Under the pieces are notes generated by a model. The model made no database searches. It saw only the letters and a list, made by a program, of their open reading frames with translations, and was not told the origin of the DNA. A stretch of DNA of 64,000 bases from Raillietiella orientalis (taxonomy: Eukaryota), in contig JAYWIR010000027.1 in assembly GCA_036172245.1 (NCBI GenBank), forward strand, positions 2,852,001 to 2,916,000, in the 5' to 3' direction. The position numbers were made by a program, and so were the translations under genes. Shown here piece after piece: positions 1 to 64,000 of the stretch. Positions within the stretch are counted from its first letter, which is position 1, and each line of letters opens with the position of its first letter.

Positions 1-391
1 CCGCAGCAGCACCTTCGGGAGGTTTATCGCGCGTAGCAAAGGGAGGGATGTCCGAAGCACAGCCTCCCCCCCCCCCCCCCTCTTCCAAACGTGGCGCCCG
101 CGGTGTGCGTTGCTGCTGCTGCTGCTGCATCCGTCCGTTTCCGCCGGCGGGGCCGCTCACCCGGATCGGACCGAGGCTGCGAGGTCGACGCGGAACGCTC
201 CTGCGCCCACCGATTCGAGGTGCGCGCGGGGGAGAGCGGAGGGGGAAGGAAGCGCGCGGCTGCATGAGATACCGCGGGCTCCACACTCGCGCGCGCACGC
301 GGCGACCTACCTACTTACTAACCCACATCGGGCGTGCGAAAAGCGGCCAAGAGCGATATGATCCCACGTGCGGCAAGAAATTAGTTCGGTC

Positions 392-448
392 ATGTCGGAG
401 AGCAGGCGGGCCGGTGCTGCCTCCTCCGCCTGCGTTCCGTCGTCGCGA

Positions 449-479
<31 letters not shown>

Positions 480-3400
480 ACGCCTACTGCGAGCGAGCGA
501 TCAGTCCACGCACGATGCGCGAACCGGCGGCGTCAAGCGGCGGCGGTCCGGACGAAACGTCGACGGCAAGCCAGACGAACTCGTGCGACGGTGATTGCCC
601 GCGTCCGAGGGCAGGGAGCACGGGCCCGCCCAGCCCCAGGAGCAGCAGCAGCGAAACCACCACCGTGGGCATCGTCATCAACCCGACCACCGGAGGGGAG
701 CTGCGGTTGAGGATGTGCCCGCAGGATTCGATCAAGAGCCTCAGGAAACTCGTCTCCAAGGAGCTGAAGATCCCCAAGGAGAAGATCTGCCTGCTGTTCA
801 AAAATCGGTGCGTTTTCACGTTTTCTTTTTTTTGACGTGGATCCCGCGCAGGTGGGCGGGACGGAGGGATCGCATCCAGTTGCTGTGCACCACGAACGCC
901 TTCCGGGCGCCTCGCGATCTTAACCGAAATCCCTTTGCTGTGTTTCCAGGCACTTGCGCGAGGGAACGCTCGAAGACAACTGCCTGACCGATGGGTGCCA
1001 CCTGACGCTGCTTCCCAGCATCGAAACGGGCTTAACGGTGAGTGCGCTCCTGCGGGACGAGTTTGTCCGGTTCACCCCTTCGGACCTTTTTATTTTTTTT
1101 AATTTTTCCCCCTATTTTCCTCTCCGACCGAAGAAGAACCAGGCACCCCTGACGCGCGCGCGCGTTTCGTCCGCAGGCTGGCTTCGTGAGCAGATGGAAG
1201 AACGGTACCCTAGAAATCCGCGTCGCGATGTGCACACGCACACAAAGGAACGGGAGATCGGATCTCGGCAATAAATCAATCCCTGCGCCAGCATCTTTTT
1301 TTCCGGAAAAACCCTGCAAAACGTCTCATTAGTGCTGTGTGTGTGTGTGTGTTTTCCTTCTTTCCTCCCCCCCCTCGGTGACGTAACAATCGGGAATGTT
1401 TGCTGGAACAATCGGAGACGGATTTTCCCGCCCTCTCGGAGAGGCGACCGCCGCGTAGGGCGAGGAGGCACTCGGAAGGGCAAAAACGGAAAGTGCCGCT
1501 CTCGCGAACGGATGCTGAAGCCGCTGTAATTTAATCCTGTTAGCGTTAATAACCCAAAACGGCGCCGAGGGAAAGCGAGTTTCGCAGGCGAAATTGTCAA
1601 GTGGTCAATTCCTCCCCCCCTCCCCCTTTTTTTTTCTCTTTTTTTTTTTTTTGAAAGCACGATTTCCTCCTTCGAGATTGAATCATTTTTTTTCTTTTTT
1701 GGTTGAGTGGGAACCGTGCGTGCCGAGGATATGCGGAAGAAAAAGTTCGGGGGCTGTGGTTGGACTTTCCTTTCGCGAAAAGGGAAGCAAACCCAAGATG
1801 GAAGGATAAGGAATGGGTCAGTATCAGATCCCACCGTCCTCCTCTGGAGCCCCGCACTTTTTGCCGTCGATGGCTTCCCCCCGGAGCGTCTGATGCCGGG
1901 TAGTAGCTGACCCCCTCTTTCCAGAGAGTTCACCTCTTGAGTTCCGTCGAAATGTCGGGAAGCGAGGCAGACAGCAGCCCACTTCTTATTTACGCGCAGG
2001 TGTGGCTTCCGGCGCGACGGATCGTGTTGCAAGTGGTTCGTTGAGCGGGGGGGGGGGTCTTCCGTCTCGCATGTTGACCCGCAGTTAGTACGTTCCTCTT
2101 ACTGTTTACGCCCTGCGCGGAAGAAACCCTTTGTAATGCGTGTATCTTTCTTTTCTTTTCTTTTTTGCCGTTCCAGGTGCAGCGTCCCGAGCAAAGTGTC
2201 GTGCAGGCGCTGGAAAGCTTGAACGAGTCCCAGGTAAGGTTCTTCTTGCTGCTGCACGTTTAGTAAATCGCGACGAAAGGAATCCTCGAGCTTTAGGAAT
2301 CTGCGTAGGCAGTTCGGTTTCTTCCCCCACCCCCCTCCCTCCCTCCCTCCCTCCCTCCCTTTCCTCTCCCGCCCCCTTTTTTTGCGAACGATTCGATGAC
2401 CTCCCTCCTGGCTACCACCACGCCCGAGCAGCTTGGCGATGAGGCGCTGCCCGCGTTTGGTTGCCGCGCACCACTCACGCCGGAAGTCTGTTCTCGCCCG
2501 CTCCTGCCTCTGGCGGGGGACGGGTTTTCCCGTTGGCTTCGGAAACACCTCGTTCCCTGGGGTCTTCCTTCGGGCAAGGGAATGCAATCCGGTCCATGTC
2601 AACATCATCTCTCCGTTCGCTAGCGAAGGAGGGTGTGGCGGCTGAAGCCAGCGTCCCACGCCCTGGCGTGTCCGGCGTTCCTGGCGCTTGCGTGTGCGAC
2701 TCACCCCCGAGCGAGATTTTCCTACCGAGGGCGCCCGGCTCGTGGACTTCGGCGGCGACCCCATGGTTTTTTTTTTTTTTTTTTGCCCCCTGCGGCCCTG
2801 CAACCCAAGGAGCCGAGCTCGCCACCCGCCTCCGCGTGCGCCCCTGTCGCCGGCGTAAGGGCGGCTGTGATTGGGGGACCAGCCAGCGGCGATCTTCTTC
2901 ACCCGGAGGAGGTTTCCACCTGCCGATGTTGCAAGGGCAGGGCTCAGGTGGCAGCACGGTCGTTTCGGGCGGAGGGGACGCCTGTCTGCTGGTTGAGCAT
3001 CGGTTCAGGAGTTCCAACCTCTGAGCGTCCGAAACCGAGGTGGAGTTCGTTCAGCCCTGATGGCGGGATGCGCCCCGATCAGATGTTATGGAAAGCCTTG
3101 ACGTTATAATTAGAACAGCGGCCGTGCTCGGAGCTTGTGGGTGGGAACACTTCAGTGCCGCGCTCGGAAATTAATAAGGGAGGAAGCCAGCGAACAAGCA
3201 GGGTAGCATTGAGAGGAAGAGAGGCGCACTGTGGGGGATGGGTAGCGTCTTTGCTGCGAACAGCTGAAGAAGCAGTCGGTGGGCGGTGCTTCGGAGGAGG
3301 TTGAGGAATGGTCAGGTGCCGCTGCCGTGCGTACTGCAGACGGCCGCGGAGGCGGCGGCGGAGAAATCCGGCATCCCCATCTCAGGCGCCACTTTTGGTG

Positions 3401-5922
3401 GACCAGAAATGCTTCAACAGAACTTTTGTTAACCCTGAAAGGACCAAGAGTTAAATCAGCCGACTCGGGGTGTGCGACGCCACGGGAGGGACGACCGAAA
3501 CGAGCGATCTTTTCCGGTTCCTAGATGAGAGGGAAACGGGATTTCCCTGCCCCCCTCCCCCGTCTCGAAGGATGTTCATCTTTTTTCACGGGCCACGACG
3601 TGGGAGGAGTTGAAAGGGCTTCCCCTCTCTGAGGGTGAACGAAGTTTGACCTCGAGTCGCCAGTCAAAATGTTTTGAGAAGTCACCTAGGATTCGAAAAA
3701 AAAAAGTGCCAGAACGATCAGAGTGCCTGGGGCGACTCAAATTGTCCCCTCCGTAAGTCTCGGCCCCGTGTCCGTTCGCCGAGCGTTCTCCCCACAGCAT
3801 CAGGCCCTTGCCTAGAGATTCAGCGAACCGCGAGCGTCCCATTTCGCATCCTACGCGTTTCCTCTTCCCCCGAGGCTTGCGGAGATGACGCCGCGCGTGG
3901 CTGGCCGATCGACCCCATCCTCCTCCCCCATCGGAGCGCCGCTGCGATCCTGGCTGTTCGTGCCGTCGCGCCTTCCGGCCGATGCAGCCATTCGCGTGCC
4001 CCGGTGACGAGCACTGTGCCACTCAAGCGCACCAGTGACCCGAGACGGACTGCGGCCGGTCGGGAAGGAAGTGCCGGGAAAATCCGTAGAAGGCAAGAAG
4101 TGCCTTCGCGTTTGAGGTCAAGCGCATGCGCAGCATCACGACGGCGGCGGCTGCCCAGTTCCAGCGCTCCCCCTCCCCTCCCCTCCCCCTTGCGTGTGCT
4201 GCAGGAACGGTAGCCTTGGGCCGCCTCGGCGATCGTCTCCGGAGCAACCGCGTGCTTTGGAGGTTCGGCTCGCGTGACGCAGTCGCCTTGTCAGCACCTT
4301 GCCGGGCTGCGTTTCCCGTCTCAGCTGGCTGCGTATCGAAGGCGCGCGAATACTCGCCGCGCACCCGCATGCAGGCGCGTTCCCCACGTCGCTGGCATGG
4401 AAACTCTGCGGCTCCTCAAGCCCGCATCTCTCCCTGCGGCGGCGGTGTTCCGGCCAGGACGCGCGCGCAACCATCTGGGAAGTGCTGCAGGGTCGAAGGA
4501 AAGAATCCCCGCCGTCGCGCTCTTCAGGAACGTGAGGAGGGGTGTCCCGTTTTCCGCCCACACGTCCTCCCGGCACCCATCTGCGCGACGAAGGTCTGCG
4601 TGTGCCGGGCTCGGCCATGTGGGGGTGGGGGTGGGGGCATTGATTTCACGTGACACGGATCACGCATCGTAGTCCCCAAGGGAGCGTGGTTCACGGACCA
4701 TTCCTCCGATACTAGACCCTCCGCGCGGCTTGCTTTTGCGAAGGCCACCGCGGCCGACCCTCCTGGCACCGCGTCGCCAGATCGATGCGGAAAGCCCCCT
4801 CGTCGTCGTGCCAGCTGATTCGGAGTGCACCCGCTGCTCGCGCGCGTCCGTTTCAAAGGGAAGTTCCTGCTCTCCCTGCTCCTTCGCGAGATTTCTGTCA
4901 GCTTCACCCGCCCTCCGCTCTTTGCTTGCGTCAGCACGCGGGTTCTTCCGCGGCGTGCCAGCCGCAGCAGCGAAAACGCGGAGCACTCGCGTGCGCAGTC
5001 TCCCACGGCTTGGTGCTGACCGCTTTCCGAGTCCTTGAATACTCCACAACCCGACGCTTCCTCTTCTTCCTCCCTTTCTCCTCTTCTTTCCTCGACCCTC
5101 CCTCTTCCTCCCCGTTTCTTGTAAGGAAGAAAACGTGCTCTTTTCTGATTTCAGGTGGACGACTTCCTGTCGGGTCATGCTCCTCTGAACCTGACCATGC
5201 GCTCGGGGGAGCACGTGATGCTCATCCAGCTGCACCTGTCCACCACCGCGGCCACGAACTCAGAGAGGAAGCGCTTCAAGCAGCAGCTGATCCCGGCCCC
5301 GTCGCCTTCCGAGGAGAGCGACGGGCCTCCCACCACTCCGCCGAGCATGCGGGCGTTGCTGGAGGCCAGCCGCAACCTCGCGCGCGCGCTGCACCTCCTG
5401 TCTTCGGAGGTGTTCGCCGAGGAGTCTCAGATTCCCAGGCCACCTCCCTGCCGACCCGCACGGGCTTGCACCCGCCGGCCACCGATGCCCGAGTCAGGAG
5501 CCATCATGGAGCGGATGCGCCACCACGGGAAAGGAGTGTACTCCGGAACCTTCTCCAGCACGCTGAACCCTGCCCTGCAGGACCCTAGTGGCGCCCCCAA
5601 GCGCGACATCAGCACCATCATCCATATCCTGCACGACCTGCTTTGCGCGCACGCGCAGTGCTCGCCGGCGCCCGTCCTGGCGGCCGTCGTGCCTGCCGCG
5701 TCGCCCGCCTCCCCCCCCAGCGCGGCCACGGACAGCCGCTCCCGCGAGAACAGCGACACCCGGCGCAAGGTGGAGCACCTGCGCCTGGTCATGTCAGAGA
5801 GGCGTGCCCGCCGCAACGCGCGGCGGCGCCAGGCGAGCCAGCCATACGCGGACCTGCCGAAGCCTGGCGCGGACCTCCGGTCGAGCGGCTTCGAGCTCAA
5901 GACGGAGCCCATCCCGGTCTGA
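392..5922 (+). CDS. MIDN: Midnolin-like protein, 4 coding exons (about 392-807, 950-1037, 2177-2233, 5155-5922)
   Basis: The spliced translation gives a ubiquitin-like domain (INPTTGGELRLRMCPQDSIKSLRKLVSKELKIPKEKICLLFKNR/HLREGTLEDNCLTDGCHLTLLPSIETGL). It continues with RPEQSVVQALESLNESQ/VDDFLSGHAPLNLTMRSGEHVMLIQL, HHGKGVYSGTFSSTLNPALQD...PKRDISTIIHILHDLL and a C-terminal helix ENSDTRRKVEHLRLVMSERRARR, all matching midnolin as I recall it. GT-AG boundaries are visible. The start could be ATG 392 or ATG 515. Confidence 0.92.
449..478 (+). repeat. (GCC)10 trinucleotide repeat; poly-Ala if ATG 392 is used
   Basis: Directly visible gccgcc run. Confidence 0.9.
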
Positions 5923-6789
5923 GCCGTGAAGACGAGCCCTACTGCTGCTGCTGCTGCTGGACGCCGACCCGAACGCCAGACGCCAAGGGGAGGTGCCCTC
6001 GCCAAGCCCAGGCGACTTTCTGCCCCTCACCTGCCCGCCTCCTTCCCCGTCAGGCGACCTTCAGGGAGCGAATGTCCGTCACATTCAGGTGCAGTGCCAG
6101 GCAACCGCGGACTCGCCCAGATTCCCCAACGACGACAGCAACACACTCAAAAAGAAAGAAAGAAGGAAGGAAAGAAATGGAAGCGTGCGCTGGGGGTGCT
6201 CTTCCGGGATGGGTCCCTGCCTGCCCACTGGGCTAGTGTCCCGAGCACACGCTGAAAGTACCTCACGAGCCGGACCACAGGAGGAACACGGGGGGGGGGG
6301 TGCAGAGGCACCCGCGTATTGGGGAACGGGGGAGAGGGGCGTATTGGGAGGATCATCGACTGCCCACGCGAAGGGTGAGAGAACGCCCAGCTAGGGCCAC
6401 ACGTGGAAGGGAAAGCACCGCACGGACGGCCGTCTCCAGCGTCCTTTGCTCCGAACCCAGGCTGGAGGGCGAGAACGAGCAGCCGTTGTCCCTTCTCGGA
6501 CTCCTGTGCGACGATGGGGCAGGGACACCCGGTCTCCTGTCACTCGCTCGCCCACCACCTGAGTCTCCGTGGCAGCGTGACGCCGACTGGTGTAAGCCGT
6601 GCCCCTGCCAAGCAGGACCGCGATGAAGGGGCGCAGCAGGACGAAAGTGTCACTGTACGCTCCGGTGGAGTCGCACGCACATCCAGCGTCATGAGACGGT
6701 GCGCGTCCACGATGGCGCTATTCAGGCTATGGGGAGGAGCGCGCGCTGTCTTATCGCGAGACCCGTAAGCTGCGCTGTTGTGTGTTCTC

Positions 6790-7400
6790 CGCATGGAACG
6801 TCGTCTTCGTTACCTGGTAGTAGGTATGCGTCTCGATTCCTACCATTGCGGGTAGCTCTAGAGTTACGAACGCGGAAGCAAAGGACGCCTCTCATCCGGA
6901 TTCGCTTAACCCCTGACCTCCCGGTCTCAAGTCCCCGATAAGAACCTTCTGGAAGATGGACACCATCAAGAGATGCCGATGGGTGCCTCAGATGTCCGGG
7001 CGCCATCTCAGAGACGAGAGTAGACAAAGTAGTTGGGGTGAGGGGTCAGATACCAGGGTGCCTCCTTTTACCCAAACAACCCTTCATCCCCACTACCACT
7101 GGCAAGAACCACGCTATAGTGAGGTGGCTGCAGAAGGTACCCTCACTCTGGCGACCTCAGCTCCTCTGCCCCTCCGAACTTCGAGCTTTTCGGAGTCTCT
7201 GGAACTTGCTTGCTTTGTCGGACCCATTCCCGCCTGCGTGCGGAGAAAGCCAAAGTCCTTCGTTGGATCTTCCTACAATCTACAACTCAAGGGGCTTCCA
7301 GGAGATGAACCTCGGAGAGTCCTTTGTGGTATGATTGCTGGGACTTGGGCTTAAGGAACGTACAAGCTCTCACGAGCTGTGCATTTCCTCCCTTCCGTAA
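6790..7400 (+). mobile_element. Possible degenerate fragment of the local non-LTR retroelement family
   Basis: GC-rich, broken reading frames; only weak by-eye resemblance to fragments at 15.1 kb and 32.0 kb. Confidence 0.25.
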
Positions 7401-8779
7401 GAAGGGTGCCCGTCTCCTCCCTTACCGCAGAGGACTCACAGCTGCCTATTAGACACCTCCGTGCGGCACAATCCCCTATCCGGTCTGACTATCGCCGACA
7501 GTACCACCCGAGCGGCACCGAGCTTCCTGTTCCTCAAAGGGAAGAGGGAGCGGGCGAACATGTTCGAGTTCAAGAGGAAGGGATCAAGGCAAAGCTCGAT
7601 ACAGACATCTCCCAAGACCCCATCATACATTGATAGGGACAATAGGAGGGATGATAAAGAGGGAGGTGCGGCAGTCACTGCGAGCGCCATCTCTATAAGG
7701 AGGACTGAGCAGGATGCTCCTGCAAGGTCGTAGCCGCCTGCTTTTTTCGTTCCCTCTCAAACTTTCTTATCAGGAGGGTTAAACAGAGGAGCATCGCTCC
7801 CTTCTTGCCCTTTTCTTTTCGTTACCTTCCCCCTGCTTGAGGACAATGTCGCCAGTTTCCTGTACTCTCCAGCCAGGTCGCTTCTGCCCTCTAGCAGCGC
7901 TTCCAAGAGCGACCGTTGCGAGTCTGGCAACCTTTTTCTCCAGCAGCCACCCCCGCCGTTCTCTGCCGTGGGGATGCAGGGGAAGACGATTCTGTGTTGC
8001 TTCTGCTCGTTTGGTGCTCTCTGTGCTACACTTTGATCTCCTCCCTGTGCTTACATTTAGCAGCGTACCCGCTCCGAATGGGTCACGCGCACACTTGCTC
8101 TCGATGAAGGTGCCTTCGGTCGTGGACAAAGGCGAAGAAGGAAACCTTTCTTTCCGCCCCGTGTGCTGCGACTTTTAAAAAAGGGTCGATGTTTTCCGAG
8201 ACATGATGCGAGGTGGCAGGGATTGTAGGCATCGCAGCAGAAACAGGCAGCAGAGCGGCGTTGCAGGCTTGCCTACCCCAAGGCTACCAGCCCTACCCTG
8301 CCGCTGCAGGGTAGACGCGTGCTCGTTTGCCTCTCGAGTCGCAGACTCCCGGAGTTTCGATCAACGACCAACGAACAGAGCGACCAACTGTCGGTTCTCT
8401 GCAAGAGCCAAGTCGTGGAGCCAGCCCTGCAGGAATGCGGGTTTAGCGGACCCATTCCTCAGAGCTCCACTGGGCATCGAGTACCGCGGTGCTGTGGGAA
8501 GTTGGACGACCTCGGTACCAGCGGCACTCAAGAAGTGTTCCTGCGATAGTGTTTGTGCTGTTGAGTCCAGCCGGTGGACACCAAAGCGGTGTGCCAAAGC
8601 GTCTGTTCCAGCTTCTCACGCAACGGTAAAGGCAAAGAAGCCACACATGGAAAAAAAAGTCCGCACTCCTCCAGCATTGACTGCGAGGAACACTGGATGA
8701 TGAAGAAACAGGAGGCCTTCTACGAGGAGAACACTCTTTGATGATGAAGCCACCCGCTTAACGCATGCAAGAAACAAAC

Positions 8780-9204
8780 CCAACCCACTGGACATTGTTG
8801 CTATGGGTGTGGGTAGGAGGAGTGAAGAGAGAAGAATAGGTTAAGCGCAAGACTAGAGACGAAAAAGCTCCTTCATGAGAAGGAAGTAATGTGTTGAGCG
8901 ACATGGCGGAGAACACGTTCGCAATGACTGTGGTAGCCCAGAATGCTATTTGTCCTCAGGGGAGAGCGTAACCTAGGGATGATGATGATATCAGGAGAAT
9001 GAGTAGTAGTAGACCTGACGTTCGGACTAAATCCTTCTTGTTAGAAAAGAAGTATAGTGCTCACAAGATGCGGAAGTAGATTGCTATGGAGAATAAAGAG
9101 GGGCGGTGGTAAGCATGAAGCGTAGCGTTAGGAGCCAACCGTTGCTGTTACCACTGTGCATGAAGAGGATGGAAAGGCTTCTGTAGTGAGAAGGGTATAA
9201 TGTA
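8780..9204 (-). pseudogene. cob: NUMT: mitochondrial cytochrome b, downstream part
   Basis: Minus strand in invertebrate mitochondrial code reads HYT...EAF...NGWLL.LRFM...LFS.AIYFRILWALY...SGLLLLILL.SSSLGYALPW(TGA)GQM(ATA)AFWATTVIANVFS. This contains the diagnostic cytb GYxLPWGQMxFW motif. Frameshifts are present. Confidence 0.92.
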
Positions 9205-10150
9205 ACCTCCCTCAAGAACATCAGGAACAGCAACGAACGAGCATTGTGGGAAGTGTCCTGCCTCATCCGAGGCAGGAGAAAACCATTGAAGGCGTGGACG
9301 ACTAGGGAGTTAGCGGCCGCTGCGACCCCGAGCGTCCCGTCTAAAGGAATTGTGCGCTTGGGCGAGGTGCCCGGCATACCTCCGGAGGAGGTGAAGTGGC
9401 CCCCAGCGTGCTGGGATAGTCTCACCCTGTCCCTGGAATGTCAGGAGACGGCGCTGCTAGTGTTCCATTGGGGACTCCTTTGCAAAGCACGCCTCTTCAA
9501 TTGGACATCAGGGACTGTGGATGCCAAGTGTGCAGGGTGAGGGGAACAAGAGACCTTCCCCCACCTCATCATCGAGTGTGTCGCCCTCCGACCCACGTGG
9601 GATCGACTGTCGGCGATCTTGAACATTCCCGAGGGCGACCCGAAGGACATTTTCCGTCGCCTCCTGATGCAGGACGCCCTGCCAGCAGCCGCGTGTGTGG
9701 CAGTTCTCTGCTGCATACGCGGGATGCTGGCAAAATGGACTGCGTCCAGGAGAGGACATAACAGCCGGAACGCCATCCAATGGGCAGCCCTCAACATTGA
9801 GAAAGCTTCCCGATGGTCCCGGCTGAGACCATTACGTCCGGCACTTATCCGCATCCTGAACAGGATGCAGAGAACCACTCGGAGCGATCAGTGATCCCTT
9901 CCCAGCCCTCCCTTCCCCGAAAACATTTCCCTCCCCTTGGTTTTCATTTGATTTTTCTGTTTTGTTTGTCGTTTTCCTTTCCCCATCGCATCCGGACAGG
10001 ATCTCTGCGGCCTGCGAACTGGCAGCGGCAAGTGTGTCAAGACAGACAGAACCACGGATTCTGTTTAAACTCATATAAGACTTTATTATGAAATTTTTAT
10101 TATGTAAAAATTTTAATAATAAATGCTTCGGCATATCCGGGTGATATATA
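9205..10150 (+). mobile_element. 5'-truncated non-LTR retrotransposon copy A (L1/Tx1-like zf-RVT C-terminus), inserted in the cob NUMT
   Basis: The frame reads LLVFHWGLLCKARL...DAKCAG*GEQETFPHLIIECVALRPTWDRL, a CxxC..E..H...C zf-RVT pattern, with stop at 9894. A T-rich 3' UTR, AATAAA at 10118 and the hairpin at 10125-10143 follow. It is flanked by tataatgta (9196-9204) and tgtaatgta (10151-10159). Confidence 0.85.
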
Positions 10151-10275
10151 TGTAATGTATCGAGACAGTGATGCCTGTAATTAGTTGAATAATAGAAAGG
10201 ACTCCTACGGGTGATCCTGGATTTCAAAAATGAGAAGTGTTCAAGGGCATGTCGACGTTGTGGGTGATTTTTTTT
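10151..10275 (-). pseudogene. cob: NUMT: cytochrome b 5' part
   Basis: Reads MPLNTSHFW(TGA)NPGSPVGVLSIIQLITGITVSMHY, matching the cytb PxNISxxWNFGSLLG...QILTG...MHY pattern. It joins the 8780-9204 piece at HY. Confidence 0.88.
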
Positions 10276-10289
10276 TTTTATTGAGGTTT

Positions 10290-10740
10290 GTCGATCGTTA
10301 GGAGAGCGAAGGAGTGTTCTGGATTGTAGGATTGTGTGCGGTGTAAGAATTATATTAACGTTGTCATGAGATATGAGGAAGGTACAGGTCATCGGGATGT
10401 TGGCTAGTGGGGGCAAGATTTCGGAGGAGAAAGATGGGGAGAGATGGATAAGATGAACAGGCACGAGGACCAGAATACGTGAAGAGGTTTGAGATTGAGT
10501 GGTTCGCTGTAGGTTAAAGATGTTATGTAAGGGAGAGTGAAGAAAACGCCTCCGATGTAGACGAGATAAAGGATGATGGCGTATCGTGAAGTTATGGAAA
10601 AGGGACTAGTAAAATGGTAACAGATAGGGAAGTAATAGAAAGTAGAAAGTCGTGATAATGGGATCGGCGTATGAGTAGAACGGGAGGATGTGATTATAAT
10701 TACGGTAATGCAAGGGGGTGTAGGTTGGCATGATTTTGTT
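10290..10740 (-). pseudogene. nad6: NUMT: NADH dehydrogenase subunit 6
   Basis: YAIILYLVYIGGVFFTLPY.TSLTYSEP resembles the ND6 LFLIYIGG..VLF.Y..SL motif. It lies directly upstream of cob on the same strand, a known invertebrate gene order. Confidence 0.78.
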
Positions 10741-10889
10741 GCTTGGAAGCAGGGGATCTTGAAAAGTAGTTGTTCCATAGGAATGCCTTGGGTTTCGATG
10801 ACCTTCGTAGCTGTAGATGAGACAAAGCATCGTGCATGAGGCTGGATAAAGAACTGGTACGTGAAACTATTCGGTCTCCTCCAGCAGCC

Positions 10890-11190
10890 ACCGCATCCAC
10901 AAAACGTCTGCTGTCGGTACGACATCAGAGTACCACAAGCGTATAAATACCAGCGGCAACCAATAAGGAGGCGAGCGCATACGTGCAAATCTGCAGGAGG
11001 GCAGACGCCGAGCACCTTCATGATGGAGGGAGATCAGTGTGCGTGCACTTTACAAAAAAACAACGACGAACGAACCCTCCAAAACGAATGTATGGGAAGC
11101 TTCTTAGAGATGACCCTGTTCGATTCCGGACACCAAGGAACCATCAAATTCTACGATGCTCCACATGTCTTCTGCTAACCCAAAGTTGAC
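10890..11190 (+). pseudogene. Probable degenerate CRESS-virus Rep N-terminal (HUH endonuclease) fragment
   Basis: EHLHDGGRSVCVHFTKKQRRT resembles RCR motif II (HLQG..VHFxKKQR), and an upstream CRYDIRV in another frame could be motif I. It is frameshifted and adjacent to the clear CRESS sequence. Confidence 0.45.
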
Positions 11191-11547
11191 CACCAAGCAC
11201 TGATGCATCAAACATCGATAGGTGTGGGTAGTGATCCAAACGACACCCTCAGAAGACCAACTCGCGCCGACGGTGTTGGAAGAAAACGGCGACCCATCAG
11301 TGAGGAGGTGCGCTGAACTCTCTACCTGATGCACCAAAGAGCACGGCAAAAATTAACAAAATGTAAACGAAAATCCAAGCGGCACATCGCATCTTCGCGC
11401 ACCCTCGAACCGAAAGCACAGACGGAAACGCAAGTGCAGTGCGTGCGCATTCGTCGAAGGGAATCCCTCTACTAGGGGTTTCCTCTCCCCTCCCGCAGCC
11501 ACCTTCCAGGTTAGCAGTGCGATTCACAGTGTCAGCAGCGGATTGTG

Positions 11548-12460
11548 GCGATGAGAAGCCGCGCCGAAAAAGGCCGGTCGGACGGTGACGTCACCGCCAC
11601 CATCTGCTCGTTCGTGAGGGAGGCGGCACCACGGCCACCTCTCACTGCCAGCAGCAGGATTTGCTCACATCCTCCGGAGGATGCTGAGGGATCCAGGAAG
11701 GAATCCTCGATCCTTTCCCTCCCCAACACGAGGGATGACCTGAAGTGGCCCCCAGCGATAACCGGAAGAAGGATCCTACCCCTAAAGTGGCAGGAGTCGG
11801 CGCTTATGCTGTTGCACTGGGGACTCCCCTGCAACGCACGCCGCCATCACTGGACACGGGGACGAGTGAATCCAAACTATGCCAGGAGTGGGGAGCGGGG
11901 ATCCCTCCCGCACCTCTTAGTTGACTGTGTTGGCCTCCGGCCCCTCTGGGAACGTTTCGGTACGACCCTAGGGATCGTGGAAGGTAGCCCTCTCAGAGAC
12001 GTTTTTCGGCTTTTCCTCGTGCGGGACGCCCTGCAGCCAGCCGCTGTCGCAGCAGCGCTCAGCTGCATCCGCGGTATTGTGGCGGCTTGGAGTGGATCCG
12101 ACGAAGCAGAAGATGCAAACGTCATGGAGTACGCAGCTCGCTTTCTGCGAATAGCAACCCGATGGCCCCACCTGGGAAATCTGCAGAAGGACCTCGTCGG
12201 CATCCTGCAAAGGATGAAAACTCCGCGCAGCGGACAGTGATCCCTTCCCGGCCCTCCAAAGAACTATGGTTTTTTGTTTTTCAGTTTTCCTTTATTTTGC
12301 TTGTTGCTTTTCCCACCCCCCTCCACTGACGTGGAGTGTCAGGTCGGAGTCTGCGCACCGACCACCCGGCAGCTCCCTAGTGCTATTGGCCGCAGCGGTG
12401 CCTCGTACCTCAAATACCGAAGGTTTTTTAAGAAACGCCCCGTCTTGACCGGGTGAAAAC
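11548..12460 (+). mobile_element. 5'-truncated non-LTR retrotransposon copy B (same family)
   Basis: Open frame to 12240 homologous to copy A (KWPPA...QESALMLLHWGLPCNARR...LPHLLVDCVGLRPLWER...LxxILQRM). 3' hairpin at 12437-12455. Candidate TSD gattgtg (11541-11547) / gattgcg (12461-12467). Confidence 0.85.
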
Positions 12461-13191
12461 GATTGCGTGGTCCTAGTGGTCACCGTGGATCGTTTTGTAG
12501 GAGGGTCGCGGTGTCCACTACAGCTGTTGGTTTGGATGCTGTTGCTAATCCGAAAGCGCCAGGGCAGATGGGACGTGTGACTGCGTGTTCTGTGCATGGT
12601 TACTTCGGTGACTGTTGGGATTGTTTTTCTTGGTTGGATATGTGTGGCATGTGTGACATGCATATGATGTTTCAAAAGATGCGTGTGGTCGGTATTCGTT
12701 ATCGCCTTGAAGTTTCGGATTATATGATGGGTGTTGAGACGACGCCCGAGTTAGATTTGAAGGAATTGCACTATGTGAAGAATTTAGCGTGTGGGCGGCA
12801 CCCTATGCAAGAAAATGAGTCTGCTGGTTCACCTGCTGGTCATGATGATATTGGACGGTATATCGAGTATTATCGTGGGAAACCTGGTGCGTGGCAACGA
12901 CGTATTGGGTTGTCTGGAAAGGGATCCGTGTATACTCCTGCTGTAGTTCAGTTGGAAACTACTTCGCTTGGGGGTATGTATATAAGGAGAAGGAAGTGCC
13001 CTTGGCTGGATACCGATAATTCGTATGATATGAAGGTGAGGGTGATGGGTTTGCGTGGGAGTATTATCAAGCATATTTCTGCTTTTAACGTCCCTGCCCC
13101 GTGGTTGGATGGCGTTCATTTCGCTCCTATCTGGCGTTTGCATCGTACAATTTATTTTCAATTTAAAAATGCTCGGTGCCCTGATTGGTGA
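12461..13191 (+). CDS. cap: Endogenous CRESS DNA virus capsid protein (circo/cyclovirus-like jelly-roll), N-terminus missing or displaced
   Basis: Uninterrupted 242-aa frame with MFQKMRVVGIRYRL, PWLDT and terminal TIYFQFKN, which are typical circovirus-like capsid motifs. It is convergent with a Rep gene. Confidence 0.8.
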
Positions 13192-13237
13192 AATACATTT
13201 TTATTGCTTTTATTGGAGTTCAACAATTATGCCTTCA

Positions 13238-13615
13238 TTATTTACGGTTAACACCGTTTTTTTTTCTCTGTGGGTCCTCGATTCGTTTCACTATCCATCG
13301 GTCTTCGCTGAGCTTGCTTGTGACTGGTTCCCAGTTTGCGAATATGATGACGTGTGGGGTGTTGAAGCATTTAATTTTTCTTTGGTACTTTGGGTCCATG
13401 ATGAGTCCGTTCTTGAGTGCCTCTATGAATCCATATTGTACTTGTTCGCGGTTGTCCCTGGTAAAGTCGATGATGATGATTTTATGCCCATTGAAGAGGT
13501 GTGCGGCGTCTTGCTTCCTACAACTTGTGAGGTATAGGGTGCCGCCATGCATGTAGAGATGCTTTGCGATTGTGTTTTTTCCACTGTTTCCTCTCTGATC
13601 GGCGTACCATCGATG
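13238..13615 (-). CDS. rep: Endogenous CRESS DNA virus Rep, C-terminal SF3 helicase domain (nanovirus/alphasatellite-like type), 5'-truncated
   Basis: WYADQRGNSGKN (Walker A), IIIIDFTR (Walker B), YGFIEALKNG...KY, HVIIFAN (motif C) and LSEDRW (Arg finger). Minus-strand AATAAA signals lie at about 13200-13214, between the two stop codons. Confidence 0.92.
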   Translation of the reverse strand, partial: HRWYADQRGNSGKNTIAKHLYMHGGTLYLTSCRKQDAAHLFNGHKIIIIDFTRDNREQVQYGFIEALKNGLIMDPKYQRKIKCFNTPHVIIFANWEPVTSKLSEDRWIVKRIEDPQRKKNGVNRK

Positions 13616-13619
13616 GCGC

Positions 13620-14391
13620 TGCCTCAGGGCAGCAGCGTGCGACAATAAGTGACGTGTGGGTGTCCACTCCAGCCAGCTGACCAGCGGGTGCTCCGATACT
13701 TCGCTTCCGGGGGCTGTTCTTCGGGACCGGAGGCGACCCTCTGCCCAGCTCCAGCGTTTCGGGACGCCGAGTCCGCCGTCCCGACGCGGAACGCACGAGT
13801 CCTTCCAGTGGACTCAGAACCCCCCAGGTGTGCCCCAAGAGGCCTACACTTTGATCTTAGCCAAAAGGCCGAGAAGCGAAGGCCTTTCGCCTCGGTCCCT
13901 TTGGTTACCCTACTTGGAGGACGGCAATCGAAAGGGAAGGGCAGGAGGAGGGGACCGCAAAAGGGCGCTCCACAGGACGGCCTGTTCCGGCAGGAGAAAC
14001 CCGCTATCCTGAAACGGGCCGAGCACACGTTGCCGCTCACTGCTGCACCTGCCGCCCTGATGCAGCCGTATCGGTTGCCGCGCAACGTCAGCAACCTCTG
14101 TACGGTCCTCCCACCTGTTGCTAATAGCAATGTTTGGCGCCTCGCACACGTTGTCGCTTATTGTTCACCCCACCCCACTTTTCCTGTGCGGACCTCAACG
14201 GACGGGCTGCTTACGAGAGGCAGCGCCTCCGGATATCTCCCTTCGTAGTGGAGGGCCACGAAACCTCTAAAGACATCCCCCTCGAAAGACATCTTTATAT
14301 AAAATATGACTGTTGTTTTGCAGATTTTTTTGTAATGTTTTTTTTCAAATTCTTTTTTACAATGAGCGCCCCGACGTGACCGGATGAAAAT
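13620..14391 (+). mobile_element. Divergent retroelement 3' end, copy C
   Basis: T-rich tail followed by the same terminal hairpin, gccccgacgtgaccggatg (14368-14386). The coding part is not recognisable and the left boundary is uncertain. Confidence 0.5.
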
Positions 14392-15099
14392 CCACCCCTC
14401 CCTCCCACCACACGAGTAGCAACGGCAGCCAGCCGTCCGACGTCAGCAAGCGGGTCGGATGGAGCGGCTCGGCGTCTGCCAACGACGGGCGTCGACGAAT
14501 GAAAAAAAAAAAAAAAAGAGAAACCCCTGTCGGGGAGCGCGGGAGCCACGACTATTCGGGTCCCCAAGCGGGATGGTGCCAGGAGGCAGCGGCGACCGCG
14601 GTGAACGATGGCGACTGCGTCGCCGCGGTGTTTGGGCGGATCAGCCGTTTGCCTGCAAGCTGTCCGTGCAGCAGGAGGCCGTCTCTCCACTTAGACGGCA
14701 GGGACCCCCTCGCCGGAGAAGGGCACTACCATTCAGGAGGGGAAAGAGAAATAGAGCAGGAGGGAACGAGAGGCTGCCACCCCATCATCCTCTTCCCAGT
14801 CGGAGCGGCCTACGTGGAGAGCACGCGGTGAACGCTGCAGCGAATGCGGGGCGCCACCGGCCTCTGCCGCTTCCGTGCCTCGCGCAGAAATCTCAACGGG
14901 CCACATGACCGGTAGGACGCGGGGCTTGCGGAGATGGAGCGCTGCGCTCCTTTGATCTCGCCTCTCGCCTCAAGGGATCCACGGTGTCGACGCGAATCGA
15001 GGGCGAAAGGTCCGGCAAAGCCCGTGCTGGGGACGTGGCGCCGTCCGCGAGCCACGCCAGGTAGGATGAGTGCGTGCGAACCCCCCATAAAGAAAGGGC

Positions 15100-16187
15100 C
15101 GTGCGGCCCGGTCTGCCACGAACCTGACCTTCCTCGTGACCCGAGACCCCGCTCATCGGCTGCTGCTCCTTCAAGTCCGTCCAAGGGAGCTCTGCTTACC
15201 CGCGAGCCCGAGGTTCATTGGTCCGGCTAGTGAGGGTTGGACTCGCGCGCGGGACAGCCGGGGCACCGTGAGGACTCGCCCTCCCGCCGAACGACCCCCG
15301 GGTCCAGAGGAACAGCGCGGACGTGATCAGAGCGCTTCTTGACACTCTGGAGAGGCACCGCCCCCCCACACCTAAAAAGGCAACACCCAGCCCCATGGTA
15401 CGACTTCACTTGTACAACCGGAGGGGAACCCCGAAGGGCTCCTTGATTCCTGAAAGGACCCCGGCGGGTCAACTTCCAATCCCGTCCAGTCAACTGGACA
15501 TCCGGCTTCCACTCCCCTACTTTTCCTGGTTGCTCTGCACTGCGACCTTCCATGCATGCAACGCCTGCCGGGATCATTAGACACGGGAGGGAGAGGTGGA
15601 CCCAAACTGTGGCAGGTGCAAGGAGCGGGAATCCCACCCGCACCTCCAAGTGAACTGTGTTGTCCTTCGGTCCCTTTGGGACGCTTTGCCGCGACTTTTG
15701 GAAGCCCCGGCGGCAACTCCAGGGACGTTGTCAAGCATCTCTGCCTGCGTGACGTCTCCACGCTGGCCGCATCTCCAGGAGCACTTTGCTGCTTACGCGG
15801 GGTCGTAGCTGCATGGAGCAGCAACGCCAGAGGAAGCCAGAGCAACAGGGACGCCATCTATTCTGCTGTCCTCTTCATGAGGACAGCGTCAAGATGGCCC
15901 AATCTGGGAACCATGAAACAGGAACTTGCCGGCATCCTTACAAGGATGCGGAGGACATCCTCCAGCACAAAGTGATTTCTTCCCGAACCCCTTCATTTTT
16001 TGACTGTATGTTTTGTTTTATTTATTTTTTTTCTTTTTGTTTGTCTTCCTTTCCCCTGTGCTGCCGAGGCGAACTCCGTTCCCAGCAGGCTCCTTCTCGT
16101 AGCTATAAGTAACGTGGCAGGATCAAACGCCCTGCCACACACGTTTACTTTTTATAAATAAATGCCCCGACGTGACCGGGTGTCAAC
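15100..16187 (+). mobile_element. 5'-truncated non-LTR retrotransposon copy D
   Basis: DPNCGRCKERESHPHLQVNC (intact zf-RVT), frameshifting into ALCCLRGVVAAW...ASRWPNLGTMKQELAGILTRM* (15975). AATAAA at 16157 and hairpin at 16164-16182. Left boundary approximate. Confidence 0.85.
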
Positions 16188-16345
16188 CAGTGTCGCACTC
16201 GAATGTAGGCCAAGCAGCATGATCTTTTAGGGGAAGAGACTGGAAACCCACGGCGCACCCACCATTTCTCTGCGTCGATTCTCCAAGTGGAGATTCGAAC
16301 CTGCAACGCTCGGTGCCACGCGCGAAGACCGCACGCACGCACACA
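16188..16345 (-). mobile_element. tRNA-derived SINE-like element, antisense to LINE copy D
   Basis: B-box GGTTCGAATC on the minus strand (16292-16301). The body aligns by eye with 32645-32800 and 42845-43008. Confidence 0.6.
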
Positions 16346-16379
16346 GCGTTCCTCTGGGAAGACCACGAATCTCAGGGAC

Positions 16380-17070
16380 CTGACCGTTTCCGACCTACCC
16401 TTCTCCAGCTACACCACTTCTTTACTAAAGAAATGGATCCTCTCCTTCACGTGGGCGGACGCCCAGCCTTTGCCGCCGTTCTTCCAGTTCCTTCCACACC
16501 CTGAGCTACGCTGGCGGCGCGACACGCCTGTCGACCGAAGCTGCCTCTGCAGCAAGACGGAGTACCATAAGCAGCGACCTTGTGATCTTTCCTTCCTTCG
16601 GGACTTTAGAATCCGGGGCCGAGTGCCCACAACGTTTCCCGATTTGTCCACGAAACTCTGCAACAGAGGCAGACCGCGACAGAGACCGGACGCAGACTCC
16701 CTTCGATTCCCTTCCGCCTTAACGGAAGTGAAGCGCCTCACACCGTGGGAACTGACACGTTGGTCGGCGCTTCCGAAAGTCCACACTCGGCTCGGCTCCC
16801 GGTTCGTTCAAAAAAAAGCTCCTCCTTGCTGGAACTCTGGACGCGGGAAGTTCTGCTGCGGCTTCTGAAGTGGGCCAACAGAAGGCGCGAGCCAAACCAG
16901 AAAGCGCCGTGGTCGCGACGTGCTACTCTGCAGGGACGAGGTCACCCACTCTCCCCACCCGGAGGCTCATCAAAGTGTTGGCGATCCGGAATTTTCGCTC
17001 CCGCCTCTTCTTATCCGCGGTGCGCAATTCTGGAAAGAGGGAAACCCGGTCTTCGTCCCCATCCTAAGCG
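16380..17070 (+). mobile_element. Probable further degenerate LINE ORF2 fragment
   Basis: SLLKKWILSF resembles the post-RT LLxKWIW motif; partial by-eye similarity to the reverse complement of 34080-34170. Confidence 0.3.
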
Positions 17071-18812
17071 TACCCATTGCGATTTCTGCATCACCATGTG
17101 CTGAACTGAGAGTGCCCCTTAATGCTAATTGAAAAAACGGGGAACGGTTCTGCTCAACTTAACGGCTGGCAAAGGCCACAGCAATCGCGTCGCAAGCGAC
17201 CCCTACTTGATTTGGCCACTCTCACAGTAAGCGAACGAAGAATTCATCAGAAAAGATAGGAAGCTGTCAAAAAAACCGGACAAAGCTGCTTCTCATGGTG
17301 GGAGACCCATTTCTGTTCCACGGTGGATGTAGTACCGAGTCGACAGTACTTCTGGCATCTGGACTGTCTTGGATAGCTTCTTGACTGTCTGATCTTCAAG
17401 CCCAACATCGCACATGTGGATATCCAATGGGAAAACACGCATAGGGGACACTTCCAAATATCTCGTGCAGAAAACAGAGCCGACCCAACTGGAATCCGAA
17501 GACGCATAGGTTCCGTGAAGGCCGCAACATCGCCTCCAGTCATCCTGAGCAGACTCCCCCTGACAGCTGGCCGCACTGATCAAACAAATGACAGAGAACC
17601 TTCCCGAGCGTCATGCTACGCAACGTACTGCACGATGCTCGTAGTGGGAGAGGGGGGGGGGGGACACAAGGAGGAAGCGAACCTGGCTTGTTCCTCACCA
17701 CCACCAGCTCTTACGGAAATTTGGTGGGCGGCCGCCCGCGAGGCGAGCTCCGAAATTCCGCCATTTTCCAGCAGCACACCCCGGGTTGCCAGCCGGCACG
17801 TTCTGGCTTCGGGACCCCAGCGCTTGCCACACTTATCGCCTTGCCACGGAAACGTCCTGACACATCAAGACGCCTGAAATGCGTCCAAATCAGGTTCTTG
17901 GGAAGGCCGCCATCCCGGATGTCTTCGTCGTTATGGCGGCGGGCATCTATTCGAACTTCACACGGCACGAGGCGCGATTTTCAGATCAGCTCGCGCTCCC
18001 CATGGAACAAAAAACATTCCCAGCGCAGCAAGCGGTTGCTTGCATGCCTCTTGCATGCGTCCGTTAAGCACCAACAGCAACTATCACTAACATGAATGGC
18101 AATGCAGCTTTCCTTTCACAATCATGCAACTCTCTCTGGGGCGGTCTGAACGTCTCCTCGCATTCCGTTCAGTTCTTCCGCCGAATCTTTTCCGTTCGCA
18201 TGCTACATGGGAAACTGAAGTCAGTGAGGCGGCGAGTGAGGGTCCCAAACGAAGTCAGTTCCACCAAAAGTCAAATCAGAGCGCGCGCATGAAAAATTCT
18301 TTGCGACATGAGAAAACCCTCATAACGCAAACAGCGAACTTCCACTTGTGGCCCTACTTGTACTCGTGTGTACCGTAACTCACAATCGGTCTCTTCAATT
18401 CAGTACCACTCCGAAACTATTTGAAGTAGAATGCTATCAGAATTGGTTAGAATTGGCTGTTTTTGGGGCTGAACAGGTCAGACTATCAGCACCGAGACGA
18501 AAACCTTCCAGAAGGCCACGATACCAAATTCACCAAACTTGGTTTACGCTACCGGAATGACCCAAGTATAACTTTCAAAACCGAAACCAAAAAAATTCCC
18601 CCATTGAAAAACTGAAGAAAACCCCTGAAACACTTGCTGCCGAAATCCAAAATGGAAGTGAACACGCCAAAACCTGAAACCTGCAAACACTTTTACTTTC
18701 AATGAGTCTTCACCATGAATGTATTCATCATGATCTGGGAGGCTGCCTCACAGGTCTATCTTGAAAAAAACAAAACAATACAAGAGATACCCTGAATTGG
18801 ATCTGAAGATGT

Positions 18813-20723
18813 CTAATGGTGCTGACTGCTACTTGATTCTGCTTCTTGCTTTTTGATTTTTATCAGATGTGCCAGGTATTTGAATCTCTTCAGACACTCC
18901 TCCTAGAAAGTGACATCACACACTGAGATGGGTCTTACCATTTCCCTACCTTGTCCTTCCCCTCTACAGCATCTGCTATCCGATCCCACCTCTCCATGGT
19001 TCCTTTAGGATAGGTTACTAAAGCATGCTCCAAAGCGTGCTGTTGTTTCTGAGTCCAGCCATCTGCAACAAGATGCTGCATTTCTTCTGCTAACTGCTCT
19101 GAAAGCAGCACTGGCTTTGGAACTTCCTGGGTCTGTGATAGCTGCTGTGATTTGTAATCATTCTCTTTCATTTTTTTTGCCATCCTTGTAACTTCATACA
19201 CAGAACGATGCATTTGTTTGGCAATGATTTCCCAGCGTCCACTGTAGCCTCCAGGATAACGTTTCATGAGCTGTGCTAATTCAGCTACATCACTGTCTTC
19301 CCAAAAGCCGCCAGTAATATCAGAAGCCTGAAACTCGTGGCATTCTCCATCAATCTCAATCACTTCCTTGGTTTCTTCTTTTTCATACTCTGGATAACAA
19401 AAGTGCCAAGAATCCAAACTTGGCTCCCAGTACCTGCAATTTCTGGAATCACAGGTGCCTTCCAAGACTTGGTCCTCTTTTCGAATTTTGGCATAGATTG
19501 TTCTTTTGCTTTTTGCAACTTGGCTTTGTGAGCTGCTTTCCTATGCTGATGGATGGCATTTAGCAACTGTGGGATGTTAAACACCAACATCCGCAATCCT
19601 GACCACAACTGGAAAGGCCACAAGTTGGTGTAACTGAAAAATACAAGGGTACATCATTCATTAGAACCATAACAGGCCAAAGTGAATTCGCAAGTGGCCT
19701 TTCTGGTTTTGGACTAGAACTGGAATTCTGTGACAGGAAGGCAAAATGCCATGGGATGAATGAAGGATATAGGCAACAGTGGGGATTGGAAGTATCATGT
19801 GTAGTTACTTAACCAATGCTACATCATTGAAAGGAATAGGCAAAGAAACAAGGTCAACTTACTTGACTAGCATTTACCTCGGCTTTGGGATGTGAACACT
19901 TGAATGTTTCCTTCTCTGAGGCATCTGAAATGCATCCATTTAAACCACCATGAAATATGACCGTTTTGTATTTCTTCTCAGTTGATTAGATAAACAGATG
20001 CCAAAACTCACATAAAATTGTTTCTCATAGTAGGAAGCCCATGACACACCATACTGTCCTACGGTGAATATAATACAAAGAGTAAACAATAATTCCGTTA
20101 TTGAGAGCTTCTTAACACGTCTAAAATAGTACACCGGCTGTTTCCAGTTTGGTAAACCTTCTTCCAATATTTTTTCATATTTTTTCCTTTTCTCGTCATC
20201 ACGAAGGATATCGTGCACCGCTGTTAACTACAATTAGGCTGGCATAAGGAAAAACATCACATGCACGTTGCAGGAAAGCAATCAGACAAACTACCCAGGC
20301 ATCATATTTGTTGCACTGACCTGCCTAAATTTAATTTCGGCATCTGCTTCGGAATTTCTGTCGGGATGAAGTTTCAGCGACAGCTGTCTATAAGATTTTT
20401 TTATTTCTTTCACGGTTGCATTCTAAAAGAGATTGAGGATGTCGATCACAAGCTTTGTGTGAATCACACGTCAAACACTGTTTCCATCACACCCAAATCG
20501 TGAACACGAGTGGTGTGATCACCTTCACTGTCCACGTCCCATGGGGCAAAAATCCCAAGTGCAATCGTTCAAAACACAAACTTACTTTAGGAACTTGCAA
20601 CAGTTCGTAAAAGCTCTGATTGACTTCCTCCACCAAGTCGAACAATTCGAAGTCACTGAAATCCCACTCGCCACAGCATGGTGCCACAGGGATTAACAGG
20701 TACACGAAAATTTGGGACAGCAT
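18813..20723 (-). CDS. DNAJC1: DnaJ homolog subfamily C member 1 (ERdj1/MTJ1)-like, multi-exon
   Basis: Signal-like N-terminus, [24 protein letters not shown]-domain [32 protein letters not shown], a TM segment and two SANT domains ([44 protein letters not shown]). Short GT-AG introns. Confidence 0.93.
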
Positions 20724-21359
20724 CACTTGGGCACTGCCACGTTTTGCCCTTCACATCGTCATGGTAACTGCACTACGCAAAGGAAAGTCTGCAGCTAAGT
20801 TGCATCCAGGGCAGGAAAGTCATCAGCAGCCAGAATCAAGGCCCCTTTCGAATTGCTTGCTATCCTTGTAAAGAACTGCTGCCGTGCAACGGCCAAAAAT
20901 CGATCCCGTGAACACGCTGGCAAGAATTTCGTGTTCGCTTCCTTTACGTGCGGAACTCATTCCAAGGTGTGCTCTGGCAGTAAAGCCAGGGGGGGGGGGG
21001 GGGAAGGAAGAAAGAAAATGGCATCGGCAACACGGACACATCTTTCATTCGATCCTTGATAATAAGCATTCTCTCTTCGAAGGATCACTAGGAAAGTACA
21101 AAAGCATTAGAAGTCCATAATTATTAAGGCAACTTGCTTACCACCTGCATGCATGATCCCACTGTGCTCTGCAAGCGTTCCCCGAAGGGCAACACAAACT
21201 AATTCAAACATGCACAGCATCCCAACCAGATAATCTTAAACATGATGCACACGTGTGAAAGAAGTGTTTGCGTGCATTCGGTGTGCTTTGTGCCCGTGGC
21301 CGCCGCCTGATGTTGAAGGCCAATCATAACAGCCATCCCGTGTGATGGATCTCGAGAAT

Positions 21360-23115
21360 CTGAGGGATTTGAGCAGTAGCAAAATGACTGCTTCTTTGGA
21401 AAGGAAGAAAGAGCAAGGAGAGTTCATTCAGATGTACGAGTCAAAAAGAAGACAGAAGCAAAATTCTCGGGTAGGTGTAGCAAATCACACGCCTACATCG
21501 CAAGCCAAACGGTAAACTGGCCAGGAGTGCAGATGTGGAAACAGAGATTCTGTCCACAAACATATGGGCATCAGGATGCTTCCATGATTTCGCCTCGACT
21601 CTGACACTCATCTGTTTCTACATAGGGGTAGAGAGATTCCATTCATTTGGTAGTTGCAGATGTGCATTCATCTTTCAAACAGAGTTTGAAGCCAATGAAA
21701 ATTATCAGCTTGCTTTTTAAAAGGTAAACCTCCCTAAGGCTCCAAGTTTCCAATAATTTTTCAGCTTAGTATCAGATAAGCAGGGAAGGATGCAAAAGCA
21801 GAAATCCCATGACCAAGTCATCCGTTCCGGCGAGAGGCTGTTGAATTTCAAAAGCGGTGGATGGAAACCGAGTCATTCAGATTAAATTTCCAGCTGCATG
21901 GCAAGGCAGACTCAGACAGGAGACCAAGAAAGTAGACCCTGGGAACTGGATTCCGAGTGTATGACAAAGGACGACCTGAGGGCATTCTGAATGCTCGTGA
22001 TAGCTGTATTGGGATTTGCCTCCAAGATGGGAAAATCATGGCTTTTGATGACCACTTGCCACCCCGGAGCAGGATGGATGACGGCACCCTCAGAAAAGGC
22101 TCAGGATTTCCCAAGGTTTGTGAATAAGGAGAAAGAGATGGAAGATGAACTGCAGCAGTCGGTTTTGAAATAATTTGGATGGCAGGAAAGGAAAGAAGAG
22201 GAAAGCAAGAAACTCGAGAGAAGAAAGAACTCGAGAGTTGATGGATCTCGACAATTCGTGGCGATCCGCGAGGGCGATCCGCGACGAATGGCGACGAAAG
22301 AAATCACTGAGCTGCAACACGTTCTCGTCTTTTTAGATGAGTGAAAAAGCGTGATCCAAAAAGAGCTTGCAGCATACTCCTGTGGAACATGGGGAGCCTA
22401 AACGTGCGGGCTCGTGAGGGTCGTGTTCGGGGCTTCCTAGCTGCGTCTGGGAAGCGACTCGAGAAAAGACTAAGGTTTCTAGATGAATTTGCAGCTCTAG
22501 AGGAGCTTCTGTGCGCATGTCTTCAGCCAAGAATGCATCTGGAAAAAGGGACTTGCTAACGGAGTAAATGGAAACAAGCATTTCAACTTCGGTTTCCACT
22601 GTGCCTTCTAAGGAACGCTAGAAGCTCTAGAAGTGAGAAACAAATGAGAAAAGGCGGGAGCGGACGAAGGCGATGTCTCCACTTTTCGTATGGAATCTCG
22701 TGATCGATCGGAGTGTGACGTCTCGATTCACGAGGGTGGGAGCTACTCCACTTTTCCGGGTACTGCTGGCCGCAACAGCAATTACGTGGTCGGTCTCAGG
22801 TCTCTTGAGAAGGGAAACCATGGACGCTTTCTTAGTTTCGCAAGAGCGGTTCCCGACACTTGTGTCAAATCTAAAGAAAAAATCACGGGCAGGGTAGTGT
22901 CCCTGCCAATCCTTCTCTTGAATGGAATCCCTCACTCCACCCACTCACTATAAGAGTACTACTATCCAGGTGGTCTGCTCATCAATCACACAAGCAGAAG
23001 GACAATTGCTTTGCAATCGTACTTAACCAAGCACAAAACACAGTATTTCGGAATTGTCCAGAAAGCTCGTTTTCGTAGACTGGCTGCCATTGAAGAGCAA
23101 AAGATGGAACTGTAA
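21360..23115 (+). other. Candidate unidentified or decayed coiled-coil-rich spliced gene, divergent from DNAJC1
   Basis: Charged, protein-like segments (ERKEEESKKLERRK; RLEKRLRFLDEFAALEELL; ARFRRLAAIEEQKMEL*) but no consistent exon chain could be built. Confidence 0.25.
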
Positions 23116-23599
23116 AGAACTGTTGGGCTGATTATGGAAGAAACTGCCACGGCTTCCCTCGATCGCAACCTTCCCTAACGCTCCAAACCTCCAGCGGTTA
23201 CACATTGTGATCAACACATCCCATTTCGTGCAACACCTTATGAGGTGCAGCCGAGGAGTTTTCCCGAATGGGATATGCACCTTCGATAGAATCACATTAA
23301 AGTTTTCCTTGTTCGTAGGGTGAAAAGCTCTTGCTTGAAAGGCTTCCAGCCTTTGTTTTCGAATTTTTGTTCGCTAATCATGCACTTTCCATGCATTTCG
23401 CATTTAAATTTCTGGGGCGTACGTGTTCGAATACTGAAAAGTACACCACCATCAACGAATTATTCTTTTACCTTTGTCAAAAATCTAATCTTAACACGAA
23501 GCTTGGCCACATTATTAACTATTTCTCAATTTTCTACGGTAAAAGGGGAAGATTGAAAATGATCTTTAAACTTCCAATTTTACCAAACTTCCAATTTTG

Positions 23600-23688
23600 A
23601 CCAATTCTGCTGTTATGGGACCACATAAAATACCTGGTATCGTAGCCTAACAATTCATGTGAAATGCTACATAAGCACTACTTCTCAA
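23600..23688 (-). repeat. Local duplicate of the last intron and start of the last exon of SLC17A9
   Basis: Near-identical to 24421-24508 (gaccaatt(c/t)gctgttatgggaccacataaaatacc...aattcat...aagcacta). Confidence 0.9.
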
Positions 23689-24312
23689 AAGGACTTCATA
23701 AATAAAAGTTTTAAATACAACCTATTGAGATTAAATGAAGAATATCATCATCAAATCACATCGTAAAATCAATGATATACATCCGCCAAAATAAGTATAT
23801 CAATTAATTTGATCACATGCCTTTATTATCAGGGAGTGACCATCTCCTCATTGTTTCACGAGAAAGACTAATTTGCGATCTAAACTGGGCTTGGCAGGAA
23901 ACAAAAACAACAAATACAAAACAAACCCTGAACTGATGACTTAAAATCCTACAAGCAATTGGGCATTCCGACCACTTAACTCGAGTTTGATTAAGGAACC
24001 ACATAAGCATATAATACCTCTTGAGTATTCTTAATGTATATTGTTTACTCAGATTATCAAAGTTTTAATAAGCACATCAGGTAGCACACTTTCTTTGAAA
24101 TGTATGTTTTTTGTTTGCATGTGGAACATTCATTTATGAATGTTTATGCATGCCTCAGCTTACGAGCAGATGTGCACTGATTAGGTAGAAACATGCATTC
24201 TTAAGGATTATCTTCACAATTACCATATAACTCAGCCACTCTTGATTGGGAAAATGCATCAAGAACACTAAAAAACATGAGCGCCTCACAATGAAATCCC
24301 AGAATTCAGTAC

Positions 24313-25827
24313 TTATATGACTTGTGTTGCAGAACTCTGGCTCATATAAATGATAGCACCCACAAAATTAATTCCAGCTGCCAACCAGAAAACTGGGAAC
24401 CATCGACTCTGAGATGCAGTGACCAATTCCGCTGTTATGGGACCACATAAAATACCAGGTATGGTAGCCTAACAATTCATCTGAAATGCTACGAAAGCAC
24501 TATTTCTTACTCACCAGAGTGTTGGAAATAGCAAATGTAATACCAGCATGATTAGGAGCAACATCAGCATGATTGCTGAAATGTCCAGAAGAATTAAAAG
24601 CAAGTAAGGTCATGGATATGGTAATAAACCTGAAAACCAAAATGAGCTCCACTGTAAATAACAAGCTTACAGTACAGCAGTAGACAAGCTGCTAACACCA
24701 CAGAACAGCAGGAGAAACAATCCTGGACCAATCAATCCAATAAAAGTCATCAATCTTCGAACAGATAGCACAGTCCACTTATGACTAATCAGCCAGTCGG
24801 CTAAATGACCAGAAGCTATCAAAGATTCAGTACTTTGCTTTTTAATGTAACTTAAATCGTGCACACCTGCTGCACAAATGGAATTGAAGATATAAGGAAC
24901 AGCTGTCAAGCTCAAAGTAGGTGTTTGAACACCTAGACTACGTGTGAAGTAGGTGGGAAGCCATTGCATGACAACATAACTACTCCAATTCATAGAAAAA
25001 TGGGCAATATAAATGGCCCATAGGGGCCAGCTACAAATAAACTCAGACCAACGAATATTTGTTTTTGTTATCTAGCAATTTCATTTTGCCCGATCAACTA
25101 CATTTTGGTAAATTCACCTACCTTTGGCATGAAAAGAGGAATGTTATCGGAAAAGTGCGATGCTTCTGAATACAACAGGAGCCATAGACACATCCAAACT
25201 ACACCTAAACTTCCAAAGAGATAAAAGGACTGCCTCCAGGAAAGATGGGGGCAGATCTGAAAGCAAATAAAACCATCTTTGTCACCACAACCTTACCAAA
25301 GAAGCAACAGTCTGACCAATTGAACCAGCTGCTTGTAAATATCCATATGCACGAGATCGTTCCTCCATCATCATCTCATGTGCCAGAATATGATACATAG
25401 TAGGTAGCCCTACCACACTGCAAATCTTCTACTGCTTTCGTTATGTCTGATAGTTACCTAGAGCTTCCCCAATCCCCAAAACAACTCTTGATATTATCAC
25501 TAAAGTCAGGGAATTGCCAATAACAGGAATCAAAAGTGTGGATAATGACCATAGCATGACAGAAAATAACAGTACTTTTTTGCTATTAACATGGTTTGCC
25601 ACAAGAGCACCAACTATTTGGGATGAAAGGTACCCAAAGGCAAATGCACTAAGCACCCATCCTTGCCAGTATAAACTCCAATGATATTCATCAGTCATGG
25701 GAATTATGGCAATTGGCATAATCACTCTATCTGCAGCATTTATGAAATTTGCAAAGGAGCACAGAAGGATCAATCTTGGAGTTTTCGAATAAAAATTCCA
25801 TGTTTTTGGGCATTGGAACATCTTCAT
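24313..25827 (-). CDS. SLC17A9: SLC17A9-like MFS anion/nucleotide transporter, multi-exon
   Basis: NFINAADRVIMPIAI, LSAFAFGYLSSQIVG, RVVLGIGEAL, WLPTYF, VRRLMT, GHFSNHADVAPNHAGITFAISNT, ATIPGILCGP; short GT-AG introns; stop at 24313. The exact SLC17 paralogue is inferred. Confidence 0.85.
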
Positions 25828-28800
25828 TGTAATTAATTCTAGCAACAGGGCATCAAGCAAACATTTATGAAAGTCGTGGTATTGGTATGTAAGCACATTA
25901 AATAAAAACCACAATCATTCATTATTATAAATTCCAAACATCTGCAAAATAATGACAGGAGTTTTCAATGCTTAATTAAAAAATTGTGCTCCATGAGAAT
26001 TTACATTCACTTTTAATGCACTCTAATATTAGAAAGCAATTATAGTGACAAAAAATAACTACCACCCAATGGTTGATCATTTTTGCAGAGATTTACGTTC
26101 CTCACTTTTAAATTCTAACGAACCACACAAGACAAGCATGCAAATAAATCCAACAACTACTTACGTTTGATATTTTAATATTACGACTTTATTACATGTT
26201 TCACTCCAAGTAACCAACGTGCCACGAAATCAAGTAGTGACAGATGAAGTAGTCTTTCTGATGTGGCTAAATGAGTACAGGGAAATAAGGATTTTGTAAT
26301 CTATGTCACTTAAGTCTTGGACATGAGATGAGAAGTTAAACACCGTTGGTTCTCCATTGATTGTAGGGCACACATCACGGTTTCAAATCTTGATGGCCCC
26401 TTACGTGGAAACATCTGTTTCCTCATAAATCAAATTACAAAAGTGCAAAAAACACCAAGACACCACTTCCTGATCGATGAATTTGCAATCAATTGCCTAT
26501 AAATTCCGATTAGATGCTCGAAAGGAATAAACTGGAGTGTTCAAATAATCCGATGGGCAACTCGATGCTTTCCAACAGCGAGTCACCCTGATGGACAATC
26601 TGATGGACGAATCACCGATTTTGTTCCCATTTAAAAAAATTACTAATTGGCTAATACAGGTTCGTTCGAAGTGGCACCACTTCTCAATAGATCGTTCATT
26701 TAGTTACTCCTAGACCGTCACTATTATTATTCTTTTTTCCAATGGCAACCCACTTATTTCTCAATAGAGGAAGTTGGGTTTTGATTGCAAGACCCACAGC
26801 AAAATTGCTTCTGGGAGAAATTTTGAAAGACATTCTTTTCCTACTGTGAATCTACATAGAGTTATTCTTTGGAGAGCATCTGTTCTCCTAGAAACGTTCG
26901 TTTTTTCCCTAACTTAGGTTTTGCTATTTTGCCAGCTTCTTAGTTTAATGACATGACAGTCACGAACTTGATACCTGTGGCAGCTCATCTAATTCCTAAT
27001 GATAAGGGAACCACCTTGTTGCTTTCATTGATGGGGGGTGAGGGTTGCAGCAGTGGTGTAAAACACTTGAAAACTGCCTGGATTTTAAGAGCCGAAAAGA
27101 CCAAACTTAAAGAGGGTATCAACTGCAATGTACAATTTGCATGACCGTCATTGCAACCTTATTAGAACCATTTCCTTCTTTTTTTTTTTCCAATCATTCT
27201 TCAATGCAGTGTGTTTATTCTGCTTTTTTTTTTTGTGTTTTTGTTTGCTTGAGAGAAAGCCAAAGCTTCGCCCCCGAATGATGAAAATAAATTTCTTCCA
27301 GGCTGTGACTGCCTGGAAGAAATTTAAGGCAAAGTTAAAAGACTCGGGAGAGAATCAGCATATCATTTTTTGCATCCATTGCATAAATCAGGGCGGTGTA
27401 TTCTTGAAAATCCACGATACTTCATTGCATTCTGAAAAGGTTTTACGTCACGCCGGTTAGCCTCGACTATTTAGATTCCTTAGAGTGAAATCATCATTAC
27501 CAAAAGTTTTTTCACAAACATTATCCAAAGTCATTCTTTTTTTTTAAAAAAAAAACCATTCTTGGATATCCTTCTCCTAGATACTGGAAACATACTACTA
27601 TAAAACCAAAAGTCCGCAGCACTTGTGGTTATGCCATGGGCATGAAGTTCATATTTCTTTATGCCTCCCTTCAAAGGAACTATAGAGAGGAAAATAATCT
27701 TAAAGCCCCATTGTAGTTTCATGCTGAGAAACATTCTCCAGAAATTAGTGAATTTGAATGATTTCAGAAAAATTTTCTGAACTTTTCCATGTGCTTGCAG
27801 GGGGGCCTAATCAAAACGACTTCATTTCTACAGAATACGCGCAACTTCAAGAGCATCGTTAAAGGTGTATGGAAACAACTTTAGAGGAGCTTCAAGTTTT
27901 GTCGTGTACAAATTCACAATACTGCACTTGTATCTGGGAATATAAGTTCATCCTAACTGAAGAGAAAAATCTGTGCCACACCAGGATCTTTTTCCTCCCC
28001 CTATTTGAACAAGGGCTTGAAGCTGGTTTGTTTTTGTTTTGAGACCGCAACAACTTTCAGCACTCACGTGGATGGATGTACTGTTTCTACATGATAGGTG
28101 TAACTTTCTGGCAAACCAAAAAATAGGGGACTCAAATTTTCCAAGTCTTCCCACCGGTTGAATCTATCAGTCCATGTAAAGCTACTAAATCATGAATTAA
28201 TTGAATTTGAGAATCAAGGCAATGTTTCGTATTTCAAACAGGAATACCATGGAAAGTCAATAAATTTTGCTGATGTAATGTTAAATTGTGATCTTTATAC
28301 TGAATTCACTGAATCCATCTATCCCTATATTATTATTGGGATTTGCAGTTGCCTTAAATGCGTAGTTTATTTCGTAATTGTGTCTGAAATCACCTTCCGC
28401 AGACAAATCTACACGAATCTTTCATTAAATAACCCGAGGGACAAGATCCAACTTTAAAGAATGCAGGAAAGGAGCTCTCTCTATTCCTTTAACATCAATG
28501 CTGAGGGAAGTTACAGGTAAAGATTTCCAATAGGTACAAATACTGTTTGCACTCCTTCCATTGCAGGCTTCCAACACAATTGGAAGGAAACGAGATCACC
28601 TTATAAAACTTTACCGGCGGGATTGAACTTGACTGAACTGGAAAAGGGTATTGGCACTAAGGCAGTGTCAGCTTATAACTGATGTTTTTCATCTACCTTC
28701 ATTTTCATATACATAGAAACACTTCTAATGCATATGCTAATTCCATAATCATCTGCATTAAAAGTGATGCTTGTGGATGTCAAATACCACGGAATTCGAC

Positions 28801-30579
28801 ATTCCATCTGGAAAGGATGCTCACGACCTTTGTAGGGAAAGACAATTCACAAGCAATTTGGTTGCTGAAACCTACTACAGCTTCCAGCATGCTCTGTATA
28901 TTGACGATGCCTTCCGTCAGCTTGCAGGCTTAGCAACTGCCGTTTGAGTCCAGGTGATGCAGTCGACCAGGAGCGCAAAATCGAGCCGCCGGCTCAACAC
29001 GACTCGAGAGCAGATAAGTGGATGCAAGATTTGCTTAAGAACATATGCTTCTCTCTGTAGAAAGCACGCGTGCGTTCCGAATGTGAGTAGCGACGGAATG
29101 CGCGGAAGATGACGAGGGATGCGCCCCTGCTGTTCCGTAACATTCAAACAGGTGCTCTGTGTCAAGAAGGACTGTTCGGGGCGAAGCGTTGTAGGACGAG
29201 TCCGCCGTTCCCCTGCAGCCCAGAACAGTGGGTTACCCAGCGAATGCCTCCGAGTTCCTCAAGGCTCCTCACATGAGTCCGGCCTTCTCGAATAGAACAG
29301 CTCATGCTTCCCGACGCTCCTATAATCGCGCACCCATAATCACTTCCAGTTGATTGTTTCCAGATCCCAATTGATAACCACATGTAATTAGTAGATGGGA
29401 AGCGGCAAACAAAGACATCGGTTGGGAAAAGACGAGTTTCCCACGTTCGTGGGGCTTTCGCCGTGGCTGCCTTTGTCGGGTTTCGGAAACAAACTCTTTC
29501 CCAGCTGGTGGTACTTCTCCAGAGCTCGTCGTGGACAGCAAGAGCTGCAGCTTCAACAACCAGATCAGCGTGCAGAGGACGTGATGCTTCTTACGCTGCT
29601 TGCACATACTTCGGTAGCTGCATCCATTCCATTCATCCTTAGGGATGAACGGAAAGGATGCAGTTTCCCGGAAAGAAAGCATTCGCACCTTCTATTCTCA
29701 TCCAAGTTATCTACCCTGCTCTGATATTCTGTTCCAGAGAAAAGAACCGGCATTCTTCGTATGAATTTGCTATTTATATTCGTGGGACTTTGGAAAAGGT
29801 GCGATGGAACGTGCAAAGGACACTTATTAAACCAGCGATATAGGTGCCCCCCTGTTGCAAGGGATTTCCCTTCATCAGGAAAAGTTTTGCTGTTGGTAGC
29901 GGGCGATAGTTTCTGCATTTCCCAGTAAGCTCCAGAGCACATATTGCCACAGTTTTCGAGAATTTTCCACAAAATCCTTGTAGTTTTCGCAGGTTCAGCT
30001 TCCAGCGTCTGCTTGCTCAGATGGTCGAAGTTCTGTAACAAAAGATTTCAGCAGCCGACGGCTGCTCTCATCATGGGGATGCAGCTGATGATGTCTGACT
30101 TATTGCGGAATTTGTGCCCTTTCTTTACTGCCGAACACACAACACTAACGGGCTGGAAGGGGAAAAAAATTGCTCTTGGCTTTCTTTCCATGCGGAGATG
30201 GTCCCAAAAGGTAGCAGTTGTTTCGTCTCAGACTCAAAATCTTTCCTATCATCAGTGCTTCAACATAAAAGCTCGGGATAACTTTGAGGGCAAAGAAGGA
30301 TGCTGACCATGAAATTCGAATTCTTCAAAACTGACTTTTCGGAAGATTCACTTCTGATCTGGACAATAAGGTCCGGGTGACAATAAGGGCGAAAAAAAGA
30401 AAAAAAAAATGGATAAAGTCAAAAATTAAGGGATTGCAATTATTATTTTTTTGCAAACAAGCAAACAAACTCTTTAAGCATCTTGCAGTAAACCGTGGAA
30501 CAGATGCCGTGCACATTGGATATGGTCACCTTTGATAAAAGAGACTTTTGGCACAAGCAGCCCTTGGTGCAATCAAGTT

Positions 30580-31320
30580 TCATCCGATAAAGAAACTTTT
30601 TTCAGCCGCGTTAAAGATGGGGGGGAAAAATAAGAGAAATCCATTAAGTGCCGTGTTTGGAATGCAACGTGGATCAATCAACCATTTCGAACATCGTGAA
30701 AAATAGAGGGAACTCGGAGACCTATGGTCGCCTCGTGCTGTGATGTCCCGAAACACCTAAAAACAGGATGGCCATCTCGAGATTTCCTGAAACGGAACGA
30801 CCTTCGCATTCGTGGTTTTTGCAACGTCGACACTTGAGAAACACCATCACAAATGAAACCTTAAGATGAAAGGCCAAGGGAATTCATGTTCGGTTAGTGG
30901 GGATAATGGGGAATTTTTGGCAAGCGGTGGGTAGCTGAGCAAATTTAAAAAAAGGACATGGTATTCGCTTATTAACTATATTCGCGGAGAAACTTTCGTG
31001 AGACGCCTCGCAGGTTCCAGTTTTCTTGGAAAAATTTAAAGAGATAGTTAATATCTAATGGAGCAAGTCTGTAATTGCGACGAAACAGGACTGGTGTACA
31101 AAGGATTACCAAATAAAACGAATGTCCATCGAAATGAAGTAACAGCCCTCGGGAGAAAAAATAGAAAGGAAAGGGTCACTTGAATGCCCTGTGTCGTCGC
31201 CATGGGTAATCACAAATTACCCTTTATGATGATTGGGAAGGCAGCTCGTCCAAGGTGCTTTAAAAATGTTCAAAAATTTGGTATTGACAAAGTTATCGAC
31301 CACTCATTCAATTTAGCTAT
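30580..31320 (+). mobile_element. Degenerate pogo/Tigger (CENP-B-like DDE_1) DNA transposase
   Basis: Fragments QSTISNIVKN, ASGG*LSKFKK..GIRLLTIFAEKLS, QVCNCDETGLVYKGLPNKT and KERVT*MPC...GNHKLPFMMIGKAARPRCFK, with stops and frameshifts. Confidence 0.85.
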
Positions 31321-31979
31321 TAAGTTGTCAGAAAGTGTCTGCCCCCGTTCGTGAGGTTCTTCTCCAGAGAAGAATACGGGGAAAAACAGCCGTGAAGAAG
31401 TTTGAATAAAATTTTAACGGCATCCGTCAGCTCCCGAGTTGCCAACGCACTTGGCAGTTTCTTCCTTTCCGCAGTGCGGCAGGACACCTGCCCCTTGCTT
31501 CCCTTAGGGAAAGGCAGCACCGGACGCTGAGGCAGGTAGGCCCGAGCAGCAACTTTCTTGTGAACCCGGATTCCTTGCCGATGCAAGCAAGTCTGAGGTC
31601 AAGCAGGGCCACACCAAGTGCAGATCCGACCGGGCTTCCAGCCTCTGCTCGCTTAGGAAGGAACCTAAGGCATCGCTGGTTTGAGCGTGAAGGTTTGAAG
31701 TCCTTCGGAAACTCTTTGATTCGAGTCCTTGTGGGGAAAAAGAAAAATTCAATATGCCTGCCTGAAACACTCGAGGAAAAGAGTAGAAGGATGTTATGCA
31801 GCTGCATCCTTTTCGTGCAGCTACGTCCTTTTCACTCCGGAAAGCGAACATCTGCAGACAAAGCAGATAATAAAATTGGCTGCAGAGGACTTCGCACTCA
31901 CCAACTTTGGTTCGCCACATACCTCAGGAACCGTCGCGCGCCTGGAGACAGCTCTTTCCTGCCGTTCCACGCCACCCGA

Positions 31980-32340
31980 GGGTGCGTGTGAACTCTTCAA
32001 GATGGGGGGTATCCTGGGAGGGGACACGCTATGAGTCCAGAAAGGGCTCCGTAGAAGGGAGTCCGTTCCTTCCACGCCTGGGACAACCGAAGGGAACTTT
32101 CCACCCTGGTTGTCTCCGAAGAGACCCCTGGAGGGGTCGTTCCTCGTTTCTTCTCCGAAGATAAACCTGGAAAGGATACGCAGGGGAACTAGCACTGGGA
32201 ACTCCCTTCTCCAGAGGGAACCTGCAAGGGAATTGCTCCTCGCTGCCTCCTCTACTGAAGAGAATCCCTAAGCGACGCTTCCCAATTTTCTCCGAAGGGC
32301 GCTCCCCGAAGCGGTGGGCTTCTTTGCACTCTGAAGAAGC
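31980..32340 (+). mobile_element. Internal fragment of the same LINE family
   Basis: Its reverse complement aligns by eye with 43220-43560 (e.g. aaa(t/c)tgggaagcgt...tctcttcag). Confidence 0.55.
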
Positions 32341-32644
32341 ATCATCAATCTGTTGTCATCTTTGAAACTCAGGAAAGGAGAGTGCTTCCGCTCCCACCCC
32401 AATAGCATGCCAGATTGCGCCTGCGGATCGCTGCGACAGAGGGAGCATCAGGGGTGGTTTTAACAGGCGGTGCGAGAAGCTGGAGAGGGTGAGGAATGAT
32501 GAAACAGAAAGCGCTGGTGGACTCTCTGGTGTGTGACTCCAGGAGTTGGATAGTGATCGGTTGCCTAAGACCATTCCAGCATCGCTGAAAGCACGCAGAA
32601 TGAGGTTTTCAAACCCCCGAGGGGAGGGAGATTCCGACACGGGA

Positions 32645-32800
32645 AGAAAATTCCTGCCGAGCGGCTGCGACGGCCTCCGCGCACCGATCGCCGCGGTTTC
32701 GAATCTCTCCCAGGGGTAAGAACCAACGCTAAGAACGGGGGGGAGCGCCTCGGGAGTTTCGAGTCTTCCCCCGCCTCGTTTAGCCTCTTGCAGCACTGGT
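32645..32800 (+). mobile_element. tRNA-derived SINE-like element
   Basis: A-box-like TGCCGAGCGG (32655) and B-box-like GTTTCGAATC (32696) at tRNA spacing; ends cagcactggt. Confidence 0.6.
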
Positions 32801-34190
32801 TGACACCCGGTCACTCCGGGGCGTTTATTTATAAAGTAAACATCCACGTCTGTGGCAGGACGCTCGATCCAGCCACGAGAAGGAACTTGCCGGGAACTGG
32901 CACGCAGGTCAGCGGGGTTCGCCTCGGCAGCACAGAGGAAGGGGAGACAACAAAAAGAAAAAAATAAATAAAACAAAAAACATAAAGTGCAAAAAATGGA
33001 AGAGGTTCGGGAATTGATCACCGGGTGCTAGAGGGTGTCCTCTGCATCCTTGCAAGGATGCCGGCAAGTTCCTGTTTCGCTGTTTCCCGATGGGGCTATC
33101 TTGACGCTGTCCTCATGAAGAGGACAGCAAAATAGATGGCCTCCTCTGGAGTTGCTCCATGCAGTCAAGGTCCTGCCGCGTAGGCAGCAAAGTGCTGCTA
33201 GGGATGCGGCACTGTAGGAAGCTGGAAACCCCCGGGTGTCTTCATTGACTGGCCGGAGCTGCGAGTTGACCCTACGGGATCCTTCCAGGAAATCAAGGAA
33301 TCCTTCAGTTGTGAAGAGGGAGCCATCCCCTCCCTCATCCCTCGGGAAGAGGAACCCTCCATGGTGCACCACGGAGCTGGTTGATACCCATTCCCCCTCA
33401 GGGTGCTGCTTCTACGGAGTGTCAAGAAGCGCGCTAATAAATAAATTATGTATATAAATATTTTTATGTTACATAATAATATTAAAATTATATAAACTTA
33501 TGCTAAAATATATTAATATTAGTTAATTAATTACATTTGAAATTATAAAATACATATTTAAACTCCAAATAATTTTAGGATAAATTAAAGCAAATAAACT
33601 TTCACTACTTTATAAAAATAACTAACCAGGCCAAACACTTAAAAGATAAAATTCAAAATCCTTATCTAACTCTAATTAGGACTACCTACTCCCTTCGGGG
33701 TCCTCTCCAGAGGAAGAAACAGGGAGCAGATCCTTTCCGGGAGTCCCTCCGGAGAAAAAACGAGAAAGGGCTCCCTCTGGCGAGAATAAGGAAGAGGTTC
33801 GGAGCCATCCTGGATTCATAGGGTGCTCCCTTCGGGGTTGCCCATTGACGGATTGTGGTTTCTGTAGATGGCCGAGCCGCAACTCCTGAGCTCACAGCCG
33901 CCATGTTGCGAGTGAAGAAAACCATAACCGAGAGGGTAGACAAAAGGGGAGAACCATGGTCCAAAAGGGGAGAGGAAGGAGAAGCAGAAATGGTGGCGAT
34001 GCCACTGCAGCCTCGAAACACTCTTCTCTCTCGTCCAGAGTGACAGTTTACGAAGAGCTGCGAATACGCTAAAGCACCGACGCCTTTTCTGTCCCACCAG
34101 CCACCAACGCAGCGGGGGAGGTCCGCCACCGAGAGAATTCCGGGAGCGCACGGAGACTTCAAAAAAAGAGAGTGAGGTTTCTGATCCATC
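32801..34190 (-). mobile_element. Non-LTR retrotransposon copy E (minus strand), interrupted by an AT-rich insert
   Basis: The 3' UTR and C-terminal coding region are clearly homologous to copy D (15780-16190). Hairpin at 32804-32822 and AATAAA at 32824-32829. Confidence 0.8.
33435..33686. other. Very AT-rich insertion of about 250 bp, possibly a mitochondrial rRNA (rrnL-like) NUMT
   Basis: Sharp compositional break. The flanks (gagcgc / tcccttcgg) are contiguous in the paralogous copy near 43205-43225. The mitochondrial identity is only a resemblance. Confidence 0.4.
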
Positions 34191-34709
34191 CGAAATGCAC
34201 GAGGTTCGGTATATTTTTATTTTCATTTTTTCCCCGATGAAAGTCCTCAGGTTATTTATGTATTCCCCCTAACTCGGCTGCTGCTACCTTGCATTCCTCC
34301 TGCCATTCTTTTCTCTTCCTTTATCATTTATTTATTTCCTTTTTGTTTCGAGGGAAAACGCCGAACGCTCGAAACATCACCGTGGAGAACTTGAACCAGA
34401 ATGTGTGCCAACATTGGAGCTTCCCGTCTGGTTGATGCCACGCTCTGCCAGTATCGGTGGCCGGGCGATGTGCGAGTTTTCCCCTATCAGAAAAAAGCTT
34501 ATAAATACTGCGCTAAAATAAAGTAGGTGTTAAACACACGCTGTTTTCCGTTCTTGCAGCCGACGGTTCGTACAACCGAGGCACTGCCGTACTTTCAGAA
34601 ACTCGAAATCGCAAAAAAAGAAAAACAAACAAAAAAGAAAAACAAAAAAAAAGGCAAAGAAAAAAAACGAAGTTGAAAAGTATACGCGCGTGTTTTGCAC
34701 AGTGTACAC

Positions 34710-37700
34710 ATGCATTTTCTGATCGTTGTCCTAGTAAGTAGTTAGCCATTTTGCATATCTCTTGATATTTAGTTCTCAACCGTTGATTAAACGGTTGTCG
34801 CAGTGAATGATTTGCATTTGCATGATTTGAAAAATTGACTGTTTTTTTTTTTTTTCTCTCTCTATTTTAGTTGCAGGTTAGCGAGATCGCAAGTCGTAGC
34901 TTCGTAGTTGATTATGAGAACGACAGGTTTTTAAAAGATGGAGAACCCTTCACCGTCATATCAGGATCGATGCATTACATGAGAGTCGTGCCGGAGAATT
35001 GGATCGACAGGATGCGTAAACTAAGATTGGCAGGATTTAACACTCTCCAGACGTAAGCAAGCGTAAATAAGAATAATAAGGAAAGGGTTCTCCATTTGTG
35101 CAGGAATACCTGCGTGTGGTATTCCTGCATACGCGGACTGCATTGCACCGACTTATTGTTAAGCGCAGGGGTACTCTGCGGTCTTTAACTTGGCAGGCAG
35201 CACTTTTTTTTTTTTTTCAGAAGACTTGAATTATACGGGATTTGTTTAAAAACTGTACTCGAAAAATTTTCAGCTACGAAACGAAATGAAAGGAGGATAA
35301 CGGAGCATAAACGAAATGTGTATTACCGTTTTATTGTCCAATCAGCAGTAGCATAAAGCCTTTCAAGAACGTAGTCCCGAGTACGTTTTGCCTTGCAGCT
35401 ACTAACTTTCGTCGATGAATGTGCTCGTGTTACTTATGGTTTGGTTAGGTAACAGTGCAAGTGAATGCTACAATGCACTTCCTTGAATGCATGTGAATAA
35501 AATAATGTTTGAAGGAAAACAAAAAAGATAACAAAATGAAATTCAAACATTAGGTATAGGTCGCAAGCAAACCTTATGGATTTAGATAATGAGGCTTCTC
35601 CCTCCTCTCCTATGTTGAGATAATGAAATGACATAACGGTACGGTCATGATGTAAAATTTCTATTCAGTGATGAAGAAAGAGCAACGTTTGCTTTTGCTT
35701 CTGCATTGCGGATGATCTCGTTATCTAGAATGACTGCCTACACATTCAGACTTTTGCACTTTCATCACGAGCCAAAACAGATGCGGAAGTTCGCTATCGA
35801 ATTTTTGATGGCCAGCTTATTACTAATGTTGCATTTCACATCCTCAAGATGTTTGACTGATGCCACGAAGACGTAAGATCCCTTGGTTCATGGTCTACAG
35901 CTGATTTGCATGGATTGTGTGCTCAACAGTGTGAGCGAAGGTGCTCCAAGGAATGCGTGATCTTCTTCCATTGCAAATGAGAGTTTTGAAACGGACAGCC
36001 CTCAGAGGATGAAAATTTCAAGAAAATGAAGTTCTTAAGAAACGAAACTTAAGGAAAAAATAATGAATGTATTACAACATCGTTGATATTGTAATGTTTG
36101 TTAATCATACGCATAGAATTCAAAATATGGTTATAATGAAATCATGGCGCCATGTTAGCACCACGAATAGCCATATCTAATGTTTGCATAAATTTGCTTC
36201 TGACATCTTTCGGCTTTTTTTTTTTTTTTTTTTTCACAAAAAATTGGGGAAAAAAAATGGAAGTCGGGCGACGCGAACATTGGGAAATCCTGTACATCGC
36301 GTTCGTATTGCGCGGTAGAAAGAAAAAATGGCGGCAGACCTCGTATTACATCAGCCTTGTACGACGTTGGGAACAGATTTTCAGTACGGTGTTAGTTCAG
36401 AATACATGGATAAGACAGGACAATAACACAGGTTTTAAGTATATTGAATCCTATTTCATTCGAATTTTCGTGAGCAAAACAGCGCAAGAAAATGCATTTC
36501 CCAACAGCTAGAATGATGAAGCTGAAACTATAGGATCGTTTCAATTGGCTGAAGCTGTTTCCTCCAAGTCTGATAGAAGCTCCTCATTTTTCGTTTTCGC
36601 TTTAAAGGGAGGTACATACCAAGATATTCTACCATTACTTTTAAGATGAGCTTTGTATCTTTTGTACGGGCCTACTGTATTCGGGTGACTCTATTACGTT
36701 TGGTGATTACCAAGAAAAAGGGTTCCGACAGACTGGAGCAGCGACTCCAAGAACACCACGAAGGACTCCGTGGTGTGAAAAAGTGTGAGAGATGTATGCC
36801 ATAACGAATACGTTCTTAAAAGTAAAAACTCGGACGAAGAAACACATCCTGTGTACTATCCTGTATATTCCCTTCAAGAAAACACTGAGAAAATCAATAG
36901 TATCGATAATGGTTGATGAGGAATTGCAGAATTTCGAGTGGAGTAAGAAGTTCAAGTACGACAGAAGAGTAATGATGAGTAGCCCAATCAGGGAAAAAAC
37001 GACCCCTGATACCGTTTTGAACGGGATGGTGGTCTCCTTGAGTATCTGCAGCGGGAAGCTTAGTTAACAGTATTCGAAGAAAGCCGTGATTAGGCAATTG
37101 CGATTTCATCTCTAGTGATCTATTTTGGAGATGATTTTTTGATACTGAAAGGAAGTATCGATAATACTTGATAATGCAATGATCAAACCTTAATATGGCA
37201 AACAATGTATCATTCTGTGTATCTTGTGAAACACACTGTGTATAATTACGTAGACCAGGTCGCAAGCAAATCTTTCAGAAGAATATAGCAACAGACTTCA
37301 GCAGGGCTAATGACAGCAGGTCTCTATGGATTGAGCGATGCTGGGGTATACACTTCCGTGTGGACGAGTATCCCAGTAAAGGTGTTTTGGAAAGACGAAG
37401 CACATGTGCACAGATGCAAGTGGCTACGAGTTTTATCACATGTACCTCTGGATTTTCGAACAGCATTTCCCCTTTCATCGCGTCTGCCACCATATGGTTT
37501 TTCCTGTTTCCGCTATTACCCTGCTTTCTCGATTCCATTCCTAGAAATGTGCTTTCTTTATCTTCTGTGCAGCAGGCGATGGATGCGCCATGGGTGTTTT
37601 CTCAGAAAGATGGATCCTTCTATGGGAGATTTCAAAGGCCAAACTCCAAAACTATGGATTATGATGAGTTGTCAGGGTGGATCTGCAAGCGAATGGAGAG

Positions 37701-40700
37701 ATGAAACCTACAGGAAAAGGAACGCCGGAATTATTTAGGACGTTTCTGTTATTCTTCATACTTGAAATTACATCTCCGGTGACTCAAGGTTTGGGGGGGA
37801 TGAGGCATCGTTAAATGCGAAAAAGAAAAGAAAAAGTAATGTTATGAAAATACATCAGAAAAGACAAGCGGGAAATCAGAGCATGTAATTAGAAAACGGA
37901 AGAAATTTTCTTTGTTGGTAGATAAGAAGAACCCCTGGTTGGAGTAAGTTCATGAAAAGTAGGAATAAATTGTATGAAAAGGGATAGGAGAACTTACCAT
38001 CGTGTCGAAAAGCAGGAAGTGGTGTAAAGTGTTGGCAATTTGAAACATTTCCGCAGCACATTTATAGAGCTTCTTCAGGTGAAGAGTCCGTGCTATTCGT
38101 CAACAGGGCGCCGAAAGCTGGTTGTGGCCAGCGAGAGCTCCATTTTGACCTCCTTGTTTTGTATAGCGTCAATTGCCTGCAACTGCGGATCTCTCGAGAT
38201 GAAGGCTCTTGGAAGCAAACAGTGTAAGAGGAGACAAATTGCAAGGACAAGATGGAAGTTGGGGACAGGACTTTTTGTGATGGTTCTGTGTCACACACGC
38301 AGGTTCCAACCGGTTAGTAGCAGCCTACCAGCTCATTGGAGACTCCACATTGAGGAACCAACGACAGATCCTCGCATTGTGCTCTTCTTTGAAAACACTC
38401 CTTGAGCGGGATCTTCGTATCACTTGGTGAGGTGGGAGGGAATAAACCAAAAAATCCAAAAAGGGGGGAAGGAGGGGTCAGGAAATTGCACAGAAGAATC
38501 CAGTCTGGTCCCGGTAAAACGAATTCGCAACGATGATCTCAATGGAATGTAGATTTAGAGTTATTTTAGCTTCCGGACCTTACAAGAACCGACCTCGTCC
38601 TTTGTAGGACTCAGATGGCATCTGCCCGTGAACTAGCTTTAACCAATCTAACCTATTCATCCACCTACTGAATGGCATAATACTTGTCCGATAGTCTGCC
38701 TTGTTTCGCAGCCATGGCTGCAAATGCATATCAAAGGGTGGAAACCACCGCGGTCACATGAAAGAAACTGTTTTCACACCCCCAGGTGCTCGCGTTCTCC
38801 AGGATGTCGAACGTTGATCCCAGCTCGTTCACAGGGGCAGGGAACGGATGCTGCTTGTCTCTGATCGCGAGCCAGGGGTGTCAATTCCGGTTCGCCACGT
38901 GGAGATCTGATGTCTTCACTTCGAACCACAGCCCGGGGTTCTTGTTGCTCTAGTAATTAGGCGTTGACATCTCACTTTTGGCTCCAGCTAACGGGCATTT
39001 TGATCATATTGAAAATATCTTGTTTCTTGTCGTAGGTATGTCGAGTGGAGTTCTCATGAGCCAGAACCGGATGAATACGAGTTTGCGGGTAGAAATGACT
39101 TAGAAGGTTACATCAGGCAAGCAGATGCGGAGGGACTTCTTGTCAGCTTGAGAATTGGTCCGTACATATGCACAGAAAGAGATTTTGTAAGTATTTTCTT
39201 AGTTGGTACATGGCGTTCGTTGGTTGAGGAATTTCTCAGCCAAAAAAAAAAGTCATTTTCCACTTTAACTTGATTGACTGATGCGTCAAATGTAGCACAT
39301 GCGTTAGACGTTGTTTCCTGAGCTTTAGCATGTAGCGAATTCTCCTGAAATTGAGAACTGAAAAGCTTTTTTGGTGCTATCACTTGGAACATTCCGCCAC
39401 TGGATCAGTCGATTCGTGACTCGTACGTCACCTGCAGGAGTTCATCTCTGGACCGTTTCAGCGAGAATTCGATTACCGCTTCCTTCATGTCATCTTGCGG
39501 GGTACATGGCCTTCTTTGGATCCATCTGGCCTATTCATCCATTGCGGTGGTGCCCACGCTCTTCCCACCACACCACTTTGCCAGCTTTTCGCAACCGGGT
39601 TCTGGCGCTCCACAAGGCGAGGTTTGGCGCGATGGCGACCGAACTTTGCTGCTGGCCGGCGGCGTCGAAACGGCACACGTGAATTTCGAAAAGCAAATTC
39701 AGGATGCGCACCCACAGCATCTCCAGGAAGGTGAAGGACCCGGGACACGTGCGTACGCACAGGGAGCGGGGAATCAACGGGCGCGGGTCCATTCAGCAAG
39801 TACTCCATGCGTCAATTTAGCAAGTACATCCAGCTACTCCTGTTCTCGCGCCAAGGCGTTTCCGGGAGGTGTGGGTTGCAGGTGACGATGTGTCGAAAGT
39901 CAGGACAAACGAGGGCCTCATAAATTTCTCATGCACAGCGAAGCTGGAAGCCTGAATCAAAGCTCGTTTTTCCTTGCAGGGTGGCTTACCTTACTGGTTG
40001 CTGAAGAAGAAAAGTATAGGATTACGGACCGACGATCCTGGTAACGTAACACTGTTTTTGCAATGCATACTTTAATACGGTAGCCGGGCAAGGATTGCAG
40101 CAGGAATGAGCCGCGCAAGTGGATTTCTCGGATGAACGGAACTCGGAGGGGGCGGCGCCATCCGAAGAAAACCATCAGGGCTTGCTGTCATGCGTGCAGA
40201 AAGTCGTGTCCCACCGAAGACGCAGGACGGAAAGGGAGCTCGGGGATGGATTCGCGCGCCCCGGATTGTATCGAGGGCTTGCAGATGGGATATCTTGTCA
40301 CCCCCGTTTTCCCGAACGCGTGATTTAATTTGCCCTCTCCAGGGAAGGGAAGTCTCTGGTCGACGTAATGGCGCTCCACGCGGTGACGGTTAACCGACGT
40401 AGGCGGTGATGCGGTTTGTCCTGCACGACGGTCAATTTGCTTCGATCCGGGATGCGTTGCCCGCGTTTCTTCCCTTGTCTGCTGCTTAATATGGGCGAGG
40501 GGAATCCCAAATGCACATTCGGGAGACACTGTGACGATAAGGACGCCGAAAAATTAAATCTCTTCGCGTATGGCCAGAAACCAAAGACCTCGTGAAAGTA
40601 AAACGTGGAACTTCTACGGGGGACTCCTTCCTTCATCTCGGGATGCAAGTAGCGTGCAGACTGGAGCGGTTCGGTCCGCTGCATCTTTGCGTCTCGTGCT

Positions 40701-43700
40701 CGTCGCGCCTTCTCAGGATTGGAAATTTTTTTTCTCCCAGTTTCCTCGTTCGTGCTTGCCTCGTGTGCATGCTCAGCAACGTGAAGATTCGAAATGCTCC
40801 TCCTCGATGTTATGAATGGCTTTTGGAAACCCTCGCCGGCTTAGTAGCAAGAGTCGTGTTTCCTTTCGGTGCAACGGTTTTTTTTTTTTTGGTTTCTGCC
40901 CTCGATGGAGACCAATTTGGATGGAGGGGGGGAGGGGCGGCATGGTACTAACACGAATGAACAAGCAGTTACCTCTTAAGGACTACCGAAGTGATCGAAA
41001 AATGCTTACAAAGGGACACTTTCGTAATCCGAGTCATTCATCTGAAATTTCCTTTCTTACCGCTGAGCGTTGCAGCTGATGATCGGTCAGCCTTTTCGGC
41101 CTTTGCTTCGTTTTTTTTTATTATTGTTATTTGCGCCGACAGGTTGTCGAGCAGTTGCAGCGATCGCTCATGCTTTTTTTTTCTCACTCTCTCTCTTTTG
41201 CTCGCATTCCAGATTTCATTTCGGCAGTTGAAAGCTGGTTTGATGTTCTGCTACCGATGATTAAACCCCATCTGTATCAAAATGGAGGCCCCATCATCAT
41301 GGTGCAAGTACGCTACCTCTTTCCACTCGCACCCAACATTTGAAAGTTCCTTCCCCCCCCCCCCCTTCCGCCCACCGTGTATCTTTCTAAGCCTGTCTGT
41401 GGCAAGTCACTCTCTCCCTGTTGCTCACGGGTCCTTTCTTGTGTCCTGGGCTAAACGCACAGCTGCTATAATCTTGAACTTGATGAGCGCGGTGTCCTAA
41501 AATGTGCTTGGTGTTCGGACTTAGATCGAGAACGAATACGGAAGCTACGGCTGCAACCCGGCTTATCTCTCTCGCTTGAGGGACATCGTGAAAACGTATC
41601 TTGAGGAAGACGTCGTGTATTTCACTACGGACGGCGACTGGGAACAGGCACTTCAATGCGGAAGTATCCAGGGCACCCTGATGACTGTTGACTTCGGTTC
41701 GGGTAAGAGGAACTATTGCTTCGTTCCCATCTGTCACCCGCTCCCTGCTGTCCTGGTCTTGAGACGGTTGGCGAACCGAAGCCTGATGTGACCTTTCTTA
41801 ACGGAAGTCGCGCGAGAGACCGTGAGTCGCGGTAGCGATCCCCTCAGTACGTACTGCCTGTTTTGCGTTCCTCGTCCTAGCGTATCTCTTGACACGGTTC
41901 CATCTAGGGTGGACTTGGCCCCTGTGTGTTCTGAGGTCGTCCCTCGACCGTGACCAGATCCTCATCTGATATCGCCTGCGAGCGCCGCTCCCATTCTTCC
42001 GTGTGCGTTTTCCATCTTGGATTCCGTCCGCATGTCGATTGGCTCCCTCCCTTCCTCGAAGATTTCCTTAGAGGAATACCGCCGGAGGAATGGTACAACC
42101 CAACGTGCTTTCGATGGGTTCTGCGCTGTTTTCCTCGTCCTTCAGTTCTCCTACCACCCCTTGGATCCACCCCATTCATTTCTTCCTACGTCTGGTGCTT
42201 GAATCGCGCGAGGGGAATCCCAAGTGCTGATTCGGGAACCACATGTGACGATAAGGACGCGGAAAATTAAATCTCTTCGAGTATGGCTGGAAACCCAAGA
42301 CCTCATGAAAGTAAAACGTGAAATTTCTGCGGTGGATTCAGCGCTGACGTTAAGACAGGGTTCTCCCTGGGAACAGAGGATCCATGCTATGTGGAAGGGA
42401 CGGTTCTGGTTGAGTCCCAGGATAAAGCAAGAATGAAAATCCAAGGATCACGCAAGCTACGGAAGCTGGCGCGAGGGAGCAAACTTTCACTGTAAGCAGC
42501 AGGTTTGCCACGTCTTCTCGAACGATCCTGAGCGAAGGTTTTCACAACTGCTGCCACTCATCAAGTGCGGATTGCAGAAGAAGAAAAAGAAAATCACCCG
42601 GGGACTAGCCGAGAGAGAAAAAAAAAATTCACGTTTCACATCAGGTTGTGAAGATACATCTCTGATTGGAATGAACATTTTTGTATTTACGGGAAAACTT
42701 CGTGGTAACAAAAGGAGGCAACACTACCACGAGTGACACTTTGGCACGAAAATCGCGTGCCCTTCACCTCATTCGGCAAGCACTGCTTTCGAGGAACCTT
42801 CACGCTTTCCATTTCGAGCAGCAGGACGGGAAGCGGCCGTCCTGCCTGCTTGGCAGCGGCCGTGTGGCTGTCCCTCCGCGCACGGTGCCGGGCTCGAATC
42901 CCTCCCGGGGGAGGAAGGGTCGGCACCGAGAACGGGGGTGTGCGTCGTGAGCTTCGAGTTCCACCCGTAAGATGACGTTTGATTCGCCGATTCGGGTACA
43001 GCACTGGTGGAAGGCGGAAACTCCCGGGTGTCCCTGTTGACTGGCCAAGACTGACCCTCCAGGATTCTTCCAGGACATTGAGGAGCCGTTTAGAGTTCCA
43101 CCCGGGTTGCAAAAAGGGAGCCATCTCCACCTTCCTTGGGAGGGAAACCCTCCATCGCGTGCCACGGAGCTGGTGGATTGATGACACCTCTCCAGAATGT
43201 CATGGAGCGCACTGCTCCCTTCGGAGAGCGCCCTTCTGGGAAACTGGGAAGCGTGCCTTTGGGGTTCTCTTCAGAGGAGTAACAAGGGGCAGTTTCCTGG
43301 CCAGGATCCTCCCGGAGAAGCAACGAGGACCGGACCCCACAAACCGGGGGGTCCCTCCCGAGAGAATGAGGAAGAGGTGATTCACTTCGGGGTTCCCTGC
43401 GGAGACAACCAGTCCTGGGATTCTTTTCAGGGTTCCCCTTACCAAGCTCGAGAGCGGCAGACCCTTCTTCCTCCGGAGTCTTCCTGGATTCATAAGGTGA
43501 TCCCCTCCCGGGGTCATACCCCGATAACTTGGAGGGTCACCTCGAATGACGTGGACGGTGCTTCAAGAGCTTCATGACCCCCCAGGCAAACGGTTCTTGG
43601 GTACTCAGCAAACCTCAAAAGAGTAGATTTGAAGGGAAAAAAAAAAAAAAAATACTTCTGGAAGGAAAACAGCGAAACAGAAGGGTCAGTGTCATCCTAG

Positions 43701-46700
43701 GTCAGTGGTGACTGTCTTCCCATAAGGTCGCTACTGACCTTTTAAAAAAGAAAGAAAGAAACGAAAACAAAAACAAGGATCGGTGGCACGCGGCCGTGTC
43801 AAGGTCGTTCCTTTCGGTCGCGCCGTCCCGCATGCGGCACGGAAGAGTGTTCAACATCGTTCCGTAGTAGCGGCGGATACGTTTCCCTTTTTCGGCAGAA
43901 TCTTTCCCCTTGTTCGCCGAAGAACTCGCGGACCCCTCTTCCTCCATCCGGAAGCTTTCCATCTCGAAGGGGGGCGACCGCACGCCGTGCCGGACGACGT
44001 TGGGACGCCCACGATCCGTTGCCACCGGAGGGATTTGGCAGCTCTCTCGAGTCGCAGCCGATGGGTGTACGGCCAGCGAGCTCCCATGGTGGCGTGGTTC
44101 GGAGGCGCGGATCATTCCCTTTCGAACGGGAATGCTGACGTCTCGAGAAACCGGTCGGGGCAAAATGCAGCCCCGGTTCCCCTTCCTGGGGTCGCGCTTG
44201 TTCCTGGCCAATGGGTCAGGGAAGAAGGGGAGGAGCGGGGCAGAAGCAGCCGCGCGAGGAAACCGCCGCCGCCAAGCAGGTCTCTGCGGGAGGTGTCTCT
44301 TCCTGCCCGGGGGCATCGTCGCTCGCGTGATCGCGATGCTGCCAGACAGCAGCGCCTCCTGCTCCCCCCCTTTCCGACCCCCAGGCACGCCCGCGCCGGC
44401 GACGGACGGGCACCGGGTTTCTCCGACAGCCTGCGCCCCGCTTCCGCTCCGGCAGGGCGTGGCCTCCCCGCTCAAGACGGGCTGCACCACCCTTCCTCCG
44501 CTGCTACTGTTGCCGCCGCCAAACGGAAGGCGTCCCTCAGAAAAGGACGTGGGTCGATCCTTCGCCGTGCTGAGGAAACTGCAGCCGAAGGGTCCCCTGG
44601 TCAACTCCGAGTTCTATGCCGGGTGGCTGGACTACTGGGGCTACCCCCACTCGACGGTCGGCACCGACATCTTCGTCAGGAAGCTGGAGGACATCATCCG
44701 GAGCGGGGCGTCCTTCAACGTCTACATGTTCCACGGAGGCACCTCCTACGGTTTGACCACCGGTGAGCACCCGCCCGACCCGAGGCCAAGGACGCGACTC
44801 TCTCAGGCTGCAGCTACTCGCCGGGCTTTCGGTGCTGCACGACCTCCTACGACTACGACGCCCTCCTCGACGAGAGCGGCGACCCCACGGAAAAGTACCA
44901 CGCCACCAGGCAGCTCCTGGCCAAAGTAAATGCGCGCGCGCGGGGGAGAGGGAGGGTGCTTTCTGGATCGCTAGGGGGGGGGGAATTAAAGGAGGAACCC
45001 TGCCTCCCCGGGAGGCAGGGACTCACGCGCTCCGGTTTCCCCCCCCCTCTCTCGTCACCACCTCTCCCTTGCTTCCCTCCCCTCCTCCTTCCTTACTTCG
45101 AGGTGGGGGAAGGGGTCCGAAAACGGACCTACTGTCCCCTCCCTTTCGTTCCCACCCCTCCAGGGACGCATGACACGCCCCACCTTCCTCACGCTCCCGA
45201 GAGTGAAAGCGCCCTCTTCGTCGCGTTTCCCCCCTGTCTCCACGTGCGGCGCTCCAGCAGCGTCTGGAGCGCCGCACGCATCGCCGCCCGACGATTGCCT
45301 GGAGCTGCACCACCAGGGAAGAGTGCCATGCTCCCGCCTTAGACGCCTCAGTTTCCGCCCGGTGAGCCGGGACCGGGTCGTTGCGCGGTGACCGACCTCT
45401 CTCCGGGCAACCGCCTAGACGGGAGCCGGCGCCTCGCCGCGGGGCAGGCAGATCTGCTCCGAGGGCCACCTCTCCAGCAGTCAGCGACCCGCCCCACATT
45501 CTCGAGCACCCGGCGGGACCTCTGGTCCCCTCTCTTTCAAGGTCGCCAGCGGGTGAGGCGACGACTTCCTCCCCCCTGCTCGCATGCGCGCGGGCGGGCA
45601 GGCAGCGGAGTTCCTTCCCCCCTCCTTCCTTCCAGTACTTCCCGGTTCCCGAGGGACCTGTCCCGGGTCCCATCCCGAAGGGCAAGTACGGCAGGGTCCA
45701 GATGCATTACGTGGCGTCCCTGGAGACGATCATTGATCAGCTGTACTGCGAGGAGCACACGAGCCCGCTGACCTTCGAGGACCTGGACACGCCGGAGGGC
45801 TTCGTCCTGTACTCTGCCCTGGTGACGAACCCCGTGCCAGACCACTCTCTGCTGAGCGTCCCTGGTCTCAGGGACCGCGGGTACGTCTACGTCGACCAGG
45901 TCAGTGCTGCGAACGCCTCGTGCTTTCTGTTTGCGGCGTCGCAGCCACCTGCGTGCTCTGTGCCGGCTGAGATGGCAAGGAGTGAAGTCACGCGTGTCGG
46001 CGAGTGAAGTGCAGGCGTGATGTATGTGTGACATGTGTGTGTCTCTAATGTATGTATGATGCATTTTTGTGTACGATGCGCGTGTATGTGTGATGTATGT
46101 GTGTGGTGTGTTTGATGTTTGTGCAGTGTGTGTGTGATGCGTGTGATGTGTGTGTGTATGCAGTCAATGTGTCTGTGATTTCTTCGCGACATATATGTGT
46201 GTACGATGTATGTATGTGCAGTATGTGTGATATGTACGATGTGTGTGTGTGGTGTGTAGAATGTGTGTGTGATATATGTGTGTGCGCGGTGCATGTGGTG
46301 TGTACGACGGATGTGTGTGTGTATATGTGATGCGTGTGTGTGTCATGTTCACGTCCGGCTCTATCCAGACCTTCGTTGGCATCCTGAGTCGAGTAAGCGA
46401 TGTGTTTTCCATCTCCTTGCACATTCAGCGCTGGCAGACAGTGTCTATCCTTGTGGAGAACCAGGGAAGGATTTTCTACGGAGCGGGAATACACGATCCG
46501 AAGGTGAGGCGCTTCCTGCGATGTTCGGGGGTCTCCAGGGAGGACGTGTGGCCTCCTTTTCCCTCTCCCCAAATTTGCTCCTAGCCTCCCATTTTATCGT
46601 CGTTCCCTGTGCCGTTCCAGGGCATCCTCGGGGAAGTAACCCTGTCTGACTTCGTCCTCGCCAACTGGACGATGTGCCCTGTGCCCATTCTAGACATCAT

Positions 46701-49507
46701 CTACCGCCTCCCGAGAAACAAGTTCCACTCCTACCGCAAGTACAATGGACTCGATGAGCCCTCCAACTTTCCGAAAATCTTCCTCGGCTTCTTCAGCCTA
46801 CCAAAGCGACTAAAGGAGCCACTAGACACGTTCCTGGATCTGAAGGAAGGCTCCTGGGGAAAGGTGCGTGCGAAGGCCGGTCCGCGACCCTTGCCCATCC
46901 CGCTCTGCTGCGCGTACCCCGAGGCGCAAGAGCAGGAACGATGGAAGGGAGGGAGGGAAGAAGGGGCCTCACTCGGAGCGCATGTCTGGCGAGCCCAAGA
47001 GACCACTCCGTTCGTTGCTCCCGGAGCGTCCTACGCACGCAGCCTCCCTTCAGCTGGCGAGACCGCCACTGGGGGAAAAGAACGAGCTGCGCCAGCTTCT
47101 TCTTGGACTTCCCCCCCCCCTTCCGCACCCTTCAAGTGCACTACAGGAGAGGTTGCAGGAGAGAATGTGAACGCAGGCTCATCCTTTCTTCCGAAGTGGC
47201 GAGCTCCCCACGCTTCCTTCCTTCCGCCTCTCCCTAGTCTCGTCCCGGCAGGTGGTGGCGGTGCTAAGGCCCGGCTCCACCTACAGCTCCTCGCTTGCGA
47301 GCATGACGTGTGCGCCCCTTCCCGTTCACTCCGAGGCGCAGTCCGGGGAACGATGCTAGGCGGGAGAAGCGCTCTTCCCTTCAGCGCCTAGCGACCGGGC
47401 TCGCTCGCTAGTCGGGCGTCGCCGTGGTTGCCCGCAGCTGGGCACCAGGCAGTTCCTTGTGGTCGCTTCTCCATCGCCGACGTTTACCGTTCGTCTCCGC
47501 CGTCGACTCGCGTCGACTGCCTTCACCCGTGACCATGACGCGGGCGTGACGCGCACGATGCACGTGCGCGAGTCGTCATCATCAGGTATGCGGCTGGAAC
47601 AAATGCTTCTCGTTTCTGGATCTCGGGGTTGCTGTTTCCCGTTGCAGCTGTTCTTATTTGTCAGTTGTTGTTCAGTCTACCATTTAACATCACTGCTGTT
47701 ATTTGCATTCGATGTTTTGATCCTTCCAAGTGATTTCTATAAAGTCGCTATTAACATTTTTGGATCCTTTCGTTTTCGATATTCTTTTACGTCACCACGT
47801 CGCGAGCCGCGCTCATTTATTATTACGCACTGTTGCTGCAGTTTTCGCAGTGGTTATTCACATGGTGTCGGTCGTTACCACGGTGGGTGGGCGGCCCTGC
47901 TTGTAGTTTTCCACTTTCAACCGCTGTTTGCGTGGTCCCGTTTCGTGCTCCGGATCGCAGCGGAAGCTCCTGGTGGTGAGCGCACTCTTTCTTTTCCTCG
48001 TCTTCCCGGGAGTTCCGTCTGGCATCCTCGGGTCGTCGTCAGCAGCAGCGGTTGCTCTTCGCACTGTCGTAGGCATTCCTTACGTTACTGGGTAGGTGCT
48101 TTTCCTACCACCTTTGCTGGTTCCTTTCGCTCGGAGGTTTCCTGCAGCCCAAGATCTCATTCCTCTCGATGAAACTTCTACCTAGAAGTTCGGGAACTTT
48201 TTTTTCATGGCATCCTGAGCTGTGCGCTGGTGCCTTTGCTCCCCCGATTTTTTGAAATTGCGGCTTCACGAAGAACGTTGACGTTAAGACAGGGTTCTCC
48301 CTGGGAACAGAGGATCCATGCTATGTGGAAGGGAGGGTTCTGGTTGAGTCCCAGGATAAAGCAAGAATGAAAATCCAAGGATCACGCAGGCTACGGAAGC
48401 TGGCGCGAGGGAGCAAACTTTCACTGTAGGCAGCAGGTTTGCCACGTCTTCTCGAACGATCCTGAGCGAAGGTTTTCACAACTGCTGCCACTCATCAAGT
48501 GCGGATTGCAGAAGAAGAAAAAGAAAATCACCCGGGGACTAGCCGAGAGAGAAAAAAAAAATTCACGTTTCACATCAGGTTGTGAAGATACATCTCTGAT
48601 TGGAATGAACATTTTTGTATTTACGGGAAAACTTCGTGGTAACAAAAGGAGGCAACACTACCACGAGTGACACTCTTTGGCACGAGAATCACGTGAAAAA
48701 TGTAGTTCGTGTATTGCAGAGTAGCTTAGTTTATCCCATTTATCATGGTCTTAAGTGAAATTTACGTTGCTCGATGTGTGTTTCTCCGCTTTTCGGGAGC
48801 GAAAATTGGCGAAAGTGGTCCACTGACCTGTGCTTCAAAATCTCGTTGCGTGATGACGTCCAGAGGGTCCTCACAGCAGCTTACAGTTGTAGCAGCTGAC
48901 CCGTACTACTCCACAATTTTGTTTTTAGAAATGTCACAGCAGCCACACCGGTTGATTGGACAGATGACCGTGCACGAACAATTGTCAATGCTCTTGACCA
49001 TCTTGCTTGCGTTGGGTGTGAATATGTAGGTGGGCGTTCGGGGAGACCTTCTAATTGGTCAGCTCGGTTTGCGACACACGGATGCTCCGAGTATCAATAA
49101 GTCTTCGAGACTATGCATGTGACAAGTCCTGCGCGAAATGCTGTGAACTGAAATCGCAGCAACACCGGTTTACCTCGGAACCACTTTGGTTGGAAACGTG
49201 TCTGTGAACTAAACGAAAGAAAGAAAAATGTCCATCTGATTATTTCATCCGTGGCAGCTCTTGATTCTTTTTTGTTCTTTTCCAGGGAGTAGTCTTAATC
49301 AATTACTTCAACTTGGGCAGGTATTGGTCCACTGAAGGGCCTCAGTGGACTCTATATGTACCGAAACAGATCCTCAGACCATATCCGGAAAAAAATATGA
49401 TCGCCATTCTGGAACAAGAAAGTGCTCCCTGTTTGGAACTAGGAAGACGCTGCCATGTTCGATTTGTTGATCATCCAATTATCAACGGATCGACTCCAAA
49501 CCACTGA
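34710..49507 (+). CDS. GLB1: Lysosomal-type beta-galactosidase (GH35), 12 exons: about 34710-34733, 34871-35052, 39036-39186, 39980-40040, 41213-41307, 41525-41702, 44541-44762, 44807-44925, 45636-45899, 46349-46503, 46621-46863, 49286-49507
   Basis: [60 protein letters not shown] (acid/base Glu), [14 protein letters not shown] (nucleophile Glu), [27 protein letters not shown]...GPQWTLYVP. The first exon is tentative. Confidence 0.93.
40495..40625 (+). repeat. Dispersed non-coding repeat; second copy at about 42207-42337
   Basis: gcgaggggaatcccaa...gtgacgataaggacgc...aaattaaatctcttcg...gaaagtaaaacgtg is present at both sites. Confidence 0.8.
42345..42759 (+). repeat. About 415-bp near-identical intronic duplicate, copy 1
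   Basis: Almost base-for-base match to 48279-48695; the ORF track gives an identical 74-aa translation at both sites. Confidence 0.95.
42845..43008 (+). mobile_element. tRNA-derived SINE-like element, third copy
   Basis: TGGCAGCGG (42851), GGCTCGAATCC (42891), body gaacgggggtg..gcgtcg..agcttcgagtt; ends cagcactggt (42999-43008). Confidence 0.55.
43009..43570 (-). mobile_element. LINE fragment F, same family, 3' end deleted
   Basis: Aligns with 33215-33430 and 33687-33840 (gggagccatc...aaccctccat...ccacggagctgg). Confidence 0.7.
46015..46345 (+). repeat. Degenerate (GT/AT)n microsatellite in a GLB1 intron
   Basis: Long imperfect tgtg/tatg run. Confidence 0.9.
48279..48695 (+). repeat. About 415-bp near-identical intronic duplicate, copy 2
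   Basis: Matches 42345-42759. Confidence 0.95.
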
Positions 49508-50449
49508 CGACCACGAGACTGGAAACCTCTGTGGAGAAAAAAAGCAACGGAAGGGGGGAAAAAGTGCGCTGACTCATCTTTGACAAATTTTTTTTGATGC
49601 AATCGTGCACAAAATAAAAAAAAAAAAAAAGGATACAATGAAAATGTCATTCCTGACTCTGCCCGTTATTCCAACACTTTTTGGATCTTTTATCCAAACT
49701 GTACTTGCCAGCGAGAGTTTTCCTCCAAGAGACCGCCGGACGATGAGCCGTGTTTCGATCCGTCACTTTCCCATCTCTCTCTCAGCATTTCAGCTCAAGC
49801 AGCCCACCCACCCAACTGTTAAAAGAACCAGCGAAGGAAACCAGCGAAAAGAACCTTTTCACTCGCGATCGCACGTCGAGAGGTCTTTGGGAACCAATTC
49901 TTCTCACACTATGCAAAAAAAAAAAAAAGAAGCTGGCAAAGAATGAAATGAGGAGAATCCTGAAATTCGGTCTCAGGACAGGATGCAGTGTGAAAATGAA
50001 TACCCTGCATTCATGTAGAAGCTGTTCTTAAGCAGCTTGCTTGAAATATCACTTTGTACTCTTACAGCATTTCTACAGCATTCTTGCAATGAATCCCATA
50101 GGATTTTAAAGCAGAGCAGTAGCTCCATCACGATACCCACAATCTGACACAGATCACGTATTCCTAACAAACCCTAGCAGTTTCCCGGAAATTGAAAATC
50201 GGTGGTGAAGGAGTAAGTGCATACGAACGAGGTATCAGTATTTCTAGCTACTCCAATCCTTGGTTCCTGCCTTTCCTTAGAGCGTATCCCAAATCCCAAA
50301 AGACGAAAGCAACTCAACGGCTTACACTAATTGCCCCCAGCAAAAACTGCTTCAACGAATACAGTTGGCCCATTATGGCTATCAGTGGGCGCAAACACCT
50401 TTTGGACGGATGGAAAGACCTACTTAGGTTGCTGAGTTAGCACGAAAAG

Positions 50450-50486
50450 CAGCTTGACCGCGGTTCGTCGAACCGTGGTCAAGCTG
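50450..50486. repeat. Near-perfect palindrome (18-bp arms, 1-nt spacer, one mismatch)
   Basis: cagcttgaccgcggttcg-t-cgaaccgtggtcaagctg. Confidence 0.9.
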
Positions 50487-52287
50487 ACAATTCCCCGGCC
50501 GCTGCAGTGGCCTTGATTTACGTTGCTATTTCCTGGATAAAAAGGACGGTGAAGGTTGGCCTCTCTTCGCGGGTGCGTGCAGTTCCGCTGTCTGAGCTCC
50601 CATGGTTCTGGTCGTTCCTCGCCTTGTTGCAGAAAGCCATTGGCTTAGCGTATAGAATTGAATCAAGTGGAAGTTACGAAAGGACTCGAAGGAAGTAATT
50701 GGCATTTGAAGTGAAGCAGTTTTTTCCCCAAGGCGACGACCTTGTATGCTCCAGTGTGTGGCCATTTGTTCGAATCAACAACAGGACGAGCGTGCCAGCA
50801 TAAAAATTCAAGACCCAACGAATCCAAGAAACACAAGAGTCTTCATCTTTGATTGCTGACACAAACACTGCGCATCCGTGTGTACGTGTCAACAAGGAAA
50901 TTCCTTTGGACGAAGCTTGTACACAAAGACTTAAGTAGAAAAGGGATTAAAGGGTTAGCTTAAATTTTAGCAATCTGCTCCCATGAAAGTGATAAAAGGG
51001 CTGCTTCACGAATGCTCTGCTGAAAAAAGGCTTGCGGTAAACTTCCTTTTACGGTGGACACAGCAGGCAGCATGAGCGGACAACCGAATGTTCCTGGAAA
51101 AACAGTTCCTGGAAAGTTCTTAAGAGATGAATTCAAAGGTCTTCAAGCTTTCAAATGTATACACACACACTTCACACGCACACATGGAGAAAAGTGCACG
51201 TTTTTACCATGCGCTTCATACCCGCGTACGTCACTTTTCTGAATTACTTTCCATTTCTATAGGAGGACGCTAGCGATCAAAGTAGCGTCTCTACTCTCTT
51301 GTTATCATTTGTTCCTAGTGTTCCCATCTCAAGTGCCGTACCGAAATCTCTCAACTGATAGACAATTCAGCAGCAACTATACTATTCCATCGTTCTTCTG
51401 TGAATTGTGGAATCAGGAGTCACACAGGAGAGTCTTACTCAAGCACATTTGAAAACGCTGTTTAGCAATCAGGATATCCTGGTGATGATTTGCTCGTGGA
51501 ATACTTATGTATTGCTACAGTGTTGCATTCTATCCTTTTACATATGGAAATGTAGGTGTACAATTGAAGTACGGGTATGATTTCTTCTTGGGATTTTTTT
51601 TTCAAGTGGGGCATGTTCTTTCACTAAGGAAGACGCTGCCTGATGCTGAAAGCCGTAAACCATGTTCATGAATGAATAACAACAACAACACATAAAAAAA
51701 ATCACTTCCAGGCAAGCTGCTGTATGAAGGGGCAGGCCATTTCCTAGCATTTGACAAAGAACTTATATTTATGGACAGAGTTCTCCCATTCTCATCACTC
51801 CAGAAGAAAATAAGATAGAATCCTGGTAAGTTTACCAAAAGAACTCATCAAAAATACTGCTTTTAAGACTCAAAAGAAAAAAGCTGAAAGTGAACATTTC
51901 ACTTGAGGCTATAATTTCAGTAACAGCTTTGCATTTATGAACATCACGATAAAATTCTTCACACCGTTGATGCCTACAAAGATATGAATGCATTATGCTT
52001 GGAGTACATGAAAACAATTCTTGACTATCAAAAATGAAATGAAGACTTATTACTAGAAATAACATAAATTGCAACTCATGCACTGCGATATCACAAGTTG
52101 CAGTGATATCTGATTGCTGAACTGAAACACACTTAAATAATGCAGAGATCTCATTTTTTTCTTTTTTTCCACATTGCTTATGAGCTTTTTGACTCCTTAT
52201 GCGCTGGTAAAACCAAACTGATTACAAATAAAAATTCATACAGTGCATTATCAGATACAGAACACTCTCATCAACATAATGCTAAAT

Positions 52288-53471
52288 TCATCTTTGCCAG
52301 CTTGTAGGAGGCTGGTTGGTTCTTGTGGTAGTGGTTTGAGGTGCCTCTGGACTCTGAAACCAAGGTGTCTCCTTGAACAGAAACCATAAATTTGAAGTCC
52401 ATAAAAACATGTTCAGAAATCCAATAATCTGTAAGAGCACATACACAACCACCTTGGTTATAAGTAATATACTCACCACAGAAATGTTGAGGTTTGCAAA
52501 GTGAGGAAGATGCTCAGTTTTACAACCACCATCTTTACAGAGTGGCCAGTGTTGAAAATAAGTGCCAGGATTTGTCGTAGTTTTTAATGCAGAGAGACTA
52601 TTGGCCCAGGCAGCACTGCTAGCTAAGAAAACCAACCCTAACACTGCTGTGATTACAAAATCCTGAAATAGGTGTGATGTTGAATGCTGAAGTGTTTATA
52701 TACTCACAGCTATAGGAAACCAATTCACTGATTTAAGCACGTTGCTATAAAGCAAATACGATGCCAGGGCTAGCAAACCATAAATCATTGCTAAAACGCC
52801 AGCTGTTACAAAAAATTGAGAATCTGATGAGAAATTCCCTGAAAATGGAAACTCTGCTCCTCCGCAAATGTTTTTTTTAGAAGACAGTTCATCAATTCTG
52901 TAAAATGATCAGATCAGATGTTAATCCACATCCAAACAAGGGTGCAATAGGACAAAAACAGAATCAATAGGTTGAAGAAAACTGGATGAACGGAATGGAA
53001 ACTGGATCAGAAAGGTGAACTGCTATGGTCGCAATGGTACACTGTTGTGGATTTCTGGTAACATGAACCAAATTGCTTAAATTACTTACCGAAATGGATA
53101 GCCAAAGTTTTCAGTTACTGTTGTACGTTGCTTATTTGGGCAGTTGATGGAAAATGAAAATTCCCCAACATAGCTTGTGACTAAAGCAAATCCAGTGATA
53201 GCAAACAACTAAACACGAAAAATCTTTCAGGTTTTCGATAAGAAAAAATAATCGAGAAAAATATTTGGAAATTGCAATATCAAGAAGTTAAAAATTCCCC
53301 CTAAATGTTGTTGGCGAATCCAAGAGGGCAGACTTACAAGTTGCAAAACTTTAATAAATCCCTTTGGTTCCTTTAGAACTTCAGTATTAATATCACCAAA
53401 TCCTAGGGCCTAAAAACAAAAACATGACTACACTTTCCAGAAAAAACTACCCTCACCTGAGCTGATGCCAT
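52288..53471 (-). CDS. SYP: Synaptophysin/synaptoporin-like MARVEL membrane protein, multi-exon
   Basis: MASAQ/ALGFGDINTEVLKEPKGFIKVLQL, FGYPF, GNFSSDSQFFVTAGVLAMIY, LASSAAWANSLSALKTTTNP, FANLNISV/IIGFLNMFLWTSNLWFLFKETPW; short GT-AG introns. Confidence 0.9.
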
Positions 53472-56400
53472 AAATTCTTCCGAGTGGGCAAAACTTGACT
53501 GCACTTATCTGGCAAGTGATAGCGTGCAAATGCTGAATATATAAACGTTAAAAATTACCATGCACGCTTCTGTTGCAGAAAATAAGAACAATTTTACAAA
53601 ACCCTACAGATAACAATCAAATGCACTCAGCAGATGTCATCAAGAGAAACATAATACTATTTCCCATATACCCTTTCGGAAAATGCACTCGATGCATTCA
53701 GTGGGCAAGTGGCGAGAAAGAAGCCCAATGCACGATATCCTTCGTCTTACAAACCAAATCACCCACTAGGCACACTTCCCGATGTAACCAACACCGCTAC
53801 ACGGAACACATCCAGTTTTCACATGGGAAACTCTGACCTACTACACAGGGGACAGCGAGCACACCTAGCAGCTCCCACTAGCCAAGCTGGGCGAGCGGGG
53901 GGCGCGTACGCTACACACACACACACACCGTACCAAACACGGACAAAAAGGACACGGCTTCAACACGAAGTTTGCAGGTGCACGGGTTTCCAGAATCCAC
54001 AGCAAAAATTCAGGATACAAGGCTTTTTTTTTCTTTTTGGTTTCCCGTAACCGAAGAGCCAAGATGATCGCGCGTTCAATAGGCGTCAGGGGCAACCGTG
54101 GACATGGACACACAAACACACACAAGACAGTTTCCCAGGAGTGTACATGCGAAAATATGTACATTAGCGTAGGAAAGACGGGCGACTTATACAGTGGAGG
54201 AGGGTAAGCTGGTGGAAAGGAATTCTGGCCCACTTTCTGATGCCTCCATGTGTGTTTTTTGCCTTCCAGTGATATAAGCAAAAGCGCTTCGCCATTCAAA
54301 TAGGTGCACCCTGAAAGGCGAAAAAATTCGACTACCTCCTCCATGTGTGCATCCACATTTTCGACTTGAGAATTCGGCTCAGGATGTTTTGAGCATAATT
54401 TGAAACTGAAATGAGGAGTGGAATGTTGGGGAAAATGCTGCAAACTGTCTGAACTCCTTAGATCCAATACCAGTAGGTTGCCATGAACGAAAGAAGAAAA
54501 AAGGTCGCAGCAGAAGCAGCATTCAAAAATACAATATTCCAAGAATGGAGTGGGATTGCTGGCCTTCTTAATGGCTTATAATGTATAGACAAAGGATCTT
54601 GGTTTGCTTTTTTTGCATTCTTTTCCGCCATTTCTGCTTTACAGAAGAATGTTTTCTTCTGTCCTGAAGCTTCTGTTTCCTCACTTCAGTGGGAATCAGG
54701 CTTCCTGATCGACATTTCTTGCAAGCCCGTAAGTCAGGGAAACAGGCGACTTCTGTCCTTACAAACCGATGTGACGCATTAAGGGCACGCAAGACCCCAA
54801 TACAGCCGGTTACCATCTTTCTGTATACATCGAACACGTGGTAGAGAAATAGGCATCTTCGTAAGGAAACTGTTCTACTGATGGCAGCACTGCCCAACGA
54901 AATGAAACTCACTAAAGATGGAATTCGCGGCGAAAGTGAAGTGTAAGTATCTAACAGGAAATTCTGAAAGAGCCCGAACATACCACAAGGGAAAACCTTC
55001 GAAGCATGCATGCTCAAGTGGACACCACCCAAGTTTGATCTCTGGCAAGAGTCTGCATTCTCACAACACATTCTTGTCTCTGATCTTTCGAACTTGTTGT
55101 TGTCTGAGCCTGTTGAAAAGAACTCCCCACAGATGAATGAACAGAGAGAAACTTTATCTGCTTCACCTTCCGCCCCCTCTTGTCGAATGTTTCGTTATTT
55201 CCTCCTCGAGAACATCCAGATTCATGTGCGCTAAATAACGAAACGGAAGTGTGAAAAACGAAACATCACCCCTCAGAGATGTGGTTCTGCCTTCCTTCCT
55301 CCAGATTTTGCAAATCATTCTATTCCTCAGGACCGTCCTGGCCAATATCTGATACTGCAGATTAAGTTGCACTGCAGTTGTTTGTTCTTTCGTTGCAGTT
55401 CGGACTCGGCCCTCCTAATTTTCTTTCGGTGAAAATCTCGTTCCTCCTCAGCACTGAGAATGCCCGCTGGGAGAGGCAGGAGGTCTCTTGTACCCGTGCT
55501 AAATGGGTCATTTCAATCTTGCTGTCCATACAAAACGCTCTCACCCTGGCGTCGATTCCAATTCCAAAGACTGCTGAGCTCCAGTTACGCATCCGATGCA
55601 GTTAATGGGATGAGGACCAAGAAGATGAAGGATGGCTTGAAGGACGGCCACTGGATTGTTGGGTACCGGCTGACCAGAGTCCAAGCTCTCCGTCAAACTA
55701 ATGGAACCTAACGTAGCCGCCACTTTGCCCACCTCTTGACCTACTTGGGTATCTCCTTCTGCTCATTCTCGATTTTCAGGCCCGGGGGGAAAAAAAATCC
55801 ATGGACCACGAAGGAGAGATGGAACAGAAGAGGACGACCCCTCGCTTCGGTATGTGGATCGAATCCAAGGACTGTTGACGTTTCCTTTTTTGAGCGATTT
55901 CCAGCTTTGCGGTTTGCTTCCTTCCTGCCCTTTCCTCTCTGTTCTTAGTTTTCTCGTCCTTCTCCCTTTGCAGACACGGGGGATTCTCACCTTTAGGATC
56001 GTCAAAAGTGGACGCGGAAAGCGCAAATTCGTCCGCACTGCTGGAATACCCAGATCAAACTCCACCTCGCCCGCTGCGCAGCGTCAGCGAAGAGGCGAGG
56101 ACGGAGAGCTGGGCAGGACCCGTCGCAGGAAGTCATCGAAGCAGACTTCAGGGGAGCCCAGGAGAAGCTCCTTTTAGTTCGAGCATCTCTTCCTTGGTGG
56201 CGGTCGGCGAGAGACGGCTTTATTCCGGATGCGGACCTTTCGGACGCTGCGCGCAATGACGCGGAAGAGCGCGGGAGGTAGAGGGGGTCAGCAGAGAGAA
56301 TGAAGGTGGAACAGGGAGAACCCCGGTTTCTCTCAGGGCAGGACGTGCCCGGATCCTCTCGGAAGAAGGAGTCGAGTGCGGAAGGGACCATGCGGAGGTC

Positions 56401-59400
56401 CGAGAGGGACAGTTCCGAGGCGGCGGACTCAGCAAGAGGCAGACCGAGGCGGCCTGGGGATGAGAGCTCCGATGAGGCAGAAGTTCCTCAAGCTGCGGGA
56501 TGATCTCCGCGGGAGGAGAGATGTATGGGAGGCTGCAGCTCGCGAGCACCTGGAGACGTCAGGACTCCGGAAGAGAGTATCCGCCTGGGACGACTGCAGG
56601 CAGGGGCTCTATAAGTGAGGTGCTTGGTCTCAGAAAGACGCGAGCCGCGCCGGCTCGCGGACTCTTTGGAAGTATTCCCCTTCGACTTCCGTGGACCCCC
56701 CCGCGGCCCTTTGTCTTCCTGCCCTCGCCGAAAGGGTTGAAGGAATTGAGGGAACCGGACCGCCACGGGAGTGAGCTACGGGAGGATAGGTGGCTCGACA
56801 CCCCGGATTTGTGCATTCAAAGGGAAGTCAGGCTGCTCGATGGCAGTGCAGAAGTGGAGTAGAGCAGGGAGGGAGGGGATACCCACGGAGCAACGAAGTC
56901 CACGTGGGAGAGAGCGTGTGTGGCGGGATCTCGGGAACGACGAGAGCGAAAAGAAAGAAAACGGCGACCGATGCGTGTGGAATGTCGTAGCGAAGGAGGC
57001 GAAAGCTGAGGGAAGAGCTCGTCTCCCTATGCTTCCAAGAAGACCTTCCCCACCCAGAGTCAGCTGCAGATCCTCACTCGTCCGGGAGGCACCGCCCTCC
57101 AAGAGGAGGTTACAGTTCCCCCTTTTCGCCGACGTCTTTCCTGCGAACGACGGACGGATTAACCTCTTCCTCTCCACCCGCCCCCTTGGATGCTGCCCAT
57201 GGCCCCGCTCGAACTTTTCTTCTCCTTCGCTTTCCTCTACGTGTCCCTTCGAGCACGAAGATGCCGTCGGTTGCCCGCCTCAGATGGCACCAGGAAAGCA
57301 AACTGCCCGTGCCGATCCTGTTAGTGACCAGTGTGCTTCCCACGCTGTAACCTACTTTTTCCCTGATCTGTGACTAGAGAGCTCTCGAAGCATTTCACCC
57401 TTTCTCAGAAATTCGGCAATGCTTTTCCCACGCAGCAGAGGCAGAGGACCACCGTGCATGATCGCAGTGGACCCATCCTTAGAGGACGGAGTTCCGATGA
57501 TGTTTGGCGAGAAAAGAAACGAGGAAAAAGAACGGGAGGAGATAAACAGCTCACAACGAACTTTAAGCTATTTATTAGCTATTATTAGTTGCTATTTAAC
57601 AACCTGGGGTGGTTTCCGGTCTTGATTTGCGAGACCCTGAGGGGATAAAGTGGTTGCTAGCCACTCAAAGTCTCTGTGGACTCGAACCGCGGCGTTTCCC
57701 ATTCCAGTGAGCAGCGCAGAATCTTTCCCGCGTTCCACAGGTCATTATTTTTCGAGGCTCACTTTTGAGCAGTCCAATCTTTTGATTCATTCGCTTTCTT
57801 TCGTTCATTCATCTTGTACTTGTCTCGAGACCATGGATTTTTTCCCCCTTCCTTTCAAGGGATTCCTCTTTAAAACAAAAATCTCCAAGAATCATTGGCA
57901 TTTGAAGAAAAGAAAAAAAAAATCATCACGGCCTCCGGTTTAATCAAAGCGTTGTGCTTATATGCACTTGGCAACACTGCGGAAATTATGCGACTTACCA
58001 ATGGTTAGTCTCTTTAACAGACGATCGCGCGGAAGCACCGCCGACTGCAGCCAGCACTCATAGATGGAGTAATTATATCGCATTGCGAAACAAAACAAAA
58101 AAAACATGAGGTGCACTGAGAACTAAAGCCACATCAATAAACACCTTTCAGACCAAAACAACTTCTGTAAACAAAAATACGGTAAGTACATACCGAAAGC
58201 ATCCTTTCTCTTTTCCATTCTTTTGTCTATCCACATTAAAGAAGAGGGCCTTTAGCTCACCTCTTCACTGTCCATACCAAATATGAAATGGCAACCTACT
58301 CAAGAGACACCGAACATTACTGTGACACCAAAAGGGAGGGGAGAGAAAAAATAAAATGGCAGTACACCAGACAACAGCCTGATTTTTTCTCTTGTTCCTC
58401 GGAACAGGAAGAACACAATCAATTTGGTTTCTGAATGAGGTACGACATGGTTCCAAACCGTGAAAGTAGTTTGGGCAATTTCCGCTCTTGAAATCTCTCT
58501 GAGCCCGGGTACATGCCATCGTATCTTTTTTTCTTCGAGTTCCAACCTACTTTCCATTTGGACTCGTGTATTAGTTGTACGTAAGAGAAATTAAATCTTC
58601 GAACAGAATCCGCTCCAGCGAACAGGCACACAAAAGCAGTGTGCATTTATGCTTGTAAATCAGAGACCCGTCCCAGCTACCAAAACTCGGGAAGTTCGAA
58701 CAAGTTGCCTGAATTCATGCTAAGGAGAGTACCGAGAGAATCCCTTCTGAAGTTGAGGATCCAAAGGAAGGACGCGGCCTTCCTTGGACCGCCGTTTGCA
58801 AAATGCACCATTCGGAACTGCATGACTCTTCCCTGGAAGCAAATCGAAATTTGCCCGCGCCCTGTAAGGGTTGCATTTTCGGGTGCGTCCGCTTGACCTG
58901 TCCCCTACCCCTCCCATAGCATAGGCGCCAGTCAACGAAGAGCATGAAGTCTTGGGCTGCGTGCTCCGCATGCTGGGCAGAGAATGCCGCCCAGAAATAC
59001 CCCACCGACTTTTATCGAGTTTCGCCTCCTCCCTTGCGGGGGAACCTTCCCAGAGATTCTTGAAGCTTCTAGCTGGAAAGATCGGAAAGCGGATTTTTTG
59101 GCTTGTTTCTTTTATTCGTTTTTTTCCCAAAGACATGTGTTTACGGAGAGAGAGGGATGCCTGAAATCGAAGCCCACCTATTACATTAATAAGGCTACAC
59201 GGCTTCCACGTGTCAGAAGTTCTTCGGGTGCCGTATGGAGAGAGTGACTGGAAACGCTAAATGACGATAACCACACGCAGCTATGAGATGGACTGATTCG
59301 TTCGCAAGGTAACGCCACCACCGTACATTTGAGATGCTTTTCAAGGTAAGCGCGCGCCTTTGCAACTTCACGCTCGGAAATTCCGAACTTCTGAGTGAAC

Positions 59401-62400
59401 GGAAGCGTAGATTCAGTTTGTTTATTTATTTTTTAAACAGCAGCAGCAACAGAAAAGCTTTCCATTAACTTCAGTCCGTATCCTCTCGTTCCACCGTTAC
59501 CATTTCATGATAACTGCGCATGCGGGCACTGTAAATGAACACATGTATCGCAAATATTGGAAGCGACAGCAGAGAGATGTTTACCGCCCGCAGCACGGAA
59601 GTGCGCTGCGCGAAAAGCGAAGCAAGAATCTGCTTCCCAATCAGTATGACTCTGGTCTGCGCTTCTTGTTTGCCTTTGTCTGCTTGCGTCACACTAGATG
59701 AAGTCCATTTCACCGAAAGGAATAACAGAAAATTATTCATTATTAATTACATCAGTTCCCCATTCCTGTTGGGATTGCGGGTGCCAAACGGGTCATCCAC
59801 TCGGCTGCGGCTACTTCCCGTTTTCTGCGGAGGCGCTTGCGGCGTTACCTTACTTGTGGGAACCCATTGCAATCTCGAATTGTAGACTTCAGTTGGCACT
59901 CCTCCTTGGCTGACAAAAAGGAGGTATCTAGCAAAAGGTTTTTGTTTTGTTTTTTGAAAGACTGTCTTTGTTTCGGAGTTCAGTGCATCCAGCAGATGCG
60001 ACCCGATTTCAACCGCTGATCCATAGTCAATCCAACAGGGGTCGGATTGAGGCACCAGCAGAGAAGAGGAAGGAAACACCCACCCTTCTTCCTTTCTACA
60101 TCATTTTTGCCTCTGCAGAGATCGCATCATGTGCAGGCTTGCCCCAATCCGGTGTAGTTTCGAAAAAGTGTCTTCCATGCGTGCAGGAGCTTCGTCCCCC
60201 GCCGGGACACGAAGCTCGATGCAGCAACAAGCTTCGTGTTGCGTAAGGCCGACTGCGGCGCGTACTGCAGGCTCCGGTACTGCGAAGCCTTTGGACTGCG
60301 GCGGGGAGAAAGAAGGTCCCAATTCCGGGAAGAGACGAGAACACTTGCGGAAGCACGCATGGAGCCACATAAAGCAGGAGGCAAGAGGACGAGGAAGCAT
60401 TTCTGCTCACCGACCATCTGCACGCATGCAGCCATTCTCGTGAACAGAGTGTGCTTCCTCCCCTCCCACCGACCGGGTCCAAAGGTGCGGCGGCGGCCAA
60501 GGGACGCTGCGGTGTCGCTCGAGCAGCGAGTGCCCTTCCGACCCGAGTACCTCCGTTCTGAGCCTCGACAGGCATCACGGGGACCGACCTCTAGGGTCAG
60601 TCTCGTCCCAGGCTCGGAAAGCGCACCGCCATCGACGAGACAGTGATGGTGAGCTGTCCGTGGCCGGCCACAGGGTCTGCCTCCGCGAAACTGTGCGAGT
60701 GCGAAAAGCTGGTCGCGACGTCCTGGGGGCGGGAAAAGTGCCAGTTCTTCGTTCAGCCCGTTCGTTCGCTGAGGAGAATGGCGTGCACCACCAGTCCTCT
60801 GCTGACAGACAAAACTCCTCGATCCGTGAAGTGCTCACTCATCCCTGTTGAAATCTGGAGTGGTTCGTCCTGTGCTCACGCCCCTTCCTACCCACACCCT
60901 TCCCCTGCCCCAGAGCATTTAAAGTTCGGCGAGAAAGAGCAGCAGGAGCGCGCGGCCTGCATGCAACGCCAGCATCCTTTCTCGCTGCTTCCCCTCCTCT
61001 GCAGTGCCTGCGGAGCGTTGACTCAGTCGGGCAACAGCCGGCGGTACCACGTTCGTCCGTTGCAACCAGCGCCCTCGGCCAGCTTTTTGGGTCACGGAAG
61101 CTTCTGCAGTTGCAGGAACGTACTTTGAAGCAGCGGAGAGGTTGCATGCGCTCCTTAGGAGTGACTCGCGAACACCTGCTTCCGCCTTACTGTCGTGCTC
61201 CTCGTCCCCAGGAGGCGCGCGCGTACACCGCTCCACACGCACAGGCAGCAGCGCTCGCATCGAGTGGGGGCAGCCCGGGCAGCAAACGTCAGAGATCCAG
61301 AATGCGCGGGATGCGGTTCCCTGTGCGTTCGCTTTCGTCATCTGAACACATCCGGAGCACTGGAAGCGATCCGTAGGAACGCACCGTTGCCATGTCGTTT
61401 GCCCATCTTCGCCGGCAGTGGCGGCGGCGAGGAAAGAAGTTGGTCGGTTCCTCCCCTCGTTTTTGTGTGTGTGAGTGGCGTGTGTCCTTTCCACGCCTCC
61501 TCAGCTGTCCCGAAAGAACGGGAGTCACGTGAACGTGGTACCGGAGCACGGACGGTGCACGAGCCGGTTGTGCCCTCCGCGTGCTGCGCGCCTCTCCATG
61601 CAACGCTGTTTTTTCCGTTTCGCGGATTGCATCCTAGCAATGCAGCCAACAGCTGCGCCTTGCGCTCGAGACTTCACAGATAGGAATGCAAGCATCCATG
61701 GGCTGGAGCATCGCGGAGCTCGAGATTTGCAGTACTCGTGAAGTCCGCTTGGAGCGCGCGGGCAAGGACGTGTTTAATGCCCGCAGGGAAATTGACCTTT
61801 TGTGACGCAATTAAAGCGCCTCCGAAGGTGGCGTTGCCCTATCTATGCCCCAGCGGCAGCAGGCCCGTAGAGACCAGGGAGGGGCTACTGCTAGTCATGT
61901 GGGAGAGCACCCGGCAGGTTTGCGCGCGTCCCGTTCGATCACGGGTTCGAGATGTGTGGATGCCTCAGAGTCAAATTCCCTCCCCCCTCCTCCTCCTCCT
62001 CCTCTTCGTTGCGCAACGCAGGTGGATTGCGCGCCTGCAGGTGCAAGCAGTCCAAGGACTCCTAGGGCTCTTTTTCCGGGAGCACCGCTGGCATCCTTGA
62101 CACAGTCCGCTTTCGGTTCGAGTAGACCGGCACGTTTTCAGGCGGCTAGGACACGTCACCACCCCGTGGCGGGTTCATCGCCAGACGCCTGCAGGGGCAT
62201 CTGCTGGCGCGAAGACAAACTGCGGGACAGCTGCTGAAGAAATCCTCTCCCCCTGGCCAGATTCAGATCTGCACGTCTGCATCACCTCAAGACGTCTCAG
62301 AGGGTCCAGGAATGCGTGGAGGACGGGAGGCACCCCTAGCCAGATGGCGGCGTCAAATTCACGCACGCCGAGGCGGGGCGGCGTCCGTCCCTCCAGACGC

Positions 62401-62899
62401 CCTGGGAAGCAGGAGAGGGGAGGCGCCAGAGTTCTCTGATGGGATGAGGAAGGGACGGGAGCGGTCGAGGATGAAGCATTCTCCCTATCCCTTCCGCTCT
62501 GCTCACCTCTCCCGTTGCTCTCTCATACGAAGTTTGCTGCCCGCTCAGATGCGGCGATGGACCTTCGCGCTCCAAGTTTGCAGTTGCCAAGGGAAGCGCA
62601 GAATGGAAGCACTGATCTTTTGGTAGGAAGAGCGTCCTGCTGTACCAACCTTCGGCTCACCCGCTCCCCTTCGCAACCTCCGGCGAAAGGGGATCGCGGA
62701 ACCCACCTTTTTGGTCAAGAGGGGACCGACAGAAAGGGTGCAGGAGTGGGAGGAAGGAGTCCTGAGAAGGCTGTCGCCAGCCGCTCCTCGGGAGATACTG
62801 GGGGATAGGGAGCAAGATCTCCAAGAGTGAGGGGAAGAAGGGCGACGGGCTGCAGTCGAGGACCTTTCCAGGAGGCTAAAGGACGCTTCCACCTGCCCT

Positions 62900-63270
62900 C
62901 TGGAGGCTGCGCGCCGCGAACCAGCCGGATGCAGGATTGGTGGGGAAGCCCGCGTCCTTCTGGGTGGACGCGAGCCGCAGGTTCGGGGAACAGAGGGAGA
63001 ACGAGAGCGCGTAAAGGGGAGGGATCCCATGGATTCTCATGGAGGATGGAGCCCTTTTCTGAAGGCCTCTTCTAGGTCGAGCTCCGCCGCCCCACGCGGC
63101 GAGGAGTAGGAGGCACGCGCGATGTCCCTCCCGGGCTCATCTTCCTCGTGCTCATTCCTCCCACCCGTAAAGGGTCCTGAGGCAACAGGGAGTCCAGATG
63201 GGAGTGCTCGTCCTCTCGTCCTCCCTCGAGGGAGGTCACCTTCGAGGAACAGGGGTTGTCGTCCCCACTT
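62900..63270 (-). mobile_element. Possible further degenerate fragment of the LINE family
   Basis: Short by-eye matches to 43470-43550 and the reverse complement of 32030-32050. Confidence 0.3.
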
Positions 63271-64000
63271 TTCCCGATCCCCACGGCTGCCCTGCTCCGC
63301 GCTCCCGGTGAGCCCTGGACATCTCTGGGCGAGGCAGTCCGCTCAACACTCGCGGCCGGTTTCCCTCGCTCTTTGGCATCGACAAGCGAACCGTGGAGGA
63401 GATGGGACGAACGTCATGCAAGACGTCACGTTCCCTTGCCTCCGTTCCGTGGCTCTTCCCGTGTCGCGACTGCTGCTGCTGCTGCTGCTCGCGGTCTTTG
63501 TGCTTCTTCCCGACCATCTGCACCTCCTCTTCGTGCGTTTCCTTATCTCCTGGTAGTGCGCAGAAGGTGACGTGGGCCCGGGAAGGCTGGAGGTGGGGAA
63601 GGGACGACCAAAGACCCACACGTGATGGCCTCTCTGGCTCCGGGAGGAAAGGGGGAATCGGTAGCCAATCGGTCCGCAAGTTCTACTGTCTGCCGAGTCC
63701 TCCGTCGGGAGGGGTGCGAGAGGAGGAGGTGGCGTGAATGCTCGGAGAGAATGGTGATAGCGAGAAACGAACCGAGAAGTTTCGTCCCACCTTCGAACTT
63801 GCGCATCTCTGAGTTCCTTTTCCTCACGGGGTGGGGGGGGCGTAGCAAAAATTATGGGCATGTGCCGAAAAGCCGTGAAGCTGTAGCATCGACCGTTGCG
63901 AGGCGAGACATGGGAAACGAGGACGATTATCAAACGCGATCAAAAATGCTTTAAAGCTTGGCATAACAGGTGTGCGGCGGCAGGAGGCATCGACTCCATT

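Follow-up and report, generated by a model that had tools for sequence, protein, structure and literature searches.

Retrotransposons make up 89% of the flanks of human NUMTs compared with 41% genome-wide in the cited part of PMC3467031, and the patches found at repaired breaks include partial LINE-1, cDNA and mitochondrial pieces in the cited part of PMC5110952. In the mosquito Aedes aegypti, a 143-kb flamenco-like cluster with antisense transcripts and phased piRNAs is described in the excerpted sections of PMC7161354, and in carnivores, circovirus-derived elements were fused to LINE-1 and amplified, according to the portion of PMC6372831 drawn on here. The locus of Raillietiella orientalis described in this study resembles each of these systems as they appear in those excerpts. 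It shares with the NUMT break-repair insertions (PMC3467031, PMC5110952) a partial, collinear piece of mtDNA that is embedded in non-coding sequence and flanked on either side by retroelements; with the Aedes cluster (PMC7161354), the interleaving of viral fragments and same-orientation retroelement fragments in an intergenic repeat patch; and with the carnivore fusions (PMC6372831), Rep fragments of a circular ssDNA virus that adjoin LINE sequence.

The window analyzed is the whole 64,000-nt stretch of DNA at GCA_036172245.1 JAYWIR010000027.1:2852001-2916000, and the cluster occupies its positions 8,780-16,345 (about 7.5 kb) in an intergenic gap that holds a dead mtDNA fragment, CRESS-virus fragments and several same-direction copies of one LINE family (Table 1). 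The evidence that can be checked leans toward the null model of a neutral insertion hotspot, and the cluster is rather probably a site with no dedicated function, at which foreign and mobile DNA piled up passively in an insertion-tolerant gap flanked by two 3'-facing genes. The right-hand neighbor is a minus-strand Myb/SANT-domain exon and plus-strand coding-like frames lie to the left, so that the cluster is situated downstream of both, with their 3' ends facing. Within this stretch, which is GC-rich, A/T content is highest in the NUMT and EVE pieces (GC 0.43-0.46 compared with 0.55-0.67). The order given in the original prediction, cob(3')-LINE A-cob(5')/nad6-Rep-like piece-LINE B-cap/rep-LINE C-unknown-LINE D-SINE, largely stands, except for the labels LINE C and SINE.

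Table 1. Coordinates of the features of the cluster and of the outlying LINE copy, counted from the first nucleotide of the window.
Feature	Position	Strand	Description
NUMT cob 3' piece	8801..9205	-	cob residues ~60-185; pseudogene with one in-frame TAA and a frameshift near 8900
Left TSD of LINE A	9196..9205		TATAATGTAA
LINE A	9206..10145	+	940-nt 3' fragment; ORF interrupted once by an in-frame TGA; 3' UTR rich in A/T; end motif diverged
Right TSD of LINE A	10146..10156		TATATATGTAA
NUMT cob 5' piece	10146..10277	-	cob residues ~13-58
NUMT nad6-like region	10300..10866	-	several frames; right border uncertain, ~10790-10900
Rep-1	10980..11169	+	putative Rep helicase fragment of CRESS type, decayed by a frameshift and a stop
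LINE B	11515..12456	+	open 241-codon ORF2 C-terminal region, 3' UTR, end motif; 5' border undefined
EVE-2 cap	12457..13191	+	putative capsid gene; open 244-codon frame; first ATG 12568
EVE-2 Rep-2	13238..13612	-	SF3 helicase half of CRESS Rep; open frame; match 13244-13609
U2 snRNA 5' fragment	13845..13880	-	nt 1-2 to ~36, beginning at the 5' end of the RNA
LINE C	14352..14387	+	tail only; A/T-rich stretch before it, from ~14280
LINE D	15433..16183	+	3' fragment with frameshifts; CxxC...H...C knuckle seen by eye
Post-LINE D stretch	16184..16330		common to LINE D and copy E
LINE copy E (fifth)	32650..33306	-	outside the cluster, 16 kb away; same downstream stretch as LINE D

The assignment of the cob and nad6 pieces to mtDNA in the original prediction was borne out. 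The cob 3' piece matches the Pfam family Cytochrome_B over 8899-9105 (1.5e-14), and all 44 of its 44 PDB matches are cytochrome b/b6 (best 1.6e-12, query 11-82 against chain 96-168), the stretch down to about 8801, which lies in another frame, and that up to 9205 being judged by eye. The cob 5' piece likewise matches cytochrome b in the PDB (best 8.8e-6, query 8-46 against chain 20-58), with a Pfam E of 0.0016 that falls below the cut-off. For the nad6-like region, the top three of four PDB matches are ND6, spanning 10446-10607 at E values of only 0.04-0.05; a Pfam search gave no match and ARAGORN at default settings found no mt-tRNA in it, and its GC is 0.43 compared with 0.55-0.56 in the flanks. 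The gene order, nad6 then cob on one strand, is collinear with a mitochondrial gene order, and, as judged by eye, conserved Trp positions are occupied by TGA and a conserved Met position by ATA. The NUMT is decayed, with an in-frame TAA and frame changes. LINE A interrupts cob at an A/T-rich target site and is flanked by a TSD of about 10 bp, whose left and right copies align with 10 matches in 11 positions and one gap. Across the empty site cob stays in frame, the codons of 9196-9205 running on in 10146-10156. As had been proposed, LINE A therefore entered mtDNA that was already contiguous, so that at least one LINE is younger than the NUMT and arrived in the usual way.

The remaining LINE copies are related to LINE A to different degrees. 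Homology of LINE B to LINE A begins at 11733 (65.9% identity over 537 nt; proteins 46% over 39 aa, E 4e-11), B and D are 71-76% identical (76% over 125 nt), and D and E are 77.9% identical over 443 nt and 77.6% over 76 nt. Copies that are 66-78% alike represent separate old insertions of diverged sublineages. The nearest Atlas cluster of LINE B has zf-RVT in 25% of its members, with 21 of 30 matches in that set. Only the last 0.75-0.94 kb or so of the element is present; a Pfam search of the ORF pieces gave neither an RT nor an endonuclease domain and no zinc-knuckle match, and two clade searches returned 0 matches and one match of 87 aa, respectively. What had been called the LINE C end is reduced to a tail of about 35 nt, whose alignments are confined to the last 33-36 nt (80% of 35 with D, 78% of 36 with B, 79% of 33 with E) and which gives no match to LINE A at E up to 1. 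A shared 3' end is present in several of the diverged copies: a 19-nt end motif, searched with up to 3 mismatches across the 64 kb, gave four matches compared with 0.01 expected, in B, C and D on the plus strand and in E on the minus strand (exact in D, 1 mismatch in C), copy A being too diverged for this threshold. The co-orientation of the four LINE ends in the cluster, which the original prediction had noted, holds for all four, but the common hairpin in which they were said to finish is instead this conserved 19-nt motif, with fold z-scores of -1.2 to +1.4 giving no support for folding.

The stretch that follows LINE D had been read as a SINE. It is found again after copy E, at 32.8 kb on the opposite strand (65 of 93 positions identical, E 9e-10, in addition to 12 of the first 14 nt), and is thus not an independent insertion but part of a repeated composite with the LINE tail. 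A tRNA-derived SINE at 16184-16330 was rejected, the stretch trailing the LINE tail in both copies and giving no tRNA or Rfam match, with relaxed ARAGORN calls only.

The cap/rep segment is of CRESS-virus origin, as first suggested. Over residues 222-341 of the Rep encoded by the viral contig L001, Rep-2 shows 39% identity (E 1e-24 and 6.6e-20); it has a GC of 0.45 and is cut mid-gene against GC-rich non-viral sequence, GC jumping to 0.67 at 13613. The HUH endonuclease half, represented by L001 Rep residues 1-221, gave no match anywhere in the window, and none of the 62 ORF pieces matched a Rep family in the Pfam search; without an endonuclease half, the CRESS remnants are partial. For the putative cap, the nearest Atlas clusters are Cressdnaviricota (0.95 and 0.93), the Pfam match to Circo_capsid (E 0.035, 14.8 bits) lies below the cut-off of 36.2, and sequence searches gave no homologues. 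Cap and rep converge tail-to-tail over a 46-nt spacer, a layout as in ambisense CRESS genomes, and this seemingly native arrangement together with the missing Rep half fits the capture of a DNA fragment. The nonanucleotide of CRESS origins is NANTATTAC; none occurs in the region, and the two matches elsewhere in the window compare with 2.2 expected. A stem-loop at 12456-12496 has a fold z of -1.9. The Rep-like piece of the original prediction, Rep-1, is a candidate only, matched as two collinear segments in a single permissive tblastn with Rep-2 as query (10980-11066, query 33-61, 38%; 11116-11169, query 77-94, 39%), with a joint E of 6.8e-4 compared with 0.23 for the next best match, whereas Pfam gave no match and BLASTP only E 0.4-0.5 (0.52 and 0.43).

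A fragment of U2 snRNA, overlooked in the original prediction, was also recognized between Rep-2 and the LINE C tail. The Rfam U2 model matches 13825-13880 at 32.8 bits (gathering threshold 46; E 0.001), with high posterior over the first 36 positions.

A likely course of events can be proposed for the passive pile-up. The mtDNA, comprising nad6 and the first half of cob, was probably ligated as filler during end-joining repair of breaks, and the fragments of circular ssDNA CRESS viruses, namely the decayed Rep helicase piece and the separate piece with cap and half of rep, probably served as filler too. A single compound event may have brought in both the NUMT and Rep-1. Later, 5'-truncated copies of one stem-loop-tailed LINE family would have been inserted by target-primed reverse transcription, and no more than a few insertions into a short, presumably neutral stretch would be needed to give the co-orientation and alternation. 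Target-primed insertion is demonstrated for LINE A and is presumed for B and D; against the pile-up, LINEs B, C and D have TSD candidates at chance level only. The clustered, co-oriented ends also stand against it, in that the chance of four of five LINE ends falling within 6 kb is p = 0.014, and p = 0.0018 with co-orientation, under a uniform null that disregards uneven insertion tolerance along the window and with p-values that are post hoc. Furthermore, the frames of cap, Rep-2 and LINE B are still open, which could reflect youth or constraint. Only one feature is poorly explained by chance, the direct contact of the NUMT with a viral fragment: the putative Rep-1 lies within about 80 nt of the NUMT and a second viral remnant follows 1.3 kb on, which is hard to obtain from independent rare events and suggests either a hotspot or a compound event. 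This abutment and the start of the U2 fragment at the 5' end of the RNA are hints of a capture process, but not of one linked to this LINE.

It is unlikely that the cluster is instead a small uni-strand source of the piRNA type. All four tails are co-oriented and the nearest right-hand gene is on the minus strand, so that a read-through transcript from it would run antisense to each of the four LINE ends, would include the viral and mitochondrial pieces as well, and could provide heritable small RNAs against the LINE and viruses. The mosquito cluster, in which hybrids of TE and EVE sequence on one strand yield the antisense transcripts and phased piRNAs, offers a precedent for such an arrangement. 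However, the viral pieces lie in both directions (Rep-1 and cap plus, Rep-2 minus) and one of the four "LINEs" is the short tail described above. Known piRNA clusters comprise numerous families and extend over tens to hundreds of kb, whereas in place of the many TE families of a uni-strand cluster, a single retroelement family was found here in just 7.5 kb, with only six repeat pairs in the whole 64 kb.

Similarly improbable is a seeding of the foreign pieces by the LINE machinery itself, through endonuclease nicks that open breaks or through RT template switching and cDNA patches. For NUMTs, mediation of insertion by L1 endonuclease nicks has been proposed in the cited part of PMC3467031, and the carnivore elements are a precedent for virus-LINE fusion. 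The possible cDNA patches are the U2 fragment, whose start at nt 1-2 is expected of a run-off cDNA and not of a piece of a U2 gene, and perhaps a Rep-1 transcript, as Rep-1 precedes LINE B on its 5' side and has the same orientation. A near-repeat of 11 nt with 9 identical positions occurs at 10901 and just past LINE B, where the TSD of a joint Rep-1 and LINE B insertion would fall, but about 0.4 such pairs are expected by chance over the scanned region according to a hand estimate. LINE A, on the other hand, plainly entered a NUMT that was already in place. Nor does template switching from the LINE copies present fit the following pieces: U2 is antisense to the closest LINE tail (C), the strand of cob, nad6 and Rep-2 is opposite to that of the LINEs, and cap is located on the 3' and not the 5' side of LINE B. 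Copy E, moreover, has no adjoining match in a search that covered Rep- and cap-like sequence.

A compound break-repair mosaic, in which extrachromosomal circles (mtDNA and two different CRESS viruses) and reverse-transcribed RNAs (LINE 3' ends lacking TSDs and the U2 5' end) would have been stitched together at one or a few germline breaks, recurring beside this LINE family through its endonuclease and afterwards supplying heritable small-RNA templates, appears quite improbable. An assembly artefact that joined mitochondrial or viral reads to nuclear repeats is very improbable: the joins lie at LINE tails, where assemblers err, and the cap and Rep-2 frames are intact, but the NUMT, unlike true mtDNA, is a pseudogene with a stop and frameshifts that is split by a TSD-flanked LINE, Rep-2 ends mid-gene at GC-rich non-viral sequence and Rep-1 is decayed.

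Chimeric retrocopies of snRNA and LINE sequence, such as U6-L1, have reportedly been found, and SINEs headed by snRNA exist. The U2 fragment resembles these in that it starts at the native 5' end of the snRNA and adjoins sequence unrelated to it, and differs in being only 36 nt long and antisense to the adjoining LINE tail, with no definable TSD or tail. In contrast to the Aedes cluster, which in the cited sections of PMC7161354 comprises many RNA-virus EVEs joined to LTR elements, with a demonstrated antisense transcript, the present cluster, known from DNA alone, combines one LINE family with ssDNA-virus and mitochondrial pieces in mixed orientation. The carnivore circoviral fusions were copied 10-20 times by retrotransposition in the cited portion of PMC6372831, whereas here no second virus-LINE join occurs within the window and cap is retained. 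Finally, retrotransposons seldom straddle human NUMTs and the NUMTs do not cluster in the cited part of PMC3467031, whereas in R. orientalis a later LINE lies inside the NUMT and a viral fragment abuts it.

The interval in which mitochondrial, viral and LINE-derived DNA had been described as alternating was probably formed by end-joining capture, in which mtDNA and viral DNA would have been taken up as break filler, possibly in one compound event, followed by separate LINE insertions. After four corrections, the observation made in the original prediction is largely right. The cytochrome b (cob) identity of the nuclear mitochondrial copy (NUMT) holds: the piece left of LINE A matched Pfam Cytochrome_B (1.5e-14) and gave 44 PDB matches, every one cytochrome b or b6 (best 1.6e-12, query 11–82 against chain 96–168), and the piece to its right was aligned to cytochrome b residues 20–58 (PDB, best 8.8e-6). 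The nad6 assignment, upstream of cob, is retained at E 0.04–0.05 only: four PDB sequences matched, the best three being ND6, and Pfam gave nothing for this region. Conserved Trp positions are occupied by TGA and the Met in the conserved "MHY" by ATA, and nad6 and cob lie on one strand; the source was presumably an invertebrate-type mitochondrial genome. The copy is dead, with an in-frame TAA and frame changes. No mt-tRNAs were found in the NUMT at default search settings, and 50 calls at a relaxed setting were taken as noise. At the nad6/cob boundary lies an A-run (10267–10280, A11 on the mitochondrial sense strand), which may be native mtDNA or the trace of a polyadenylated transcript.

Features of the cluster and its surroundings in window coordinates
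Feature	Position	Strand	Remark
NUMT, left cob piece	8758–9147	-	
LINE A	9206–10145	+	parts the cob pieces
NUMT, right cob piece	10113–10277		
NUMT, nad6-like region	10446–10607	-	
Rep-1 (candidate helicase piece)	10980–11066, 11116–11169	+	
cap frame	12457–13191	+	
Rep-2 (helicase piece beside cap)	13244–13609	-	
GC-rich segment X	13613–13844		GC 0.61–0.67 (X, Y and unnamed segment together)
U2 snRNA 5' fragment	13845–13880	-	~36 nt, from the RNA's first bases; Rfam E 0.001, below gathering score
GC-rich segment Y	13881–14279		
Unnamed GC-rich segment	14388–15432		
Stretch after LINE D	16184–16330		
Exon with two Myb/SANT-type matches	18938–19540	-	right of cluster
Stretch after LINE E	32650–32793		
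LINE copy E	32794–33306	-	77.9% identical to D
Repeat pair	23598–23685/24420–24507		92%
Repeat pair	32206–32350/43320–43176		73%
Repeat pair	40466–40626/42179–42339		83%

The target-site duplication (TSD) reported for LINE A was confirmed, with TATAATGTAA (9196–9205) repeated as TATATATGTAA (10146–10156) and a length of 940 nt delimited by it. When the insert and one repeat are taken out, cob is in frame and its conserved HY and HA are separated by ~28 residues, a spacing that agrees with solved cytochromes b. LINE A inserted in the usual way into a NUMT that was already in place.

The last ~750 nt are common to A, B and D (A/B identity 65.9% over 537 nt; B/D 76% over 125 nt and 71% over 94 nt). 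A 19-nt end motif gave four matches at ≤3 mismatches in the 64-kb window (B, C, D and E) against 0.01 expected, the end of A being too diverged for this threshold. LINE C carries the motif, but its likeness to the other copies is confined to the last 33–36 nt. The ends had been described as the same hairpin; the shared motif is able to form a 4–5-bp stem but folds no better than shuffles (z -1.2 to +1.4), and "same end motif" should be the wording. LINE B keeps a 241-codon frame open, and its nearest Atlas cluster has zf-RVT in a quarter of the members. A reverse transcriptase was not found in the LINE copies; Pfam and a word-based search among longer proteins (0 matches) returned nothing for classification, and from the single match (87 aa) of a full HMMER search no clade is assignable. 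TSD searches for B, C and D gave chance-level candidates only. A metagenome scan for the tail motif returned at least 120 loci, of which none of the 120 listed resembles the LINE beyond the motif and three match 20 nt only, and these were dismissed as chance; tblastn with the LINE B ORF, Rep-2 and cap gave no matches among the listed loci. In B (11515–12456) the ORF in the LINE frame begins 942 nt ahead of the tail, and in D (15272–16183) 912 nt ahead of it. Both distances are close to the length of A, which may be coincidence because an ORF start does not mark the border of an element; over its first ~180 nt, A shows no similarity to the corresponding upstream regions in B and D. A 16-A run (14502–14517), 115 nt past the LINE C tail, could represent the poly(A) tail of a short plus-strand retrocopy.

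The stretch after D had been called a SINE. The same ~135–147-nt sequence also trails E (12 of the first 14 nt match, then 65/93 are identical, E 9e-10), and it therefore did not insert on its own but belongs to a LINE-tail composite that is repeated, or is a target that the LINE prefers; tRNA and Rfam searches did not recognize it as tRNA-derived. The sharing could reflect a longer 3' end in the D/E sublineage, targeting of this sequence or duplication of the composite.

The predicted cap/rep segment survives with its native tail-to-tail layout, the putative cap frame ending 46 nt from the rep stop, but with the helicase half of Rep only. Viral contig L001 encodes a Rep of 446 aa whose residues 222–341 are 39% identical to Rep-2, and that Rep carries the usual rolling-circle and helicase motifs. 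The endonuclease half was not found anywhere in the window, Rep-2 gave no meaningful PDB match and 0 matches in a longer-length search, and a search with the L001 Rep returned L001 itself only. The Walker A position of Rep-2 (13560–13600, minus strand) reads G-N-S-G-K-N, without the Ser/Thr that usually follows the Lys. This deviation and the absent endonuclease half argue against a working Rep-2. Support for the cap frame is indirect, from a Pfam match below the cut-off (E 0.035) and from Cressdnaviricota clusters in the Atlas (0.95 and 0.93), and no homologues were found in viral contigs, a near-length search or PHROGs. Right at the LINE B end, upstream of cap, begins an 8-bp stem (AAAACGAT / ATCGTTTT) that closes a loop of 25 nt (12456–12496; z -1.9, 11/200 shuffles fold as well), which could be a viral origin remnant or chance. 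The other "Rep-like piece", Rep-1, was recovered weakly, by permissive tblastn with Rep-2, as two collinear pieces (joint E 6.8e-4; next best match 0.23), starting at most ~80 nt from the NUMT right end, but was unsupported by Pfam and pairwise BLASTP; if real, it would be a second, decayed helicase fragment in the other orientation.

The U2 fragment, which has the truncated Rep-2 on one side and LINE C on the other, shares the sense of Rep-2, opposite to that of the LINE tails, and has the look of a run-off cDNA. Its start at the RNA 5' end, the position of Rep-1 5' of LINE B in the same sense, and a carnivore circovirus–LINE-1 precedent (PMC6372831) are what LINE-linked capture of foreign DNA can draw on; this explanation is nevertheless unlikely, as LINE A came in later and the majority of the foreign pieces either run antisense to the LINEs or lie 3' of them.

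Segments X, Y and the unnamed segment gave no match in a family search with ORF pieces. Across 10700–11560 and 13560–15460, none of 62 such pieces matched a family relevant to the Rep endonuclease half or to further viral or mitochondrial DNA, and four had weak unrelated matches (E 0.018–0.34). Inverted arms of 22 nt, 82% complementary (13615–13636 and 14206–14227), flank the U2-containing segment; a wider inverted similarity (13590–13900 and 13960–14300) was unconvincing, with scattered 63% identity. An 8516/10948 repeat (17/20) was discarded, ~1 such match being expected by chance on our estimate. The youngest repeat in the window is a 420-nt direct duplication (42342–42759 and 48276–48695, 98% identity).

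The cluster stretch has a GC content of ~0.55–0.65. The coding-like plus-strand frames on its left had been named MIDN, which Pfam did not confirm; the right-hand exon would fit the proposed DNAJC1. With plus-strand frames on the left and a minus-strand exon on the right, the cluster lies downstream of both convergent genes. Under a uniform null, which ignores the insertion tolerance of gene-free gaps, four of five LINE ends within 6 kb gave p = 0.014, or 0.0018 with co-orientation added, and three of four in the same span with C left out gave p = 0.087; all these values are post hoc, many windows having been scanned. A piRNA source would agree with the co-orientation and with the direction that read-through could plausibly take, but is likewise improbable given the small size, low TE diversity and mixed orientation of the viral pieces (compare PMC7161354). 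An assembly error is very improbable.

Independent events account least well for the position of the NUMT directly against a viral fragment, 1.3 kb from which lies a second viral remnant. If the ordinary reading is true, the cluster would be a well-documented case of a NUMT and ssDNA-virus remnants in one intergenic patch with LINE fragments, a fossil datable via related genomes that leaves the general understanding of such loci unchanged. What deserves attention is that mitochondrial and viral DNA lie immediately side by side. Should this recur beside this LINE tail elsewhere in the genome, retroelement activity would be tied to extrachromosomal DNA uptake, a link that to our knowledge is as yet no more than a proposal, made for primate NUMTs. 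End-joining capture followed by LINE insertion has parallels in retrotransposon-rich NUMT flanks (PMC3467031) and in break patches built of LINE, cDNA and mitochondrial pieces (PMC5110952); the cluster is a further instance of an already known type of locus.

Follow-up and report, generated by a model that had tools for sequence, protein, structure and literature searches.

The locus

At this locus lies a piece of about 1.15 kb of a small circular single-stranded DNA (CRESS) virus, embedded in repeat-rich eukaryotic chromosomal DNA (Table 1). Within the window (the whole 64-kb stretch of DNA that was analysed) the piece forms an island of lower GC content, positions 12466-13609 having 45.8% GC as against 58.7% and 59.1% in the flanks. 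It holds most of a capsid-like gene and the 3' part of rep, the part for the SF3 helicase, arranged tail to tail. An earlier note on this DNA had described an endogenous CRESS DNA virus, with an open capsid-like frame of about 242 codons and an open helicase frame of about 125 codons converging 46 bp apart on poly(A) signals, and our analysis bears this description out. The capsid-like frame measures 244 codons from stop to stop (12457-13191, + strand), the Rep-like stretch about 123 codons, and the spacer holds two AATAAA signals on the rep strand (read as TTTATT on the + strand at 13200-13205 and 13209-13214); on the cap strand there is only an AATACA variant, at 13192.

Table 1. Features at and around the viral fragment (positions are those of the window).
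Feature	Position	Strand	Remarks
Probable second Rep-helicase remnant, heavily decayed	10980..11225	+	Frameshifts and stops; opposite in orientation to the Rep fragment
LINE-like retrotransposon 3' fragment (copy b)	11515..12465	+	C-terminal ORF remnant 11515-12240, then 3' UTR
Capsid-like open frame	12466..13191	+	241 codons and TGA stop (13189-13191)
Tail-to-tail intergenic spacer, 46 bp	13192..13237	.	Between the cap TGA and the rep TAA
CRESS Rep gene, 3' part (SF3 helicase)	13238..13625	-	TAA stop 13240-13238
U2 snRNA 5'-end copy, 36 nt	13845..13880	-	Rfam U2, 32.8 bits, E 1.4e-4

To the left, the viral DNA is directly abutted (12465/12466) by copy b of a LINE-like element, whose conserved terminal motif ends at about 12465 and whose 5' limit is uncertain, lying somewhere between about 11450 and 11670. 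The 3' ends of this family were compared by alignment of four copies, and the terminal motif is common to all four; it recurs at 14368, 16164 and, on the opposite strand, 32822. Copy b shares 66% nucleotide identity with 9384-9911 and 44% amino-acid identity with copy a, and a search for its target-site duplication found none. To the right, the flank is GC-rich and carries the U2-like fragment, some 230 bp past the point at which Rep is cut off, together with a further LINE end. The U2 piece belongs to the flanking context and is non-viral; its Rfam match, listed as spanning 13825-13880, lies below the gathering score of 46, and an Rfam scan of the whole window at gathering thresholds returned no family. 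On the assembled contig, the viral DNA thus has host sequence on both sides and disrupted genes (Rep is truncated), as befits an endogenous viral element (EVE).

The surrounding DNA also tells something of the host. Elsewhere in the window there are spliced GH35, SLC17-like and DNAJC1-like exons; the best matches of the neighbouring exons among solved structures are mammalian GLB1, sialin and DNAJC1, and the observed/expected ratio of CpG is 0.9. The host is probably a non-vertebrate animal. The proposal, made in the earlier note, that the locus ties a CRESS lineage to an animal is plausible in view of these exons and the CpG ratio.

The Rep helicase fragment

The open frame on the rep strand is longer than its viral part. 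It runs from 13813 to 13238 (191 codons), and only its last 123 codons or so (13609 to 13241) are Rep-like, the similarity beginning between 13625 and 13609; the frame upstream, as far as 13813, is non-viral GC-rich DNA, and no ATG precedes the helicase. A run of 123 codons is by itself unremarkable, being reached in 626 of 2000 dinucleotide shuffles. What identifies the fragment is its resemblance to other Reps: a profile of 20 full-length Reps of relatives matches it with E 1.6e-38, and of the 2284 pieces that the six-frame translation of the window yields, no other scored below E 1. The match covers positions 142-264 of the 267 in the profile, the helicase part alone, and neither tblastn with a full-length relative's Rep (L001) nor the Rep profile detected an HUH endonuclease domain, the N-terminal half of Rep, anywhere in the 64-kb window. 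To speak of a Rep that had been retained, as had been done before, is therefore too generous.

The motifs reported from first inspection (DFTR, LKNG, FAN, LSEDRW and a Walker A ending in GKN) are all there, as are Walker B (IIIIDF) and motif C (IIFAN), and the last two align with those of the relatives. Walker A reads G-N-S-G-K-N, a departure from the GxxxxGK[S/T] pattern, and GK[S/T] is found in 21 of 21 aligned relatives. With a 22-row alignment, AlphaFold gave a model of the helicase with pLDDT 81.7 and an SF3/AAA+-like predicted fold, whose neighbours in the PDB are papillomavirus E1, poxvirus D5/E5, RuvB and MCM and whose neighbours in BFVD are CRESS Reps (TM 0.83-0.86).

Relatives were retrieved from IMG/VR with the pattern HVIIFAN: 75 stretches matched it, 28 of them encoded a relative, and these represent 27 distinct loci (L001-L027). 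The invariance of HVIIFAN among the 27 is by construction, because the pattern served for the retrieval. The window Rep matches an ORF in every one of the 27 (E 6e-26 to 2e-13), including that of L001, a 3.8-kb contig (39% identity over 123 aa, E 9e-24). Pfam Viral_Rep was recognized in 16 of the 18 members of an alignment (A2) made up of 17 relatives' Reps and the window's helicase fragment. Other searches returned nothing of use: word-indexed homologue searches with Rep, at near and longer lengths, gave no matches; a PDB sequence search with the Rep protein gave nothing relevant; the helicase-only profile found no PDB chain at E<=10; and two scans of metagenome contigs, one using the Rep fragment and the other a two-sequence alignment, gave 114 and 175 pattern matches respectively, none of which was confirmed.

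A second stretch of helicase, in far worse condition, probably lies to the left of the LINE copy, to judge from sequence similarity. When the window Rep was compared with the whole window by tblastn, 10971-11066 matched with E 6e-4; in a 1.7-kb sub-database, 10980-11066 reached E 1.4e-5 and was followed, collinearly and in another frame, by 11116-11169 (E 0.05). A profile made from the relatives alone scored just 3.7 bits here, although the match (hmm 56-91) falls where collinearity would place it; the remnant was not seen at E<=10 when the whole window was searched with the profile. We also considered a decayed Rep nuclease domain in 10100-10850, and rejected it on finding only chance-level tblastn matches there (E 4-22 in the 1.7-kb database).

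The capsid-like frame

The capsid-like frame formally opens at 12457, inside the tail of the LINE, and the start at 12463 given for it earlier is a TTG. It has no ATG at its beginning, the first being codon 38, at 12568, and its N-terminus offers only a short basic stretch. Probably the LINE cut off the N-terminus at 12465/12466. A basic ORF at 11326-11475 was entertained as an N-terminal arm of the capsid, split off by the LINE, and found no support: joining the two breaks the frame, and the sole word shared at the junctions is TGCGTG (at 11440 and 12464).

What this frame encodes has to be judged from several lines of evidence, and together its position, its size, a sub-threshold profile match, its language-model neighbours and its openness make a capsid gene probable. 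Its position, orientation and size fit the second major ORF beside rep. Among 24,736 Pfam families, the sole meaningful lead is a CRESS capsid family, Circo_capsid (PF02443), with E 0.035 and 14.8 bits, below the gathering cut-off of 36.2; the alignment sets protein residues 174-239 (the C-terminal 66) against positions 168-223 of the 224-position profile, C-terminus on C-terminus. In the Atlas language-model comparison, the protein lies at 0.95 to Cressdnaviricota hypothetical/capsid clusters, with a recognition value of 2248, below the tool's mark of 2300, and every one of the top neighbour sets is a cluster of ssDNA-virus proteins, either capsid or hypothetical.

Could the frame be something other than a capsid gene, either another viral ORF or a by-product of the G+T-rich composition of its strand? 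We find this doubtful, although several observations would accord with it. The Circo_capsid match is far under its cut-off, and no sequence search found a homologue: none at E<=0.001 among 1.84 billion representative proteins, nothing relevant in the PDB, none in a viral-contig scan or a word-indexed homologue search, and no match among the ORFs of 27 related contigs; when hhalign compared it with the relatives' capsid candidates, as 10 clusters or singletons, every probability was below 1%. The single-sequence AlphaFold model is unusable (pLDDT 29.5, pTM 0.17). Moreover, in dinucleotide shuffles of 12466-13609 the asymmetric composition is enough to bring the longest open run to 114 codons on average. 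Against this, the longest run observed within that interval is 241 codons, the shuffles have a maximum of 252, and just one in 2000 contains an open run of at least 242 codons in any frame; in position, orientation and size the frame corresponds to the second major gene in an ambisense CRESS genome; and ssDNA-virus capsids are what both the single Pfam lead and every leading Atlas set point to. An orphan capsid is, besides, normal for these relatives, since 13 of 20 of their capsid candidates lack a Pfam match at E<=1; the candidates measure 172-537 aa, eight of them 245-267 aa. The capsid identity proposed earlier can accordingly be kept as probable, on the Circo_capsid match and the Atlas neighbours, albeit weakly based, with a score short of the Pfam cut-off.

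Relationship to other CRESS viruses

Judged by its helicase, which is about 40% identical to uncultured CRESS and crucivirus-type Reps, the donor virus belongs to an unclassified lineage. When BFVD was searched by fold, the best-ranked entries were CRESS Reps, unnamed or unclassified, with 36-42% identity. Across the IMG/VR loci and the BFVD entries (labelled CRESS-DNA-virus sp., uncultured virus and Cruciviridae sp.), identity of the helicase to that of the window is 32-44%, and the uncultured CRESS and crucivirus-type Reps share its motif set (WY.D..G..GK, hydrophobic-D-[FL]-.-R, KNG, PHVIIFAN and LS.DRW). Unlike the IMG/VR relatives, the window Rep has N in place of the S/T of Walker A, and no nuclease domain. 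Several of these relatives are two-gene genomes of 2.0-2.7 kb with capsid candidates of 245-267 aa. None of the relatives' candidates resembles the capsid-like protein of the window, and 4 of the 20 scanned against Pfam are capsids of the tombusvirus S-domain type (L012, L014, L017 and L021).

The Rep had also been called nanovirus/alphasatellite-like, and this label proves not to be specific. Nanoviridae and alphasatellite Reps do share the Rep superfamily with the window, and in BFVD the banana bunchy top virus (BBTV) M-Rep and the BBTV satellite Rep match with TM 0.80-0.81 (E about 1e-9 to 1e-8). They rank, however, only 31st and 49th, at 28% and 29% identity, behind some 30 unclassified CRESS Reps; a smacovirus Rep has 30%. 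When the nuclease domains of the relatives were compared with the PDB, 6h8o and 2hwt were marginally best (E 8e-14, as against 2e-12 for PCV2-type domains); the latter we take to be a nanovirus Rep domain, and the aligned residues of 6h8o are identical to those of 2hwt. Nanovirus components and alphasatellites are circles of roughly 1 kb with one gene each, and a contiguous cap-rep fragment is thus a misfit for such genomes. With the Circoviridae (PCV2) the window shares the ambisense, two-gene, tail-to-tail layout, and Circo_capsid is the only Pfam lead of its capsid-like frame; the PCV2 Rep chain 7lar, in contrast, was unmatched by the helicase profile at E<=10 and was matched only through the nuclease domain of the relatives.

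In the helicase tree, the branch that leads to the window Rep is long (2.25, where the median is 0.53), and 13 of the 19 inner branches are open; the tree pairs it with L001 (83/71), but L001 is on a long branch as well, and we did not use the pairing for placement. Any placement of a helicase-only Rep stays provisional in addition because 71% of unclassified Reps are reported to be nuclease/helicase chimeras (PMC5923481).

Origin of the element

We regard it as likely that the locus is an EVE left by a CRESS-DNA virus (phylum Cressdnaviricota) whose genome was ambisense and of which a sub-genomic fragment is present here. A double-stranded replicative form, or a piece of one, would have been joined into the chromosome by non-homologous recombination, with the right-hand break just upstream of Walker A. 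The LINE would then have inserted into the resident viral DNA by target-primed reverse transcription, removing the start of the capsid gene; no target-site duplication was found that would bear out this order, virus first and LINE second. Lacking the HUH half, a NANTATTAC-type origin and start codons, and with an atypical Walker A, the fragment can neither replicate nor act as a virus; it is dead, and only part of a genome. The NANTATTAC origin motif is absent from both strands of 9900-14500, and in looking for an origin-like stem-loop we met only short inverted repeats, none of them viral, in the tail of LINE copy a or in the right flank. Both frames most likely remain open owing to the little neutral time that has elapsed. 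Single substitutions that create a stop number 146 of the 3276 possible, and the chance of there being no stop falls to 5% at about 0.06 substitutions per site, before indels are counted. Judging by the much more decayed Rep remnant 1.3 kb to its left, a related virus seems to have inserted here before, in an older event separate from this one.

Openness could also have another cause. Rather than being merely young, both frames might have been held open by selection after co-option by the host, for instance as an antiviral decoy or a dominant-negative helicase, which we consider unlikely. It is true that 364 codons are without stops or frameshifts, whereas the neighbouring Rep remnant is badly decayed, and that the helicase frame continues open for 68 more codons into host DNA, as an exon fused to host sequence might. 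There is a published parallel as well in the Reps captured by avipoxviruses, which have inactivated catalytic motifs and are under purifying selection (PMC10193959). However, both frames lack an initiator ATG where they begin, openness would be expected anyway of insertions younger than about 0.06 substitutions per site, and the helicase's long terminal branch is as compatible with relaxed divergence as it is with deep divergence. The fuller version of this idea, a domesticated pair in a non-vertebrate animal in which a capsid-like protein and a Walker-A-altered helicase are both under selection, for example in an antiviral role, and which would also be the first host assignment for the orphan lineage (its helicases group with those of crucivirus-type genomes, whose hosts are unknown), we hold to be a little less likely still.

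Arrival by way of RNA and the LINE machinery is improbable too. It could have taken the form of 3' transduction, or of template switching by the reverse transcriptase among LINE RNA, a viral read-through transcript and U2 snRNA, and the left junction invites the idea: the viral DNA begins exactly at the 3' terminus of the LINE with no spacer, no target-site duplication was found, and a 36-nt fragment of the U2 snRNA 5' end lies about 230 bp past the other end. Chimeras with snRNAs are a hallmark of LINE template switching. The U2 piece, however, is on the strand opposite to the LINE, with 230 bp of unrelated DNA in between; the right end has no poly(A) or microsatellite tail; and since cap and rep are in opposite orientations, sense and antisense respectively, one RNA spanning both could arise only by reading through the convergent poly(A) signals. 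Finally, that an exogenous CRESS virus contaminating the material was mis-joined into the host contig during assembly is very unlikely, for while the two frames are as intact as those of a live virus, such a virus would be expected to have a complete, HUH-bearing Rep, an origin and start codons, all of which are absent; on the left, moreover, the junction coincides exactly with the end of a host repeat, and a second, decayed Rep remnant is close by.

Comparison with known endogenous elements, and significance

An integrated fragment of a CRESS virus with both a capsid-like gene and rep is a documented kind of fossil. Endogenous elements in which Cap and Rep are paired have been published before, as have CRESS genomes integrated whole (PMC10193959, PMC7493932), and the emphasis of the earlier note on Rep-only elements was overstated in this respect. 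Krikovirus (Draupnirviridae) EVEs occur in snakes, lizards, turtles and insects, with 17 of 36 Cap-like EVEs paired with Rep-like ones (PMC10193959), and whole CRESS genomes are integrated in Entamoeba and Giardia. As in these published cases, a capsid gene and a Rep gene would stand side by side in a eukaryotic chromosome, and such EVEs have been used to infer the hosts of orphan lineages. Unlike them, the window has only the helicase part of Rep and a capsid-like protein without a detectable relative, and its frames are free of stops, whereas an example described there has three stops in Cap and seven in Rep. The element is truncated and inactive, and contains no pointer to a new mechanism.

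Its interest lies in the virus that it came from. For the very many circular ssDNA viruses seen only in metagenomes, there are few means other than endogenous CRESS elements of finding a real host. This one samples a lineage without a close sequenced relative: no sequence found exceeds 44% identity to its helicase, and its capsid-like protein is an orphan among 1.84 billion proteins. The element would give a lead to the host of this orphan lineage, and a query sequence with which to look for exogenous relatives.

Rep helicase domain and capsid-like frame

The viral fragment at 12466-13609 is a real endogenous CRESS element, in which a capsid-like frame and part of a Rep gene lie tail to tail. 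The viral portion of the minus-strand frame comprises residues 69-191 only (window 13609 to 13241), which are 39% identical (E 9e-24) to residues 222-341 of a 446-aa Rep encoded on a 3.8-kb IMG/VR contig. A pattern scan with a two-sequence alignment matched 75 stretches, 28 of which encode a relative, giving 27 distinct loci of 2.0-4.7 kb; the window's Rep fragment matches an ORF in every one of the 27 (E 6e-26 to 2e-13). The invariance of HVIIFAN among these loci is by construction, because that pattern was used for finding them. Pfam Viral_Rep is present in 16 of the 18 members of an alignment of 17 relatives' Reps with the window's helicase fragment.

When a Rep profile built from 20 full-length relatives (267 positions) was searched against the window in six frames (all 2284 pieces), a single match resulted (E 1.6e-38; next best E 1.9), at profile positions 142-264; what the window has is therefore the helicase domain, beginning shortly before Walker A and running to the C-terminus. 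Neither this search nor tblastn with the full-length Rep of the 3.8-kb contig found an HUH nuclease domain in the 64-kb window, and no ATG lies upstream of the helicase within the Rep frame. Thus, while an earlier note held that Rep was retained, this is true of the helicase domain and not of the nuclease, and the viral fragment is sub-genomic and incapable of replication. The AlphaFold model of the helicase (22-row alignment, pLDDT 81.7) retrieved CRESS Reps from BFVD by Foldseek (TM 0.83-0.86), and papillomavirus E1, poxvirus D5/E5, RuvB and MCM from the PDB (E 4e-4 at best). Walker B, KNG, IIFAN and LSEDRW match those of the relatives, whereas Walker A reads GKN, as had been noticed before, against GK[S/T] in 21 of 21 aligned relatives.

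As previously described, the two frames are both open, with 46 bp between their stop codons (TGA at 13189-13191 for cap, TAA at 13240-13238 for rep) and poly(A) signals in the spacer: the rep strand has AATAAA twice, and the cap strand the variant AATACA. The fragment has a GC content of 45.8%, compared with 58.7% and 59.1% in its flanks, and its plus strand is rich in G+T. In 2000 dinucleotide-preserving shuffles of 12466-13609, the mean length of the longest open run, all frames considered, was 114 codons, and a single shuffle reached 242 or more (observed within the slice, 241), while a run of 123 codons was ordinary (626 of 2000). The long frame is therefore remarkable by its openness, the short one only by its encoded product.

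What the long frame encodes has no similar sequence in the PDB, a 5.8-billion word index, IMG/VR or the ORFs of the 27 related contigs, and exhaustive phmmer against 1.84 billion representatives returned 0 matches at E<=0.001; a single-sequence AlphaFold model reached a pLDDT of 29.5. Among 24,736 Pfam families the sole meaningful lead was Circo_capsid (E 0.035; 14.8 bits, cut-off 36.2), aligning C-terminal residues 174-239 with profile positions 168-223 of 224. The leading Atlas neighbour sets (0.95 at best) were without exception ssDNA-virus capsid or hypothetical clusters, at a recognition value of 2248, below the tool's 2300 mark. The frame matches, in place, orientation and size, the second gene found in small ambisense CRESS genomes. 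Orphan capsids are moreover the norm in this CRESS group, as Pfam gave nothing at E<=1 for 13 of 20 capsid candidates taken from the relatives. Given its openness, its layout, these two leads and the commonness of orphan capsids, the frame is probably a capsid gene.

Coordinates of features in the window
Feature	Position	Strand	Remarks
LINE-like copy a	9384-10090		5'-truncated
Purine-rich DNA	10050-10950		
Probable older Rep remnant	10980-11225	+	
Basic ORF	11326-11475	+	50 codons, ATG-initiated
LINE-like copy b	11515-12465		5'-truncated
Capsid-like frame, stop to stop	12457-13191	+	244 codons
Rep-bearing frame, stop to stop	13813-13238	-	191 codons
U2 snRNA 5' fragment, 36 nt	within 13825-13880	-	E 1.4e-4, below gathering score
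LINE-like copy	14250-14395		5'-truncated
LINE-like copy	15454-16192		5'-truncated
Two-SANT-domain ORF	18938-19540	-	closest to DNAJC1, E 7e-9
MFS exon	25444-25914	-	closest to sialin/SLC17, E 2e-9
LINE-like copy	32794-33210	-	5'-truncated
GH35 beta-galactosidase exons, spliced	44540-45910	+	solved structures: mouse/human GLB1 best, E 4e-23

Relatives and classification

The closest helicases in IMG/VR (32-44% identity) are unnamed or unclassified, and the closest BFVD entries (36-42%) are CRESS-DNA-virus sp., uncultured virus and Cruciviridae sp. The earlier note's assignment of the Rep to a nanovirus/alphasatellite-like type has no better support than unclassified CRESS: banana bunchy top virus M-Rep ranks 31st in BFVD at 28% identity to the window helicase and its satellite 49th at 29%, with a smacovirus at 30%. 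Nuclease domains of the relatives matched PDB chains 6h8o and 2hwt (8e-14), the latter a nanovirus domain, and the PCV2-type chains 2hw0 and 7lar (2e-12 to 5e-12); they score about equally against both kinds of chain. The helicase-only profile found no PDB chain at E<=10, and in the helicase tree 13 of 19 inner branches are open and the window's helicase has a long branch. Nuclease/helicase chimeras are reported to make up 71% of unclassified Reps (PMC5923481), and family assignment is therefore impossible from a helicase-only fragment.

Tombusvirus-type S-domain capsids occur in four of the 20 Pfam-scanned capsid candidates (loci L012, L014, L017 and L021), which are therefore crucivirus-like. 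These loci combine a window-type Rep with the S-domain capsid (E 1e-15 to 1e-18 to Pfam Viral_coat), and L015, L016, L019 and L020 join them by clustering; the crucivirus-like contigs are 4.2-4.7 kb long, except L021 at 3.3 kb. In the closest helicase relative, the capsid candidate (L002:108-908, minus strand) has a weak match, below cut-off, to TNV_CP, the coat protein family of satellite tobacco necrosis virus (E 3e-4).

Edges and surroundings of the insertion

Alignment of four LINE-like 3' ends revealed a conserved terminal motif, which in copy b ends at ~12465; viral DNA begins at 12466, directly afterwards and with no spacer. The 'capsid' frame opens with three codons of LINE tail, and so the capsid gene most likely lacks its original start. 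No target-site duplication was found for the LINE. At least five 5'-truncated LINE-like copies have in common a C-terminal ORF, containing the motif C..C...H....C, and also a 3' UTR, which in four ends with a conserved ...GCCCCG..TGACCGG.TG... tail that copy a is without. Their ORF remnants matched no Pfam family, and no RT domain was found in 169 long ORFs scanned.

The right-hand limit of Rep similarity falls between 13609 and 13625, with GC-rich DNA beyond and a further LINE end at ~14368-14395. The U2 piece is an isolated stretch of about the first 36 nt, the remainder of the gene being absent; it may represent the head of a SINE, or a product of template switching by a LINE reverse transcriptase. 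The origin motif NANTATTAC does not occur in 9900-14500.

Left of copy b, the window's Rep matched twice, collinearly but not in the same frame: the first match has E 6e-4 against the whole window (E 1.4e-5 and 0.05 for the two in a 1.7-kb sub-database), and a relatives-only profile scored 3.7 bits there, at the collinear position. This is probably a second, much older Rep remnant, in opposite orientation. About 100 bp downstream of it, just before copy b, the short, highly basic ORF looks like the N-terminal arm of CRESS capsids, which is rich in arginine and lysine; no in-frame join to the capsid body was found. Between copy a and the remnant, the plus strand is strongly purine-rich and GC is lower; open frames of 257 and 209 codons on its pyrimidine-rich strand have no Pfam match, and the stretch could be further decayed viral DNA.

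Elsewhere, the GH35 exons are confined to ~1.4 kb, and their Pfam-matched stretches are ~60 to 840 bp apart. CpG o/e is 0.9 and GC 50.6%. Together with the MFS and DNAJC1-like pieces, these features are consistent with a non-vertebrate animal as host. In 24001-28000 GC is locally low (37.6%), with a CpG o/e of 0.42 against 0.76-1.09 in most 4-kb blocks.

Origin and age of the insertion

Endogenous CRESS elements with paired Cap and Rep are already in print. Fixed circovirus sequences of vertebrates are described as mostly rep-derived (PMC6372831); among Cap-like EVEs of krikoviruses, 17 of 36 are reported as paired with Rep-like EVEs and read as whole-genome integrations (PMC10193959), and Entamoeba and Giardia are reported to contain integrated whole CRESS genomes (PMC7493932). 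In the present case, part of a replicative form would have integrated at the DNA level, the LINE insertion coming afterwards and clipping the capsid 5' end. Single substitutions could alter the two frames in 3276 ways, 146 of which would create a stop; the chance of no stop falls to 5% at ~0.06 substitutions per site, and sooner with indels counted. With both frames free of stops, the insertion is therefore young in neutral terms, or constrained.
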